Assembly (NCBI GenBank): GCA_036734545.1
Contig: DAIMYJ010000001.1
Location: forward strand, 8,875-68,775
From: Chitinophagales bacterium
Lineage (GTDB): Bacteria; Bacteroidota; Bacteroidia; Chitinophagales; BACL12
Length of the DNA: 59,901 bases
Direction: 5' to 3'
This document shows, piece by piece, positions 1-59,901 of this stretch. How positions within the stretch are numbered: the first letter of the stretch is position 1; each line of letters opens with the position of its first letter. The position numbers and the translations under genes are program-made. The notes beneath the pieces are model-generated. The model did not search any database, was not told the DNA's origin, and worked only from the letters and a program-made list of their open reading frames with translations.

Positions 1-66
1 ATTTCTTTGATACTAGCCTCCATAATTCCTACCTTAGTGGCCATTGTTGCTTTTAAACCACCATTT

Positions 67-3000
67 ATGAGAAATCAAAACACACTCTTGCTCAGTTGTT
101 TGTTTGCACTGCTGGCTGTGTTCTCAACACAGAAGGTACAGGCGCAGGACAATAACTACTACATCTACTCAAACGTCTATGGCGGATTTGAACCGTGGTA
201 CACCACCGTGAACACAGACGCCATGAACGAAGTGTTTGGAGCCGGCGGATGGATACAGGACTATTTCGAGACCTGCGATCCCATCACCATCTTCAACACG
301 AACACCAATTTCGTTTTTCTGGAAGGCAGCGACGGATTCGCTATGGAATTGGAGACCTTCCTTATCGACAACATTGACCTGATCGAAGACTGGGTGAATG
401 GTGGCGGTCGCCTCCTCCTGAACGCTGCGCCTAATGAAGGCGACGGCATGAGTTTCGGATTCGGCGGCGTTGACCTCACCTATTGGGGCGGCTCCAGCAA
501 TGTGCACGCTGAAGATGCAACGCATCCGATCTTTAATGGTCCCTATGCCCCCACAGGCACATCCTGGACCGGATCATCGTTCTCTCACGCCAGCATTTCT
601 GGCCCCGACCTGACACCGCTGATCGTGGATGATTTCAGCCCCACCACCATCGCGCTTTCTGAAGGCCGTTACGGTGCTGAAGGTATCGTGATGTTCGGCG
701 GTATGACCACCGTGAACTTCCACTATCCTACTACTGAAGCAACAAATCTTTTCTGGAACATCCTGCACTATCTCGCATTCTATGAGATCCCGGATCATGA
801 TATGGCCTCCCTTTCGCTGGTGGCTCCCGTGACCGGTTGCGGACTTGGCGTTACCTCCGTACAGGTGAACTTCAAGAACTATGGAACCAACGATGAGGTA
901 AACATCCCTGTTAGCTACCAGCTCGATGGCGGTGCCGTGATCAATGAGATCATCGCGGGCCCGATCGCAGCCGGTGCTACCTACACACATACCTTTGCCG
1001 TTCCTGCCGATGTTACGGCCATCGGCTCTCATACTTTTCAGATCACCTGTGCACTGGCTACCGACGAAGACCCGGCTAACGATGTCCTCGACATTACGAT
1101 CGATAACGTGCCTGTGGTTACCTCTTTCCCCTACCTCCAGGACTTTGAGGCAGGTGCTGCCGGATGGACTGAAGGTGGTGTGAACTCCAGTTGGGAACTC
1201 GGCGATCCGGTTGGTTTTGCCATCATCGGCCCACCACCCGCCACTCCGGGAAGTTTGAACTCCTGGACCACGAACCTGACCGACTACTACAACGATAACG
1301 AAAAGTCATATATCACCTCTCCCTGCTTTGATTTCAGCGACCTTGTATTCCCTTACCTTGAAATGGATATCAACTGGGATATTCAGTCATTCTCCGATGG
1401 CGCCAAGGTGCAATACTCAACAGATGCAGGTTTAACCTGGAGCGATCTGGGTGCTGTTGGTACCGGTGATAACTGGTATAACAGCAGCTTCTGCTGGGGC
1501 ATGTGGCCTGATTTCTATATCACCGACTATCGCGGATGGGATGGCAACAGCGGAGGCTGGTTGCACGCCTATCAGGACCTCAGCATACTGGCCGGCGAAT
1601 CATCCGTGAAACTGCGTATCGTATTCGCCTCTGACGGCTGGTGGAGCTTCTATGACGGCTTCGCGTTCGATAACGTGAAGATCGCCGACCTCTTCCCGAA
1701 TGATGTGGGCGTTGCCGGCATCGTTGAACCGGAATCAGGACCTTCTTTGACCGCTTCTGAGACCGTTTCAGTAACTATCAAAAATTATGGAACACTGGCG
1801 CAGTCCGGATTCCCTGTATCTTATAAAATGGATGCCGGACCGGTGCATACGGAAACCTTCACCGGCACCGTGGATCCGGGCATGACAGCCATCCATACCT
1901 TTGCCACTACAGAAAACCTGTCGGCAGACGGCGACTATACCTTTACTGCTTGGACAGGCCTCGCCACTGATGAAGACCTGACCAATGATACGATCGTTGA
2001 GATCGTTAGCAACCTGCTCCCGATCTCCGGTACCAATGCTTACTATATCTATAGTAACACCGTGGGCGGTGAGCCCTGGTTCACCACTTCCAATACCGCA
2101 GCCATGGATGCCGTATTCGGCATCGGCGAATGGACTCAGGGATTCTTCGAGACCGTTGACCCGGCTGTAGTTTTTGGCACGGGCAGCTGTTTCGTATTCC
2201 TGGAGGGCTCTGACCAGCACGCTATTGAACTGGAGAACTTCCTGAACGACAATATGACCCTGATCGAAAACTGGGTTGCTTCAGGCGGTCACCTCTTCCT
2301 CAATGCTGCACCGAATGAAGGCGACGGCATGGATTTCGGCTTCGACGGCACTGAACTGTCCTATTGGTGGTATTCATCTACCGTACAAGCGTCAGACCCG
2401 GCGCATCCGGTGTGGGGCGGCCCCTTTACGCCAACAGCTACCGTAATGTCAGGATTTAGCTACGGTCACGCCTCCGTGTCAGGTACCGACTGGACCCCTA
2501 TCCTGTTCGATCAGTTCTCACCGGATAGGATCATCTGCGCCGAAAAATCATGGGGCGCAGGAACGGTGATCTTTGGTGGTATGACCTCCACAGATTTCCA
2601 CAGCCCGCTTACAGAAGCCGGCAACTTCCGGAAGAACATCATCAGCTACCTGGCGCTCTGTACCATCTCCGACCACGATATGGGTGTGCAGTCCGTGATC
2701 GCTCCGGCAACCGGCTGCGGTCTTACGGCTACAGAAACAGTGACCATTAACGTGAAAAACTACGGCTTCCTGCCGCAAACAGATGTTCCCGTGTTCTTCC
2801 AGCTCGACGGCGGCCCGATCGTGGCTGAAACAGTGCCCGGAACCATCGATGTTGGCGAAACCGTGGAGTATACCTTCTCCGCTACCGTGAACCTCGCGGC
2901 ACTCGGCGAATATGAACTGGTAACCTGGACAGGCCTCGTGCTCGACACCATCATTACCAATGACACGGCCTATAAGACCATCGTGAACGTTCCGGTGATC

Positions 3001-5553
3001 AATACCTATCCGTATTTCGAGGATTGGGAATCCGGCGACGAAGATGGCTGGACCGCTTATGGCGCGTCCTCTACCTGGGAATTGGGTTATCCCGATGGTC
3101 CGGTGATCAATGAACCGCCCGTGGCAACACCTTCCAGCCAATATAGCTGGGCTACCGGCATCACAGAGAACTATAACGACAGCGAAGTGAGCTACCTCGA
3201 AAGCCCCTGCTTCGATATGTCATCACTCGTTATCCCATACCTCGAAGTTGACCTCTGGTGGTATACCGAAGACTTCTGGGATGGTATGATATTACAGTAT
3301 TCTACCGATGGCGGCGTAAGCTGGTCAATGCTCGGCGATATGGGAACCGGTGAAAACTGGTATACCGGTATGTGCTACTCGCACTCTTACCTGAATGCCT
3401 GGGAAGGCTTCGGACCAGGATGGGTTACCGCTTACCAGGATGTTTCCTTCCTCGCCGGCGAAACAGATGTGAAGTTCCGCTTCAAATTCGCTGCCGATGG
3501 TATCATCACCTACGACGGTATCGGTCTGGATAACTTCAGACTGCAGGATCCGTTCCCGAACGATATCGGTGTGGTTGACCTGATCACACCCACCTCTGCA
3601 GTAGACCTGACCGGCTCAGAGATCGTAAGCGTGCTGCTCGAAAACTTTGGTACCCTGTCGCAAACCGGCTTTAACGTAGCCTATCAGGTGGATGGCGGAA
3701 CCGTGCACACGGAACTCTTTACCGGCACCCTGGCTCCCGGCAGTACAGCCGTGATGACCTTCGCAGCCACGGAAGATTTCTCTGCAGATGGCGTTTATGA
3801 CTTCTCAGCATGGACAGAACTTGCTGCAGATGAGGATCTTACAAATGACACCTTAAATACTTTTGTAGTTAATCTCCTGCCCGTTGAAGGCACAGATGCC
3901 TATTACATCTATTCAAACGTATATGGCGGTTTTGAACCCTGGTATGTAACGTCCAACTCTACCGGAATGGATGCAGTGTTCGGCGACGACGGCTGGTTCC
4001 TGGCCTATATGGAGGAACTGGATCCGCTGGAGGTGTTCGATGAAGGAACCTGCTTTGTTTACCTGGAAGGTTCTGATTCACAGGCAGATGAACTTGAGTC
4101 CTTCCTGGCTGAGAACGGAGATTTCGTTGAGAACTGGGTAGCCTCCGGTGGTAACCTCTTGCTTAACTCAGCTCCGAACGAAGGCGATGGCATGGACTTC
4201 GGATTTGATGGAGTAGACCTCGTATACCCCCATTATGCTTCCAACGTAACAGCTGATGATCCGGCACATCCGATCTTCATTGGACCATGGACACCTATTG
4301 CCACGGATTACTCCGGATTCAGCTTCGGCCATTCCAAAGTGGATGGTGGCGCTACCTTGCCTATCATCATCGACAGCTTTGATCCTAGCAGTGTGATCCT
4401 GTCTGAAAAGGAATGGGGCGATGGCCATGTGGTATTTGGTGGTATGACGCCTCCTTACTTCCACTCACCTGCCACTGAAGCGCAAAACCTGCTCCAAAAC
4501 ATCTATGAATACATTAAGCTCTGCGCACCTGTAGATATCGGTGTGATAGAACTGATCTCGCCTGAAGGCGGCTGCGGAATGGGCGTGGAAGAGATCACTG
4601 TAACCATTGAGAACTACGGTCCGTCTACCGTTACCAGCTTCCCGGTTAAATATCAGATCGACGGCGGAGCCATAGAATCTGCCTTCGCCACTGAGACCAT
4701 CGTAGCCGGTGGCACCTCTGAATACACCTTCGACGTGACCTACGACTTCTCCGCCCCCGGCGACTATGAAGTATGCGTATGGACCGATTTCGCCGGTGAT
4801 TCAGATGAGTCCAACGATATGCTCTGCGTAACCCTCACCTCCCTCGCTACACCGTCCGTTGACCTCGGTCCGAACACAACCGTGTGTGACCTGGTGACCT
4901 TAGACGCCGAGAATACCGGCTCTACTTACCTGTGGAGCACAGGTGCTACCACGCAGACCATCGATGTGACCGAATCAGGTACTTACAGCGTAACTGTTAC
5001 CAACCCGACCACCGGATGCGCAGTAACTGATGAAGTGACCGTTACGGTGAACTATACACCTTCGGCCAGCTTCACCTACACCTCTACCGGTCTGACCGTG
5101 ATATTCACCAATACCTCTACCGACGGTGCCTCCTATAGCTGGAGCTTCGGCGATGGCGGAACCAGCACGACCATGAATCCGTCGCACACCTATGCTGTGC
5201 CCGGATCCTATACCGTGACGCTCACCGTTACCAATCCGTGTGGAACCGACTTCTACAGCATGGTGATCGAGGTAGGAACGGCTATCACCGATATCCTGCT
5301 CGATGAGTCCATCTCTGTAACGCCTAACCCGACAGCCGATCTCACACAGGTGCAGATCACACTGCCGGAAAGCATGGAGATCAGACTGGAACTCACCAAT
5401 AGTCTGGGACAAACCGTTTGGACCGCAGTGCCCGGAACAGTATTGAATGCGACCTATACCATTGACATGACCGGATTTGCCGCTGGTGTTTACCAACTGC
5501 ATATCGCGGGCGATTCAGCCGCTGCTACCAAGCAGATCGTGCTCACCAAGTAA
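67..5553 (+). CDS. Giant secreted multidomain T9SS cargo protein (three tandem super-modules; CARDB-like, MAM-like and PKD domains; type-A T9SS C-terminal sorting domain)
   Basis: Uninterrupted 5.5-kb ORF. The ATG at 67 gives the signal peptide MRNQNTLLLSCLFALLAVFSTQKVQA/Q; the track start at 7 is a TTG extension. CARDB-like segments are present (VQVNFKNYGTNDEVNIPVSYQLDGG and four similar). MAM-like segments are FPYLQDFEAGAAGW...FDNVKIAD and YPYFEDWESGDEDGW...LDNFRLQD. A PKD segment reads FTNTSTDGASYSWSFGDGGTS...YTVTLTVTNPCG. The last ~85 aa (VTPNPTAD...VYQLHIAG...IVLTK) resemble a Por/T9SS type-A CTD. Confidence 0.85.
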   Translation: MRNQNTLLLSCLFALLAVFSTQKVQAQDNNYYIYSNVYGGFEPWYTTVNTDAMNEVFGAGGWIQDYFETCDPITIFNTNTNFVFLEGSDGFAMELETFLIDNIDLIEDWVNGGGRLLLNAAPNEGDGMSFGFGGVDLTYWGGSSNVHAEDATHPIFNGPYAPTGTSWTGSSFSHASISGPDLTPLIVDDFSPTTIALSEGRYGAEGIVMFGGMTTVNFHYPTTEATNLFWNILHYLAFYEIPDHDMASLSLVAPVTGCGLGVTSVQVNFKNYGTNDEVNIPVSYQLDGGAVINEIIAGPIAAGATYTHTFAVPADVTAIGSHTFQITCALATDEDPANDVLDITIDNVPVVTSFPYLQDFEAGAAGWTEGGVNSSWELGDPVGFAIIGPPPATPGSLNSWTTNLTDYYNDNEKSYITSPCFDFSDLVFPYLEMDINWDIQSFSDGAKVQYSTDAGLTWSDLGAVGTGDNWYNSSFCWGMWPDFYITDYRGWDGNSGGWLHAYQDLSILAGESSVKLRIVFASDGWWSFYDGFAFDNVKIADLFPNDVGVAGIVEPESGPSLTASETVSVTIKNYGTLAQSGFPVSYKMDAGPVHTETFTGTVDPGMTAIHTFATTENLSADGDYTFTAWTGLATDEDLTNDTIVEIVSNLLPISGTNAYYIYSNTVGGEPWFTTSNTAAMDAVFGIGEWTQGFFETVDPAVVFGTGSCFVFLEGSDQHAIELENFLNDNMTLIENWVASGGHLFLNAAPNEGDGMDFGFDGTELSYWWYSSTVQASDPAHPVWGGPFTPTATVMSGFSYGHASVSGTDWTPILFDQFSPDRIICAEKSWGAGTVIFGGMTSTDFHSPLTEAGNFRKNIISYLALCTISDHDMGVQSVIAPATGCGLTATETVTINVKNYGFLPQTDVPVFFQLDGGPIVAETVPGTIDVGETVEYTFSATVNLAALGEYELVTWTGLVLDTIITNDTAYKTIVNVPVINTYPYFEDWESGDEDGWTAYGASSTWELGYPDGPVINEPPVATPSSQYSWATGITENYNDSEVSYLESPCFDMSSLVIPYLEVDLWWYTEDFWDGMILQYSTDGGVSWSMLGDMGTGENWYTGMCYSHSYLNAWEGFGPGWVTAYQDVSFLAGETDVKFRFKFAADGIITYDGIGLDNFRLQDPFPNDIGVVDLITPTSAVDLTGSEIVSVLLENFGTLSQTGFNVAYQVDGGTVHTELFTGTLAPGSTAVMTFAATEDFSADGVYDFSAWTELAADEDLTNDTLNTFVVNLLPVEGTDAYYIYSNVYGGFEPWYVTSNSTGMDAVFGDDGWFLAYMEELDPLEVFDEGTCFVYLEGSDSQADELESFLAENGDFVENWVASGGNLLLNSAPNEGDGMDFGFDGVDLVYPHYASNVTADDPAHPIFIGPWTPIATDYSGFSFGHSKVDGGATLPIIIDSFDPSSVILSEKEWGDGHVVFGGMTPPYFHSPATEAQNLLQNIYEYIKLCAPVDIGVIELISPEGGCGMGVEEITVTIENYGPSTVTSFPVKYQIDGGAIESAFATETIVAGGTSEYTFDVTYDFSAPGDYEVCVWTDFAGDSDESNDMLCVTLTSLATPSVDLGPNTTVCDLVTLDAENTGSTYLWSTGATTQTIDVTESGTYSVTVTNPTTGCAVTDEVTVTVNYTPSASFTYTSTGLTVIFTNTSTDGASYSWSFGDGGTSTTMNPSHTYAVPGSYTVTLTVTNPCGTDFYSMVIEVGTAITDILLDESISVTPNPTADLTQVQITLPESMEIRLELTNSLGQTVWTAVPGTVLNATYTIDMTGFAAGVYQLHIAGDSAAATKQIVLTK
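157..4850 (+). repeat. Intragenic tandem repeat: two complete ~1.87-kb super-modules (157-2040, 2041-3900) plus a truncated third copy (3901 to about 4850)
   Basis: A YYIYSN..GG.EPW motif starts at nt 157, 2041 and 3901. The downstream blocks FVFLEGSD / FVYLEGSD, WV.(G/S)GG.L.LN.APNEGDGM.FGF, DP/ATHP and FGGMT recur in the same order in all three copies. Confidence 0.85.
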
Positions 5554-5575
5554 TGGTCACAGATCATAGAAAAAA

Positions 5576-5612
5576 GAGGCTGTCAGTATCCCTGACAGCC
5601 TCTTTGCTTTTT
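5576..5612. terminator. Bidirectional rho-independent terminator between convergent genes
   Basis: Perfect 11-bp stem (gaggctgtcag 5576-5586 / ctgacagcctc 5592-5602) with a 5-nt loop. An A-run lies upstream and a T-rich tract (tttgcttttt) downstream. Confidence 0.8.
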
Positions 5613-5625
5613 ATATCCCTGTGTA

Positions 5626-6255
5626 TCAAATACCCTTCCTGCCGATCACAGAACAGATCGGGCAGGCATCCCGAACATGCCCTCTTGCAGGGCAATGCGC
5701 TCGACCGAAATAAATGATCTGCAGATGCAGCTTATTCCAGGTGTGCTCCGGGAATAGGCGCTTCAGGTCCTTTTCCGTTTGCTCCACCGATTTGCCGTTG
5801 CTCAACCCCCAGCGATACGCCAGACGATGTATATGCGTGTCCACCGGAAAGGCAGGCACCCCGAACGCCTGCGACATCACCACGCTGGCGGTCTTATGTC
5901 CAACGGCCGGCATTGCTTCCAGAGCGGCAAAGGTGTTGGGCACCTTACCCGCGTGCTCGTGCACGATGATCTCTGACAGGCCCTTGATGCCTTTGGATTT
6001 CATGGGTGCCAGTCCGCAGGGTTGGACGATCTCCCGTATCTGTTCAACCGACAGCTGTGCCATGGCGTAAGGATTGTCCGCCAGAGCAAATAACCGCGGG
6101 GTTACCTGGTTCACGCGTTCATCCGTGCACTGCGCCGAAAGCACAACGGCTACAAGCAGTGTGAACGCATCTTTGTGCTGCAATGGAATGGGCGGATCAG
6201 GGAACAGACGATCCAGCGTTTCCGATATAAAGGCAGCCTTTTCTTTTTTGGTCAT
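5626..6255 (-). CDS. nth: Endonuclease III (base-excision repair DNA glycosylase/lyase)
   Basis: HhH-GPD-type sequence (LLVAVVLSAQCTDERVN, MPAVGHKTASVVM, FPVDTHIHR) and a C-terminal Cys cluster (HCPARGHVRDACPIC). The ATG at 6255 (MTKKEK) is preferred over the GTG at 6276. Confidence 0.9.
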   Translation of the reverse strand: MTKKEKAAFISETLDRLFPDPPIPLQHKDAFTLLVAVVLSAQCTDERVNQVTPRLFALADNPYAMAQLSVEQIREIVQPCGLAPMKSKGIKGLSEIIVHEHAGKVPNTFAALEAMPAVGHKTASVVMSQAFGVPAFPVDTHIHRLAYRWGLSNGKSVEQTEKDLKRLFPEHTWNKLHLQIIYFGRAHCPARGHVRDACPICSVIGRKGI

Positions 6256-6382
6256 CGGCCGTAAATATCTGTACACTATCCCGAATACTCAATGTTAACA
6301 TGTTACAAAATCACCTATATTGTATCCTTTTCTATACCGCCAGAACCACTAATTTTACGCGAACCGGTCATTTTGTGACATT

Positions 6383-8554
6383 ATGAGGCACCTACTACTT
6401 ACATGCACCTGTATTCTGCTCACCGCATTGTCTGCCACAGCTGGTGAGATCATGTGGGCGTCTAAGGTCATTTCCTATTCATCACAGCTTGACCTGCACT
6501 CCTACAGTGCAAAACAGGTCCTGGGCCCACCCTCGCGTCTGCCGAATTTTGGCGATTGCGGCTGCGCATGGTCACCTTCCATGTCTGAGAACTATTTTGA
6601 TGAATATGTACGCGTAGGTTTTGAGAAACGTATTCGCGTTTCACAGATCGTTGTAAGCGAGAATTTTAACGCAGGCGCTATCAAAGCCATATACCTGTTC
6701 GACCAGTATAACATCCCGCATTTGGTTTACGAACGTTCGGAGGATGAAAAGAAATGGACGCTTGGACGTGTGTTTTCCATCAACATCACGCCTACAGATT
6801 TTGCTAGCAATGATCTGAAACTTGTACTGGACACCGAAAGCATCGACGGCTATAATCAGATCGACGCCATCGGCATCGCCGAATCTGCCGCCGAAGTCCC
6901 CACCGGAAGTATTGATGTTACAGACAAGGTGGTTTTTAAAGGTAAAAGTCAGAACCTCGGAAAAACGATCAATACGTATGGCAGCGAGATCACTCCGCTG
7001 GTAACGCCGGATGGTAAAACCATGTATTTCACCCGTAAGAACCACATGGGCAATACGGGCACGATCATGAATGATGATATCTGGATATCCACCTTTGACG
7101 GCACTTCCTGGTCAGAAGCCGTAAATGCCGGTGGTCCGCTCAACAACGAATCCAATAATTATGTGGTAGGCATCGCAGAGAACGGTGAAATGCTCACGCT
7201 CGCCAATACCTACAACCCCACAGGCGAAAGCCGCATTGGTATTGCACAAACTTGGAAATCGGATTATGGCAGATGGGTATTCCCCAAAAACCTGATCACT
7301 CCGGGCGTGATCACCCACAACATGTTCGCTGAATATTTCATGTCATCCGATCGCACTGTTCTCCTGCTTGCACTGGAGCGTGCCGATAGTTACGGCATGA
7401 AGGATATTTATGTGAGCTTCAGCGACAACCAGATCGAATGGACCGACCCGGTGAACCTGGGTCCTGAGGTAAATACAGCGAGTAATGAAATGGCGCCCTT
7501 CCTGGCGCCTGATGGAAAGACATTGTTTTATTCCAGCAACGGATTGCCCGGCTATGGAGAACAGGATATTTATGTGTCCGTGCGCCTCGACTCCTCCTGG
7601 AAACACTGGACACATCCGGAGAATTTAGGCACACTTGTAAACTCTGCCGGCTTCGATGCCTACTTCTCCTACCCGGATACCGCTGATTTTGCTTATTTCT
7701 CTTCGACCGGTAACGACCGACTGAATGCTGATATCTTCCGCATCCCGCTCAAAGAGGTGAAGGAACTGGAAGATTCTGTTGTAGCTGAATTACTGGAGGC
7801 AGTTGAACCGGAGATCACCATCACGACTATTCCCGGCGACACAGCAGCTCCGGAGATCGTGACGCCTGCAGAACCCGGTGAGATACTCTTCGAAGAAGAG
7901 ATCATCGTTCCGGAAAAAGAAGCATTGACCATTTCACTGACCAACGAGATCTTATTGTTCGGAAGCGTGTTCGACGCGGTTACTGATGTGCCGATCAACG
8001 CAGAAATGACATTTGTTTTACAGGATTACGAAGCCGACCCCATCAAGCTCAAGACACTGAACAATGCTTATCGCCTTAAGGTAACCGATAGTGTGAAATA
8101 CAAGGTAAGCGTTATCCGTGAAGGATATTTACCGCTGGAAACAGAAGTGAACATCGAGGACTTCAGAACACAAAAAGTGAAGAAGATCGATTTCAAGCTT
8201 ACACCTTTGCGCACCGGTGAAAAGATCATTCTCGACAACCTGTATTTCGACGCGAATAAATCTACCATCAAACCGGAATCATTCGAAGAACTCGACCGAC
8301 TGTATGCATTCCTGTTGGCTAACCCGGGTATTAAACTCGAGATCGGCGGACACACCAATGGATTGTGTAGTGAAACGTATTGTGAAAAGCTCAGCCTTAA
8401 CCGCGCAAATGCCGTTCGGGAATATCTGCAAAACAAAGGTATTGACCCGATACGCATCAGCACGGTAGGATACGGCAGCAAGCAACCGATCGATACTGAC
8501 AGCACACCGGAAGGCCGCAAACGAAACCAACGGGTGGAAGTAACGTTCAAATAA
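6383..8554 (+). CDS. OmpA-family outer-membrane/peptidoglycan-associated protein with an unknown N-terminal domain, PD40 (TolB-like) repeats and a CarboxypepD_reg-like domain
   Basis: Signal peptide MRHLLLTCTCILLTALSATAG. PD40-like repeats (ITPLVTPDGKTMYFTR, NEMAPFLAPDGKTLFYSSNGLPGYGEQDIYVS). OmpA C-terminal motif (LYFDANKSTI...GGHTN...NRANAVREYL...GYGSKQP...GRKRNQRVEV). Confidence 0.85.
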   Translation: MRHLLLTCTCILLTALSATAGEIMWASKVISYSSQLDLHSYSAKQVLGPPSRLPNFGDCGCAWSPSMSENYFDEYVRVGFEKRIRVSQIVVSENFNAGAIKAIYLFDQYNIPHLVYERSEDEKKWTLGRVFSINITPTDFASNDLKLVLDTESIDGYNQIDAIGIAESAAEVPTGSIDVTDKVVFKGKSQNLGKTINTYGSEITPLVTPDGKTMYFTRKNHMGNTGTIMNDDIWISTFDGTSWSEAVNAGGPLNNESNNYVVGIAENGEMLTLANTYNPTGESRIGIAQTWKSDYGRWVFPKNLITPGVITHNMFAEYFMSSDRTVLLLALERADSYGMKDIYVSFSDNQIEWTDPVNLGPEVNTASNEMAPFLAPDGKTLFYSSNGLPGYGEQDIYVSVRLDSSWKHWTHPENLGTLVNSAGFDAYFSYPDTADFAYFSSTGNDRLNADIFRIPLKEVKELEDSVVAELLEAVEPEITITTIPGDTAAPEIVTPAEPGEILFEEEIIVPEKEALTISLTNEILLFGSVFDAVTDVPINAEMTFVLQDYEADPIKLKTLNNAYRLKVTDSVKYKVSVIREGYLPLETEVNIEDFRTQKVKKIDFKLTPLRTGEKIILDNLYFDANKSTIKPESFEELDRLYAFLLANPGIKLEIGGHTNGLCSETYCEKLSLNRANAVREYLQNKGIDPIRISTVGYGSKQPIDTDSTPEGRKRNQRVEVTFK

Positions 8555-8557
8555 TTG

Positions 8558-10573
8558 ATGCGGACTACCTTATCCGGACATGCTTTCTGTTTCGTATTCG
8601 CTGCCCTGCTCTCCTGGCAGGCACTGAATGCACAAAGCATACAATGGGCCGATTCGGTCATTGCCTTCTCCTCGGAAAAAAGCTCCAAATTGTTTGGCTC
8701 CTGCCAGCTCATCGGTGCACCTAACCGTTATCCGAATCCTTCATTCAGCACCTGCGCATGGTCACCTGAATTTCATGAAGGTCGCGATACCGAATATGTG
8801 CGCGTGCGCATTCGGGAAGCAGTAGTGGTGAAAAAGATATTGGTGGCTGAGAATCATAACGCCGGACATATCCTGCGGGTGTATATAGGTTCCCCGGGAT
8901 CTCCTGATATATTAGTGTATAACAATCCCAACCCGCAGTCGCTGGGTGGCGGCAGGATGTTCATGCTGGACCTCCAAAAGAATACGCGTGCATTCAGTGA
9001 AGTATTATTGGTGATGGCAAAACCGACACTGAACAATACGTATCAGATCGATGCCATTGGTCTCAGCAGTGCAGCCTCCCCTGCCCTGCCTGCCATCGCC
9101 CTGGCCACCACACCATTCTCTGAACCGGCACAGCGGCTGAGCGACGCGGTGAATTCTGCTTATGATGAAGTGTATCCTATAGTTTCCCCGGATGGCAACA
9201 CCCTGTACTTTGACCGAAAATTACATCCGGAAAATATGGGCCCCGAACGATCGGATGATATCTGGTTCAGTAAACAGGTAAACGGTGAATGGTCCACAGC
9301 CTTGAATATCGGCCCACCGCTTAACAACGACTACCATAACTTTCTATGTGCCATTTCACCGGATGGGAACACGGCATTGGTGGGGAATACCTATGCTCCG
9401 ACCGGACATCCCGGTGGAGGTGTATCTATCACATCCCGCACAAATACAGGCTGGAGTTTACCACAGGCCATTACCATCCGCGCATTTGCCAACCTGAATC
9501 CATACAACGAATTCCATTTATCTGCCGGTGGGAACATTTTGCTGATGTCGGTGGAGATCCCCGCCGGCAAAGGCCTTTTGGATCTCTATGTGAGCTTTCG
9601 GGAATCAGATGGCTCTTTTTCTGCCCCACTCCACCTCGGACCGGTGATCAACAGTGCCGGCAACGAAATGACCCCTTTCCTGGCCTCCGACGAAAAAACC
9701 TTGTATTTTTCTTCCAATGGCTTCCCCGGCTATGGTAATCAGGATATCTACATGGCACGTCGTCTGGACGATACCTGGACCAACTGGTCGGCGCCACTCA
9801 ATCTGGGTGCTGAAGTCAATACGGCCGAGTGGGATGTGTATTTCAGTGTGGATGCCCGCGGTGAGTATGGCTATTATTCTTCCAGTAGATCCGCTGTCAC
9901 GAATCTGGACATTTTTCGCATTAAAATGCCGGATGAACTCTTGCCAGAGCATATTCTCTGGCTCAAAGGCACGGTCACCGACCGCATCACCGGTCAGCCA
10001 GTCTCCGCCGGCATCCAGTACGAATATGGTGAAAGCGCAGCTCGTCAGGGCTCCGGATCCTGCAGCAGTGACGGGACCTATGCGGTTGTGCTGCCGGGCG
10101 ATGGGAAATACCGAATACTCGTGCATGCACCCGGTTATTTAAGCATGGACACCCTCATCGACCTGAAGGACCTAAGTGTTACAAGGGAAAAGATCCAGGA
10201 TTTCTCGCTGGTACCCGGTCGCACCGGCGTGATCGTAGAGATGCGAAATATCCTGTTTGAAGTGAACAGCCATAAACTCACAGACTCCAGCTTCACCGAA
10301 CTCGACCGCATTGCCGACTTCCTCCGGATAAACCCCGGTGTGAGTGTAGAGATTCGCGGGCATACGAACGGCCTGTGCGATGACAACTATTGCAACAGCC
10401 TGTCCACGCGCAGGGCGCGCTCAGTAGTCGAATATCTCGTCGGGCAGGGCATTCCGGCCGAACGATTAACCTACAAGGGGTACGGGAAAACACTGCCGGT
10501 AGCAGATAACAATACACCGCAGGGCCGTCAGGCCAATCAGCGGGTGGAATTCATGATCACCGGGATCCGATAA
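8558..10573 (+). CDS. OmpA-family protein, tandem paralog of the preceding gene (same four-part architecture)
   Basis: The ATG at 8558 lies 3 nt after the upstream stop. Signal peptide MRTTLSGHAFCFVFAALLSWQALNAQ. Motifs are shared with the paralog (CAWSPE, EYVRVR, ENHNAG, YQIDAIGL, SPDGNTLYF, NEMTPFLASDEKTLYFSSNGFPGYGNQDIYMA). OmpA C-terminus (ILFEVNSHKL...RGHTN...RRARSVVEYL...GYGKTLP...GRQANQRVEF). Confidence 0.85.
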   Translation: MRTTLSGHAFCFVFAALLSWQALNAQSIQWADSVIAFSSEKSSKLFGSCQLIGAPNRYPNPSFSTCAWSPEFHEGRDTEYVRVRIREAVVVKKILVAENHNAGHILRVYIGSPGSPDILVYNNPNPQSLGGGRMFMLDLQKNTRAFSEVLLVMAKPTLNNTYQIDAIGLSSAASPALPAIALATTPFSEPAQRLSDAVNSAYDEVYPIVSPDGNTLYFDRKLHPENMGPERSDDIWFSKQVNGEWSTALNIGPPLNNDYHNFLCAISPDGNTALVGNTYAPTGHPGGGVSITSRTNTGWSLPQAITIRAFANLNPYNEFHLSAGGNILLMSVEIPAGKGLLDLYVSFRESDGSFSAPLHLGPVINSAGNEMTPFLASDEKTLYFSSNGFPGYGNQDIYMARRLDDTWTNWSAPLNLGAEVNTAEWDVYFSVDARGEYGYYSSSRSAVTNLDIFRIKMPDELLPEHILWLKGTVTDRITGQPVSAGIQYEYGESAARQGSGSCSSDGTYAVVLPGDGKYRILVHAPGYLSMDTLIDLKDLSVTREKIQDFSLVPGRTGVIVEMRNILFEVNSHKLTDSSFTELDRIADFLRINPGVSVEIRGHTNGLCDDNYCNSLSTRRARSVVEYLVGQGIPAERLTYKGYGKTLPVADNNTPQGRQANQRVEFMITGIR

Positions 10574-10581
10574 GTATTCGG

Positions 10582-11664
10582 TCAGAGCACAGGCTGCATC
10601 CAGCCATGGCGGTCTTCTGTGAGGCCTTTGCGGATGGACCACAATTCCTTCTTGAGCCAGTTACTCACCACGCGATCCTCAACAGGCGGCAGTGGATATT
10701 CCACATCGTTGTAGCCGATCACACCGATCGGCGCTACTGTGGCAGCTGTACCGGTGCCAAAGGCATCCTTCAGTCTGCCGCTACGCTGTGCATCCAGGAG
10801 TTCCTGAATGGTAACATCCCGCACCTCTACCTTATAGCCGGCATCACGCAGCAACTGCAGGCACGAGTCACGGGTCACCCCTTTCAGGATGGTGCCCTCT
10901 TCTGTCGGGATGGTGATCACCGTGTCATCGATCTGCACGAATACGTTCATGGTGCCGATCTCCTGAAGACGGTTGTGGGTCACTCCATCGATCCACAGCA
11001 TCTGGTCATAGCCTTTCTTGCGGATCTCCATAAGCGGTTTCATGGTGGCGCCGTAGTTACCGGCAGCCTTTACTGCGCCGGTTCCGCCGGGGAATGCGCG
11101 AATGAACTCCTCCTGCATATACACACGCACGGGTTTGGCGTAATACCGCGCTACAGGACAACAGAATATGATGAATTTGAACGTGTCGGAAGGTTTGATA
11201 CCCACAAAATCGTCGGTGGCGAATACGAAGGGACGGATATACAAAGAGCCATCCTCGGTATCAGGTATCCAATTCGCATCCAGCTTGACCAGTGCATGCA
11301 GGGCATCCATGAACAACTCTTCAGGGATCTCCGGCATGGCCATGCGGTCGCAGGATTCATTCAGTCGGCGGAAATTAGCGTCCGGACGGAACAGCATAGG
11401 CTTGCCATCAACGGTTTTGAACGCCTTCATGCCTTCAAACACTGCCTGACCGTAATGCAGCGCCGAAGTGGCCGGATGCAAAGCGATCCTGCCCAAAGGG
11501 CGAATGGTGCAATTGGTCCATTTCCCATCGATATAATCAGCCTCGAACATATGGTCTGTAAAGACCTTGCCAAACTGCAGTTCGTCGAAATTGACGGCAT
11601 CTATATGGGAAACAGAGGCCTTGGTGATCTCAATGGGATAGGCGGATTGAACGGTTACGGTCAT
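10582..11664 (-). CDS. ilvE: Branched-chain amino acid aminotransferase
   Basis: 360-aa ORF with a typical BCAT N-terminus (FGKVFTDHMF), SLYIRPF and GAVKAAGNY blocks, and the length expected for class IV aminotransferases. Confidence 0.9.
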   Translation of the reverse strand: MTVTVQSAYPIEITKASVSHIDAVNFDELQFGKVFTDHMFEADYIDGKWTNCTIRPLGRIALHPATSALHYGQAVFEGMKAFKTVDGKPMLFRPDANFRRLNESCDRMAMPEIPEELFMDALHALVKLDANWIPDTEDGSLYIRPFVFATDDFVGIKPSDTFKFIIFCCPVARYYAKPVRVYMQEEFIRAFPGGTGAVKAAGNYGATMKPLMEIRKKGYDQMLWIDGVTHNRLQEIGTMNVFVQIDDTVITIPTEEGTILKGVTRDSCLQLLRDAGYKVEVRDVTIQELLDAQRSGRLKDAFGTGTAATVAPIGVIGYNDVEYPLPPVEDRVVSNWLKKELWSIRKGLTEDRHGWMQPVL

Positions 11665-11731
11665 AATGTTGAAAACAGGCGGTTCAGTTAATTCGGTACC
11701 TTGTAAATTTACCTCCGGCTAACATACTCCC

Positions 11732-12217
11732 ATGCCTGAAAAACTGCGATTCGAAGGAGCTTTATTGGATGAAACGGCGTATCTTATCCCGGATGCCACA
11801 AAACTAACAATATCGCCGACAATTGCCAATGACCTTACTCACATCGTAGCGCCTCCGGTCGAAACGCTGATGATCTATAAACCCGCCGACGGCAACGCTG
11901 TCAGCGATAAAGGTCGCGTAGCCATGGAGCGCCTGATGGCCGCTCTGAAGCAACCGGAGGGCTCCGTTAAGCTGGTCAACATCCTGGAACACCCCGGCCT
12001 CAGCATCGTGCAGATCACCCGAGCAGCCAATATCCGTAACCTTATCCTACTGGGAGTCGACCTCAACATGCTTAACATTTCGATGGAGATAACTCTTTAC
12101 AAGCCATTCATTTTTAATAAGTTAAATATTCTTGCAGCCGATAGTCTGGAAGTGATCGCCGAGGAGGACAAGAAGCTCCTTTGGGGCCGTTTACAACAAA
12201 TGTTCCGATTGACATGA
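11732..12217 (+). CDS. Hypothetical protein, translationally coupled to rdgB
   Basis: 161-aa ORF whose stop overlaps the rdgB start (ATGA at 12214-12217). No motif recognised. Confidence 0.55.
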   Translation: MPEKLRFEGALLDETAYLIPDATKLTISPTIANDLTHIVAPPVETLMIYKPADGNAVSDKGRVAMERLMAALKQPEGSVKLVNILEHPGLSIVQITRAANIRNLILLGVDLNMLNISMEITLYKPFIFNKLNILAADSLEVIAEEDKKLLWGRLQQMFRLT

Positions 12218-12792
12218 CCGATCTGGTTTTTGCCACTGCCAATCCTCATAAGGTAAAAGAAGTGCAGGCACTGCTGCCGTCGGGCTTTCACCTGCGCGGG
12301 TTGCGCGATATCGGTTGCCTGGAAGAACTCCCGGAAACACATGATACGATCCCTGAAAACAGCCTGGAAAAAGCCATGTATGTCCACCGGAAGTTCGGGG
12401 TGGATTGTTTTGCCGAGGATACGGGTCTCGAAGTGGAGGCGCTGGGCGGTGAACCGGGGGTGCATACGGCACACTATGGCGGAACACGTGATGCTGAGGC
12501 CAATATGCATCTGCTGCTACTGAACCTGCGGGGTGAAAACGACCGCAGTGCGCGTTTCAGGACGGTATTCACCCTGATCAGACAGGGCGCGGTGCACCAA
12601 TTCACGGGAATTGTGACAGGACATATCGCCACGGAACCTCGCGGAAACAAGGGATTCGGCTATGACCCGATATTCATTCCCGACGGCTACAGCCTTACGT
12701 TTGCCGAGATGGAACCGGACGAAAAATCCGGGATCAGCCACAGGGCAAAAGCTTTTGCACAACTGACAGCCTTTTTAGCAGCCGGATTTTGA
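12214..12792 (+). CDS. rdgB: Non-canonical purine NTP pyrophosphatase (RdgB/HAM1 family)
   Basis: MTDLVFATANPHKVKEV N-terminus, EDTGLEV and GFGYDPIF motifs, SHRAKA near the C-terminus. The ATG at 12214 is preferred over the track start at 12181. Confidence 0.9.
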   Translation: MTDLVFATANPHKVKEVQALLPSGFHLRGLRDIGCLEELPETHDTIPENSLEKAMYVHRKFGVDCFAEDTGLEVEALGGEPGVHTAHYGGTRDAEANMHLLLLNLRGENDRSARFRTVFTLIRQGAVHQFTGIVTGHIATEPRGNKGFGYDPIFIPDGYSLTFAEMEPDEKSGISHRAKAFAQLTAFLAAGF

Positions 12793-12849
12793 AATTCAAA
12801 TGTTAATATTTACCTTAACGGTGCAAACTCATCCGTTAAATCATTCGCT

Positions 12850-13428
12850 ATGAAGCGTATCCGAATCGACAGAGCTATTTCAGAGGACGACCTGATAAGA
12901 CAGTGCCTAAAAGGCGACAGAGTTTCACAAAAGCTCCTGTATGACCGCTTCTGCTCAAAAATGTTTGGTGTGTGTTTGCGCTATGCCCCTGATTATCAGT
13001 CCGCTGAGGATATTCTGCAGGAAGGATTCATCAAAGCCTTCCGTCATCTGGAAAGATTCCGTTTCGAAGGCAGTTTTGAAGGGTGGTTGCGCAAGATCAT
13101 GGTGAATACGGCCATTGAAGTGCACAGAAGGAAGAATATCCTTTACCCCATTCTGGATGTTGAACAAACAGAGGTGGAGTTTTACGATGAGAATGCCCTG
13201 GATAAGCTGGCTGCAGGGGATCTGATGCAAATGATCGAAAGCCTCTCCCCGGGTTATCGCACCGTTTTCAGTCTCTATGCCATAGAAGGATTTTCACATA
13301 AAGAGATAGCCGAGCAACTAAACATCAGTGAAGGCACGTCTAAGAGTCAATTGGCACGTGCCAGGTACATACTGATGGAAATGGTAGAACAACGAACAGG
13401 CCTGAAACGCAAAGCAAGTGGAGAATAA
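12850..13428 (+). CDS. ECF-type RNA polymerase sigma-70 family factor
   Basis: Region 2 (SAEDILQEGFIKAFRHLERF) and region 4 HTH (GFSHKEIAEQLNISEGTSKSQLARAR). 192 aa. Confidence 0.9.
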   Translation: MKRIRIDRAISEDDLIRQCLKGDRVSQKLLYDRFCSKMFGVCLRYAPDYQSAEDILQEGFIKAFRHLERFRFEGSFEGWLRKIMVNTAIEVHRRKNILYPILDVEQTEVEFYDENALDKLAAGDLMQMIESLSPGYRTVFSLYAIEGFSHKEIAEQLNISEGTSKSQLARARYILMEMVEQRTGLKRKASGE

Positions 13429-14653
13429 CCACCATATCGACAGGATCTTCCGGTCCGGTGTTGAGCGATATGAGTTGAGGCCGTCCGACGATGTGTGGAA
13501 CCGCATCGAACAGGAACTGAGCCAGACCTCCGCAAAAACACACCGCACCATACCTGCTGCCAGGTATGCAGCACTTTTTATGCTCTTCCTGGCCGTTACC
13601 CTGTTGTCTACACCATTCGGCAACCCTTCCCTCTCCCTGTCGCCTGTATCTTCCCCTGAACCGGCACTGGCCGCTTCTGAACAAATACTGAATACGACAG
13701 CCATTCAGGCTACGGCCTCAACTTCTGTGGCCAGGCAATTACCTGTGCAGGCTTCCGCTATAGCCCGATTCACTCAGGAGATCCCTTCAGAACCGCAGGT
13801 GATGGAAACTTTCGCCTCCATCGCTATACCCCCTGTTACCGATCAGGAGGAATTCATTTTCCTGCCACCACTGCCGGAGGATGAAGAAGTCTTCGCTCAA
13901 AATCAGGATATTTTTGAACGGGTATACAACATGGCTGAACCGATCGATATGATGGGCTTCTCTTATATCGGACAGGAACCTGAAGATCAGGAACTGGAAG
14001 TGATGGATGCGCCCACCTATAAAGCGCGCTACAGGGATATGGATATGCGCGGCATGTATATCGGTGTGGCTGCCAGTTATAATCAGGTATCCATCCTGGA
14101 ATACGGTAACGTGTTCAAGGGCACCCGTCCGATACAACCTTCTCTCAAATTCGGTCATACCAAAGGCGTGAAGGTGGGATACAACATCAATAACAACTTC
14201 GGTATCGAAGCAGAATATGTGTATAATGCCGTTCAGGGACAAAACTACGTGATGTCGGAAGACGATGAGATCGTGGAAAAATCACTTTCGCTGAATTATG
14301 ACCTCATTCCCGTTACTGCAAAAGTGAAGGTTGGACGCATATCTGACCTGACAGATAAACCCATTGTGTTGAATTATACGGCCGGCGTTCAATACGGTAT
14401 GCTGCGTGAAGCTCGCATGCCACAGGACAAGCGATATGAAGAATCCGCCGAGGAGTTATTTAAGCACAATGATGTTTCCGTAGTACTGGGTCTCGAATAT
14501 GACGTATACCTGCAGGACAACCTGGTGGTATCTGCCGGTGCTCGCGGAACATTCTCCAACGATATTAGCACCCATATAGAACCGCTCAATGATTACGCCA
14601 AGCGAAACTTTGTTTTTGGCCTCCGTGCCGGCGTAAGTTATGTATTCCGGTAG
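13418..14653 (+). CDS. Putative anti-sigma-like membrane protein with a C-terminal outer-membrane beta-barrel-like domain
   Basis: GTG start overlapping the sigma gene by 11 nt. N-terminal segment IDRIFRSGVERYELRPSDDVWNRIEQEL, one TM helix (AARYAALFMLFLAVTLLSTPF), a P/S/A/E-rich linker, then alternating amphipathic strands ending GLRAGVSYVFR. Confidence 0.7.
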   Translation: MENNHHIDRIFRSGVERYELRPSDDVWNRIEQELSQTSAKTHRTIPAARYAALFMLFLAVTLLSTPFGNPSLSLSPVSSPEPALAASEQILNTTAIQATASTSVARQLPVQASAIARFTQEIPSEPQVMETFASIAIPPVTDQEEFIFLPPLPEDEEVFAQNQDIFERVYNMAEPIDMMGFSYIGQEPEDQELEVMDAPTYKARYRDMDMRGMYIGVAASYNQVSILEYGNVFKGTRPIQPSLKFGHTKGVKVGYNINNNFGIEAEYVYNAVQGQNYVMSEDDEIVEKSLSLNYDLIPVTAKVKVGRISDLTDKPIVLNYTAGVQYGMLREARMPQDKRYEESAEELFKHNDVSVVLGLEYDVYLQDNLVVSAGARGTFSNDISTHIEPLNDYAKRNFVFGLRAGVSYVFR

Positions 14654-14682
14654 TACGCCCGTTCCCTCTTTCCTGCTGAGTA

Positions 14683-17163
14683 ATGATCAAGTGGTTAATG
14701 CCCTTTTTGTGCGGATGGATCCTCCTGGGCACACATGCGTCGTACGGTTCCGGCATCGTGGAAGGATATGTCACCGACTCGCTGAACCAGCCACTTCCGT
14801 TTTGTAATGTGTATTTGCGCAATTCAGGGTACGCCGGCGTGACCAATGAACAGGGATACTATCGACTGCAGGCACCTGAGGGTGAGTACACCATTGTCTT
14901 TCAATTCATCGGTTATCAGCGGCAGGAACGACCTATTGTGCTCACAACCACCCCGCTGCGACTGGATATCGTTTTGCAAGCCGAACTGATGGAGCTGGAG
15001 ACGCTGGTGGTGAGTGCCAACCGTGAAGACCCCGCCTACCCGATCATCCGCAAAGCCATAGAAAAAAGAGCTGCACATCTCGAAGAGATCAATGCCTTCA
15101 CCTGCTCGGTGTATATGAAGGGATTACAAAAACTCACTGAGGCACCTGAACAGCTGATGGGGGTCAAGCTTAACACCATTCTTGATGTTGACTCAAACAA
15201 TACCGGTATCGTGTATTTGTCTGAATCCTCTTCCACCTTTCATTTTCAGCAACCCGATAAAACCCGCGAGATCATGCACGCCTCGCTGGTAAGCGGCAGT
15301 AATTCGAGTTTCAGCTGGAATGATGCGGCCAGTATGCAGATGAACTTCTATAAGAACCTGGAGACGTTGGAAGGGTTCTCCCAACGCGGTTTTGTTTCTC
15401 CGGTGGCGGATAATGCGCTTTTCTTTTACACCTACCGACTGATCCACCAGACCACAGATCAACAGCATACGATCTACACGATAGAGGTAACACCTAAACG
15501 AAAGACCGACCCGGTGTATCAGGGAATTATTTATATCACTGACGACGACTATCGTTTTACCGGTGTGCAGCTGGAGTTGAGTAAATCGAATGGCATTGAG
15601 TTCATTGATACATTCCGCGTGGAGCAGGAATATTATTATGCAGATCCTCAGCATTTGGTGTTGCTGTCCAATAAATTCAGTTTCAATTACAACTTTTTCG
15701 GCATTCAGGGCAACGGATATTTTCACGGTTATTACAGTAATTACACCATTGAACCTGTATTCCCGGCCGGATTCTTTACCGGTGAACGCACACGCATTGA
15801 GTCCGGAGCCAATCAACAGGATTCCCTGTATTGGAGTACTATTCGGCCGATGCAGCTGACCCGGGAGGAAACGGATGATTACCTCAAAAAGGAATCCCTT
15901 GCCCAAAGAAAGGAAACGCTGGCTTATCAGGATTCTGCCGATCGGGTATTCAACAGCTTTCGCTGGAGTCATCTCATTGGCGGATATATCTATCGCAGTA
16001 CGCCTAAGAAGATTCAGATCTCTACCAACCCGATCTTTGATCTCCTACAGTTCAATACGGTGGAAGGGTATGTGATACAGCCTGCTGTCACCATCAGCAA
16101 GCAATTGGATACACGCCGACGGATAGCCATGGAAACCGTTTTACGTTATAGTTCTGCATCACCCGGCCTGATGGCCAATGCGAACATCGTTTACAGGCCT
16201 GATCCTTTTACAAAGGCGCGTTACAGCATCAGCGGCGGCAGTGACATGCGGCAATACAATGCAAGGGGTATCAGTAATCTTTTGAATACTGCGTATACCC
16301 TGCTGCTGGAAGAAAATTATTTGAAGCTGTATGGCCGTGATTACATTCAGGTGGATGCAGAACGGGAATTATGGGCCAATGGATTATATCTTGGCTCCGG
16401 GTTGCAATATACCAATCGCTATCGGTATTCGAATTCCACAAACCTATCGCCATGGATCGAACAGGCGGACAACGCATTTTCTGACAACAACACTTTTGCC
16501 ATCGCCGATGCACCGGTTTCGGTTGAAGGCGAAATGCCGGATATTCTTTCGTGGTATGCAAAAGCAAAGTATGTCATCCGCCAGACCTACATCACCTATC
16601 CGGATGAAAAATTCGTGTATGATCCTGAATATCCGGTTCTCACCGCACAACTGAAATTATCGGCTGCGCCGGCGGCATTTGAACATTATCGGTTTGGCGT
16701 GGCTGAGTTTCAAATGGAAGATGTCATTCAATTGCGTCTGGCCGGCAGTCTGCAGGTCAGCCTGCGCTCATCCGTGATGTTCAGCGACACCCTGCCTGAC
16801 ATAGCGGATCAGTTGCACGCTGCAGGCAACGCAACACACTTTAGTCGCCTCGATGAAAATGGGTTCTTTCTTCTCCCCTACTATCTGGCAACCAATGACC
16901 GGATGCTGCATACCGCACATGTGGAATGGCACACGGATGGTTTCCTGTTCAGAAAGCTGCCGCTGTTCAAACAACTGAAAATGGATCCCGTATTCAGCGT
17001 CCATTTTCTGCATAGTCCGGTCACAGGAGTATACACGGAAATGGCCGCAGGTGTTGAACACCTGTTCAACTTTCTGCGCATCGATGTAGCCTATACGCCC
17101 TATTCTTCAGATATTTACACGGACTTACCGACATGGCGAATATTGGCAGGCATTGGGTTTTAG
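14683..17163 (+). CDS. DUF5686-like protein with an N-terminal carboxypeptidase-regulatory-like domain
   Basis: Signal peptide followed by GIVEGYVTDSLNQPLPFCNVYLRNSGYAGVTNEQGYYRLQAPEGEYTIVFQFIGYQ (CarboxypepD_reg pattern). The ~820-aa length is typical for this Bacteroidota family. Confidence 0.8.
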   Translation: MIKWLMPFLCGWILLGTHASYGSGIVEGYVTDSLNQPLPFCNVYLRNSGYAGVTNEQGYYRLQAPEGEYTIVFQFIGYQRQERPIVLTTTPLRLDIVLQAELMELETLVVSANREDPAYPIIRKAIEKRAAHLEEINAFTCSVYMKGLQKLTEAPEQLMGVKLNTILDVDSNNTGIVYLSESSSTFHFQQPDKTREIMHASLVSGSNSSFSWNDAASMQMNFYKNLETLEGFSQRGFVSPVADNALFFYTYRLIHQTTDQQHTIYTIEVTPKRKTDPVYQGIIYITDDDYRFTGVQLELSKSNGIEFIDTFRVEQEYYYADPQHLVLLSNKFSFNYNFFGIQGNGYFHGYYSNYTIEPVFPAGFFTGERTRIESGANQQDSLYWSTIRPMQLTREETDDYLKKESLAQRKETLAYQDSADRVFNSFRWSHLIGGYIYRSTPKKIQISTNPIFDLLQFNTVEGYVIQPAVTISKQLDTRRRIAMETVLRYSSASPGLMANANIVYRPDPFTKARYSISGGSDMRQYNARGISNLLNTAYTLLLEENYLKLYGRDYIQVDAERELWANGLYLGSGLQYTNRYRYSNSTNLSPWIEQADNAFSDNNTFAIADAPVSVEGEMPDILSWYAKAKYVIRQTYITYPDEKFVYDPEYPVLTAQLKLSAAPAAFEHYRFGVAEFQMEDVIQLRLAGSLQVSLRSSVMFSDTLPDIADQLHAAGNATHFSRLDENGFFLLPYYLATNDRMLHTAHVEWHTDGFLFRKLPLFKQLKMDPVFSVHFLHSPVTGVYTEMAAGVEHLFNFLRIDVAYTPYSSDIYTDLPTWRILAGIGF

Positions 17164-17180
17164 TATCGGTTATCTGTGGC

Positions 17181-18098
17181 ATGGCCATGTTGCTCGTGAG
17201 CGCATCCGGCAGTCGGTGTCCTGACAATAGTACTCCGTTCTCCCCTATTGCTGATCTCGGCGAAAAGTCTTTTGAAGGATTTGCCGGCGGATTATATCCT
17301 GAAGGTAATACTATTCCATCACCACATTTCACCACGGGTATGCAAAATGCCAGTGCGATCATTCCCCGCGACACTGCAGGGCGACCGGATCAGCACGGCG
17401 CCATAGGTATGCTCATCCTCGGTTACAGCACGGCTGCGATGACCGGGAGGACATTCAGAGAAATGTATCAGCTCATGCATCCCGAAAGTCCGCTTAAGAT
17501 CATCATTGGCGCACAGGGCGGACGCGATATCAATTCTATGACAGACATCCGCTCGGATTATTGGGACAGCGTAGATGTTTCCATTCGCGCGGCCGGCCTC
17601 ACCACACGGCAGATACAGGTTATCTGGATCAGCACGGGTGATATTTTAAGTCATACACTTCCTTTTCCCGATCAGGCCGAAGTGCAAACCGAAAAATACA
17701 GAACTGTATTGCAGCATATACGCATACGCTATCCGGATGCGCAGATCGTATTTCTTTCCGACAGACCATATGCCGGTTATATCGGCATCGGTGAACCACC
17801 CGGCCCGAAGGAACTGGCTGAACCCAGTGCATACTATCACGGATGGTCGGTGAAATGGGTCATAGAACGCCAGATAACGGGTCAGGCCGGCTACGGTCAG
17901 GATTCCATGCCTTTTATCGACTGGGGCCCTGCATTATGGACAAATGGGACGAAGGGAGATGCCGTTGGATATGACTGGGATTGTAGAGATGCAGGAAAAG
18001 GAGGGATACACCCTTCTTCCAAAGGAAGAATGAAAGAGGCGGCTCGTGCCTACCATTATTTTGCAGCACATCCGTATGCTGCGCAATGGTTCAAATGA
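17181..18098 (+). CDS. Hypothetical secreted protein (possibly an SGNH/GDSL-like hydrolase fold; tentative)
   Basis: The ATG at 17181 (MAMLLVSASGS) avoids overlapping the upstream gene. Weak SGNH-like blocks (LILGYSTAAM, GAQGGRDIN, GGIHPSS). No firm family assignment. Confidence 0.55.
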   Translation: MAMLLVSASGSRCPDNSTPFSPIADLGEKSFEGFAGGLYPEGNTIPSPHFTTGMQNASAIIPRDTAGRPDQHGAIGMLILGYSTAAMTGRTFREMYQLMHPESPLKIIIGAQGGRDINSMTDIRSDYWDSVDVSIRAAGLTTRQIQVIWISTGDILSHTLPFPDQAEVQTEKYRTVLQHIRIRYPDAQIVFLSDRPYAGYIGIGEPPGPKELAEPSAYYHGWSVKWVIERQITGQAGYGQDSMPFIDWGPALWTNGTKGDAVGYDWDCRDAGKGGIHPSSKGRMKEAARAYHYFAAHPYAAQWFK

Positions 18099-18356
18099 TC
18101 ACTCGGTCTGCAGTGTTGGCGGTGCTTCCAACACAGAGCGCACATCATTGTATTTGTATACGGATACGATGACACACACCAGAATGATGAGCAGGCACAT
18201 CATACGCACTACCCCTCCGTTCAATTGCTGCCATTCCCTGAAGCTTTCTCTTTTGGTTCGGGCGGTATGCATCCATCCTGCTGCAAAGGCATACAGAACA
18301 GCTGCCATGAGGGCGATAAAGCCCATGAAGATCACCCATTGATAAAATTCCTGCAT
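18099..18356 (-). CDS. Small two-TM membrane protein, coupled downstream of the nucleoside transporter
   Basis: Start lies 4 nt after the nupC-like stop. Two hydrophobic helices (WVIFMGFIALMAAVLYAFAAGW and MMCLLIILVCVIVSVY). Confidence 0.55.
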   Translation of the reverse strand: MQEFYQWVIFMGFIALMAAVLYAFAAGWMHTARTKRESFREWQQLNGGVVRMMCLLIILVCVIVSVYKYNDVRSVLEAPPTLQTE

Positions 18357-18360
18357 ACGG

Positions 18361-19707
18361 TCAGATGATCATGCCGGCAATAGCCGCGGTGAAAAAACAA
18401 GCAACCGTACCTCCCAGCAAGGCACGTAAACCTAATTGCGATAAAGAAGTTTTTTGATTGGGTGCCAAAGCGCCGATACCGCCGATCTGAATACCGATGG
18501 AGGCGAAATTCGAAAATCCGCACAAGGCATAGGTGGCGATGATCACGGATTTCTCATCCAGCATACCCTTTACTTCACCCAAAGTGGCATAAGCCACAAA
18601 TTCATTGATGATCGTTTTCTCGCCCAATAACTGTCCAACCAGCAGAATATCAGAAGTAGGTGTTCCAAGTAACCATGCCACAGGAGCCATCACGAGCCCG
18701 AATATATAGTCGAGTGAAAGTCCGGAATAAGCATTGTTGGTATAAGCAGCGATATTATCATTGATGCCGAGCAAACCACCTATCCCCAGAAACATCGAAT
18801 TGAACATAGCCATAAAAGCAGTAAAGGCGAGCAACATGGCTCCCACGTTCACGGCCAGTTTCAAACCATCGGTCGTGCCGTTGGCAACTGATTCGATCAC
18901 GTTACTGCCGATGCGTTCCTTGTTCACTTTTAATTCTGAATCCACTTTTTCCGTCTGCGGAAACAACATTTTCGCCGCTACGATCGCAGCAGGTGCGCTC
19001 ATGATCGAAGCACTCAGGAGGTGCATGGCGAACATCTTTTGCTTCGCAATGTCATCACCGCCTAAAAATCCAATATAAGCGGCCATAACGCCACCGGCAA
19101 TAGTTGCCATTCCACCTACCATAACACACAATAATTCAGAGCGTGTCATCCTTTCCAGATATGGACGGATAAGCAGTGGGGCTTCAGTTTGCCCGAGGAA
19201 AATATTCCCTGCGGCATTCAAACTTTCCGCGCCGCTTAAGCGCATGGTCTTGCTCATCACCCAGGCAAATCCATAAACGATCTTTTGCAGTATGCCCAGA
19301 TAGTACAACAGACTTGTAAGCGCTGAAAAAAAGATAACGGTGGGCAATACCTTGAATGCGAATATGTAGCCCACAGTAAATAATTCACCGGTAATACCGT
19401 CAGCCACCGTCGTAACAGAAGGCCAGTCGCCTAACACGAACGTAGCTCCGGCATTGGTATAGCCGATGACCATGACAAAGAAGTCGGCCATGGCCTGGAA
19501 CACTCTTTGTATCCAGTCAAACCGATACCCGGTGTATGTTTCCGTTAGATCGGGTAATGCGATGATAAGGAATGCAAATAGGAACTGGATGGTCAGGCCG
19601 CTGCCAACGAGTTTCCAGTCTATCGCTTTACGGTTATTGCTAAACAGGTAGCAGACGCCCACCAGAAAGGCAATACCCAATAATCCGCGCAGGATCGATT
19701 CTATCAT
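18361..19707 (-). CDS. NupC/CNT-family concentrative nucleoside transporter
   Basis: Polytopic ORF with CNT-like blocks (GQTEAPLLIRPY, GGMATIAGGVMAAY, CGFSNFASIGIQIGG). The ATG at 19707 (MIESILRGLLG) is preferred because the longer track ORF overlaps crcB. Confidence 0.85.
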   Translation of the reverse strand: MIESILRGLLGIAFLVGVCYLFSNNRKAIDWKLVGSGLTIQFLFAFLIIALPDLTETYTGYRFDWIQRVFQAMADFFVMVIGYTNAGATFVLGDWPSVTTVADGITGELFTVGYIFAFKVLPTVIFFSALTSLLYYLGILQKIVYGFAWVMSKTMRLSGAESLNAAGNIFLGQTEAPLLIRPYLERMTRSELLCVMVGGMATIAGGVMAAYIGFLGGDDIAKQKMFAMHLLSASIMSAPAAIVAAKMLFPQTEKVDSELKVNKERIGSNVIESVANGTTDGLKLAVNVGAMLLAFTAFMAMFNSMFLGIGGLLGINDNIAAYTNNAYSGLSLDYIFGLVMAPVAWLLGTPTSDILLVGQLLGEKTIINEFVAYATLGEVKGMLDEKSVIIATYALCGFSNFASIGIQIGGIGALAPNQKTSLSQLGLRALLGGTVACFFTAAIAGMII

Positions 19708-19739
19708 AAATACGTGTCCGGTTGTGTGCAAAAAATGCC

Positions 19740-20117
19740 TTATGCACGGGTGAACATATAACCGCCGAAGGTCATGGCCAGGCCGAGTAAAAGACTGATA
19801 AAGATATAGAAAATTGCCATCTGGTAATGCCCTTCGCGCAGCAGCAGTATGTTCTCCATTGTAAATGCCGAGAATGTCGTGAACCCGCCGCAAACACCAA
19901 CCGTGAGCACAGACCGCCAGTCGGATACAGGTATGTTCTGACGTTCAAAGAAACCATACAGGCAGCCGATAGCAAGTGCCCCGAGCAGGTTTACCGTAAG
20001 GGTGCCATAGGGAAACCCGGAAGGCAGGTGTTTTAGGGTCCAGGCGCCGATCATCCAACGCAAAACGGTTCCGGCGAAGCCACCCAAACCTACCCAGATG
20101 ATCAGTTTAAGTGACAT
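19740..20117 (-). CDS. crcB: Fluoride ion channel CrcB/FEX
   Basis: 125 aa with four TM segments. Motifs GLGGFAGTVLRW and GVCGGFTTFSAF are typical of CrcB. Confidence 0.9.
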   Translation of the reverse strand: MSLKLIIWVGLGGFAGTVLRWMIGAWTLKHLPSGFPYGTLTVNLLGALAIGCLYGFFERQNIPVSDWRSVLTVGVCGGFTTFSAFTMENILLLREGHYQMAIFYIFISLLLGLAMTFGGYMFTRA

Positions 20118-20126
20118 ACAGTTACA

Positions 20127-20735
20127 TCAGGCATTTTTCCTGCGTTCGATCTCGTCGCGCACGCGGGCCGCAGATTCATAGTCCTCATGATCGAGAAACT
20201 CCTTCAGTCGTTCATTGAGGTCTTTCAAAGACATGGCACCGAGTTCTTCTGTGCCGGCAGTCTCTTCCTGGAGGGATTCCAGTGTTGTGTCGATGTCTTC
20301 ATCCTCCTCTTCCTCTGATTCAGGTTCGTTGATGATGGCACCGGCTGCATCCAGAATAAATTCGTAGGTAAATATGGGGCAGTTGAAACGCACAGCGAGG
20401 GCAAGTGCATCACTCGTTCTGGAGTCTATTTCGAACTCCTGTCCGTCGCGTTCACAGATCAGCTTGGAATAAAATATCCCCTCCTGTAAGTTATCAATCA
20501 GGATCTCCTTTAACGTGATCTGAAATATGGTGAATATGTTTTTGATCAGATCGTGCGAGAGCGGTCTGTTGATCACCACTTTTTCGATCGCCACAGCAAT
20601 AGCCTGCGCTTCAAATGCGCCGATCACGATGGGTAATTTTCTGAGTCCATGCTTCTCGCTCAGCAGTACCGCATAGCTCTGCGATTGCGTGATCGTATGC
20701 GACAAACCGGATATTTCGAGCTCAACCTTTTGCAT
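20127..20735 (-). CDS. Bifunctional nuclease family protein (DUF151) with a C-terminal UVR motif
   Basis: The N-terminus LPIVIGAFEAQAIAVAIE...RPLSHDL is typical of the DUF151 nuclease family. An acidic linker is followed by a UvrB/C-like motif (HEDYESAARVRDEIERRK). Confidence 0.8.
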   Translation of the reverse strand: MQKVELEISGLSHTITQSQSYAVLLSEKHGLRKLPIVIGAFEAQAIAVAIEKVVINRPLSHDLIKNIFTIFQITLKEILIDNLQEGIFYSKLICERDGQEFEIDSRTSDALALAVRFNCPIFTYEFILDAAGAIINEPESEEEEDEDIDTTLESLQEETAGTEELGAMSLKDLNERLKEFLDHEDYESAARVRDEIERRKNA

Positions 20736-20805
20736 GGCTACTCGCTAAGTTACATATTCCTGAATGAGATAACAATGACCTGAATGTGGATGATGCATAT
20801 GCCGA

Positions 20806-21756
20806 TCAACCGGCGTTTCGCAGTTGTTTTACGGCCTCCGTGATCTTGGGCAATACCTCAAAGGCGTCGCCTACAATACCGTAGTCGGCTGCCTTGAAGA
20901 ATGGTGCTTCAGGATCCTTGTTGATCACCACGATCACCTTACTCTGGTTCACGCCGGCCAAGTGCTGGATGGCACCGGAAATACCCACGGCAATATACAG
21001 GGTCGGCTTGATGGTGATGCCGGTCTGTCCAACATGCTCATGATGCGGCCTCCAGCCGATGTCGGCCACAGGACGTGAACAGGCGGTAGCGGCACCCAGG
21101 GCCTTGGCCAGGTCTTCCACGATACCCCAGTGTTCAGGGCCTTTCAAACCGCGTCCACCCGATACAACGATCTCAGCCTCCGGCAGCGGAACATGACCAC
21201 CGGCCTCGTCTTCCACGGCTGTGATGGCATAATCAAAATCGGAATCCGACAGGCTAACGCTAAAAGATTCTACCGGACAGGTTCCCTCCCCTGTGCCCGG
21301 TTTATATGAGTTTGGATTCAGGGTAATGACTTTTTTTGCGCCCTGCAGTGCAAGATCGGCAAAGGCTTTACCGCTGAACACGGCCTTTCTTACCGTATCA
21401 CCTGCAGGCAGTGCATTAACGCCGGGAAACAATGATGCGCCCATACGAACGGCCACTCGCGGTGCAACCATCTTTCCGGTGGAATTGTGGGATAATACCA
21501 CCACATCCGCACCGATCGAGTCAGCAGCCGCTGCGATCGCTTTGGTATATGCTTTACTGTATACCTGATCCAGTTTCGCATCTGCCAGATGCAATACTTT
21601 TTGGATGCCCAGTTTTCCCAACTGCGACAATTCCGCGGCATCGGCCGTGCCTATTGCCAGCGCTATGGTATCTCCCATGGCAGCAGCAAATGCAGCCGCT
21701 TCCTGAGATGTTTTTTTCAGTTTTCCGTTTACGGTTTCTACAAATACTAATTGCAT
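20806..21756 (-). CDS. etfA: Electron transfer flavoprotein subunit alpha
   Basis: 316 aa. C-terminal FAD-binding block (GQTGITIKPTLYIAVGISGAIQHLAGV...INKDPEAP). Confidence 0.92.
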   Translation of the reverse strand: MQLVFVETVNGKLKKTSQEAAAFAAAMGDTIALAIGTADAAELSQLGKLGIQKVLHLADAKLDQVYSKAYTKAIAAAADSIGADVVVLSHNSTGKMVAPRVAVRMGASLFPGVNALPAGDTVRKAVFSGKAFADLALQGAKKVITLNPNSYKPGTGEGTCPVESFSVSLSDSDFDYAITAVEDEAGGHVPLPEAEIVVSGGRGLKGPEHWGIVEDLAKALGAATACSRPVADIGWRPHHEHVGQTGITIKPTLYIAVGISGAIQHLAGVNQSKVIVVINKDPEAPFFKAADYGIVGDAFEVLPKITEAVKQLRNAG

Positions 21757-21779
21757 ATGACTGATTCTGTAAATTGGGA

Positions 21780-22520
21780 TTAAATTACTTTGGCTTCGTT
21801 GTGCAGCAGCTGTACAAGCTCAGCGGCATTTTCAGGCGTGATCATCTTGCAGCCGGTTTTTTCGGCGGGCAGTGCAAAGGTTTTAACAGCCGTTTGCGCA
21901 GCCGTTACAGATGGGTTTAGCACCTGCACCGGCTTGGTTTTGGATGCCAGGATGCCGCGCATGTTCGGGATACGTGCTTCCGCCATACCTTTTTGTGCAC
22001 TTACCACGCAGGGCATCTTTACCTGCACGGTTTGTTTTACCCCTTCCAATTCCTGTGCTACCACCAGACCGCTTCCATCCACATCCAGTTTGGCTGCGAG
22101 CGCCACATAGGGAAGGTCGAGGAGTTCAGCCAGCATAGCGCCAACCACCCCACCATTGTAATCGATGGTCTCCTTTCCGGTGAAAATGATATCATAACCT
22201 GCGCTACGGGCATGCTCTGCAATATTCGCTGCCACCTGATAGGCATCCATCGGATCCAGATCAATGCGGATCGCATCATCGGCACCTAAGGCCAGCGCCT
22301 TACGGATGATCTGCTCATTGTCGGCCTTGCCAACATTGATCACGGTCACCGTGCCTCCGAGGGTCTCTTTTAATTCCAATGCTCTTACCAGGGCATACCA
22401 TTCATCGTAGGGGTTGATTATGAACTGAACACCCTGTTCATTGAAACGGGTATTATTATCCGCAAAGGCAACCTTGGAAGTAGTATCAGGGGCTTTGCTG
22501 ATGCAGACAAGTAGTTTCAT
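21780..22520 (-). CDS. etfB: Electron transfer flavoprotein subunit beta
   Basis: The ATG at 22520 gives MKLLVCISKAPDTTSKV, a typical EtfB N-terminus. It lies 23 nt upstream of etfA. The track ORF extension to 22736 is not supported. Confidence 0.9.
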   Translation of the reverse strand: MKLLVCISKAPDTTSKVAFADNNTRFNEQGVQFIINPYDEWYALVRALELKETLGGTVTVINVGKADNEQIIRKALALGADDAIRIDLDPMDAYQVAANIAEHARSAGYDIIFTGKETIDYNGGVVGAMLAELLDLPYVALAAKLDVDGSGLVVAQELEGVKQTVQVKMPCVVSAQKGMAEARIPNMRGILASKTKPVQVLNPSVTAAQTAVKTFALPAEKTGCKMITPENAAELVQLLHNEAKVI

Positions 22521-22543
22521 GCGTAACGTTTGGATTCGGAGTG

Positions 22544-22551
22544 CAAAGATA
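22544..22551 (-). promoter_or_regulatory. Candidate Bacteroidota -7 promoter box (TAtcTTTG) for etfBA
   Basis: The reverse complement of caaagata is TATCTTTG, matching the TAnnTTTG consensus. It lies 24 nt upstream of the etfB ATG. Confidence 0.45.
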
Positions 22552-22631
22552 GGGCTTAAAGGGCAAAAAACGGCTTTTTCCCTATTTTCCATATACCTCC
22601 CTTGCGACAGGGATGGCCCCTGATTACGGCG

Positions 22632-22639
22632 TATCTTTG
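22632..22639 (+). promoter_or_regulatory. Candidate Bacteroidota -7 promoter box (TAtcTTTG) for the TPR gene/tilS
   Basis: TATCTTTG matches TAnnTTTG and lies 22 nt upstream of the ATG at 22661. Confidence 0.45.
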
Positions 22640-22660
22640 CGGTCTGGAAATACTTGTTCA

Positions 22661-22987
22661 ATGAGCCGGATACCGCAACTACTGGAATACCTGAAGAACA
22701 CCCCCGAGGATGCCTTTTTGAATTACGCACTGGCACTGGAATACATTAAATCCGGCCAGCCGGAGGAGGGTCTCCGATATTTCGAGCATTTAACCGCTAC
22801 ACAACCTGATTACATCGGCACATATTATCACCTGGCCAAACTTTATATCCGGCTGGGCAGAAGAGAGGATGCCGAATCCACCTATACCAAAGGTATAGAG
22901 ATCGCAAAACGCCTGCAGGACCAGCACGCGCTCGCTGAACTCCAGAATGCAGCATTGAATTTCCGCATGGGCCTCGACGAGGACTGA
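22661..22987 (+). CDS. Small tetratricopeptide-repeat protein
   Basis: TPR-like helices (AFLNYALALEYIKSGQPEEGLRYFEHL, YIGTYYHLAKLYIRLGRREDAESTY). The ATG at 22661 is preferred. Confidence 0.7.
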   Translation: MSRIPQLLEYLKNTPEDAFLNYALALEYIKSGQPEEGLRYFEHLTATQPDYIGTYYHLAKLYIRLGRREDAESTYTKGIEIAKRLQDQHALAELQNAALNFRMGLDED

Positions 22988-22996
22988 TACCGACTT

Positions 22997-24352
22997 ATGG
23001 CACTAACTCCGCAAATATTCCAGGCGCATCTGCGATCCACCGGACTCTGTGGTCCGGAAGACCGCTTGTTGCTGGCAGTGAGCGGCGGACTGGACAGCAT
23101 GGCCATGTGGCATTTATTCCGAGTGTCAGGTTTTGCCGTTGGTGTGGCGCATATGCATTTTCAATTGCGCGACACAGATGCCGATGCCGATCAGCAATTC
23201 GTGGAGGAAGCCGCCAGGGCATCCAATACCCCGTTCCACACCACACGTGTTTCTACACGGGAATACGCCCGACAACATAAATTGTCGATCGAAGAGGCCG
23301 CCAGGATACTCCGCTATCAATGGCTGGAGGAGATACGGTCAGCCAACGGCTACACCCATATTTGCACAGCCCATCATGGCGATGATCAGGCGGAAACGAT
23401 GCTCATGCATCTGGTGCGTGGTACCGGCGTTAAAGGATTAAGCGGTATACCGTTGAGGTCACAACAGGTGATCCGCCCCCTCCTATTCACCGACAGAGCT
23501 GCACTATCAGCATATTGCTCGGAGCATCAGGTGCAATATCGGGAAGATGCGACCAATGCAGACACCGACATCAGAAGGAATTTCATCCGGCATAAGATTA
23601 TGCCGCTCCTGCGCGAACTCAACCCCTCACTTATTCAAACCATGCGTGAAAATGCAGAAAGAATGGGCGATGCGGCAGGTTTGATGCAGGAACGCTCAGA
23701 TGCATTATTGCACAGATGGCTGACTGTTAAAGGGGACGACATACTACTGCCGACCAAACGGATAACACACCATAAGGCAGGCAGATCGCTCCTGTATCAT
23801 TGGCTGTCGGCTTATGGCTTCAACAACGATCAGTGTGCGCAGATCTGGGAGGCAGCCGGAAACAGCGGCAGGCAATTCCTGAGTGCAACACACCGTCTGG
23901 TAACTACCGGAAGCCATTTTCTGCTTACCGGACATCAGCCGTCGGCGATAAGCATGGTATACATTGATCAGGAGCAACGTGCCGTTCAATTTGGGAAGTC
24001 TGTGTTGCATTTTGAGATACTACGGAATGCTCCGGGGTTATCCGTGCACACCTCACCGGATACAGCACTGTTTGATGCTGAGAAGTTACAATGGCCGCTG
24101 GCATTGCGCATCTGGGAAAAGGGCGACTATTTATATCCGCTCGGTTTGACCAAACCTAAAAGCGGTAAGCCCGGCAAAAAAAAGGTAAGCGATCTGTTGG
24201 TTGACATTAAAATGTCTATCCCGGACAAGGAGCGCACTCCGGTGTTAATGAGCGGTGACCATATCATTTGGGTAGCCGGCGTGCGACAGGATGGGCGGTT
24301 TGCGGTAACAGGCAAAACAACCCGGGTTTTACGTGTGCATCTCACCACATAA
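22997..24352 (+). CDS. tilS: tRNA(Ile)-lysidine synthetase
   Basis: PP-loop motif LLAVSGGLDSMAM, then AHHGDDQAETMLMHLVRG. 451 aa. Confidence 0.9.
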   Translation: MALTPQIFQAHLRSTGLCGPEDRLLLAVSGGLDSMAMWHLFRVSGFAVGVAHMHFQLRDTDADADQQFVEEAARASNTPFHTTRVSTREYARQHKLSIEEAARILRYQWLEEIRSANGYTHICTAHHGDDQAETMLMHLVRGTGVKGLSGIPLRSQQVIRPLLFTDRAALSAYCSEHQVQYREDATNADTDIRRNFIRHKIMPLLRELNPSLIQTMRENAERMGDAAGLMQERSDALLHRWLTVKGDDILLPTKRITHHKAGRSLLYHWLSAYGFNNDQCAQIWEAAGNSGRQFLSATHRLVTTGSHFLLTGHQPSAISMVYIDQEQRAVQFGKSVLHFEILRNAPGLSVHTSPDTALFDAEKLQWPLALRIWEKGDYLYPLGLTKPKSGKPGKKKVSDLLVDIKMSIPDKERTPVLMSGDHIIWVAGVRQDGRFAVTGKTTRVLRVHLTT

Positions 24353-24382
24353 AAAAACCGGCAGGTCATACAACGCTGCCGG
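24351..24382 (-). terminator. Rho-independent terminator for the minus-strand protease gene (hairpin shared with the tilS 3' end)
   Basis: 7-bp GC-rich stem (ccggcag 24358-24364 / ctgccgg 24376-24382). On the minus strand it is followed by a T7 run (A-run 24351-24357 on plus). Confidence 0.6.
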
Positions 24383-24414
24383 TCTATTCGTTCAACCACA
24401 CGGGTTCACTTCAA

Positions 24415-25854
24415 TTATTCTGCAATGAACAGGCGGATATTTTCTGTTTGATTTCCGGAACGGATACGCACCATGTAAAAGCCTTCAGACACAGCAGGGA
24501 TCTCGAATGTATAGGTCTGATTGCCCGAAAGGATCGTAAAACCATCGGTAGCGACCAGTCGTCCTGTATAATCAACCAATTCTATTACCGCATCCTCTGA
24601 AACAGCCGCAGAATAGCCGATCTGGATAGCTTGTCCGGCAACCGCGGGATTCGGGTAAACGGTCAGTGACTCAAAAAGGTCGGTCGTTGCAACATCGGTC
24701 ATGGTCAGTGTTCCGGTGTTAAATGACCAGGCCAATGAGGTAGCCTCACAGGTATTGGCCGGCGCCAGCGGACGTATTCTCCAATAATATGTTTTGTCTT
24801 CTGCCAGCTCAGTGATGATGTAGGAGGTATCGCTGGTGATCACATCGGCAGCAATGGCAGAAAAGCTCGGGCTGAAAGATATCTGCAGGTGATACTCTGC
24901 AGCACCAGCTGCGGATGTCCATTGCAGTTCCACATAGTTATAATAGTTCTCCAGAGCCAGGTTGGGAGGTGAAAGCGGTACCGGTGTTTCTGTCACATCC
25001 ACATATACCGGTTCCGGGAAGTCCAGAAAGTCATTACGTGGGCCCAGCAGATTAGCGCGCATGGCCTCCATTTGCTCTTCGGAAAAGCGGGTGGCACATT
25101 CGTCGTTCGCATAGCTCATATACAGCGAACCATCGCTAAAGAAGGTTTCGCCGAACGGGTCGGTTTGTTCCGGTCCGGGGCAGAACCACCTGTAAGGCAG
25201 GTAATCGGGTGGCGTATCGCAGAATCCATCAGCTGAGGAATTACAGTTGTCGCCATTCACCCATTCCTGGTCCTCATCATCCGGTGTTCCCCATTCCCAG
25301 CCGTAGAAGGTGTGCGGGAGGGAAAAGAAGTGGCCAAACTCATGGGCAATGGTAGTATTTCCTGGCAGTCCGCAGGAGTTACGGATAGCCACAGCATCTT
25401 CTGATGGGCTGAAGTAGCCGCAGTTCCCTGCAGGGTCAGCCACAAAATAGATGTTTGCGACATCGTTCACATTGTAGTCTTCCATCATTTCACCGCCATC
25501 GAGGAAATTGTGCTCGTAGTAGTCGGAATTGTCGATGTAATTGATGTCCTCATAAATGTAGAAGATAAAGCCTGTCTCAGCGAATTTTTCATTCAATTCG
25601 CAGAAGGCCTGGAACAGGTAGCTCAGGTTGTAGTAGCCGGTACCATCATCTGTACCTACAATGTGGACTTTGGTGGGGATATAATACGTAGAACCTCCCC
25701 TGCTGAATTCGCCGGGAACATAGCTGGCCTGGTAAGCACGCAGCCAGGCAAGGTCTTCCTCGGTCTGCAGCGTTCCGCAGAAACCATCGGTAGACTGGGC
25801 CTTCAGGTTGCTTACACCAAGGGCAATAAGGGATAAAAACAGGATTTTTCGCAT
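24415..25854 (-). CDS. Secreted zinc metalloprotease (metzincin, M43/pappalysin-like) with an Fn3-like domain and a type-A T9SS CTD
   Basis: Signal peptide MRKILFLSLIALGVSNLKAQ. Zinc motif HEFGHFFSLPH plus downstream CDTPPD. Fn3-like segment (VELQWTSAAGAAEYHLQI...YYWRIRP). C-terminal LTVYPNPAVAGQ...GFYMVRIRSG...RLFIAE. Confidence 0.8.
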   Translation of the reverse strand: MRKILFLSLIALGVSNLKAQSTDGFCGTLQTEEDLAWLRAYQASYVPGEFSRGGSTYYIPTKVHIVGTDDGTGYYNLSYLFQAFCELNEKFAETGFIFYIYEDINYIDNSDYYEHNFLDGGEMMEDYNVNDVANIYFVADPAGNCGYFSPSEDAVAIRNSCGLPGNTTIAHEFGHFFSLPHTFYGWEWGTPDDEDQEWVNGDNCNSSADGFCDTPPDYLPYRWFCPGPEQTDPFGETFFSDGSLYMSYANDECATRFSEEQMEAMRANLLGPRNDFLDFPEPVYVDVTETPVPLSPPNLALENYYNYVELQWTSAAGAAEYHLQISFSPSFSAIAADVITSDTSYIITELAEDKTYYWRIRPLAPANTCEATSLAWSFNTGTLTMTDVATTDLFESLTVYPNPAVAGQAIQIGYSAAVSEDAVIELVDYTGRLVATDGFTILSGNQTYTFEIPAVSEGFYMVRIRSGNQTENIRLFIAE

Positions 25855-25949
25855 AGGCTGGATGTGGAATATTTGTGTAAAGTTAAAGAGAGCAACATAA
25901 ATCTCTCATCAAAGTTTATGCACAATACGCCGAATCAGTCTAAATGGCA

Positions 25950-25957
25950 TAATTTTG
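25950..25957 (+). promoter_or_regulatory. Candidate -7 promoter box (TAatTTTG) for mdh
   Basis: TAATTTTG matches TAnnTTTG and lies 42 nt upstream of the mdh ATG. Confidence 0.4.
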
Positions 25958-25998
25958 CAGCCGCCTGACCTTGTTTAGGGGGCTAAAATGACAAAACC

Positions 25999-26943
25999 AT
26001 GAGTAAAGTAACCGTAATCGGCGCGGGTAATGTGGGCTCCACTGTGGCGAATGTTCTCGCCCACCGCGACTTCCTGAATGAAATTGTGGTGCTGGACATC
26101 AAAGAAGGCACTGCTGAGGGCAAGAGTCTGGATACCTGGCAGCAGGCGCCCATCGACAACTATAGCACCCGGGTGGTTGGGGTTACCAACGATTATGCCC
26201 GCACAGCTGATTCTGACGTAGTGGTGATCACCTCAGGCCTGCCTCGCAAGCCCGGGATGAGCCGCGACGACCTGATCAGTGTGAATGCCGGTATCGTTAA
26301 GTCGGTTACCGAGCAGGTGATCAAATACTCCCCGAACGCTATCATTATCGTGGTTTCCAACCCACTTGACGTTATGACTTACTGCGCCTACCTGACTGCC
26401 GGCATCAACAGCCGTCGCGTTTTCGGTATGGCGGGTATTCTGGATACTGCACGCTATCGTGCCTTTTTGGCAGAGGCATTGAAGGTGTCTCCCAAGGATA
26501 TCCAGGCTCTCCTGCTGGGCGGACATGGCGATACCATGGTGCCGCTGCCGCGTTATACCACGGTGAGCGGTATACCGGTGACCGAGCTGATCGACACCGA
26601 CAAACTCAACGCCATTGTGCAGAGGACTAAAGTTGGTGGCGGTGAGATCGTGAATCTGCTGGGCACTTCAGCCTGGTATGCACCGGGTGCTGCTGCTGCT
26701 CAAATGGTGGAGGCCATTATTAAGGACGAACGCCGCATATTCCCCGTTTGCGCATGGCTCGACGGTGAATACGGCCTTAAGGATATCTACCTCGGTGTGC
26801 CTTGTACACTCGGCAAGAATGGCATCGAGAATATCATTGAATTGCAACTGAACGCCGATGAGAAGCAATTGCTGACCGCTTCAGCAACAGCTGTGCGTGA
26901 GGTGATGGATGTGCTGGACAGAATGAACGCTGCCGCATCCTAA
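25999..26943 (+). CDS. mdh: Malate dehydrogenase (LDH-like MDH)
   Basis: Rossmann N-terminus KVTVIGAGNVGST, plus ITSGLPRKPGMSRDDL and GGHGDTMVP blocks. 314 aa. Confidence 0.95.
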   Translation: MSKVTVIGAGNVGSTVANVLAHRDFLNEIVVLDIKEGTAEGKSLDTWQQAPIDNYSTRVVGVTNDYARTADSDVVVITSGLPRKPGMSRDDLISVNAGIVKSVTEQVIKYSPNAIIIVVSNPLDVMTYCAYLTAGINSRRVFGMAGILDTARYRAFLAEALKVSPKDIQALLLGGHGDTMVPLPRYTTVSGIPVTELIDTDKLNAIVQRTKVGGGEIVNLLGTSAWYAPGAAAAQMVEAIIKDERRIFPVCAWLDGEYGLKDIYLGVPCTLGKNGIENIIELQLNADEKQLLTASATAVREVMDVLDRMNAAAS

Positions 26944-26966
26944 TTGCTCAGTTTGCAGTAACTTTC

Positions 26967-27002
26967 GACCGCATGATCAGGTGATCATGCGGTCTTTTTT
27001 TT
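26967..27002 (+). terminator. Strong rho-independent terminator after mdh
   Basis: Perfect 12-bp stem (gaccgcatgatc 26967-26978 / gatcatgcggtc 26983-26994), 4-nt loop, T8 run at 26995-27002. Confidence 0.9.
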
Positions 27003-27008
27003 ACCACC

Positions 27009-27449
27009 ATGCCTGCAGTTCATATACCACTCATCATTGAAGACATTCCGCCAAAGGGCATACATATTTTCGTAAAAGGCAAGATACAGCGCAAGCGTGT
27101 GCGGTTTCTGGTAGACACGGGTGCCAGTAAAAGTGTGATCGACCACGATTTTGCCCTAAGGAATTTCCCCTATACGCGCCGGATCGTTACTGAGCACCTG
27201 ACCACCGGATTAGGCGCCAACATACCCAATGCCACCTTCATCAAACTGCGCGGCGTACACTTGGGGAAGTATAAGATCAGTCCGGTAATTTTTGCGCAGT
27301 TGGATCTTTCCACGGTAAACGATGCATACACCTCAGCCCTGTTGGATCCTGTGGTGGCCATCATTGGCGGGGATATACTCCGGCAATACCAAATGGTGAT
27401 CGATTATGGGCGCGGCACACTCAGTTTTCAGGTGCCTTACGCCTCCTGA
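27009..27449 (+). CDS. Retropepsin-like (clan AA) aspartic protease
   Basis: 146 aa with catalytic FLVDTGASKSVID (D-T-G-A) and a later IIGGDILRQY block. No signal peptide is evident. Confidence 0.7.
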   Translation: MPAVHIPLIIEDIPPKGIHIFVKGKIQRKRVRFLVDTGASKSVIDHDFALRNFPYTRRIVTEHLTTGLGANIPNATFIKLRGVHLGKYKISPVIFAQLDLSTVNDAYTSALLDPVVAIIGGDILRQYQMVIDYGRGTLSFQVPYAS

Positions 27450-27452
27450 CCA

Positions 27453-29534
27453 TCATAGGATGATCAATCGGGAAACAGCGTCAGAAACCCCATCCGATAA
27501 GCGAATAAAATAGCAACCTGAAGAAAGCTTCAACTCCGCGGGATTCAGTGAGTAGGTGTGACTGCCAGCCTCCTGCACACCCAAAGCAATGGACGCTACT
27601 TCACTACCAGTGAGATCCAGAATGTGTAATTGCAGATCTGACTGTGCCACCAAACTATATTGCACCACAGCGGCTCCGGCACCATCCAGCGGATTCGGAT
27701 ATACTTTCAGATCCATTTGCGCTTCGGGCATTTGCGCGCTTAATACACCTGTTATGAAGTTGAAGTCATCAATGAAAATATTATTCGAGTAAGGATTTGC
27801 CACAAATTCGATCTTGAACTGCACGTGCTCATCTTTAGCATTCGTGGGAATGCTGAAAGCAGCACTTCCCCACTGATCCGGATACTGTGGAAAGAAATCA
27901 GGGCTGCCGCCATAGCTGGTGATCAGATCGCTGCCGGTTATCTTTCCCATTGATATCCAGCTATCACCGCAATTAATGCTGTAAAACATCTTCAGCGACA
28001 TGGTATAGTCACCGGCATCCATGCCGGAAGAGGTGGTGCTGTATTTGAAGAAAACATTATTGGCAAGTCCATCCGAAAGATCAAAGATGGGAGAAAGCAC
28101 CACATCCGATTCCAGATTAGGCGCATCATTGCTATTCAGCCAGATACATCCGGTATTCCAATAGCCGTTGCCGCAACGCCATTTCCATTCAAAATTATCC
28201 GGATATTTATTATTCAGCATCCAGTCGTTATAGGTAGCTTCCTCGCTGTTGAAATCAGCGAAATAATTTCTGTCATACGGTGCTACTTCCGGTGAGACAT
28301 AGATATAATCGGTCCACTCCCGTACATTCGTACCAGCTGCATTCGTTACAGAAAGTGTTACTGTATACCAACCCGGCGTATCATAGGTCACTACCGGATC
28401 TTCTTCTGTGGAAGTAGATGGCGTGGCACCTTCGAAAGTCCAAACACGGGACTCTACCGGCCCTTTGTAACTCACATCGTAATAAGTTACACTTTCACCG
28501 GCACAGATATATCGTTGTGCAGTGTAAAAGTCCGCTTCCGGAATACATGTTCCGCTGACATATCCGTCGTTCGTTCCGGTAAGCAACAAATTCTCCTCTG
28601 TCCACAAATTATTGCGCATGGCATCCTCGCTTTCCAGAGCAGCATACATACGGCTTTTCTGGTCTTCCGTGAACATGGTGGTGCAATATGAATAATCCAT
28701 ATGATTCTGCACGTTGTCCACTCCCCCACCACAGGTATTACCGGTGAGATAGCAGCTTGTCCAGCCTTCGGTCATTGGTGTATCGGGCACCTGATCATCA
28801 CCGCAGGCCACGCCTGGCGCATTGGTGTTTCCCCAGGGATGCTGCAGATTCAAATAATGTCCGATCTCATGACTTAACACATGAGCTGCATAAGATCCTG
28901 CGGTGCCAATAGTGCCTACATAATCGTATCGACAGATGATGCCGTCGACAGTGTGCATGATACCGACAATACTGGTAGGATAATAGGCATATGCGGCTGT
29001 TCCTGCAGGTAGTGATTTCACCACCCAGATATTCAGATATTTTCCTGATTGCCAGCCATCCAGTTTAGCCGCATCAGATCCGTTATATGTGCGCAGAGAG
29101 GCGGTGCGGGTGATCCCATTGGTGCATCCGCCGCTTAACTCCTTTTGTGCCAGTCTGAATTCGATATCACAATCAACAGCAATATCCTGAAACTCCGGAA
29201 TGGTATTAATAAAATCCGTATTGGTGGCGCTAAAGTCTGCATTGATCTTCTCGATGGCATCATAGATCTGTGCATCACTGATGTTTTCCGGGCCGTAATC
29301 ATGGATCACATGAAATACCACCGGTATCACCAGTGTTTCGCCTTCCATTCGGGCGATCTGCCCCAGTTTGGTTTGTGCGAATGCATTGAATTGCGCCTCT
29401 TTTTCTAAGATCTCCGGATGCAGTTCTATGGAGTTTCGACGCACGTCATCCGTTGCGCAGAATTGCGTTGTTTGTGCATATGTTTGCCAACCGGTAAGGG
29501 CTGTGATCAGGATGCTGTATAAAAGTTTTCTCAT
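27453..29534 (-). CDS. Secreted M43-like zinc metalloprotease with PKD-like and MAM-like domains and a type-A T9SS CTD
   Basis: The ATG at 29534 gives the signal peptide MRKLLYSILITALTGWQTYAQ. Zinc motif HEIGHYLNLQH plus CGDDQVPDTP. PKD-like segment (WYTVTLSVTNAAGTN). MAM-like segment ending FIDDFNFI. C-terminal LKVYPNPLDG...CYFIRLSDG...RLIIL. Confidence 0.8.
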   Translation of the reverse strand: MRKLLYSILITALTGWQTYAQTTQFCATDDVRRNSIELHPEILEKEAQFNAFAQTKLGQIARMEGETLVIPVVFHVIHDYGPENISDAQIYDAIEKINADFSATNTDFINTIPEFQDIAVDCDIEFRLAQKELSGGCTNGITRTASLRTYNGSDAAKLDGWQSGKYLNIWVVKSLPAGTAAYAYYPTSIVGIMHTVDGIICRYDYVGTIGTAGSYAAHVLSHEIGHYLNLQHPWGNTNAPGVACGDDQVPDTPMTEGWTSCYLTGNTCGGGVDNVQNHMDYSYCTTMFTEDQKSRMYAALESEDAMRNNLWTEENLLLTGTNDGYVSGTCIPEADFYTAQRYICAGESVTYYDVSYKGPVESRVWTFEGATPSTSTEEDPVVTYDTPGWYTVTLSVTNAAGTNVREWTDYIYVSPEVAPYDRNYFADFNSEEATYNDWMLNNKYPDNFEWKWRCGNGYWNTGCIWLNSNDAPNLESDVVLSPIFDLSDGLANNVFFKYSTTSSGMDAGDYTMSLKMFYSINCGDSWISMGKITGSDLITSYGGSPDFFPQYPDQWGSAAFSIPTNAKDEHVQFKIEFVANPYSNNIFIDDFNFITGVLSAQMPEAQMDLKVYPNPLDGAGAAVVQYSLVAQSDLQLHILDLTGSEVASIALGVQEAGSHTYSLNPAELKLSSGCYFIRLSDGVSDAVSRLIIL

Positions 29535-29624
29535 GCAGTTCGATGTATGCCGTTCTGTAAAAATACGGAAACTCCAACAGGGTATAGGTGTCTTTATTGT
29601 AGTTTTGGAGATCAAATTCCCTGT

Positions 29625-30518
29625 ATGCGTGTATGGTCTACCACCCTCACCCTTTTCCTGTGGAGTCTATCCACGGGGATAACCAAGGCTCAGTCGGTGC
29701 AGCTTATGACGCCACAGATCAGGCAGCACCTGAACACCTATTATGATGCTTTGGAAACAGCAGATGCACAAAAGGCTTTAGAGGCACTGAATGCACTGAT
29801 CGCAGCAGACCCGAATTATCCGCATTACTATGGTGCACGTGCATCTGTGCTTGAAACTTTGCCGGGCGTTACGCCTGATAGCATCTTGGCTGATCTCGAC
29901 AAGGCCATTCTGGCAGATACTACGCTAGATCAATGGCTGATCAAAAGAGCCAATTATTGCCTGGCAGCCGGAACAGACCGCCGGAAGTTTCAGGCGGTAA
30001 ACGACTTGCTAGAACTATGCCATCGTGACAGCACATCGCTTGCACACAGAATGGCGCTGTTGCCGGTCGTTCGCCTATCCGATCCGCAAGTGTTTGCCAA
30101 CCTGCATCAGGAGGCCATTGCGCTGGCCTATTTACAGATTACCGAAACGCCCAACGTAGCAGACCATTGGTATACGTTGGCCTCGCTGTATGCAATGGAC
30201 AAGGCAGATATGCAGGAAGAGGATGTGCTGCTCGCCTTAGGCTATTTGGAAAAGGCCCTTTCACTTGATCCCGGCAAGTGGGCCTACGCGCAATTACGCG
30301 CAGAACTTTATGCGGATGTTTTACATAACTATATTGCAGCCATTGAGGATTACCGCTACGTGATCACACTGGCTCCTTCACCGAATGCCTATGCTTCACT
30401 GGCTCAGGTATATGCCTCTTCAGGACAAAAAAAAGAAGCGATGACTATAGTGCAGGAAGGAATGATCCTGTTTCCAGGGAGCTACATCCTGCAGTCGGTC
30501 AAGAGAAGTATTCAATAA
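29625..30518 (+). CDS. Secreted TPR-like repeat protein
   Basis: The ATG at 29625 gives the signal-like peptide MRVWSTTLTLFLWSLSTGITKAQS. Helical-repeat content (ALNALIAADPNYPHYYGARA..., YASLAQVYASSGQKKEA). Confidence 0.6.
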   Translation: MRVWSTTLTLFLWSLSTGITKAQSVQLMTPQIRQHLNTYYDALETADAQKALEALNALIAADPNYPHYYGARASVLETLPGVTPDSILADLDKAILADTTLDQWLIKRANYCLAAGTDRRKFQAVNDLLELCHRDSTSLAHRMALLPVVRLSDPQVFANLHQEAIALAYLQITETPNVADHWYTLASLYAMDKADMQEEDVLLALGYLEKALSLDPGKWAYAQLRAELYADVLHNYIAAIEDYRYVITLAPSPNAYASLAQVYASSGQKKEAMTIVQEGMILFPGSYILQSVKRSIQ

Positions 30519-30540
30519 GATCGAGAGACATGTAAATTAA

Positions 30541-30566
30541 AAATGCCCGGACCAAGCCGGGCATTT
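30541..30566. terminator. Bidirectional terminator hairpin between convergent genes
   Basis: 10-bp stem (aaatgcccgg 30541-30550 / ccgggcattt 30557-30566) with a 6-nt loop, flanked by A-rich sequence upstream and T-rich sequence downstream. Confidence 0.75.
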
Positions 30567-30587
30567 TCAATTATTTCTGTTGGGTCT

Positions 30588-32504
30588 TTATCGCATCAAT
30601 AGCACCATACCGGACTTGATGATCTCGTTGCCGAAGCCGTCCAGACCCTTGACATACACTACGTAGTTGCCTATTTCCTGCGTCAATGCCTGATAGGTGC
30701 CATCCCATCCGATCATAGGATCATAGGATTCGAAGAGGAGTTCTCCCCAGCGATTATACACAGCGAAGAATTCAATTTCACCGATGCCCACCAATATTGG
30801 TTTCCATGTTTCATTGATACCGTCAGCATTCGGGGTAAAGGCATTGGGCAGCACAATGGTAGTTTGTTCCAGCACATATACCGTAACGCTGTCGAAGTTA
30901 GAACAGCCGTTGGCATCCACACCGGTAACATAATACACTGTAGTATCTTCCGGGAATGCCTGAGGATTGGAAACATTCGCGTCAGTGAGATAATCAGCAG
31001 GAGTCCAGGTATAATCCACTGCGCCAGAAGCATTCAATTGAGCAAATCCGCCGAGTGCCATGTATTGGTCTTCACCTGCATCTACAGTAGGCAGATCGAA
31101 GAGCGTAACCATAACATCGTCTGTGTCACTACAACCATTTGAATCCCATACCACCAATTGATAGAACATATTGGTCAGAGGTCCCATAACGGCAGGACTG
31201 GAAACGGTATCATTATCCAGATACACAGGAGGTGTCCATAAGTAAGATACACCGCCGCTTCCGGCCAGGTTGATGGTATCCTCAGGACAAAGCGACATAT
31301 CAGGTCCTGCATTCGCTATTGGAGCAGGAGGCACAATTACAGTTACTTCACGTTCGATGGTTCCGCAAATACCTACGCCTGTTGCCAGATAGGTAGTTGT
31401 CAAATCAGGAGTAGCAACAACGGTATCGCCAGTTCCGGAATCCAGACCGGTGGTCGGCGTCCATGTCCAATCATAATCCTCTCCACCAATGATATTCAGG
31501 TGAACGGAATCACCGGGGCAAACGAGTGTAATACCTTCAGCTGAGATATCTACGCCGTCAGCAGCCACACCGATGGAGGTAGTAGCTTCCAATGCATCAT
31601 CCAGATCATCTGCATCGAGGATATACGCAAAGGCAATACACTGACATTCTCCTGCAGCGATCAGCGGGATCTTGAAGGTTACCTGTGTAGCGCAGTCGGC
31701 AGTGTTGCTGCCGGAAGCAGAATAACCGCCGCTCCAGGGACACACTGCTGTTCCTGCCCATGCCTGAGCAGGTGTACCGTCGGTAGTACTGAAGCAACCA
31801 AAGGATACGCGGGCATTTTCATCACGCGCACCCATACCGAGGAAGCAGCCGTAAGTAAGACCTTCAGCTGTTACGAGGGCATCCGGGTCTGTTGGCGGCT
31901 GGTAAACAATTTCATTATACGTGGTAAAATCCCATGACCAGGGTTGATCCTGATCGGGGTCCACGTTACGCTTATAATATACATCTGTGAGATCGGTAGC
32001 GCCATCGTTACAGATCAGGATGCGGGTAACGAAATAGCGTGCGTTCTCCGGCAGTGTGGTCGTTTGAGTAACGGTCACATCTTCTGATGCGATCTCCCCT
32101 TCCCAAACTACGGAGTAAACACCGGCAGAATAGTCATAAGAGGTCACATCACCGGGTATCTCTGAGGTCCAGCACCATTGGTCGGTGTTGGTATATACAG
32201 AGGCGCCGATCTGGATCTCCCATCCTTCCACCGGAGAACCGGGAACGAAGTAATCACCGCAGTAGTCAGGAGTACCTGTTGTCCAGCCATCCATGTCAGA
32301 ATCCGCCACGAAGCCGAGGCCGGAGAATTCTGTCGGGTGATAGCCTGCAGGAGGTAAGGCATTGGATCCGTAAGCACCACAGGTGTTTACGCCTACCTCC
32401 ACGTAGGTACCCTTCATGAAAGCATTGGCTCCTACGATCTGAGCCTCTGCTGTTATCCCTGCCAGCATGAGAAGAGCCGGGATGATGTTGTGCAAGTGTT
32501 TCAT
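30588..32504 (-). CDS. Type-B T9SS (gliding-motility-associated C-terminal domain) surface protein, paralog 1
   Basis: Signal peptide MKHLHNIIPALLMLAGITAEAQ. A ~300-aa head domain is shared with the next gene. Three Cys-containing Ig-like repeats (LVCPGDSVHLNIIGGEDYDWTWTP..., LCPEDTINLAGSGGVSYLWTPP..., LNASGAVDYTWTPADYL...). Type-B CTD (LPNAFTPNADGINETWKP...YNRWGELLFES...GWDGTY). Confidence 0.85.
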   Translation of the reverse strand: MKHLHNIIPALLMLAGITAEAQIVGANAFMKGTYVEVGVNTCGAYGSNALPPAGYHPTEFSGLGFVADSDMDGWTTGTPDYCGDYFVPGSPVEGWEIQIGASVYTNTDQWCWTSEIPGDVTSYDYSAGVYSVVWEGEIASEDVTVTQTTTLPENARYFVTRILICNDGATDLTDVYYKRNVDPDQDQPWSWDFTTYNEIVYQPPTDPDALVTAEGLTYGCFLGMGARDENARVSFGCFSTTDGTPAQAWAGTAVCPWSGGYSASGSNTADCATQVTFKIPLIAAGECQCIAFAYILDADDLDDALEATTSIGVAADGVDISAEGITLVCPGDSVHLNIIGGEDYDWTWTPTTGLDSGTGDTVVATPDLTTTYLATGVGICGTIEREVTVIVPPAPIANAGPDMSLCPEDTINLAGSGGVSYLWTPPVYLDNDTVSSPAVMGPLTNMFYQLVVWDSNGCSDTDDVMVTLFDLPTVDAGEDQYMALGGFAQLNASGAVDYTWTPADYLTDANVSNPQAFPEDTTVYYVTGVDANGCSNFDSVTVYVLEQTTIVLPNAFTPNADGINETWKPILVGIGEIEFFAVYNRWGELLFESYDPMIGWDGTYQALTQEIGNYVVYVKGLDGFGNEIIKSGMVLLMR

Positions 32505-32531
32505 TGATAGGTTGCTTAGGTTGCCTTATTC

Positions 32532-32563
32532 AACGGCAAACAGTCGAAACTGTTCTCGCCGTT
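32532..32563 (-). other. Intercistronic stem-loop between the two type-B T9SS paralogs
   Basis: Nested inverted repeat: aacggc(32532-37)/gccgtt(32558-63) and aacagt(32539-44)/actgtt(32549-54). There is no clear U-tract on the transcribed (minus) strand. Confidence 0.4.
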
Positions 32564-32600
32564 TATAATTTATTGATTAGCCATTCATTATTCGGTTTGA

Positions 32601-34880
32601 TCATTTCACCAGGGTGAAATGGCCTGACCACATTTTATCTATACCATCTGTAGTGGAAAATTTGATCACCACCACAAATGTGCCTATTCCCTGAGCCTCA
32701 CCGTTAAATGTTCCATTCCAGCCACAATTGGTATCGTTAGCTAAACAGGGGAAATCCGGACAGATGGAAGGGCCTTCAAACACCACTTCGCCATAGCGGT
32801 TATAGATGGTATATCCGTCGATACATCCGCTACCTGTTACCAGCGGATACCAGGTATCGTTAATGTTATCGCCATTCGGTGAGAAGGCTGTGGGGATCTG
32901 CACATCGATCTCTCCGATCACGACGATCAGGATGGAGTCAACATCCACGCATCCGTTGGCATCCACGCCGGTCACTACATATAAAGTGGTCTGATCAGGT
33001 TGTGCGGTAGGATCTTCAATATTGGTCTGATCCAGTCCATTTGCCGGTGTCCAGGAATATTCCACGGCACCTTCTGCATTGATCACTACACTTTCATCCA
33101 TGTATATATCGATGGTGTCGATCTCGATCAGATCAAAGCCATAGACTCCAAGCACCGACTCATCTGTTTCCACGGTCATGATTCCTTCGAGGTTCGGGAA
33201 CACATTCACTTCGATAACATCCGTGTTCACGCAACCGTTGGCGTCCACACCGGTAACAGTATAGGTTGTGGTCTCATCCACGGTACAGGTAGGATCCGGG
33301 CAATCATCACAGCTCAGGCCGGTAGATGGTGACCAGGTATATTCTACTGCACCGGTAGCTTCGAGGTCAACTGCACCTTCAGGGCACAGGTCGACATCGG
33401 TTCCGGCATTTACTTCAGGTAATGCATATACGGTAACGACCACTTCATCGGTAGCATCACAGCCATAGATGTTGGTGGTGGTTAGTGTGTAAGTATATTC
33501 GCCGGGTTCTGTCGGAGAGGCACTTGGGCTCGGACAATCCGTGCAGCCTAAACCGGCAGCCGGTGACCAGAGGAACAGATCTTCAGCAACACCGCCATCG
33601 CCTGAAAGCACGGTAGCGTCGCCGAGACAGATAGCTACATCATCGCCGGCATCGGCTAATTCGGTCTCATCCACAACGATGGTCACTTCCAGTGTGGCAT
33701 CACCGCAGAAACCGCCAACACCGGTGATGGTATAGGTAGTGGTTTCAGAAACGGTTGCAACTACTGATGTACCGGTATCAACATCCAGTCCATCTGAAGG
33801 TGTCCAGGTCCATGTATAGTCATCAGCGCCCAAGATGGAAAGTGTCACCGGTTCACCGGGTTCACACACATAAACGGTGTCACCGGAAGAAACGGTCACA
33901 TCATCAGCCGTCAGGTTGTAGGTAACGGTTGCTTCCAATGCTTCTTCCAGGTCATCCACGTTGAGGATGTAAGCAAAGGCCACGCATTTACATTCACCCG
34001 GGTTAATGATCGGGATATAAAAAGAGATTGAGTTTGCGATATCACCAACGGAAGACCCTGCGCCGGTGTAGCCACCAGTTGCTTCCCATACAGCCTGCGG
34101 TGAGCCGTCATCCGTTCCGAAGTTACCCCATGAAACGCGGGCGTTCTCATCGCGGGCACCGATACCGAGGAAGCAGCCGTAGGTAAGACCTTCAGAGGTT
34201 ACGAGGGCCTCAGGGTCTGTAGGCGGCTGGTAAACGATCTCATTGTCTGTGGTGAAATCACCGCTCCAGGGCTGGTCATTATCCGGGTCCACATTGCGCT
34301 TGTAGTATACATCTTCCAGCGGTTCATCGCCGTTGTTACAAAGGAGGATACGCGTTACGAAATACAGTTCATCTTCCGGCAGGGTGGTGATCTGGGTGAT
34401 ACCGAGATCGATTCCACCGGCAGCGGTCAGGGTTCCTGTCCAGACACCGGTATAGATCCCTGCAGCATACGTATAATCAGATACATCTCCCGGGATATCG
34501 GAGCCAAAGCAACCCTGGTCGGTATTGGTCCACCAATCGTCGCCGATCTGGATCTGCCATCCTTCTACCGGGGAACCGGGTACGAAGTAGTCACCGCAAT
34601 AATCCGGTGTTCCGGCATCCCATCCGTCAGATTCCCAGTCGGCAACAAACCCCAGACCTGATTCGGTGGGGTGGTAACCTGCAGGCGGCATGGTTGGTGT
34701 TCCGTAGGCTCCGCAGGTATTGATACCTACTTCAACATAATTACCCTTTAAAAAGCAGTTTGCCCCTACGATCTGGGCATTCGCATGTTCAGAAGAGAGG
34801 CTGAGCAGCAATGCCAGGGCGGCAATTGCGTAAAATTTATTTTGCATGTAGTTTTTTTTCGGTTGGTTCAGGCGTTTCAT
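32601..34880 (-). CDS. Type-B T9SS (gliding-motility-associated C-terminal domain) surface protein, paralog 2
   Basis: The ATG at 34880 overlaps the upstream stop (ATGA); an alternative ATG lies at 34847. Same head domain as paralog 1. Four Ig-like repeats. Type-B CTD (IPTAFSPNGDNINDTWYP...YNRYGEVVFEG...GWNGTF). Confidence 0.85.
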   Translation of the reverse strand: MKRLNQPKKNYMQNKFYAIAALALLLSLSSEHANAQIVGANCFLKGNYVEVGINTCGAYGTPTMPPAGYHPTESGLGFVADWESDGWDAGTPDYCGDYFVPGSPVEGWQIQIGDDWWTNTDQGCFGSDIPGDVSDYTYAAGIYTGVWTGTLTAAGGIDLGITQITTLPEDELYFVTRILLCNNGDEPLEDVYYKRNVDPDNDQPWSGDFTTDNEIVYQPPTDPEALVTSEGLTYGCFLGIGARDENARVSWGNFGTDDGSPQAVWEATGGYTGAGSSVGDIANSISFYIPIINPGECKCVAFAYILNVDDLEEALEATVTYNLTADDVTVSSGDTVYVCEPGEPVTLSILGADDYTWTWTPSDGLDVDTGTSVVATVSETTTYTITGVGGFCGDATLEVTIVVDETELADAGDDVAICLGDATVLSGDGGVAEDLFLWSPAAGLGCTDCPSPSASPTEPGEYTYTLTTTNIYGCDATDEVVVTVYALPEVNAGTDVDLCPEGAVDLEATGAVEYTWSPSTGLSCDDCPDPTCTVDETTTYTVTGVDANGCVNTDVIEVNVFPNLEGIMTVETDESVLGVYGFDLIEIDTIDIYMDESVVINAEGAVEYSWTPANGLDQTNIEDPTAQPDQTTLYVVTGVDANGCVDVDSILIVVIGEIDVQIPTAFSPNGDNINDTWYPLVTGSGCIDGYTIYNRYGEVVFEGPSICPDFPCLANDTNCGWNGTFNGEAQGIGTFVVVIKFSTTDGIDKMWSGHFTLVK

Positions 34881-35272
34881 TCATTTACAACGGTGAGCAT
34901 CATGCGGTAGCGTTCGGCCGCTTTAGCAAAGTATTCGTTGTATTCGTTCACATCCCATCCGCGCGGTTCAGTGAACTGGAGACCGAGTTTCACGGTTGCG
35001 GTCTTGTTCGCGTAATCGAGGGTGTAGTTCAGGATGTTATCCCGGCAAAGGCTGAAAAATCTGTTGGCAGCAGCCTCATCTTTGAAAGCCATGGTGCTGA
35101 TAGAAAACGTATATGTTTCCATCAGGGGCTTGGTAGGGTCGATCTGAATCACGAGGTTCGCGTCGATCGAAGCGGTTCCCACGGCGGGTGCCTGCGCAGA
35201 GGCATAAAAAAATGCGGCGGAAACAAGGAGGAGAGAAAGCGAGATCTTGTAAAATAACTGCTTCATATGCAT
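34877..35272 (-). CDS. Small secreted hypothetical protein, translationally coupled to the type-B T9SS gene
   Basis: 131 aa. Signal peptide MHMKQLFYKISLSLLLVSAAFFYASAQA. Its stop overlaps the downstream ATG (ATGA at 34880-34877). No motif recognised. Confidence 0.65.
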   Translation of the reverse strand: MHMKQLFYKISLSLLLVSAAFFYASAQAPAVGTASIDANLVIQIDPTKPLMETYTFSISTMAFKDEAAANRFFSLCRDNILNYTLDYANKTATVKLGLQFTEPRGWDVNEYNEYFAKAAERYRMMLTVVNE

Positions 35273-35446
35273 GTTTCGTTTAATGAAATTTCGATATAGA
35301 CCTATTCACGAATAAAGATAGCCATATGGTTGGGTATCTGCAAATTTTCCCTAGGGGGTTATGAACATTCAGGCAGGAAGTGACATTTTCCTGATACACC
35401 CTGCGGGGTGTGTCCTTATGGTATGTGATGCAGGGAGGTATCCCCT

Positions 35447-37717
35447 ATGAAATGGAACATCTGGAAATGGATCGCACGGATCCCGCCCCGGGCGGCCCTC
35501 GCGGCCAGCCTGCTGCTGCTTATACCGGCGGTATGGTGCACACTGCAGCTGCGGTTCTCTTACGACTATGCCGATTTCTTTCCCGACCGCGACCCTGACC
35601 TCGAGTTCTACCAGGCGTTCAGAGAGCGTTTCGAGCCTGACGATAACTTCCTGCTGATCGGGATGCAGCCCGAACACGGGGTGTTCGAGCAGCGGTTCCT
35701 GGTGGCGCTCGACAGCGCTACCCGCGGGACAGGGCGTATACCGGGTGTGGAGCGGGCACTCTCCATCAGCAATTTCCGGTATGCGGTGGTATCACCTTTC
35801 GGTATACTCGACTACCCCGCTGTGCATCCGGAGGATACTGCCAGGTATGCGTCAGACAGCGCCCGCCTTTTTGCCGATGAGCGGATCCTGGGGAAGCTGA
35901 TCAGTGAGGACGGCCGGACCGCCGTGATCCTGCTCAAGACCGCAGATACGCTGGATCAGCAGGATGCGCTGCCCCTCATTCAGGGGGTGCGGGACGTTAT
36001 GGCACAGGCCGGGCTGCATGACCATCACCTGCTGGGCAAAGCTTATTTTGAGACCGAACTCATCCGCATCCAGCGCAGGGAGTTCCTGCTGTATGCCTGT
36101 TTAAGTGTGGTGCTGGTATGCTTGGTCACACTGTTGATGTTCCGCAAGGTGTGGGTGGTGGTATTGTCGGCACTCACCGTAGGCCTTTCCCTGTTGTTAT
36201 TCACCGGTATCCTCGGCGCCCTTGGCATAGAACAGAATGTGATGAGCACCCTCTACCCGATCGTGATCATCATCATCGGCATTTCAGATGCCGTGCATTT
36301 CATTGGTAAGTATCTGGTGGAGCTGCGCAGGAATGCTAACCGAAAAATTGCACTTTTCCGCACCCTCTCCGACATCGGCTTTGCCACCTTCCTCACCGCC
36401 ATCACCTCTGCCATAGGCTTTCTGACCATGCTCACGTCCAATGTGCCGCCCATCCGCAATTTCGGATTGTATTCGGCGCTCGGTGTGCTGGTGGTGTATG
36501 CCGTGGTGGTATTTCTCATCAGCCCCATGCTCACCTTTTTCCGCCCTGATCAGATAGATGCACATACCGATGGTGAAAGTGCAGGCTGGAATAACTTTCT
36601 GCAGCGCATCTATCAGATCGGCAAACAACGGCAGCGCAGGGTCATTTTGATCACGTCGGTCGTGTTAGGCATTTTTATATATGGCGTAACGCAGATCAGC
36701 ACCAACATCCATATCGGTCAGGGACTGCCGCGCGGTGAAAAGATCACCGAGGACTTCGTTTTTTTTGAACGGCACTTCAATGGTTTCCGTCCGTTCGAGA
36801 TCGCTGCTGAGGCACAGGGTGAGCATCGCATCGACGAGCCGGCGGTGTTGCGGGAGATAGAGAAGGTGGAGCAAAAGGCAATTACCTATCCGATGGTGAA
36901 CGGGTTGCAGAGCATCACCATGATGTATAAAAGCATGCACCGCGCGCATCACGGCGACCAGGTGGCATTTTATGCGCTACCGGCATCTGATTCTGTGCTG
37001 TTGAACTACAATCGCCTGCTCAAAAAATTCGCTGTGCGGGAAATGAACACGCTCATCACGAGTGACCATAAAGCAGGACGCATCAGCGGATTTATCAGTG
37101 ATGTGGGCACTGACAGCATACGCGCGATGCAGGAAGACCTGCAGGCATTCATTGCTGCCGAAACGGATCCTGAACTGGTTCGATTTACCGCTACGGGCAC
37201 CGGGGTGATCTTTGACAAGAACACTACCTATTTGCGACAGAACATTATCAGCGGTGTATTGCTGGCCTTTTTGTGTATCGGGTTGGTGATGGCGTATCTG
37301 TTCCGCGACTGGAAGATGGTGATCATCAGCATCATTCCGAACGTGATACCGCTGGTTGTTTGTGCGGGTATCATGGGTTGGCTGAACATCGAACTGGATG
37401 CGCCCACTTCGATCATTTTTGGCATCAGTTACGGTATTGCGGTGGATGACACGATCCATTTCCTGTCGAAGTTCAATATCGAAAGGCAAAAGGGGTATGA
37501 CGTGGAGATGGCGTTGCAGAATACGTTTGCGGAGACGGGACGCGCGGTCTTCACTATGTCGGTGATCCTGTTCTTCGGCTTCATGATCCTGCTGCTCTCC
37601 CCTACTGCTGCCACCTTCAATATCGGGCTGCTCACCGGCATCACCCTGTTTTCAGCGGTTTGGCCGGATGTGTTCCTACTGCCCGTACTGCTCAGGAAAT
37701 GGGCGCGGCGCGGTTGA
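35447..37717 (+). CDS. MMPL/RND-superfamily exporter
   Basis: 756 aa with two hydrophobic ~6-TM bundles separated by soluble loops. Sterol-sensing/RND-like blocks (IIIGISDAVHFIGKY, GISYGIAVDDTIHFLSKF). Confidence 0.8.
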   Translation: MKWNIWKWIARIPPRAALAASLLLLIPAVWCTLQLRFSYDYADFFPDRDPDLEFYQAFRERFEPDDNFLLIGMQPEHGVFEQRFLVALDSATRGTGRIPGVERALSISNFRYAVVSPFGILDYPAVHPEDTARYASDSARLFADERILGKLISEDGRTAVILLKTADTLDQQDALPLIQGVRDVMAQAGLHDHHLLGKAYFETELIRIQRREFLLYACLSVVLVCLVTLLMFRKVWVVVLSALTVGLSLLLFTGILGALGIEQNVMSTLYPIVIIIIGISDAVHFIGKYLVELRRNANRKIALFRTLSDIGFATFLTAITSAIGFLTMLTSNVPPIRNFGLYSALGVLVVYAVVVFLISPMLTFFRPDQIDAHTDGESAGWNNFLQRIYQIGKQRQRRVILITSVVLGIFIYGVTQISTNIHIGQGLPRGEKITEDFVFFERHFNGFRPFEIAAEAQGEHRIDEPAVLREIEKVEQKAITYPMVNGLQSITMMYKSMHRAHHGDQVAFYALPASDSVLLNYNRLLKKFAVREMNTLITSDHKAGRISGFISDVGTDSIRAMQEDLQAFIAAETDPELVRFTATGTGVIFDKNTTYLRQNIISGVLLAFLCIGLVMAYLFRDWKMVIISIIPNVIPLVVCAGIMGWLNIELDAPTSIIFGISYGIAVDDTIHFLSKFNIERQKGYDVEMALQNTFAETGRAVFTMSVILFFGFMILLLSPTAATFNIGLLTGITLFSAVWPDVFLLPVLLRKWARRG

Positions 37718-37792
37718 TCCGCCGGTGAGTCACAAGTTTCCATCGATTGAAACATAAAATTCCCATTCAGTCATTAATTTTAACCTGTGAAC

Positions 37793-38740
37793 ATGAAGAT
37801 TGTGACAGGCAAAAAGCAGGCAATTCAACTCACCGGGGCATGCATGATCAGTGTATTGCTGATGACCGGCTGCACCAAGGATGTTCGCACCTTCCGCGAC
37901 ATACATTTCATTTATACGACCGATACGACACAAGAGCGGCTCGACAATCTGGGCAACCCTGCTGATGTGCCGGCGGGGCATGCGGTGCAGTCGCCAGACA
38001 TGCAGCTCATGAGCATCCATTACATCGAAGTTTCGGCCGATGCCTCCACCCTGTTCAAGCAAGGCGCGTTGTTGTATCAGGCGCCCGAAACAGAGGCCGG
38101 TGGTGATAAAGCCATTGATTTCGACCAAAGTAACCGCACGGCACCTGGTGAGGAGTTCCTGCAGGTGAACCTGGAGCGATTGCCAGCCGGCACCTATTCC
38201 TACATACGCGCCTCCGTGGCCTATCAGCAGTATTCCGTGCTGTTCGACGTGCACAATATCCCGGGTATCGGGACACTTGAGGATCAGAGCGGCGTGCTCG
38301 CCTCGTTCGTGGGATATCGCACCTACATTACCGACCTTTCAATACAAAACCTTACCACCCCCATCAATGCCAACAAGGTGCAGGGATTTTGGGGGTTTGA
38401 GACACTTTTCACGGATGATCTCGAGGGCTTTAACGCCATATACACCGGGCAATCGCCGGCGGGCGCCACGACGGTAGTGAATCCGATAGATGCAACCTCA
38501 CCGGTACCGGAAGGCTCTTGTGTAGTAACGGGTGCATTCGCTGAACCGCTGGTGGTCACCGGAGAGGAGACAGGAGAGCTTTCGATCACCCTGCATTTCA
38601 GTACCAACGGCAGTTTTGAATGGATAGACACCGACGGCGACGGGGTATGGGATGTAGACGCTCTGGATCCCGGGCAGACCGAACAAGTGATAGACATGGG
38701 ATTGCGCGGTATGATAGCCACCTGGGAATGGTTGGAATAA
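37793..38740 (+). CDS. Hypothetical lipoprotein with a C-terminal DxDxDG calcium-binding-like loop
   Basis: Lipobox LLMTGC after a hydrophobic stretch. WIDTDGDGVWDVD near the C-terminus. No family recognised. The ATG at 37793 is preferred over the GTG at 37787. Confidence 0.7.
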   Translation: MKIVTGKKQAIQLTGACMISVLLMTGCTKDVRTFRDIHFIYTTDTTQERLDNLGNPADVPAGHAVQSPDMQLMSIHYIEVSADASTLFKQGALLYQAPETEAGGDKAIDFDQSNRTAPGEEFLQVNLERLPAGTYSYIRASVAYQQYSVLFDVHNIPGIGTLEDQSGVLASFVGYRTYITDLSIQNLTTPINANKVQGFWGFETLFTDDLEGFNAIYTGQSPAGATTVVNPIDATSPVPEGSCVVTGAFAEPLVVTGEETGELSITLHFSTNGSFEWIDTDGDGVWDVDALDPGQTEQVIDMGLRGMIATWEWLE

Positions 38741-38892
38741 TGAAAGAATTACACATAGGAATAATTATTCACTTTCAAATAATCTTTTATCTTAGCCCCA
38801 CGATGCCACGCACACGACCGAACAGCCACGGAAGCATCGAACCTATCACACACACCTCGAAACAACATTTGGTAATTCATAAACTCTAAAGA

Positions 38893-40419
38893 ATGAACAG
38901 ACGCTCATTTTTACGCAACACGCTCGCGGGAACCACAGCTATTGCCGTTACACCTACTGCCTTTTTAGCCAGTTGTGATGGCGGCGGCCAGGAGATCCTT
39001 GATGATGTGCTTTTTGGCGAGGTAGGCGGTATAACTGTTCCGGCTCCTCCATTCACGAATGATTATGCATCACTCGACTCGTTGCCGGCCAACGGTGCCT
39101 TCATTACGGCCAACAAGAATTTCGCCATTTTCCTCGGAACGACCGGCACTTTCTGTTACGGTTATTCTAATACCATTTGGGGCCCTACCCTCACAGCTAA
39201 CAGCGGCGAAAGTGTTACACTGACCGTTGAGGCTGATCTGGCGAAGGACACCAACGTGCATTTTCATGGCCTGAAACTGAACGCCGATGAACATGACGGT
39301 GTAGAAGATGTACTCACCAACGGTTCCAGCAAGACCTATTCATTTACGGTGAACAACCGTGCAGGTATGTACTGGTACCATCCACAGATCAAGAAAGTTA
39401 CCGGAGAACAGATAGGCGGTGGTTTGGGTGGTTTATTCGTTGTTTCCGACAGCGAGGAGTCAGCACTGAATCTTCCTGCAGGAAACCTCAGAAGCACGAC
39501 CATCTCTATCCAGGACAAGCGTTTCAATGAAGACGGCATGATGTTCTACAGCCCGAACACGGCTGAAAAACTTACCGGATATTTTGGTGAGACCGTATTG
39601 GTGAATGGTGTAAGCGGACCGGTAAAGAACGTAAGTTCACGTATCCACCGTTTGCGTATCATCAACGGCAGCACTGCCCGTATTTACAACCTCGCACTCG
39701 ATGTGATCGACGGTGACGGCATCGGATTTAATGTGATCGGCGGCGATGGTGGTTTGTTGAATTCTCTCGGCGGCGCTATCAATCAGATCCTGCTCGCTCC
39801 GGGTGAGCGCGTGGATACGCTGGTGGATTTCTCCGGACTGCCACTCGACACTGAGATCATGCTGGCCAGCAAGCAGTTCAATGATGCCGGTCAGTATCAG
39901 GGTTCTACCGGTTTCGATATCCTGAAATTTGTGATCTCTCAGGAAGAAGATGAAACCTATACATTACCTGATGATCTTTCTGATATCACTACACTCACTG
40001 AGGGTGATGTGACCGGAGAGACACGCACTTTTGATGTGAAGAATGATATTTCAAAAGAAGAGGCTACCAACAATACGGATAGCATGCACACCATCAACGG
40101 TGACACTTACAAGCCCGGTGAAGTTGCCTTTACGGTGAACACAGGTGCAGTTGAAAAGTGGGTCATCGACAATTCAGGTGGCAGCGAGCCTCGTGTAATG
40201 CATATTTATGGTGTTCAGTTCCAGGTATTCTCCCGTGAAGGTGGCCGCGGCAACGTAAGGCAATGGGAGCGCGGCTGGAAGGATACCATCTGTGTATTAC
40301 CGGAAGAAAAGGTAACCCTGATCATTCCTTTCAATAATGCGCCGGGCATTTATCACATGACCTCCACTAACCAGGAACATGCTGATACAGGCCTGATGAA
40401 TACATTTGAGATCGTGTGA
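38893..40419 (+). CDS. Tat-exported lipoprotein with a multicopper-oxidase (three-cupredoxin) fold but degenerate copper ligands (FtsP/SufI-like?)
   Basis: Twin-arginine signal MNRRSFLRN...AFLASC (also a lipobox). MCO motif 1 is intact (VHFHGL). Motif 2 is WYHPQ instead of WxHPH. Motif 3 is RVMHIYG instead of HPxHxHG. Motif 4 is YHMTSTNQEHADTGLM instead of HCHxxxHxxxGM. Confidence 0.75.
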   Translation: MNRRSFLRNTLAGTTAIAVTPTAFLASCDGGGQEILDDVLFGEVGGITVPAPPFTNDYASLDSLPANGAFITANKNFAIFLGTTGTFCYGYSNTIWGPTLTANSGESVTLTVEADLAKDTNVHFHGLKLNADEHDGVEDVLTNGSSKTYSFTVNNRAGMYWYHPQIKKVTGEQIGGGLGGLFVVSDSEESALNLPAGNLRSTTISIQDKRFNEDGMMFYSPNTAEKLTGYFGETVLVNGVSGPVKNVSSRIHRLRIINGSTARIYNLALDVIDGDGIGFNVIGGDGGLLNSLGGAINQILLAPGERVDTLVDFSGLPLDTEIMLASKQFNDAGQYQGSTGFDILKFVISQEEDETYTLPDDLSDITTLTEGDVTGETRTFDVKNDISKEEATNNTDSMHTINGDTYKPGEVAFTVNTGAVEKWVIDNSGGSEPRVMHIYGVQFQVFSREGGRGNVRQWERGWKDTICVLPEEKVTLIIPFNNAPGIYHMTSTNQEHADTGLMNTFEIV

Positions 40420-40445
40420 TCCTGTCATGATTGTATGTATCTCAG

Positions 40446-40470
40446 AAAACCCTCGTAAGAGGGTTTTTTT
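40446..40470 (+). terminator. Rho-independent terminator after the MCO-like gene
   Basis: 9-bp stem (aaaaccctc 40446-54 / gagggtttt 40459-67), loop gtaa, then a T-run extending to 40470. Confidence 0.85.
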
Positions 40471-40656
40471 ATTTTATATACCCCGCTTATCCACAATTCA
40501 GGTTGACCGTTCGATAAAAAAAGAGTATCTTACGGGTACAAACCCTGATTTATGCTGGCAAAACAACTGTCCCCCCAACTCCGGCCGATACTGGTTCCCT
40601 GTGCCCTGTATGTGGCCAACCTGACCCTGAAATCCCAGACACAAGGCAGTGCAAGC

Positions 40657-40749
40657 ATGACACCGTTCTACATTGTCACGATCGTATTTACCGTGCTGAT
40701 CGTAGCTGCAGTTATCTCTTTCTTCATTTCTAAAAAGAAAAAGAACTGA
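40657..40749 (+). CDS. Possible 30-aa single-TM micropeptide upstream of capA-like gene
   Basis: ATG at 40657: MTPFYIVTIVFTVLIVAAVISFFISKKKKN, a hydrophobic helix with a Lys-rich tail. It ends 19 nt before the next gene. Support is compositional only. Confidence 0.3.
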   Translation: MTPFYIVTIVFTVLIVAAVISFFISKKKKN

Positions 40750-40768
40750 ATAGCCGATCTTTGTGACC

Positions 40769-41926
40769 ATGTCATTGTTCTCTCTGGCCTCCTGCCTGAT
40801 GGCCCTGGCAGGATCTCTGACCGCATGTCAACCGGCAGAACCTCAGGCCACCGTCTCCGGTCAGTCGGCAACACCCCCGGATACAGCTATATTCTTCACC
40901 ATCGCTTCCGTTGGCGACCTGATGTGCCACAGCACCCAATTCAACTATGCGCGCATAGAAGGCGACAGTTTCGATTTTGACCCTGCCTACGCTTATGTAA
41001 GGGATTATCTCACAGAGGCCGATCTGCTGCTCGGTAATCTGGAAACGACGCTGGCAGGGCCCGGGAAGCCCTATAGCGGCTATCCGCAATTCAACACACC
41101 GGATGCCTATGCCACGGCACTGCGCAATGCCGGTTTCGACTGCATAGTAACCGCCAACAACCATAGCAATGACACCGGCGAAAAGGGTATCCTCCGCACC
41201 ATTGATGTGCTGGACTCGCTGGGATTGCCGCATACCGGCACCTATTCTTCTGAGCAGGACCGAGATTCGGTGCGCATCCTGGAGGTACAGGGCGTCCGTA
41301 TCGGGATCATTGCCTACTCCTACTCTACCAACGGACTGCCGCTTACAGAAGGTAAACCCTGGCTGGTGAACCTCTGCGACACTGCGCTGATCGCGAGGGA
41401 CATGCAGCGCGGACGGCAGTTGGGAGCAGAACTCATGATCGTTTTCTACCATTTTGGCGATGAATACCAGCGCCTGCCCAATACCTATCAGAAAGGCCTT
41501 GTGCAGTTTGCCATTGACAGGGGTGCCGATATCGTGCTGGGGAGCCATCCCCACGTGCTGCAGCCAACGGCCTTCTATCCGGGCAAAGGATCTACGGTGG
41601 ACAGCGTTTTTGTTGCGTGGTCGATGGGTAATTTTATCAGCAATCAGCAGGATGAGTATACCGATGAGGGTGTGATCGTTCGTTTACGCATGATGAAGGA
41701 CCTGCGCACGGGAAAGATCAATGTAGTGGGAACTGATCATGTACCCACCTGGGTATACAAAGGAAAGCTGCCAGACCGCAAGCAGCACACAGTTTTTCCG
41801 GTAACCGACACCACTTTTTCGAACATCCCGGCGTTCATACTGGACAGCTACCGGTCGGAGCTGGATAAAGCCCTGCGGCACAGCACTGACATTTTATACC
41901 GCCCGGTGCCCTTAACTGAAAATTAG
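40769..41926 (+). CDS. CapA-family (PGA_cap) metallophosphatase-like lipoprotein
   Basis: Lipoprotein-like signal MSLFSLASCLMALAGSLTAC. Motifs SVGDLMCH, TANNHSND and GSHPHVLQP are typical of the CapA family. Confidence 0.8.
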   Translation: MSLFSLASCLMALAGSLTACQPAEPQATVSGQSATPPDTAIFFTIASVGDLMCHSTQFNYARIEGDSFDFDPAYAYVRDYLTEADLLLGNLETTLAGPGKPYSGYPQFNTPDAYATALRNAGFDCIVTANNHSNDTGEKGILRTIDVLDSLGLPHTGTYSSEQDRDSVRILEVQGVRIGIIAYSYSTNGLPLTEGKPWLVNLCDTALIARDMQRGRQLGAELMIVFYHFGDEYQRLPNTYQKGLVQFAIDRGADIVLGSHPHVLQPTAFYPGKGSTVDSVFVAWSMGNFISNQQDEYTDEGVIVRLRMMKDLRTGKINVVGTDHVPTWVYKGKLPDRKQHTVFPVTDTTFSNIPAFILDSYRSELDKALRHSTDILYRPVPLTEN

Positions 41927-41952
41927 CACGAGGTTTGCCTGAGATACCATAT

Positions 41953-42501
41953 ATGCGCACATTGTTATTCACGCTGTTGTTCTGCCTGACGCTCCCACAG
42001 GTGCATGCCCAGATCGGCGACCCGTTCAAAGGGGAGGACATGGATACCATCTATTTTGTGGAGCTGGACTCATTTACGATTTCAGCTCGCCCCATGAAGA
42101 ATTATAACTACTCACGGTACGAGGCTATCGTGAAAAAGGTATACCCTTTTGCCGATACGGCAGTGCAGACCATCAAGGCCCTGGAGGCTATGGAATTCAG
42201 TGCCCGGCGGGATGAAAAGCAGTATAAGAAGCAACTGGAAGATGCACTGCGCACCAGCTTTGAGGAAAAGCTGCGCAATCTGTCACGAACCCAGGGCGAT
42301 GTGCTCATCGACATCATCGAGCGCAACACCGGCAGAACGATGTACGACATCCTGAAGGACGTAAAGAGCGGCAGTACAGCCTTTTGGTGGAATAGCCTGG
42401 GCAAGGCTTACGGCTACGATCTCAAGGAAGGTTACAAGGCCGAGAACAACCCCACGCTGGAGCAGATCATAGTCGATTACGAAAAACGCTATAAACGCTG
42501 A
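41953..42501 (+). CDS. Secreted hypothetical protein (DUF4294-like, tentative)
   Basis: The ATG at 41953 gives the signal peptide MRTLLFTLLFCLTLPQVHAQ. The family name is from memory of similar Bacteroidota proteins (YSRYEAIVKKVYPFAD) and is unverified. Confidence 0.6.
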   Translation: MRTLLFTLLFCLTLPQVHAQIGDPFKGEDMDTIYFVELDSFTISARPMKNYNYSRYEAIVKKVYPFADTAVQTIKALEAMEFSARRDEKQYKKQLEDALRTSFEEKLRNLSRTQGDVLIDIIERNTGRTMYDILKDVKSGSTAFWWNSLGKAYGYDLKEGYKAENNPTLEQIIVDYEKRYKR

Positions 42502-42521
42502 CCCTCAGAGGCCGGTAAAAG

Positions 42522-42554
42522 AAAAAGGCTGTCCGTTCGGGACAGCCTTTTTTT
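42522..42554. terminator. Bidirectional terminator between convergent genes
   Basis: Stem ggctgtcc (42527-34) / ggacagcc (42540-47), extended by flanking A5/T5 pairing. T-run runs to 42554 with an A-run upstream. Confidence 0.8.
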
Positions 42555-42571
42555 ATTCAATGCGATATGGA

Positions 42572-42940
42572 TCACTCAGCGGGCTGAGCAGATTCTTCTA
42601 CAGGTTGTTCTTCTGTGGGTTGCTCTTCGGTAGGCAGTGACTGAGCCGGAGCGCCGGTATTGAGCGGCTGAACGGCTTCTGGAACGAGACCGCCGGTGTT
42701 AGAAACCGTTTCCGTAGGCTTCAGTGCGGCAGCGCTCAGGCAGAGAGCAAAAACCACAATTACGAGACCCCAGGTGATCTTCTCGATGTCGTCAGTGGTA
42801 CGCTTGTAACCAAAGATCTGGTTAGCAGCACCGCCGAAGGTTCCGGAGAGACCGCCGCCTTTGGGGTTTTGGATGAGCACTACCAATCCCAGCAGCACGG
42901 CTGCGATGATGGCGATAATGATTATGATAGTAAACAACAT
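42572..42940 (-). CDS. secG: Preprotein translocase subunit SecG
   Basis: MLFTIIIIIAIIAAVLLGLVVLIQNPKGGGLSGTFGG is a typical SecG N-terminus. A second TM follows, then a P/E/Q-rich tail. Confidence 0.85.
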   Translation of the reverse strand: MLFTIIIIIAIIAAVLLGLVVLIQNPKGGGLSGTFGGAANQIFGYKRTTDDIEKITWGLVIVVFALCLSAAALKPTETVSNTGGLVPEAVQPLNTGAPAQSLPTEEQPTEEQPVEESAQPAE

Positions 42941-42943
42941 ATT

Positions 42944-44044
42944 CTACTTCGTCTTTTTTCTGATCTGTTCAATTAAGGCTGCAAAGTAATCGCTTTTTTG
43001 GGGTTTAAGCAAGCTTAATTGCGTATACATCTCTATGGCCTTGGCGTATTTACCCTGCATAACAAGGATCCGCGCGTAGGTTTCGCTGATGATACCGGTA
43101 TCCATCTGAATACTTTTCCGGGCCAGATCGGCCGCCACCTGTTCGTTCATCAGGCGGTCGCGGGTGCCTTCGGCCATGTCTTCGCCCGGCGCCGGCTTCC
43201 TGCGCAGATACACGCGCACAGGAGCGTGGGCATCCTTAGGTTCCACTACCCTGCCCGTTCCCTTTCCGCTCAGGCGGAAGAGCCAGCCGCCAAAAGTGTC
43301 GGTCTGCACTTCCGTGTTCGTTTCGGCAGCCATTTCCGGGGTAATGGGCGGCAGGGTGAATTTCTCGGCATCTTCGAGGACACCGAGTTCGCGTTCGATA
43401 TCGTAAGCCGGACGGTCGAACAGCAGGTCCCTGTCAAAGTCGGGCTGCTCATCCGGCATATGGATGATTGTTTGGGTTTCGGGGGATTCCTTGTCCGCTT
43501 CGGCTGCATGTTCCAGCGTTTCAGCCAGATTCTCCTCTTCGAGGAGTGCCTCGGCCTCTGCGATCTCCTCCAGTGGTGCAAAAACGGGGATCTCTTCAGG
43601 CTGCGGATCGGGAGGTGTGATCTCGGGGATGCTTTCGATCATCTCCTGCACGATGGCCTCTTCCTCCTGCTCCAGCACCACCTCCGGTTCCGGTATGGCA
43701 GGCATTTCCGGCGCCACCGGTATCTCCGGCTGCACCTCGGCCACCGGCTCCTCTTCGAGCACGAGGCGTTCCGAGCTGTCCTTTACGGCGTCCCCGGCCA
43801 TGGCCAGTTCTGCGGACTGATGTATCACATGAAAGAGCTGCTCGCGGTCGTAGGCCATGACGGCAGCCTGTTTGAGTTGTTGTTCGAAGAGCGGACTGCC
43901 CGTAAGGTGCATTTTGCGCGCCAGCAGGATGTGTATGGCCTGACAATAGGGATAGCGCTCGGCTATGACCTTCATATCCGACAAAGGCACATCACCCAAC
44001 TGAATGGGATCCTGGATCATCTTATGGAACTCTTCCGCGAACAT
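42944..44044 (-). CDS. Hypothetical protein with an E/P-rich low-complexity core and a C-terminal TPR-like helix pair
   Basis: 366 aa. Its start overlaps the lptE-like stop (TAATG). It contains a PEIPVAPEMPAIPEPEV-type acidic region and the C-terminus YARILVMQGKYAKAIEMYTQLSLLKPQKSDYF. Confidence 0.65.
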   Translation of the reverse strand: MFAEEFHKMIQDPIQLGDVPLSDMKVIAERYPYCQAIHILLARKMHLTGSPLFEQQLKQAAVMAYDREQLFHVIHQSAELAMAGDAVKDSSERLVLEEEPVAEVQPEIPVAPEMPAIPEPEVVLEQEEEAIVQEMIESIPEITPPDPQPEEIPVFAPLEEIAEAEALLEEENLAETLEHAAEADKESPETQTIIHMPDEQPDFDRDLLFDRPAYDIERELGVLEDAEKFTLPPITPEMAAETNTEVQTDTFGGWLFRLSGKGTGRVVEPKDAHAPVRVYLRRKPAPGEDMAEGTRDRLMNEQVAADLARKSIQMDTGIISETYARILVMQGKYAKAIEMYTQLSLLKPQKSDYFAALIEQIRKKTK

Positions 44045-44556
44045 TACCAGTTTTGCGTCAGTTTCTGCAGAATATCATCTGCGATCTGGGTCGACAAACG
44101 CGGAATGAGATCCGCCTCTGCCTGGTTCAAAGTTAAGCTGCTTTCGTAATCTTCAAAACGCATAAAATTCTGCGTCCAGTTCTCAGCTTCATTCTTACGT
44201 GATATAAAGTCGACTTTTATCGTGATAGTCAATCTGTTAAGCGCTGTAGTCTCTGTGCCTGTGGGGGCAATCGGCGTGCTTTCATACCGCACGATCGCAC
44301 CGCTCAGCTCCCAGTCGCCCCCCTGCGGGATCACGTCGAGGTTGGATTCCTGAAGGAATTTGTCCTTGAGCGCTTCGGTGAAGGTCTGGCTCAGGGCGGG
44401 GGCCACCAATGCCGACTGATTGGGGAAATACTGGACGGTGATGGAGCGTACATCCGGCGGCACCTGTTGTCCGCTGAGCGACACCTTACAGGTAGCTCCG
44501 GTAAGCAGGCCGATAGCCAGCAGGGCCATGGTGAAAAGGGATACCGTTCTATTCAT
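44044..44556 (-). CDS. lptE: LptE-like LPS-assembly lipoprotein
   Basis: The ATG at 44556 gives MNRTVSLFTMALLAIGLLTGATC (lipobox). The blocks VQYFPNQSALVAPALSQTFTEALKDKF and NRLTITIKVDF resemble Bacteroidota LptE-family proteins. The longer track ORF overlaps the regulator and is rejected. Confidence 0.65.
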   Translation of the reverse strand: MNRTVSLFTMALLAIGLLTGATCKVSLSGQQVPPDVRSITVQYFPNQSALVAPALSQTFTEALKDKFLQESNLDVIPQGGDWELSGAIVRYESTPIAPTGTETTALNRLTITIKVDFISRKNEAENWTQNFMRFEDYESSLTLNQAEADLIPRLSTQIADDILQKLTQNW

Positions 44557-45790
44557 CAATATGATATTCCTTGATCTTGCGGTACAGGGTGCGTTCTGAG
44601 ATACCCAGGTCCAGCGCTGCATCCTTGCGTTTGCCTTTGTGCTTGGCGAGGGCCTTGAGGATGAGTTCTTTCTCCTTATCAATGAGTGAAAGCGACTCCT
44701 CCACCTCTTCATGCGCATGCGAGCCGTTGTGCATGGGGGCGATGACCACCGGCTGTTTGGTAACGATCTCCGGCTGCAGCGTATGCTGGCGCGGCGCCAT
44801 TTCCTGCAGGGCATCGGCCTCGAACAGTGCGTGCGACATGGACATATCCGTTTTCAGCTGATTGGCTTCAGCCATATTGAGCACGAACTGTTTCAGGTCG
44901 TTGAGGTCCTGTTTCATGTCGAACAGCACTTTATACAGCAGTTCACGCTCCGTGATCTCAGTGCCCGCACCTTTTGCGCTGAGCATGGGCAACATGGAGG
45001 AACGTGTTTGCGGAATGAATTGCGCCAGTTCTGCACCCGTTACCATTTTATCGGTAGCCAGAACGGAAACCTGTTCGGCAATATTTTTCAATTCGCGGAT
45101 ATTACCCGGCCAGGCGTAAGCGCTGAGCATGGCCACCGCATCGGCATCCAGTTGGATGGAGGGCGTTTTATAGCGCTCCGAAAAATCGGAGGTGAACTTG
45201 CGGAACAGCAGGTGTATGTCGTCCTTTCTGTCGCGCAGCGACGGCACCGAAATCGGCACGGTGTTGAGGCGATAGAACAGGTCTTCCCTGAATTTCCCTT
45301 CGGCGATGTTGCGGTGGAGGTCGACATTGGTGGCCGCTACCACGCGCACATCTGTTTTTTGCACCTTGGAAGAGCCAACGCGAATGAATTCTCCGGCTTC
45401 GAGCACGCGGAGCAGGCGGGCCTGGGTACCGAGCGGCAACTCCCCTACCTCATCGAGGAAGATGGTGCCGCCGTTCACCGTTTCAAAATATCCCTTGCGG
45501 TCGTCGAGGGCATTGGTAAATGAGCCCTTTACGTGTCCGAACAGTTCTGAATCGATAGTGCCTTCCGGGATGGCACCGCAGTTCACGGCGATGAATGGCC
45601 CGTGTTTGCGGGTGCTGTACTGATGGATGATCTGGGAAAAGATCTCCTTGCCCACCCCGCTTTCACCGGTAATGAGTACGGTGAGGTTGGTAGGGGCGAC
45701 ACGAGCGGCGATGCTGAGGGCATAATTAAGCCCGGGGGCATTGCCTATGATCCCGAAGCGCTGTTTTATGGATTGGATCTCGTCAGCCAT
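44549..45790 (-). CDS. Sigma-54-dependent transcriptional activator (AAA+ enhancer-binding protein with Fis-type HTH and no N-terminal sensor domain)
   Basis: Walker A GESGVGKE is near the N-terminus, with Walker B GGTIFLDEVGE. The GAFTGA-loop variant is GSFTNA. The C-terminal HTH is RKDAALDLGISERTLYRKIKEY. Confidence 0.88.
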   Translation of the reverse strand: MADEIQSIKQRFGIIGNAPGLNYALSIAARVAPTNLTVLITGESGVGKEIFSQIIHQYSTRKHGPFIAVNCGAIPEGTIDSELFGHVKGSFTNALDDRKGYFETVNGGTIFLDEVGELPLGTQARLLRVLEAGEFIRVGSSKVQKTDVRVVAATNVDLHRNIAEGKFREDLFYRLNTVPISVPSLRDRKDDIHLLFRKFTSDFSERYKTPSIQLDADAVAMLSAYAWPGNIRELKNIAEQVSVLATDKMVTGAELAQFIPQTRSSMLPMLSAKGAGTEITERELLYKVLFDMKQDLNDLKQFVLNMAEANQLKTDMSMSHALFEADALQEMAPRQHTLQPEIVTKQPVVIAPMHNGSHAHEEVEESLSLIDKEKELILKALAKHKGKRKDAALDLGISERTLYRKIKEYHIDE

Positions 45791-45801
45791 GCGATCTGTT
45801 T

Positions 45802-47247
45802 TTAAGGTAACACTTCCACCAGCTCACCGATCAGCGTTGCTGAGGTGGCCTGGTGCACTTTCACACGCACATATTGTCCCGGTTTAACATCCACGGCCGG
45901 GAAAACGATCATCTTATTCTGGTCGTTGCGTCCGCACATATCATCAGCAGAGCGCTTGGATGGCTTTTCTACCAGCACGGTAAAGGTCTTGCCGATATCT
46001 TCCCGGTTGCGCTCCAGGGAATGCCTGGTTTGCAGGGCAATGATCTCATTCAGTCGCCTGATCTTGGCTTCATGCGGCACATCGTCGGCATATTTCCTGG
46101 CGGCGAGGGTGCCCGGCCTTTCGCTGTAAAAGAACATGTAAGCCATATCGTAGCGCACCAATTCCATCAGGCTGAGGGTATCCTGATGCTCTTCCTCCGT
46201 TTCGCTGCAGAAACCGGCGATCACGTCGGTAGACAATCCGCAATCCGGCACGATGCGGCGGATAGCGGTGATGCGGTCGAGATACCATTCGCGGTCATAG
46301 GTACGGTTCATCATTTCCAGCACACGTGAATTCCCCGACTGCACCGGCAGGTGGATATAGTTGCAGATATTCTCGAAAGCCGCCATGGTATGCAGCACCT
46401 CATCCGTGATATCCTTGGGGTGCGAAGTGCTGAAACGCACGCGCAGCAAGGGGTTCACACCGGCCACGAGGGCCAGCAGTTCGGCGAAATGCACCACTTT
46501 CCCGGTCTCCGGGTTTTCCCATTTGTAGGAATCCACATTCTGACCGAGCAGGGTCACTTCGCGGTAGCCGCGTTCGAACAGTTCGCGGGCTTCGGCCACA
46601 ATGGAAAAGGCGTTTCTGCTGCGTTCACGTCCGCGGGTGAAGGGCACCACGCAGAAGGAGCACATGTTATCACAGCCGCGCATGATAGATATAAAGGCGC
46701 ATACGCCATTGGAATCCAGGCGCAGCGGACTGATATCGCTATAGGTCTCTTCGCGGCTCAGCAAAACGTTCACGGCCTTGGAGCCGTCGTCCGCTGTCTG
46801 TACCAATTTTGGCAGGTCGCGGTAAGCATCCGGACCGCAAACGATGTCTACGAGTTTCTCTTCTTCCAGCAGGTCCGCTTTCAGTCGCTCGGCCATGCAG
46901 CCCAGCATGCCGATCAGGGCATCCGGCTTGCGTTTCTTCACTGCGCGGAGTTCCTTGAGACGGTTGCGCACACGCTGTTCGGCGTTATCGCGGATGGCAC
47001 AGGTATTCAGAAGGATCAGGTCTGCTTCATGGAAATCCTTGGTCAGCCCAAAGCCTTCCCCATGCAGGATGGAGGCTACGATCTCAGAGTCGGAGAAGTT
47101 CATCTGGCAGCCGTAGCTTTCGATGTAAAAACGCTTGCCCGCCACACTGCCTTCCAGCTGCTCGCTGCCCAGTGCCTCGCCCTGTCTGGATTCATCCAGT
47201 AACTTATGCTGTTCCAAACCCTCCAGGGTTGGATTATTATCGTACAT
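45802..47247 (-). CDS. miaB: tRNA-2-methylthio-N6-dimethylallyladenosine synthase (radical SAM methylthiotransferase)
   Basis: UPF0004 N-terminus ([16 protein letters not shown]), radical [11 protein letters not shown] motif and a C-terminal TRAM-like segment. Confidence 0.92.
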
Positions 47248-47254
47248 TTCTGCT

Positions 47255-47262
47255 TAAGTTTG
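47255..47262 (+). promoter_or_regulatory. Candidate -7 promoter box (TAagTTTG) for the membrane protein gene
   Basis: TAAGTTTG matches TAnnTTTG and lies 43 nt upstream of the ATG at 47305. Confidence 0.4.
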
Positions 47263-47265
47263 ATG

Positions 47266-47273
47266 CAAATTTA
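47266..47273 (-). promoter_or_regulatory. Candidate -7 promoter box (TAaaTTTG) for the miaB operon
   Basis: The reverse complement of caaattta is TAAATTTG. It lies 19 nt upstream of the miaB ATG at 47247. Confidence 0.4.
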
Positions 47274-47304
47274 CAAAATAAACTGACATCTTGTCACACT
47301 TTTG

Positions 47305-48780
47305 ATGGCCGAACAGGATCAAAAACTTGCTGCAGGACCGGTATTTTCCGGTTTATTATGGTCACCGGCCACCTGGATGCGTGCAGCCCTGCTTTTCACC
47401 GGCCTTTTTACCCTGTTGCTGTTGCATTTACCATTCTATGGCGACCAGGCCACCCTGGTGAGCGCCCCTGCCCTCTTCTATTACGAGGACGGATTTAGCC
47501 GCCTGATATTGCCTGATGCGCTGGCCACCGGGCATCCCCCGCTGTACGCGCTTTGGATAGCCTTGTTATGGACCGTTTTTGGAAAAAGCCTCGCCATCGT
47601 GCATATCTGGACCGGCATCTGTGTGATCTTCCTGTTGGTGCAGGTCAATCGCCTCGCAGCACTTTACCTGCCTGACCCTGCGCGAGCCCTCATGCTGCTG
47701 CTGGTATTGTGCTACCCGGTATTATGGGCGCAGGCGGCCGGCATGAGCGCTGATGTGCTCATTACAGCGCTGGTGTTATATGGTTTCAGATGCATTACAG
47801 AAGACCGCAGAGCTATGCTGGGCGTCACTTTGGCCCTGTTGCCGCTGCTGAGCCTGCGCGGATGGATATGGGTGTTCGGGCTGGGACTCGTGACGCTCTA
47901 TCACCATCGGGCATCAGGGAGAGCGCTGCTCCGGTATGCGCCGGTGTTCCTGCTGGCATGCCTGCCCGTGGGCCTGTATTTCTGGCTGCAATTTCGTGCT
48001 GCCGGTTGGTTCCTGATGCCTCCGCACGGCAACTGGTCGGAACACCGATCGCTCACGGATGGCCGTTTGCTGGCGGGCAAATCCTTTGAGTTCGCTTTGC
48101 GCTGTATTGAATTTGGGGTAATGATCCCCGCGATATTGGTGGCCACCCGGCTCCGGCACCACCTGAAAGTTCTGAAAGTGCGCACGGCTGCTGTCGGCAT
48201 GATCGCAGCGTTCATCGCCATAGGTGTTTTCACCCTGCCCTTCCGAGGCCCGATCCTTATCCGCTATCTGCTGCCTTTGCACATTTTGATATTGCTTCTG
48301 GCCAGTAACGTGCTAACAGGATCTCTTTCTGCGCGCTGGCGGAACATCTGCCTGGCCGCGACCATACTGATGATGCTTGGGAGTCACTTTTATGCCTATC
48401 CGCAAATGCGGCGTTCGGTGTTCGAATACAGCTGGGGCGATGGCAGTCTGGCGCATCTCGGATATTTCAGCTATCGCGCTGAGGCCGCAGCGTTCCTTGA
48501 GGAGCAGGGCATCCCGAAAGACAGTGTGTATACGTCCTTTCCCGAATACAAGTCGTTTGCCCTAACCGATCTGACTGACGACACGATCGGTTATCGCAAT
48601 ATGGATACCCAATCGATAGCGACATTGCCCTATGTGATCTATGCGAACAATATGAACATGGTCACCCACGACATGCTTCAAACCCTGGAGCGCACCCATA
48701 CACCGCTGTTTGAGCGCAAGGGATATCCACTGCATTACACAGTATACAGAAGACGCACCGCTGCAGAAATGCAGAATTGA
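47305..48780 (+). CDS. Polytopic membrane protein, possibly a GT-C fold (ArnT/PMT-like) glycosyltransferase
   Basis: ~10 hydrophobic segments followed by a soluble C-terminal ~130 aa. The N-terminal pattern (GDQATL..., HPPLYALWIALLW) is reminiscent of the GT39/GT83 families. Assignment is tentative. Confidence 0.55.
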   Translation: MAEQDQKLAAGPVFSGLLWSPATWMRAALLFTGLFTLLLLHLPFYGDQATLVSAPALFYYEDGFSRLILPDALATGHPPLYALWIALLWTVFGKSLAIVHIWTGICVIFLLVQVNRLAALYLPDPARALMLLLVLCYPVLWAQAAGMSADVLITALVLYGFRCITEDRRAMLGVTLALLPLLSLRGWIWVFGLGLVTLYHHRASGRALLRYAPVFLLACLPVGLYFWLQFRAAGWFLMPPHGNWSEHRSLTDGRLLAGKSFEFALRCIEFGVMIPAILVATRLRHHLKVLKVRTAAVGMIAAFIAIGVFTLPFRGPILIRYLLPLHILILLLASNVLTGSLSARWRNICLAATILMMLGSHFYAYPQMRRSVFEYSWGDGSLAHLGYFSYRAEAAAFLEEQGIPKDSVYTSFPEYKSFALTDLTDDTIGYRNMDTQSIATLPYVIYANNMNMVTHDMLQTLERTHTPLFERKGYPLHYTVYRRRTAAEMQN

Positions 48781-48832
48781 CCACTCAGGCGTTATACTCA
48801 TCCGGCAAAACAGGCTATTCGTCGAAATCCCA

Positions 48833-48840
48833 TAGTTTTG
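48833..48840 (+). promoter_or_regulatory. Candidate -7 promoter box (TAgtTTTG) for lepB
   Basis: TAGTTTTG matches TAnnTTTG and lies 38 nt upstream of the ATG at 48878. Confidence 0.4.
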
Positions 48841-48877
48841 TGCACAAGAGCACCCTTTCTTTACATAAACTTTTTAC

Positions 48878-50494
48878 ATGGAGACCATTATCCCGGTTGG
48901 TTATTGGATATTTTTCATTTTTACGATCGTAGGCACATTTGCCGGACTCTACCGGATGTTTGAAAAAGCCGGAGAAGCCGGATGGAAGGCACTGGTTCCG
49001 GTGTACAATGCGTGGATATGCACCAAGATCACCGGAAAAAGTATCTGGTGGTTCGTGATGTTGCTGATTCCTGTGCTCAACGTAGTGGTTTGGTTGCTGA
49101 TGGCGAATGAGTTATCCAAAGTATTCGGCCGTGAATCTTTCTGGGCCTATGTCGCCAGCATGATGATCCCTTACGTGTATTTCCCTATGCTGGGCTTTGA
49201 TAATGATGTGCGTTATGTAGGTCCGCATAAAAATGTGCAGCGCAAAAGCGCCGGTCGCGAATGGGCTGATGCCATCGCTTTTGCCGTAGTTGCTGCTACG
49301 CTTATCCGCACCTTTTTCTTCGAGGCGTATACCATCCCCACCACATCCATGGAAAGCACGCTGAAAGCGGGCGATTTTCTGTTCGTGAGCAAGTTCCATT
49401 ACGGTGCGCGTTTCCCGATCACACCGCTGGCATTCCCGTTTGCGCATCATACGATGCCGGTACTCGGCACCAAAGCATATTCAGATGCCGTTCAGATGCC
49501 TTATATGCGTTTCCGCGGTCTGGAAGACATCAGCAGGAACAGCAATGTGGTGTTCAACTTTCCGGCGGGTGATACAGTATTCCTGCCCAATCAGCAAAAC
49601 AGTTATTATTCGCTGGTGATGAACGATGCGGAGATGATGCGCAATTACGACCGCCAGAACAAACAGCCGGAGAAACCTTTCAGCTATTACTACAATCAAA
49701 TGCGTGCGCGTTATGAAGCCAGCGGCGAACTGGCTTATCGTCCGGTGGACAAGCGCGATAACTATATCAAGCGTTGCGTGGGTTTGCCCGGTGATTCACT
49801 GAGCATTTCAGACGGCATTTTATACATCAACGGAAAGCGTGCTTACGTTGCGCCTGATCAACAGAAGTCCTATGACATCACTTTCAGTGAGCGCGTGAAT
49901 GTGCAGTCGGCCATTAATATCCTGCTGGACATGGAACTCAACCCGATGGATTTTGAAGATACCGCGATGGTCGCGAATCAGGTGGTGGTTACTGCCAACA
50001 TGAACATCGCCAATGCCAAAGCGCTGGAGGCCAATCCCAGCGTGCAGAGTGTTACCCTGAATCATTTCGATCGCTTGCGGTATGGATACATCGGCATCTT
50101 CCCGAACAACCCGAAAGTGATGCCCAGTTCGATCGATGATTTCAGTCCCATCTGGATCCCGAAGAAAGGCGCCACCGTGGCGATCACGCCGGAAAGTTAT
50201 TTTCATTACCGGCGCATCATAGAAGTATATGAGCACAACACGGTGACCCACGATAAGCAGGGCCGTCCGTATATTGATGGCAAGCTGCTCACCGAGTATA
50301 CCTTCAAACAAAATTATTACTGGATGATGGGCGACAACCGCCACCGCTCTTACGACTCCCGTTACTGGGGATATGTTCCTGAAGATCATATCGTAGGCAA
50401 GCCCGTACTGGTATGGTTCAGCTGGGACAAAACAAAACCGCTGGGCGAACGTATCCGCGACATACGCTGGGAGAGAATGATGCGTTTTATGTAA
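48878..50494 (+). CDS. lepB: Signal peptidase I fused to an N-terminal DUF5684-like membrane domain
   Basis: S26 motifs are present: catalytic Ser box IPTTSMESTL, Lys box YIKRCVGLPGD, and GDNRHRSYDSRYWGYVP. The N-terminal ~110 aa (FEKAGEAGWKALVPVYNAW...IPVLNVVVWLLM) resemble DUF5684. Confidence 0.88.
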   Translation: METIIPVGYWIFFIFTIVGTFAGLYRMFEKAGEAGWKALVPVYNAWICTKITGKSIWWFVMLLIPVLNVVVWLLMANELSKVFGRESFWAYVASMMIPYVYFPMLGFDNDVRYVGPHKNVQRKSAGREWADAIAFAVVAATLIRTFFFEAYTIPTTSMESTLKAGDFLFVSKFHYGARFPITPLAFPFAHHTMPVLGTKAYSDAVQMPYMRFRGLEDISRNSNVVFNFPAGDTVFLPNQQNSYYSLVMNDAEMMRNYDRQNKQPEKPFSYYYNQMRARYEASGELAYRPVDKRDNYIKRCVGLPGDSLSISDGILYINGKRAYVAPDQQKSYDITFSERVNVQSAINILLDMELNPMDFEDTAMVANQVVVTANMNIANAKALEANPSVQSVTLNHFDRLRYGYIGIFPNNPKVMPSSIDDFSPIWIPKKGATVAITPESYFHYRRIIEVYEHNTVTHDKQGRPYIDGKLLTEYTFKQNYYWMMGDNRHRSYDSRYWGYVPEDHIVGKPVLVWFSWDKTKPLGERIRDIRWERMMRFM

Positions 50495-50495
50495 T

Positions 50496-51053
50496 ATGCG
50501 AACATTATCTGTCCTACTCCTGAGTATACTCTTTCTGACGGCTGCCGGATGCGCAGAGCGCAGTGCCGAGAGTGAGCAGACGGAAACGGCTGTCACCGAC
50601 GATCCTGCTGAGCAGGAAATTCCTGCAGACGAGCAACACGAAGCCGATTACACCGATGCGAATGGCGCCCGGCAGGTGCACAACGAGCGGTATGGATTTG
50701 ACTTTGTGATACCCGCACAATATCAGGCAATAGATAAAAGCAATAATGGCGACGGCTATTTTATTGAGACCGGCGACAAGGGTACGGATATCCGCATTTA
50801 TGGTGAGAACATCGCCGACAACACCGTTGCCGCTGAGATGGCATTATCTGCGTGCGAGCGCACCGAAAAATTCCGGTTTGACAACGGTTATCCCGGATTA
50901 AAATGTTATCAGGGCGATGATGTATATTACTATTACGATACACCCAGGTTGCGTATCACTTTATATGTAAATGCCTCCGATGCATGGATGCAGCGCAATG
51001 CTGCGGTCATTCAATCTATTGCCGGCAGTATTCGCGCAGGTGCGCCCATGTGA
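50496..51053 (+). CDS. Hypothetical lipoprotein
   Basis: The ATG lies 1 nt after the lepB stop. Lipobox LTAAGC. An acidic N-terminal region follows. Confidence 0.65.
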   Translation: MRTLSVLLLSILFLTAAGCAERSAESEQTETAVTDDPAEQEIPADEQHEADYTDANGARQVHNERYGFDFVIPAQYQAIDKSNNGDGYFIETGDKGTDIRIYGENIADNTVAAEMALSACERTEKFRFDNGYPGLKCYQGDDVYYYYDTPRLRITLYVNASDAWMQRNAAVIQSIAGSIRAGAPM

Positions 51054-51060
51054 CCTGCCA

Positions 51061-51423
51061 TTATTTGCCGGCATCGCGTGCGCCGGCCATCACGTAATAC
51101 ATGATCTTCTGACGCGTGGAATCGGCCACGGATATTTTATCTGCCATTACCGGATATATCGTATTCCATTCGGCAATGGTGAATTCCTTCGGCATATGCA
51201 GATAGTGACAGGTAGCGCAATACTGCGTGTAGAGGGTACGCCCCTCTTCCAAACCCGACACTGTTACCGGAGCGGCATATTTTTCGGCAGCCCATGCGGC
51301 GTGCGCATTGGACGGCTGATAGAGTTGTGGTGCGCAACCGGTAATGGGTGCATAAGCGATGGCCATGAGGATGAGACCCGCACGTAGCGCGTACTGGAGG
51401 TGTAGCAACTGAAGTATTTTCAT
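51061..51423 (-). CDS. Small mono-haem c-type cytochrome lipoprotein
   Basis: Lipobox PITGC and a single CxxCH haem-binding motif (CATCH). Confidence 0.65.
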   Translation of the reverse strand: MKILQLLHLQYALRAGLILMAIAYAPITGCAPQLYQPSNAHAAWAAEKYAAPVTVSGLEEGRTLYTQYCATCHYLHMPKEFTIAEWNTIYPVMADKISVADSTRQKIMYYVMAGARDAGK

Positions 51424-51516
51424 ATTTCTGTGAGATCGATAGAAAAGTTAAAAATACGATATCTGCAGCATTCCATTTTCTCCCCAAAGCCATACCAATC
51501 CTTATCTTTACCCTTG

Positions 51517-51978
51517 ATGCAGATCGTTTTCATCAGCGTTGGCAAAACCACGGAGGCATACCTGAAAGAGCCTTGTGCGATGTATACCAAGCGCATACAG
51601 CGGTATACCATCTTCGCGTGGAAGGAGACAGCCGATGTGCGCGCATTACCGCCTGAGGAGATGCAGTTGCGCGAGGCAGAGCTGGTGAAGAAATGGCTGG
51701 AGCCGGGCGACCAGGTGGTTTTGCTGGATGAGCGCGGCAAGGGATATACCTCGGCCGGTTTTGCGCAATATTTGGATAAAAAGCAGATCGCCAATGTAAA
51801 ACGACTGGTATTTGTGCTGGGTGGTGCACACGGTTTCGCGCCATCATTATATGCCCTTGCGCAGGATCAGTTGCGCTTATCGGAAATGACCTTCCCGCAT
51901 CAAATGGTGCGACTGATATTTCTGGAGCAGTTGTATCGCGCATTCACCATTCTGCATCACGAACCTTATCATCACTGA
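51517..51978 (+). CDS. rlmH: 23S rRNA (pseudouridine1915-N3)-methyltransferase
   Basis: The ATG at 51517 gives MQIVFISVGKT. SPOUT C-terminus (LVFVLGGAHGF...LSEMTFPHQMVRLIFLEQLYRAF). 153 aa. Confidence 0.9.
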   Translation: MQIVFISVGKTTEAYLKEPCAMYTKRIQRYTIFAWKETADVRALPPEEMQLREAELVKKWLEPGDQVVLLDERGKGYTSAGFAQYLDKKQIANVKRLVFVLGGAHGFAPSLYALAQDQLRLSEMTFPHQMVRLIFLEQLYRAFTILHHEPYHH

Positions 51979-51980
51979 CC

Positions 51981-52619
51981 ATGGAGCACCTAACCATTAC
52001 CCTGCTGATCATCGTGCTCACGGTGATCACTTCTTTTATGGCTTTCAATAATCCCGTGATACGCGGTGCGGCGTTATTTTATCCGTACGCGATACGTGAA
52101 CGCGGTGAATGGCATCGCTTTCTCACGAGCGGTTTTATTCATGCCGATTTCCTGCATCTGGCAGTGAATATGTATGTGCTGTGGTCGTTCGGCAGCGTGT
52201 TGGAAAAATATTATTTGCCGGCATTTTTTGGCGGATATGCGAAACTGGTATATACCGGTATTTATATCATCGGGCTTGTGGTGTCTGACCTCCCCTCCTA
52301 CTTCAAACATCGCTATGACGGCACTTACCGCGGACTCGGTGCGAGCGGTGCTGTGGCATCGGTGTTGTTTGCATGTATTCTGATCGGCCCGTTCAACGGG
52401 AGTATCGGCTTGCTGTTCATTCCCGGGTTAGGTATACCGCCGCTGGTGTTCGGCATTTTATATCTGGTATACTCCGCGTATATGGCGCGTGCCGGTCGCG
52501 ACAACGTGAATCACGATGCCCACTTTTATGGTGCGGTGTTCGGATTTATTTTTCCGGGTATACTTAAGCCGGAATTATTTATTTTATTGTTTGAACAATT
52601 ACAAGCACAGCTTTTATGA
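51981..52619 (+). CDS. Rhomboid-family intramembrane serine protease
   Basis: Six hydrophobic segments. FIHADFLHLAVNM, catalytic GASGAVASVLFA and a downstream HDAHFYGAVFG. Confidence 0.85.
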   Translation: MEHLTITLLIIVLTVITSFMAFNNPVIRGAALFYPYAIRERGEWHRFLTSGFIHADFLHLAVNMYVLWSFGSVLEKYYLPAFFGGYAKLVYTGIYIIGLVVSDLPSYFKHRYDGTYRGLGASGAVASVLFACILIGPFNGSIGLLFIPGLGIPPLVFGILYLVYSAYMARAGRDNVNHDAHFYGAVFGFIFPGILKPELFILLFEQLQAQLL

Positions 52620-53635
52620 TAGACCTGCGAAGTGATACTGTTACCCGCCCCACCGAGGCCATGCGCAAAGCTATGTTCGATGCGGCTGTAGGCGATGATG
52701 TATTTGGCGAGGATCCGAGTGTATTCGCACTGGAGGAAAAGATATGCCGTTTATTCGGCACGGAGGCTGCGGTATTCACGCCAACAGCCACGATGTCGAA
52801 TCAGATCGCCATCAAGCTCCACACGCAACCGCTCGATGAGATCATTTGCGACCGAACCTCACACATCTATAATTACGAAGTGGGCGGTTATGCTTTTCAC
52901 TCCGGCTGTTCGATACGATATATCCAGGGCGACCGCGGTGTATTCACGGCAGAGGATGTTTTGCGCAACATCAATCCTGATGACGTGCACAAGCCGATAA
53001 CGCGCTTGGTGAATATTGAGAATACGGTGAATCGCGGCGGCGGACGTATTTATCCGCAGGAAACGCTGGAGGAGATCAGCACGCTCTGCAGAAGTCGCGG
53101 CTTGCGTGTGCATCTGGACGGTTCGCGGTTATTCAACGCGATCGTGGCCTCCGGGACACCGGCCGATGTCTACGGTCGTTTATGCGAAACCATTACCCTG
53201 TGTTTCAGCAAGGGTTTGGGATGTCCTGCCGGCTCCATACTCACCGGTAAACGTGAGCATATGGCGCAGGCCCGGCGTATCCGAAAGGTGATGGGTGGCG
53301 GCATGCGTCAGTCCGGCGTGCTCGCTTCGGCAGCGTTGTATGCCTTAGACCATCATGTAAGCCGTTTGGCGGATGACCATGCACTGGCTGCAGCAATAGG
53401 CAATGTATTAGCCGAGCTGGCCTATGTGAGCGAGGTATTGCCCGTGGAGACGAACATTGTGATCTTCAGACTGGCTGGACACATCGACGATCAGGCCTTT
53501 ATCACCCATCTGGCGGAACATGCCGTGCATGCGTTCGCGATCGGTGATAACTGGGTGCGGTTTGTGACACACCTCGACATCTCCGAAGATATGCGCACGC
53601 CGATCACGGAAGCCCTGAGGTCTTTCAGGGGTTGA
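52616..53635 (+). CDS. ltaE: Low-specificity L-threonine aldolase (beta-eliminating lyase family)
   Basis: MIDLRSDTVTRPT N-terminus, with GDDVFGEDPS and FSKGLG (PLP Lys) blocks. The start overlaps the upstream stop (ATGA). Confidence 0.88.
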   Translation: MIDLRSDTVTRPTEAMRKAMFDAAVGDDVFGEDPSVFALEEKICRLFGTEAAVFTPTATMSNQIAIKLHTQPLDEIICDRTSHIYNYEVGGYAFHSGCSIRYIQGDRGVFTAEDVLRNINPDDVHKPITRLVNIENTVNRGGGRIYPQETLEEISTLCRSRGLRVHLDGSRLFNAIVASGTPADVYGRLCETITLCFSKGLGCPAGSILTGKREHMAQARRIRKVMGGGMRQSGVLASAALYALDHHVSRLADDHALAAAIGNVLAELAYVSEVLPVETNIVIFRLAGHIDDQAFITHLAEHAVHAFAIGDNWVRFVTHLDISEDMRTPITEALRSFRG

Positions 53636-53637
53636 TC

Positions 53638-54129
53638 TTAGCCGATCAGATTTTGCAGAATGGAGTTGATGGTGCGGTTGCTCTTATTGTTACCGCCCAG
53701 CAGACCGGTGAGTGATTGCAGGACACCGCCGCCTTTGCCGTTCAATGCGCTGAGTGCTTCATTGATGTTCAGTCCGCCGTGCTGTGCCGTCTTCACTTTT
53801 GCATTCAGCATATTCAGGATGATGGGCAGGGCTGTGGTGGTGAGTTTCTCCGCCGCATCGGCCGAAATATTGAGCCGGCTTTGCAATTGGGTCTTTACGG
53901 GCGTTTGAATACGTTGGACCACATCGTGGTCTTGTGCAGTCTCGGCACCCGACAACATCTCGCGGAGTGCATAGATATTGCCTTTCCGTGCCTGTTGCAT
54001 GATGGTATTCACGACGGTCTGGGAGGTAACGGAAGACACCTCTCGACTATCGAGATCGATGAGTTCCGGGATACCCCGGCCAATTCCCTGCAGATGCTCT
54101 TCTGCGAGGCTTAGCAATTGAGTAAGCAT
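53638..54129 (-). CDS. Hypothetical protein (DUF937-like, tentative)
   Basis: 163-aa helical ORF with a Gly-rich C-terminal region (GKGGGVLQSLTGLLGGNNK). The family name is unverified. Confidence 0.55.
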   Translation of the reverse strand: MLTQLLSLAEEHLQGIGRGIPELIDLDSREVSSVTSQTVVNTIMQQARKGNIYALREMLSGAETAQDHDVVQRIQTPVKTQLQSRLNISADAAEKLTTTALPIILNMLNAKVKTAQHGGLNINEALSALNGKGGGVLQSLTGLLGGNNKSNRTINSILQNLIG

Positions 54130-54223
54130 GATCGTTCGGGTTAAGGGTGTTTGGTAAATCTAACCCATAAACGCGAATCATCCAAATCCGGCGTATGTCG
54201 GGTGGATCACGGTCGTGTCACAA

Positions 54224-55903
54224 TTATTTGCGCATCATCCGCTCTTCGAACCAGAACTGTTTGGTATCCAGCCTGAAGGTGCGGGCATCGACGCCGGGGA
54301 TGAAGGTTTGCTGCCATTCCGTTCCGGGGTTGCACCATACCCAGGCACCGTCGGCGTTGGCGAAGCGGAGGGGCATGTTAAAGCCTTCGACATCGGCCAC
54401 CCAGCGGTATTCGAATTGTACCCCGCCGTTCTCTTCCCGGAGCCGGTATTCCAGCTTCGGCAGATCGGCATGGCGCAGATATTGGTCGAACACCTTGGAG
54501 AAGTCCTTCCCTGCCTTGCGGGAGATGTATTGTTCGATCTGCTGGGTTGTAACGGTTTGCATGCCGAAATCCTTCTGTATGCCTCTGATGATGCTCCACC
54601 ACAAGGCATCGTTATCTGTAAGGGTGCGCAGCATGTGCAGCATGACGGCTCCTTTCTGATACATATCGCCGCTGCCTTCGTTGTTCACGCCATAGTCGCC
54701 GATGATGGGGCGGTCGTTAGACACCATACGGCGCATGGCTTTCACGTAGTCATCGGCAGTTTTACGGCCGTGCATACATTCCACGTATATCGCCTCGGAG
54801 TAGGTACAGAATCCTTCATGGATCCACATATCTGCGAGGTCCTGCATGCTCACGTGGTTGCCCCACCACTCGTGGCCGGTCTCGTGGATGATGATATAGT
54901 CGAAGTCCAGGCCTATGCCGGAGAAGTCAAATCCGGCGTATCCGGTCTTGTATCGGTTACCGTAGGCTATCGCGCCCTGGTGTTCCATGCCGAGGTAAGG
55001 TGTTTCCACGAGGGCAAAGCCATCGTTTTTGAACGGGTAAGGGCCGAGGAACTGTTCAAAGCAGGTAAGCATAGGTTTCACCTGCGTGAATTGTTTGCGT
55101 GCGCGGTCCAGGTTGTATTCCATCACATAATAATCCAGCGGGAGCACGGTGCCGTCGGCCATGGTATGCGACTCACTGAAATGGGCGTATTTACCGATAT
55201 TGAGGGTGACATTGTAGTTATTGATGGGATAGCTCATTTCCCAGGTGGTGGCCTTCATGCCTGCGCGCACTGTTTTTTCGGCGATCTGATCGCCATTAGC
55301 GATAGCCATCAGCGTATCCGGGGCGATGAGGGTGATGGTCATGCGTTCAGGTTCATCGCTGAGGTGGTCTTTGTTCGGCCACCACACGCTGGCACCGAGT
55401 CCCTGACAGGACACTGCCACCCAGGGGTTGCCTTTATCGTCGCGATCCCAGCTCATACCGCCATCCCACGGCGGGTTTTTGGCCTCGCGGGGGGTACCTG
55501 CATAGTCTACCGTGAATTTTCCTTTCGTGCCTTTGGTGACGGTGCGCGGGAAGTCCACAAAAACGGCGGCTGCCTCACGAGAGTAGCTGAGCGGTTTGCC
55601 GTTGTAGGTGATCGCAGAGATGGTGAGTTCGGGGAACAGGTCTATCTGCAGTCGCGAGAAATCGGCCATAGCCTCGAAGGAGATGTCGTTGGAGCCTTTG
55701 ATGCTGCGGGTGGGGATATCCACTTCCACGGTCAGGTCATAGGCCTGCACATCATAGCAGGTGCGCTCCGGGCGGAGGCTACCGCGCAGGGTATCCGCGA
55801 GGGTGTATGGCGATTGTTTATCGAATAATTGCGCCGATAAATGATGCACAGAACCGATAAACATCAGGCATAAGGCAGCTGCGGATAACAGGGATCTTGT
55901 CAT
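54224..55903 (-). CDS. M1-family zinc metallopeptidase (aminopeptidase N-like), secreted
   Basis: Signal peptide MTRSLLSAAALCLMFIGSVHHLSAQ. HETGHEWWGN plus WIHEGFCTYSE (HExxH-18-E). A GAMEN-like region YLGMEHQG lies upstream. Confidence 0.9.
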   Translation of the reverse strand: MTRSLLSAAALCLMFIGSVHHLSAQLFDKQSPYTLADTLRGSLRPERTCYDVQAYDLTVEVDIPTRSIKGSNDISFEAMADFSRLQIDLFPELTISAITYNGKPLSYSREAAAVFVDFPRTVTKGTKGKFTVDYAGTPREAKNPPWDGGMSWDRDDKGNPWVAVSCQGLGASVWWPNKDHLSDEPERMTITLIAPDTLMAIANGDQIAEKTVRAGMKATTWEMSYPINNYNVTLNIGKYAHFSESHTMADGTVLPLDYYVMEYNLDRARKQFTQVKPMLTCFEQFLGPYPFKNDGFALVETPYLGMEHQGAIAYGNRYKTGYAGFDFSGIGLDFDYIIIHETGHEWWGNHVSMQDLADMWIHEGFCTYSEAIYVECMHGRKTADDYVKAMRRMVSNDRPIIGDYGVNNEGSGDMYQKGAVMLHMLRTLTDNDALWWSIIRGIQKDFGMQTVTTQQIEQYISRKAGKDFSKVFDQYLRHADLPKLEYRLREENGGVQFEYRWVADVEGFNMPLRFANADGAWVWCNPGTEWQQTFIPGVDARTFRLDTKQFWFEERMMRK

Positions 55904-56104
55904 AGGTGGTCTATAGGATCACAATAATAACGGCTTTCCCGTGAGCAAGGTTAAACATTTAACCCACATTAACGTCACAAACAGATGGACAAGGAATGTG
56001 CCGAAGTCCGAAAACCCCGAATATTTGTCGGAACGGAGTTCTAAAAACCTCTTAACTTTACCTGACATAACACAATATTCACATACGCTTAACCCGCTAT
56101 TTAC

Positions 56105-56506
56105 ATGCATCGCTCCTCTCTATTGGCATCGATCATAGCCCTTTTAGTGATCACCGGCATACAAGGATGCAGCAGTCTTCCCGGCGAAGGCGGCACCAGC
56201 ACCATACAGGGCAAGATCTTCGTGGAACGGTATAATGAGTTTGGCACTTTATATCAGGAATACTATGGCGGTGAGATCCGCGTATACATAGTATACGGCG
56301 ACAATGCAGGGTTTGATGATGAAACACGCACCAGTTACGATGGCACATATAAGTTCCCTTTTCTGAGAAAGGGCAATTACACGATCTTCGCTTACAGCGA
56401 CTGCCTCACCTGTGAAGGCTCTGTGGAGGTGCGTATGACCGAGGTGGAGATCACGGAAAACAATCAGATCGTAGAAGTGCCGGATATCGTAATTGAAAGT
56501 CGCTGA
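56105..56506 (+). CDS. Small lipoprotein with a carboxypeptidase-regulatory-like beta-sandwich (first gene of the VTC operon)
   Basis: Lipobox ITGIQGC. IQGKIFV...TSYDGTYKFPFLRKGNYTIFAY resembles a CarboxypepD_reg-type fold. Confidence 0.7.
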   Translation: MHRSSLLASIIALLVITGIQGCSSLPGEGGTSTIQGKIFVERYNEFGTLYQEYYGGEIRVYIVYGDNAGFDDETRTSYDGTYKFPFLRKGNYTIFAYSDCLTCEGSVEVRMTEVEITENNQIVEVPDIVIESR

Positions 56507-57259
56507 TTGCAATCCCTCGAACACATATTACAAGCGCTCCAGCCCATTTCCCTGAAGGAGATGGACAAGGTGGAGTTGATGAACCGGAAGGATACCAAGT
56601 ATTTTTTCGATCGTAGGAAGCTCCATGACATCCTGGAAGAGTTACAATCGGGTTATAAGGTATTGGAGATCGGCGGACACAGGCTATTCACGTATCGTAA
56701 TATTTACTTTGACACGCCCGGCTTCGATTGTTACACTGCGCATCACAACAAACGTGTGAACCGGTATAAGATCCGCATCCGGCAGTATGTGGAGAGCGAC
56801 CTCAATTTCCTGGAGATCAAGTTCAAGATCAATACAGGTCGTACGATCAAATCGCGTATCCGCATTCCGGAGTTCAATGCTGAGCTCACACCTGAAGCCA
56901 AGGCCTTCATCGCCACGCATACCCCTTATGATCCCGACGCACTGCGTGCCACGTTGCTGAATGACTTCCGCCGTTTCACGCTGGTGAGCAACCGGATGAA
57001 CGAGCGCGCGACCATTGATACTGATCTGCGTTTTCAAACCGATGGCGAAGAAAAGGTTTTGCGCAACCTGTGTATTGCAGAACTCAAGCTCGACAGCAGC
57101 TCTTCAGGTTCGCCCTTTAAGATCGCCATGCGCGAGAACCTATGTCCGGAGACGCGTATCAGCAAGTATAGCGTAGGTGCCGCATTCATGTATGATCATC
57201 TGAAACAGAATAATTTCAAATTCAAGAAACTCCAAATCAATCGCATAGAAAATGTTTAA
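56507..57259 (+). CDS. VTC-domain (polyphosphate-polymerase-like, triphosphate-tunnel fold) protein
   Basis: A TTG at 56507 directly abuts the upstream TGA; the first ATG is at 56561. Motifs LMNRKDTKYFF, YRNIYFDTPGFDCY, RYKIRIRQY, FLEIKFKI and CIAELKLD match bacterial VTC-domain proteins as I remember them. Confidence 0.8.
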   Translation: MQSLEHILQALQPISLKEMDKVELMNRKDTKYFFDRRKLHDILEELQSGYKVLEIGGHRLFTYRNIYFDTPGFDCYTAHHNKRVNRYKIRIRQYVESDLNFLEIKFKINTGRTIKSRIRIPEFNAELTPEAKAFIATHTPYDPDALRATLLNDFRRFTLVSNRMNERATIDTDLRFQTDGEEKVLRNLCIAELKLDSSSSGSPFKIAMRENLCPETRISKYSVGAAFMYDHLKQNNFKFKKLQINRIENV

Positions 57260-57932
57260 CCTATTACTTCAATCCGAAGAGGATGCTAAATTCCTCGACC
57301 TTAAATTCTTTGACGAGGATATTTACGATCTGGTCCTGCGTTCGCTGTTCAATTTCATCATCGTGTTCATTCTGGTGAAGTTCATTTACCGCAGTGACCG
57401 AAAAAATAAGAACTATGCGTTCAGTTTCTATATCTTCAGCATGCTGGTATTCTTCCTGTGCTATCTGCTTTCCGGCATCAAGCTGGAGATGGGATTTGCA
57501 TTCGGGTTGTTTGCCATCTTCAGTATCCTCCGCTATCGGACGATCAGTATACCGATGAAGGAAATGACCTATTTGTTCCTGGTGATCGCTGTAGCCGTTA
57601 TCAATGCGCTTACCACAAAAAAGGTATCCTTCGTTGAATTGTTGTTCACCAACTTCTCACTGGTAGCTGCCACCTATTTCCTGGAGCGCCTGTGGTATCG
57701 CGAAGGGCTGAGTGAACAGATCATCGAATACGAAAAGATCGAGAATATCAAGCCCGACAGGCGTCAGGAGATGCTTGCCGACCTGAAGAACCGGACCGGA
57801 CTCGACATACGCTCTTTTGAGATCCTGACCACCGATTTTCTGCGGGATATGGCCAGGGTGCGTGTATACTTTAAAGCAAAGACCACGGCAGAAGGAGAAG
57901 ATCCGTCCGGTTTTGATGATGACGATGACTAA
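57252..57932 (+). CDS. DUF4956-like polytopic membrane protein
   Basis: 8-nt overlap with the VTC gene (ATGTTTAA). About five TM helices are followed by a soluble C-terminal region with the acidic tail EGEDPSGFDDDDD. Confidence 0.75.
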   Translation: MFNLLLQSEEDAKFLDLKFFDEDIYDLVLRSLFNFIIVFILVKFIYRSDRKNKNYAFSFYIFSMLVFFLCYLLSGIKLEMGFAFGLFAIFSILRYRTISIPMKEMTYLFLVIAVAVINALTTKKVSFVELLFTNFSLVAATYFLERLWYREGLSEQIIEYEKIENIKPDRRQEMLADLKNRTGLDIRSFEILTTDFLRDMARVRVYFKAKTTAEGEDPSGFDDDDD

Positions 57933-58557
57933 ACACGTCCTTACCCTATTGGCCTTTCTGGCGATCATCGGATCTGCGGTTGCGCAGCATACGGATGGCG
58001 CTGTGTGGACCTATACCGGGGTTAAGTTTGAACCTATCAAGGATATATCGGTAGAGGTTGCCGAGGAGTTTCGATACAATGCCTCTGTTGCCGACCTGTA
58101 TCAGTCGAATTCCCATGCCCAGATAAGTTACCGGTTCACGAAAAAGATCAAGGCGGCCGGAGAATACCGTTATTCGGTGCGCGACGGCGGCAACACCCAT
58201 CGCTGGGGCTTCGGGCTGTCGTTCAGGGAAGGGTTCGGCGATCTGGATATCGGTTTTCGCACCAAGTATCAATACAGCACTGCACCTGACGGTGGTGAAG
58301 GGACTGCGTGGCGAAACAAATTTTCTGTTGACTATACCCTCAATAAAGACTGGGCTGTGTTCGGATCGGGTGAGATCTTTTATACGCTGAGCAACGAACT
58401 GGATCAGTTCGACAACCAGCGATATGAGGCCGGAATAGATTTTTCTCCAAACAAACACCACGACCTGACTGTTTCGTATATCTATGATCATGAATTTCAT
58501 GTCAACGAACCGCAGCGCATGTCCATTCTCAGCATCGGCTACGTATATTCCTTTTAA
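57925..58557 (+). CDS. Outer-membrane beta-barrel-like protein (DUF2490-like, tentative)
   Basis: 8-nt overlap with the upstream gene (ATGACTAA). Signal peptide MTKHVLTLLAFLAIIGSAVAQ. Alternating aromatic/polar strands. C-terminal GYVYSF beta-signal. Confidence 0.7.
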   Translation: MTKHVLTLLAFLAIIGSAVAQHTDGAVWTYTGVKFEPIKDISVEVAEEFRYNASVADLYQSNSHAQISYRFTKKIKAAGEYRYSVRDGGNTHRWGFGLSFREGFGDLDIGFRTKYQYSTAPDGGEGTAWRNKFSVDYTLNKDWAVFGSGEIFYTLSNELDQFDNQRYEAGIDFSPNKHHDLTVSYIYDHEFHVNEPQRMSILSIGYVYSF

Positions 58558-58813
58558 AGCGCTTTTAACAGGTGCCTTGCTGATCCTGCATTTGCAGGCC
58601 TTCAGCCAGATCGCCCCATATCAGCCGACAAGTGATACACTCACCATCCCGATCGCATTTATGCGCATGCTGTCGCTGACATCTGAGGTCAGCCCCGACA
58701 GCTCCAATACCGTATTGATCCCCCTACCCGCTTACACACAGGGTTTGTTTTGCGATCTGGAAGACGCCGTGAACAGAAATCGGCGATTGCGCATAGACCT
58801 GGGTGTTAAATAA
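58499..58813 (+). CDS. Questionable small secreted ORF overlapping the 3' end of the barrel gene
   Basis: There is no in-frame ATG downstream of the barrel stop. In-frame ATGs at 58484/58490/58499 would give a signal-like ALLTGALLILHLQAFSQ segment. No family recognised. Confidence 0.25.
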   Translation: MSTNRSACPFSASATYIPFKALLTGALLILHLQAFSQIAPYQPTSDTLTIPIAFMRMLSLTSEVSPDSSNTVLIPLPAYTQGLFCDLEDAVNRNRRLRIDLGVK

Positions 58814-58887
58814 CCCATGGCGGTGACCAAAATCATTCAGTGGTCGGCAGTGTTGTTCTACATTTGCAGGCAATCAAACTCCGGAAC

Positions 58888-59793
58888 ATGAGATCTATAT
58901 CGCGGTTTACCATCAGCGACTGGTTTAAGGGCTTACAGGACCACATCTGCACCCAATTAGAGAAAACCGATGGTAAGGGTGTGTTCGAGGAGGAGTTATG
59001 GCAACGCCCCGGCGGCGGTGGCGGCAGGACCCGCATCATCCATAATGCGAATATCATTGAAAAAGGCGGTGTGAATTTTTCTGAGGTGCACGGCATCTTA
59101 CCCGCCCGGATAGCCAATGCCCTGGAGGTGCACGGACATGATTTTTTTGCCACCGGCGTATCCATTGTATTACATCCGTTCAGTCCGATGGTGCCCATCA
59201 TACACATGAACGTGCGGTATTTTGAGGTGAGCAGCGGCGAAAAATGGTTTGGCGGCGGCATCGACCTAACGCCGATCTATATTGATAAAGCGCAGGCACG
59301 GTATTTTCACGAGCAATTGCAAAACGTTTGCGACGCGCATCATCCTGCTTATTACAAGGAATTTAAAAAGTGGGCCGATGACTATTTCTACATCAAGCAT
59401 CGTCAGGAGACGCGCGGCATTGGCGGAATTTTCTTTGACCGCTTAGTAGAGACCGAGCAGATCACACTGGCACAGCGTTTTCATTTCGTGCAGGACGTTG
59501 GGAATCTGTTTGCCGATGTGTATACACATCTCATGCAGCTCAACAAGGACATCCCTTACGGTAAAAATGAAAAGCAATTCCAGCTCCTGCGCAGAGGACG
59601 TTATGCAGAGTTCAACCTGGTGTATGACAAAGGCACAAAGTTCGGGCTGGAAACGGACGGGCGCACGGAATCCATCCTGATGAGCCTTCCGCCGGAAGCC
59701 AGCTGGGTGTACAATTTCCAACCGCAACCCGGCAGTCGTGAAGAACAAACGCAGGCGCTGCTAAAAAAAGGTGTTGACTGGATCTATCTCTGA
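58888..59793 (+). CDS. hemF: Oxygen-dependent coproporphyrinogen III oxidase
   Basis: Motifs RPGGGGGRTRI, GVNFSEVHG, HPFSPMVPIIHMNVRYFE, WFGGGIDLTP and RGIGGIFFD are typical of HemF. The ATG at 58888 is preferred. Confidence 0.92.
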   Translation: MRSISRFTISDWFKGLQDHICTQLEKTDGKGVFEEELWQRPGGGGGRTRIIHNANIIEKGGVNFSEVHGILPARIANALEVHGHDFFATGVSIVLHPFSPMVPIIHMNVRYFEVSSGEKWFGGGIDLTPIYIDKAQARYFHEQLQNVCDAHHPAYYKEFKKWADDYFYIKHRQETRGIGGIFFDRLVETEQITLAQRFHFVQDVGNLFADVYTHLMQLNKDIPYGKNEKQFQLLRRGRYAEFNLVYDKGTKFGLETDGRTESILMSLPPEASWVYNFQPQPGSREEQTQALLKKGVDWIYL

Positions 59794-59799
59794 TATCGG

Positions 59800-59901
59800 T
59801 CAGTTACAATTCAAAAAGATCAGTGCTGTGGAATCCGTGTTACTGATGTGTCCGGCGCGGTCGCGGATGTAGATCTTATAGTAGAAGGTATCCACGGGAT
59901 C
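59800..59901 (-). CDS. 3' end of a minus-strand gene running off the window (partial)
   Basis: An open frame from the window edge reads DPVDTFYYKIYIRDRAGHISNTDSTALIFLNCN, ending at a TGA at 59802-59800. It is too short to classify. Confidence 0.3.
   Translation of the reverse strand, partial: DPVDTFYYKIYIRDRAGHISNTDSTALIFLNCN

Follow-up and report, generated by a model that had tools for sequence, protein, structure and literature searches.

In bacteria, polyphosphate synthesis from nucleoside triphosphate is ascribed to PPK1 and PPK2; their products stay in the cytoplasm and are treated as an intracellular store. In exopolymer systems such as those for alginate (AlgE/AlgK), Pel (PelB/PelC) and PNAG (PgaA/PgaB), polymerization at the inner membrane is coupled to translocation, and both a lipoprotein and an outer-membrane barrel take part. 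Among outer-membrane proteins, KdgM and NanC are acidic-oligosaccharide porins and OprP and OprO are phosphate porins. TTM hydrolases carry the first-strand motif ExExK. In the eukaryotic VTC complex (yeast Vtc4/Vtc3/Vtc1; PDB 8I6V, 7YTJ, 3G3Q), coupling of synthesis to translocation avoids free cytosolic polyphosphate. Recently, about 100 µM extracellular polyphosphate was reported in Bacillus cereus, where it persists in a ppk1 ppk2 mutant (2026 preprint). The pathway was called unknown by the authors of that preprint, no Vtc4 homologue was found in B. cereus, and the export mechanism was said to have to wait for the identity of the non-PPK source.

The locus described here, from a Chitinophagales bacterium, occupies positions 56105-58813 (+ strand) of a 59.9-kb window, i.e. 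the whole stretch of DNA that was analysed. Four genes in the same direction (g1 to g4) and a possible small fifth gene (g5) were found by ORF check, all on the + strand. VTC-type polyphosphate synthesis coupled to envelope translocation is the best explanation of the module, which comprises four genes and, at this locus, a fifth, and was given an even chance of being correct. No NCBIfam model matched any of the five proteins.

The open reading frames and junctions listed in the first-pass annotation were all recovered on re-check. The g1/g2 junction measures 0 nt: TGA (56504-56506) closes g1 and TTG (56507-56509) opens g2 in the same frame. Genes g2 and g3 overlap by 8 nt (ATGTTTAA, 57252-57259), as do g3 and g4 when g4 is read from the ATG at 57925 (ATGACTAA, 57925-57932). 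In public gene calls, g2 starts at ATG 56561 (232 aa) and g4 at ATG 57916, where the overlap with g3 is 17 nt. The TTG start of g2 at 56507 is supported by the conservation in homologues of residues 7-18 downstream of it (I14 and L16 at 90% or more) and by the 0-nt stop-start junction, which is also present in nine related genomes. Spacings of 0, -1 or -4 nt between g1 and g2 were seen in 21 loci of relatives. The sole sizeable non-coding gap ahead of the cluster is the 201-nt intergenic region (55904..56104, + strand) between a divergent M1 peptidase gene and g1, and this is the probable promoter region. A sigma-70 promoter scan and an intrinsic terminator scan gave nothing above shuffles. 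A sequence close to the -7 motif of Bacteroidota was spotted, by eye only, at 56053-56060 (TAACTTTA).

The product of g2 (56507..57259, 250 aa from TTG) is a candidate polyphosphate polymerase, as judged from its sequence and its model. It matched the VTC profile PF09359 over profile positions 1-235 (E 1.1e-27, 97.6 bits versus a cut-off of 23), was assigned by Pfam to VTC and not to CYTH, and has no signal peptide, which bears out its first description as a VTC domain predicted to be cytoplasmic. Searches of PDB sequences by phmmer and profiles returned no match or a weak partial Vtc2 match only; comparison with Vtc4 was therefore performed by fold search and by hhalign against the yeast Vtc4 sequence, checked against 8i6v_E. 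The AlphaFold2 model (pLDDT 92) retrieved Vtc4 at the top of the Foldseek ranking (8i6v_E, 5.4e-13; 3g3r_B, 2e-12), and the YgiF triphosphatase (5a60, 2.8e-9) and CYTH cyclases at lower ranks. The catalytic fold is thus that of the eukaryotic complex and is unrelated to those of PPK1 and PPK2, with which g2 would share the predicted product; the cluster contains no PPK gene. Unlike its eukaryotic counterpart, g2 is a separate polypeptide, with neither SPX domain nor TM segment. The VTC profile has 7,924 representatives at 50% identity. In the best 150 of these family representatives, as in g2, the domain stands alone, and no fusion to DUF4956 or other domains was found among them.

Residues of g2 were then mapped onto Vtc4. 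By hhalign, K31, R90, R92 and K105 correspond to K200, R264, R266 and K281, and R156, E192, S219 and K220 to R361, E426, S457 and K458. The hhalign probability was only 46%, so this mapping, of moderate confidence, rests partly on agreement with the fold and Pfam results. Of the nine residues that bind triphosphate/Mn in Vtc4, eight are identical in g2 and invariant across 193 homologues, so that the tunnel-lining residues, whose loss would have spoken against the first-pass reading, are conserved. The ninth, Tyr359 of Vtc4, is Phe in 152 of the 193 sequences and Tyr in 41. K220 belongs to an invariant SKY motif, and all 193 sequences have Lys at this position. Mutation of Vtc4 ligands, Y359F included, lowers polyphosphate in yeast, and K458 is the sole residue that differs in the inactive Vtc2/Vtc3, where it is Ile or Leu (bioRxiv 10.1101/2023.01.27.525886); the activity-defining Lys is therefore among the shared ligands.

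The first strand of g2 reads RxDxK and resembles the RxTxK of Vtc4, not the ExExK of the TTM hydrolases. These data bear on a reading in which external tripolyphosphate or polyphosphate would enter through the barrel and DUF4956 and be cleaved by g2 in the cytoplasm, as by YgiF. Tunnel hydrolases are indeed the next-best fold matches (5a60), and the invariant D29 retains one acidic position of the hydrolase motif. However, the top fold matches are Vtc4, the first acidic residue of the motif is replaced by Arg as in Vtc4, the K458-equivalent Lys is invariant and the Pfam assignment is VTC, which makes this reading quite improbable. The bacterial tunnel also differs from that of Vtc4: besides the replacement of Tyr359 by Phe, it has extra invariant charges that are absent from Vtc4 (D29, E166, R86, K88, K107), because of which the chemistry of g2 may be different.

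Gene g3 (57252..57932) encodes a 226-aa DUF4956 inner-membrane protein with an ACT-like domain and a poly-Asp tail. The full DUF4956 profile PF16316 was covered (E 2.3e-49, 167.8 bits versus a cut-off of 30.6). The model is mediocre (pLDDT 68); it contains five helices (24-48, 53-74, 80-96, 102-120 and 127-151) followed at 154-208 by a beta-alpha-beta-beta unit, which is ACT-like and predicted to be cytoplasmic, in keeping with the about five TM helices and soluble C-terminal region noted at first sight. Two motifs, GFAFG..F..RYRT and MTYLF, are invariant, and within the entire module conservation is highest in the DUF4956 TM region. At least 580 species-level genomes contain a member of the family. 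A homology of DUF4956 to the Vtc1 channel was considered and rejected: the hhalign probability was 0.3%, and a Foldseek search with the g3 model retrieved no VTC chain. The five TM helices with an ACT-like domain are unrelated to the three-helix Vtc1-type domain, so the analogy with the VTC complex drawn in the first-pass annotation is functional only: both systems combine a membrane protein with a soluble tunnel domain, suggesting that synthesis is coupled to translocation. The bacterial module differs further in having an outer-membrane barrel and a lipoprotein.

Gene g4 (57916..58557; 213 aa from ATG 57916, 210 aa from ATG 57925) encodes a predicted outer-membrane beta-barrel of the DUF2490 family (PF10677, TC 1.B.81, putative porin; E 5.2e-18, 65.9 bits versus a cut-off of 29.8). 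Its signal peptide ends with AVAQ and its C-terminus is GYVYSF with a terminal aromatic residue, so that the signal peptide and beta-signal read from the sequence at the outset agree with the family match. About 11-12 amphipathic strands were counted, with conserved basic residues (Arg, Lys) at lumen-facing positions. In g4 homologues, R82, R130 and R166 are invariant and R50, R93 and E150 nearly so; Lys-rich tails are present in 8/57. The lumen-facing basic residues of this small barrel would suit a polyanion, a feature in common with KdgM/NanC and OprP/OprO. KdgM (4fqe) was the best match of the g4 profile against the PDB but was not significant (E 0.06). A buried charge network has been reported by others in 238 DUF2490 members; rather than forming the wall of a pore, this network could block the lumen.

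Gene g1 (56105..56506) encodes a small lipoprotein (133 aa) whose signal peptide ends in ITGIQGC. Across 43 homologues, the lipobox Cys is conserved together with the GxGG(T/S)SxIxGK motif that comes after it, which upholds the lipoprotein assignment. The CarboxypepD_reg-like (transthyretin-like) beta-sandwich proposed with it is weaker, as g1 scored below the Pfam cut-off (PF13620, E 1.5e-3, 19.3 bits versus 32.3 bits). In the g1 family, CarboxypepD_reg was weakly matched by 10/22 proteins (best E 4.4e-6) and SdrD_B by 13/22, a longer homologue (L009) passed PF13620 at 39.3 bits, and the best PDB match was a transthyretin-like domain of NOMO (E 8e-4). The possible g5 (58484 or 58499..58813, start codon uncertain) would encode a small secreted protein of 104-109 aa without any Pfam match. 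Homologues were found only in the three closest genomes (L001-L003), directly after g4; signal peptides are present in these, and the motif YTQGxFCxxEDxxNRxRxxRIDxG is conserved at their C-terminus. Gene callers are inconsistent, and g5 is annotated on some public contigs but not on others.

Related loci came from a genome scan with the DUF4956 alignment and were compared in 80 species-level genomes, mostly Bacteroidota, from several orders. VTC adjoins DUF4956 in 74/80, in agreement with the earlier statement that they form a conserved pair in bacteria. The DUF2490 barrel was present in 57/80 loci and the lipoprotein in 43/80, so both are syntenic with the pair across Bacteroidota, as the first-pass reading had needed them to be. 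Three gene orders were observed (g1-g2-g3-g4, g2-g3-g1-g4 and g1-g4-g2-g3). That four genes without a common function became neighbours by chance is effectively refuted, because their adjacency is kept across these 80 genomes, several orders and three gene orders with tight junctions. In about 16 full-length loci, the barrel and lipoprotein are absent at this position. No substitute outer-membrane component was found in the DUF2490-less loci, which are flanked by housekeeping genes of unrelated function (M20 peptidase, TauE, citrate lyase, PEP carboxylase, DAHP synthase). Cytidine deaminase and pyruvate dehydrogenase E1 alpha, recurrent neighbours recognized by motif reading only, were judged to reflect lineage gene order and not the module. 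Another DUF4956 + DUF2490 pair is BT3498-99 of Bacteroides thetaiotaomicron; its change in an iron stimulon table of that species was not significant (p 0.175) and was not used as regulatory evidence. A literature search for experiments on bacterial VTC, DUF4956 or DUF2490 gave annotation-level mentions only.

An extracytoplasmic CotH kinase, with a T9SS sorting domain or a lipobox, is encoded in 22/80 loci. Its gene lies within 53 nt of the cluster in 20 of these 22 loci, and the barrel is present in 21 of them. This link is new relative to the first-pass annotation, to which it was invisible because no CotH gene is present in the window; none was found in the 10 kb downstream either. In Gram-positive bacteria, pel operons flanked by genes for CotH, a 'poly-phosphate polymerase', DUF4956 and DUF4832 have been described (bioRxiv 10.1101/768473, PMC7112168). 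SIR_1594, SIR_1593 and the adjoining DUF4956 gene of S. intermedius form such a cluster, and the authors' guess was that the polymer is retained in the cytoplasm (bioRxiv 10.1101/2024.04.20.589940). These clusters share the VTC/DUF4956 core pair and the CotH association with the Bacteroidota module. Unlike them, the Bacteroidota module is not beside pel genes and adds the DUF2490 barrel and the lipoprotein, both of which a diderm envelope would call for.

The presence of Gram-positive homologues inside pel operons is one point for a different product: g2 would attach phosphate or a short oligophosphate to another exported molecule (glycan, lipid or protein) or make a non-standard, end-modified polymer, and the membrane proteins would export it. 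The invariant charges absent from Vtc4 and the Phe at Tyr359 point the same way, and atypical polymers do exist, as the extracellular polyphosphate of B. cereus, in which no Vtc4 homologue was reported, resists exopolyphosphatase. Nevertheless, no conserved glycosyltransferase or lipid-carrier gene was found adjoining the Bacteroidota cluster, and the triphosphate/metal ligands match those of Vtc4 (8/9). A different product was considered unlikely.

Retention in the cytoplasm, as favoured for S. intermedius, would correspond to capture and storage: phosphate or another anion would be imported to the periplasm by the barrel and lipoprotein, polyphosphate made by g2 would stay in the cytoplasm, and DUF4956 would only tether g2 to the membrane and regulate it via its ACT-like domain. 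This fits the polymerase residues of g2, the regulatory ACT-like fold of a DUF4956 protein that has no channel homology, and the ~16 loci in which the pair has no barrel. A cytoplasmic store would leave unexplained, however, why extracytoplasmic CotH is associated with the pair in monoderms and diderms alike; the yeast system avoids free cytosolic polyphosphate by coupled translocation, and it would be unusual for a simple anchor to have a TM region that is conserved above all else in the module. Capture and storage was retained as a possible reading of fairly low probability.

For synthesis coupled to translocation, the preferred reading, the following mechanism is proposed. The locations first predicted (g2 cytoplasm, g3 inner membrane, g1 lipoprotein, g4 outer membrane) hold on sequence features and models. 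The basic tunnel of cytoplasmic g2 would hold ATP and a divalent metal; g2 would add the terminal phosphate to the growing polyphosphate and dock on an oligomer of g3. The RYRT hairpin of g3, on the cytoplasmic face, and the TM helices would carry the nascent chain across the inner membrane, and the ACT-like domain would be a regulatory or docking module. The arginine-lined DUF2490 barrel and the g1 lipoprotein would then pass or anchor the polymer at the outer membrane. Polyphosphate from an enzyme class other than PPK1/PPK2 would thus end up in the periplasm, bound to the surface or released. We infer export and its outward direction. The logic would be the same as in synthase-dependent exopolymer systems. 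Unlike in these, the polymer would be inorganic; no component is homologous, and TPR scaffold, glycosyltransferase and c-di-GMP receptor are lacking from the g1-g4 module. As a more doubtful extension, exported polyphosphate might replace ATP as the phosphoryl donor or energy source outside the cell for secreted CotH-family kinases.

If synthesis and translocation are coupled as proposed, the module would be a candidate route to the PPK-independent extracellular polyphosphate that is now being reported in bacteria. If the CotH extension also holds, bacterial extracellular phosphorylation would run on exported polyphosphate and not on ATP. In this large family, the catalytic residues of Vtc4 (8/9) are wired to membrane, outer-membrane and secreted-kinase genes. 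Three questions become testable with it: whether bacteria have a second, eukaryote-like polyphosphate synthase, by which route a polyanion crosses two membranes, and what the phosphoryl donor of secreted CotH kinases is. A genetically tractable carrier exists in B. thetaiotaomicron (BT3498-99).

Five open reading frames, all on the + strand, make up the region. It is bordered on one side by an M1 aminopeptidase gene that is transcribed divergently (54224-55903, - strand) and on the other by the gene for an oxygen-dependent coproporphyrinogen oxidase (58840-59793). The five ORFs were designated g1 (small lipoprotein; 56105-56506, 133 aa), g2 (VTC-type tunnel protein; 56507-57259, 250 aa from a TTG start), g3 (DUF4956 protein; 57252-57932, 226 aa), g4 (DUF2490 barrel; 57925-58557, 210 aa, or 213 aa if read from ATG 57916) and g5 (a small ORF; 58484-58813, at most 109 aa). 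The TGA of g1 (56504-56506) is followed immediately by the TTG of g2 (together 56504-56509), and the two genes share a reading frame. The g2/g3 junction is ATGTTTAA (57252-57259) and the g3/g4 junction is ATGACTAA (57925-57932). These three junctions, including the 0-nt TGA-TTG one, had been described in the first-pass annotation and were exact on re-reading. Public gene calls on contigs carrying an identical operon start g2 at an internal ATG (56561) and g4 at ATG 57916. TTG is nevertheless the better choice for g2, because homologues conserve residues 7-18, upstream of ATG 56561 (at least 90% for I14 and L16), and because nine related genomes also show the 0-nt stop-start junction, in many cases with a TTG or GTG start (-1 or -4 nt in twelve more).

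No Pfam match was obtained for g5. Its homologues were found in the three closest genomes only among the 80 related loci (L001:7311-7691, L002:7306-7641 and L003:7153-7536, each locus being numbered on its own coordinates). In these relatives the protein begins with a signal peptide and shares the C-terminal motif YTQGxFCxxEDxxNRxRxxRIDxG. In the window, the g5 start codon is ambiguous and gene callers disagree on the gene. A 163-aa ORF on the - strand (53638-54129), unrelated to the cluster, gave a sub-threshold match to DUF937 (E 2e-4).

Genomes, one per species, were scanned with a DUF4956 alignment. At least 580 confirmed relatives were obtained, and the best 80 loci were examined. They belong mostly to Bacteroidota (Chitinophagales, Flavobacteriales, Bacteroidales, Marinilabiliales), and one bin each is from Neomarinimicrobiota and Lentisphaeria. 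Neighbouring genes were scored with HMMs that started from the proteins of the window and were iterated. A VTC gene adjoins DUF4956 in 74/80 loci; DUF2490 is present in 57/80 and the lipoprotein in 43/80, and the synteny of barrel and lipoprotein with the VTC/DUF4956 pair, on which the first proposal of a polyphosphate synthesis-and-export operon was made to depend, thus extends to other genomes. Within these best 80 loci, the order g1-g2-g3-g4 was found in 34, g2-g3-g4 in 15, g2-g3-g1 (with or without g4) in five and g1-g4-g2-g3 in two, and g2-g3 only in 16. Several barrel-less loci end at contig edges; in the complete ones, the neighbours are unrelated housekeeping genes. Since the same genes stay together while their order shuffles, there is good evidence that they form a functional unit, and g1-g4 are a conserved gene module with tight coupling. 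That they adjoin by chance is hardly credible.

The VTC/DUF4956 pairing is not obligatory, because two Bacteroides/Bacteroidales bins (L023, L063) have a lone DUF4956 gene beside an M20 peptidase gene and no VTC gene within 6 kb. One locus (L013, PBNL01000005.1) comes from a bin labelled 'Methanobacteriota archaeon'. Its VTC/DUF4956 pair shares its gene context with a Crocinitomicaceae bin (L017), and the contig is probably mis-binned. On a short Flavobacteriales contig (L021:946-1712), the VTC gene is in two ORFs, by frameshift or sequencing error.

The VTC and DUF4956 assignments first made by eye were borne out by Pfam, g2 matching VTC (PF09359) at E 1.1e-27 and g3 matching DUF4956 (PF16316) at E 2.3e-49. 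The closest homologues of both come from Chitinophagales metagenome bins, where those of g2 bear the name 'polyphosphate polymerase domain-containing protein' and those of g3 'DUF4956 domain-containing protein'. The VTC-type family is a large one: its profile matches 7,924 representatives at 50% identity, and all of the 150 best are stand-alone proteins of ~250 aa. A confident AlphaFold2 model of g2 (25 homologues, pLDDT 92) was matched best by the yeast Vtc4 tunnel domain (8i6v_E, 5.4e-13; 3g3r and 3g3q, ~2e-12), then by the E. coli triphosphatase YgiF (2.8e-9) and CYTH cyclase-like proteins. Because sequence profiles of g2 alone scarcely detect yeast VTC proteins, the family profile was aligned by hhalign to Vtc4 residues 183-482, after the Vtc4 sequence had been checked against 8i6v_E (204 columns, E 2e-4, probability 46%). 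In this alignment g2 K31, R90, R92, K105, F154, R156, E192, S219 and K220 correspond to Vtc4 K200, R264, R266, K281, Y359, R361, E426, S457 and K458, respectively. In the cryo-EM structure, the mapped Vtc4 residues bind the triphosphate and Mn; their mutants have lower polyP in yeast. Of these ligands, only K458 is not retained in Vtc2 and Vtc3, which are inactive paralogues, and Y359F reduces polyP (bioRxiv 10.1101/2023.01.27.525886). The conservation of the catalytic residues, left to be checked in the first-pass annotation, was found across the family: eight mapped ligands are invariant in 193 members (down to ~42% identity), the exception being position 154, with Phe in 152/193 and Tyr in 41/193. 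Caution is called for by the effect of Y359F and by additional invariant charges of the bacterial tunnel (D29, E166, R86, K88, K107), absent from the yeast protein. A different phosphorylated product, which these extra charges would allow, is considered unlikely beside the invariant ligands. g2 is a tunnel enzyme of the Vtc4 type that carries the catalytic residues, and its predicted activity would be to polymerise phosphate from ATP.

The g3 model, of moderate quality (pLDDT 68), has five helices (24-48, 53-74, 80-96, 102-120, 127-151); a beta-alpha-beta-beta domain then spans residues 154-208. Weak fold matches of this C-terminal domain include AcuB, NikR and the acetohydroxyacid synthase small subunit, which we take to be ACT-domain types. 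They agree with the description of a Streptococcus intermedius DUF4956 homologue with an 'intracellular ACT domain' (bioRxiv 10.1101/2024.04.20.589940). Read by the positive-inside rule, the sequence has loops 1 and 3 (YRSDRKNKNY, RYRTISIPMKE) and the C-terminal domain on the predicted cytoplasmic side; g3 is the module's partner in the inner membrane and has a domain in the cytoplasm. Its hairpin GFAFGLFAxFSILRYRT...EMTYLF has the highest conservation anywhere in the module. The g3 C-terminus is a poly-Asp run in the window (57918-57929) and in Chitinophagales relatives. DUF4956 was also considered as a relative of the yeast channel subunit Vtc1 and rejected (hhalign probability 0.3%, with the Vtc1 sequence verified against 8i6v_A); no VTC chain was among the fold matches of the g3 model. 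As DUF4956 is unrelated to the yeast channel subunit, the module is likened to VTC for how it would work and is not counted as a VTC complex. In the proposed mechanism, g2 would dock on a g3 oligomer, which would conduct the chain across the inner membrane.

The view of g4 as an outer-membrane barrel held up: it has a signal peptide, about 11-12 amphipathic strands and a terminal GYVYSF, and matches DUF2490 (PF10677) at E 5.2e-18, a family listed as a putative porin without assigned function. R82, R130 and R166 do not vary across 25 homologues, and R50, R93 and E150 hardly do; these residues alternate with lipid-facing ones. Lys-rich C-terminal tails occur in 8/57 g4 homologues, e.g. KRPKKKKKKDKK (KKKKKKDKK; L015:6593-7312, L016:1754-2500, L018:4244-5029). 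The poly-Asp tail of DUF4956 or the Lys-rich tail of DUF2490 could interact with a polyanion or the basic tunnel. The top PDB match of the g4 profile was the 12-stranded oligogalacturonate porin KdgM, at a non-significant E of 0.06. Uptake and hydrolysis, for which the triphosphatase match of g2 would speak, is judged very unlikely beside the Vtc4 ligand set of g2.

The earlier description of g1 as a lipoprotein stood, and its CarboxypepD_reg-like sandwich was retained in softer form. The 43 homologues found are lipoproteins: in all of them the signal peptide ends in Cys, and a conserved GxGG(T/S)SxIxGK motif follows. The match of g1 itself to CarboxypepD_reg is below threshold (E 1.5e-3), a longer homologue passes the cut-off, 10/22 family members match and 13/22 weakly match SdrD_B. 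The top PDB sequence match is the NOMO transthyretin-like domain (E 8e-4), and a transthyretin-like sandwich is a reasonable but soft assignment. Many homologues have Lys and acidic residues directly after the lipobox Cys (C-SKEEGEGG, C-KKEAGDGG; L029, L034, L059), a pattern that we take to resemble the Bacteroidota surface-lipoprotein export signal; g1 of the window (56168-56200) reads CSSLPGEGG, a poorer fit. The module thus includes a lipoprotein and a barrel of the outer membrane whose basic residues are conserved, and g4 and g1 may pass or hold the polymer at the outer membrane.

All ORFs neighbouring the 80 loci were clustered, and two further recurrent partners emerged. In 19/80 loci, the VTC gene is closely preceded by a gene for a secreted protein of ~137 aa with YD/RHS-like repeats (e.g. 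L009:4776-5204, L020:4828-5235, L075:4816-5229), which in some cases separates it from the lipoprotein gene. A CotH kinase-family gene is present in 22/80 (e.g. L065:2608-4803, L057:2594-4147, L037:1840-5232, L040:7298-8686, L059:7361-9397), no more than 53 nt from the edge of the cluster in 20 of the 22, on the same strand in 16 and together with the barrel in 21. Neither gene was found in the window or 10 kb downstream. All 11 CotH representatives exceed the Pfam cut-off. Most end in a C-terminal sorting domain for type IX secretion and many also have lamin-tail domains, and two have an N-terminal sequence read as a lipobox; on these signals the kinases are extracytoplasmic. CotH, 'poly-phosphate polymerase' and DUF4956 genes adjoin pel operons in streptococci, clostridia and bifidobacteria (bioRxiv 10.1101/768473; 10.1101/2024.04.20.589940), and the same trio is in a Clostridium perfringens pathogenicity locus. 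As the CotH association holds in monoderm and diderm bacteria, it points to use of the product outside the cytoplasm, where secreted CotH kinases may use or modify it in many relatives. Cytoplasmic storage with phosphate uptake, which the loci with g2-g3 only could accommodate, is rather unlikely beside this association. Polyphosphate synthesis coupled to envelope translocation is the reading we favour, at about even confidence.

The VTC/DUF4956 pair is already annotated, and earlier authors noted it in Gram-positive bacteria. In our literature search, no bacterial member turned out to have been studied experimentally, and no paper was found that describes the arrangement of Bacteroidota, in which DUF2490, the lipoprotein and CotH secreted by the type IX system join the pair. 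According to a 2026 preprint, bacteria of the Bacillus cereus group have extracellular polyphosphate that does not depend on PPK (polyphosphate kinase); its authors note that B. cereus is without a Vtc4 homologue and call the pathway unknown. The field is therefore seeking exactly such a system.
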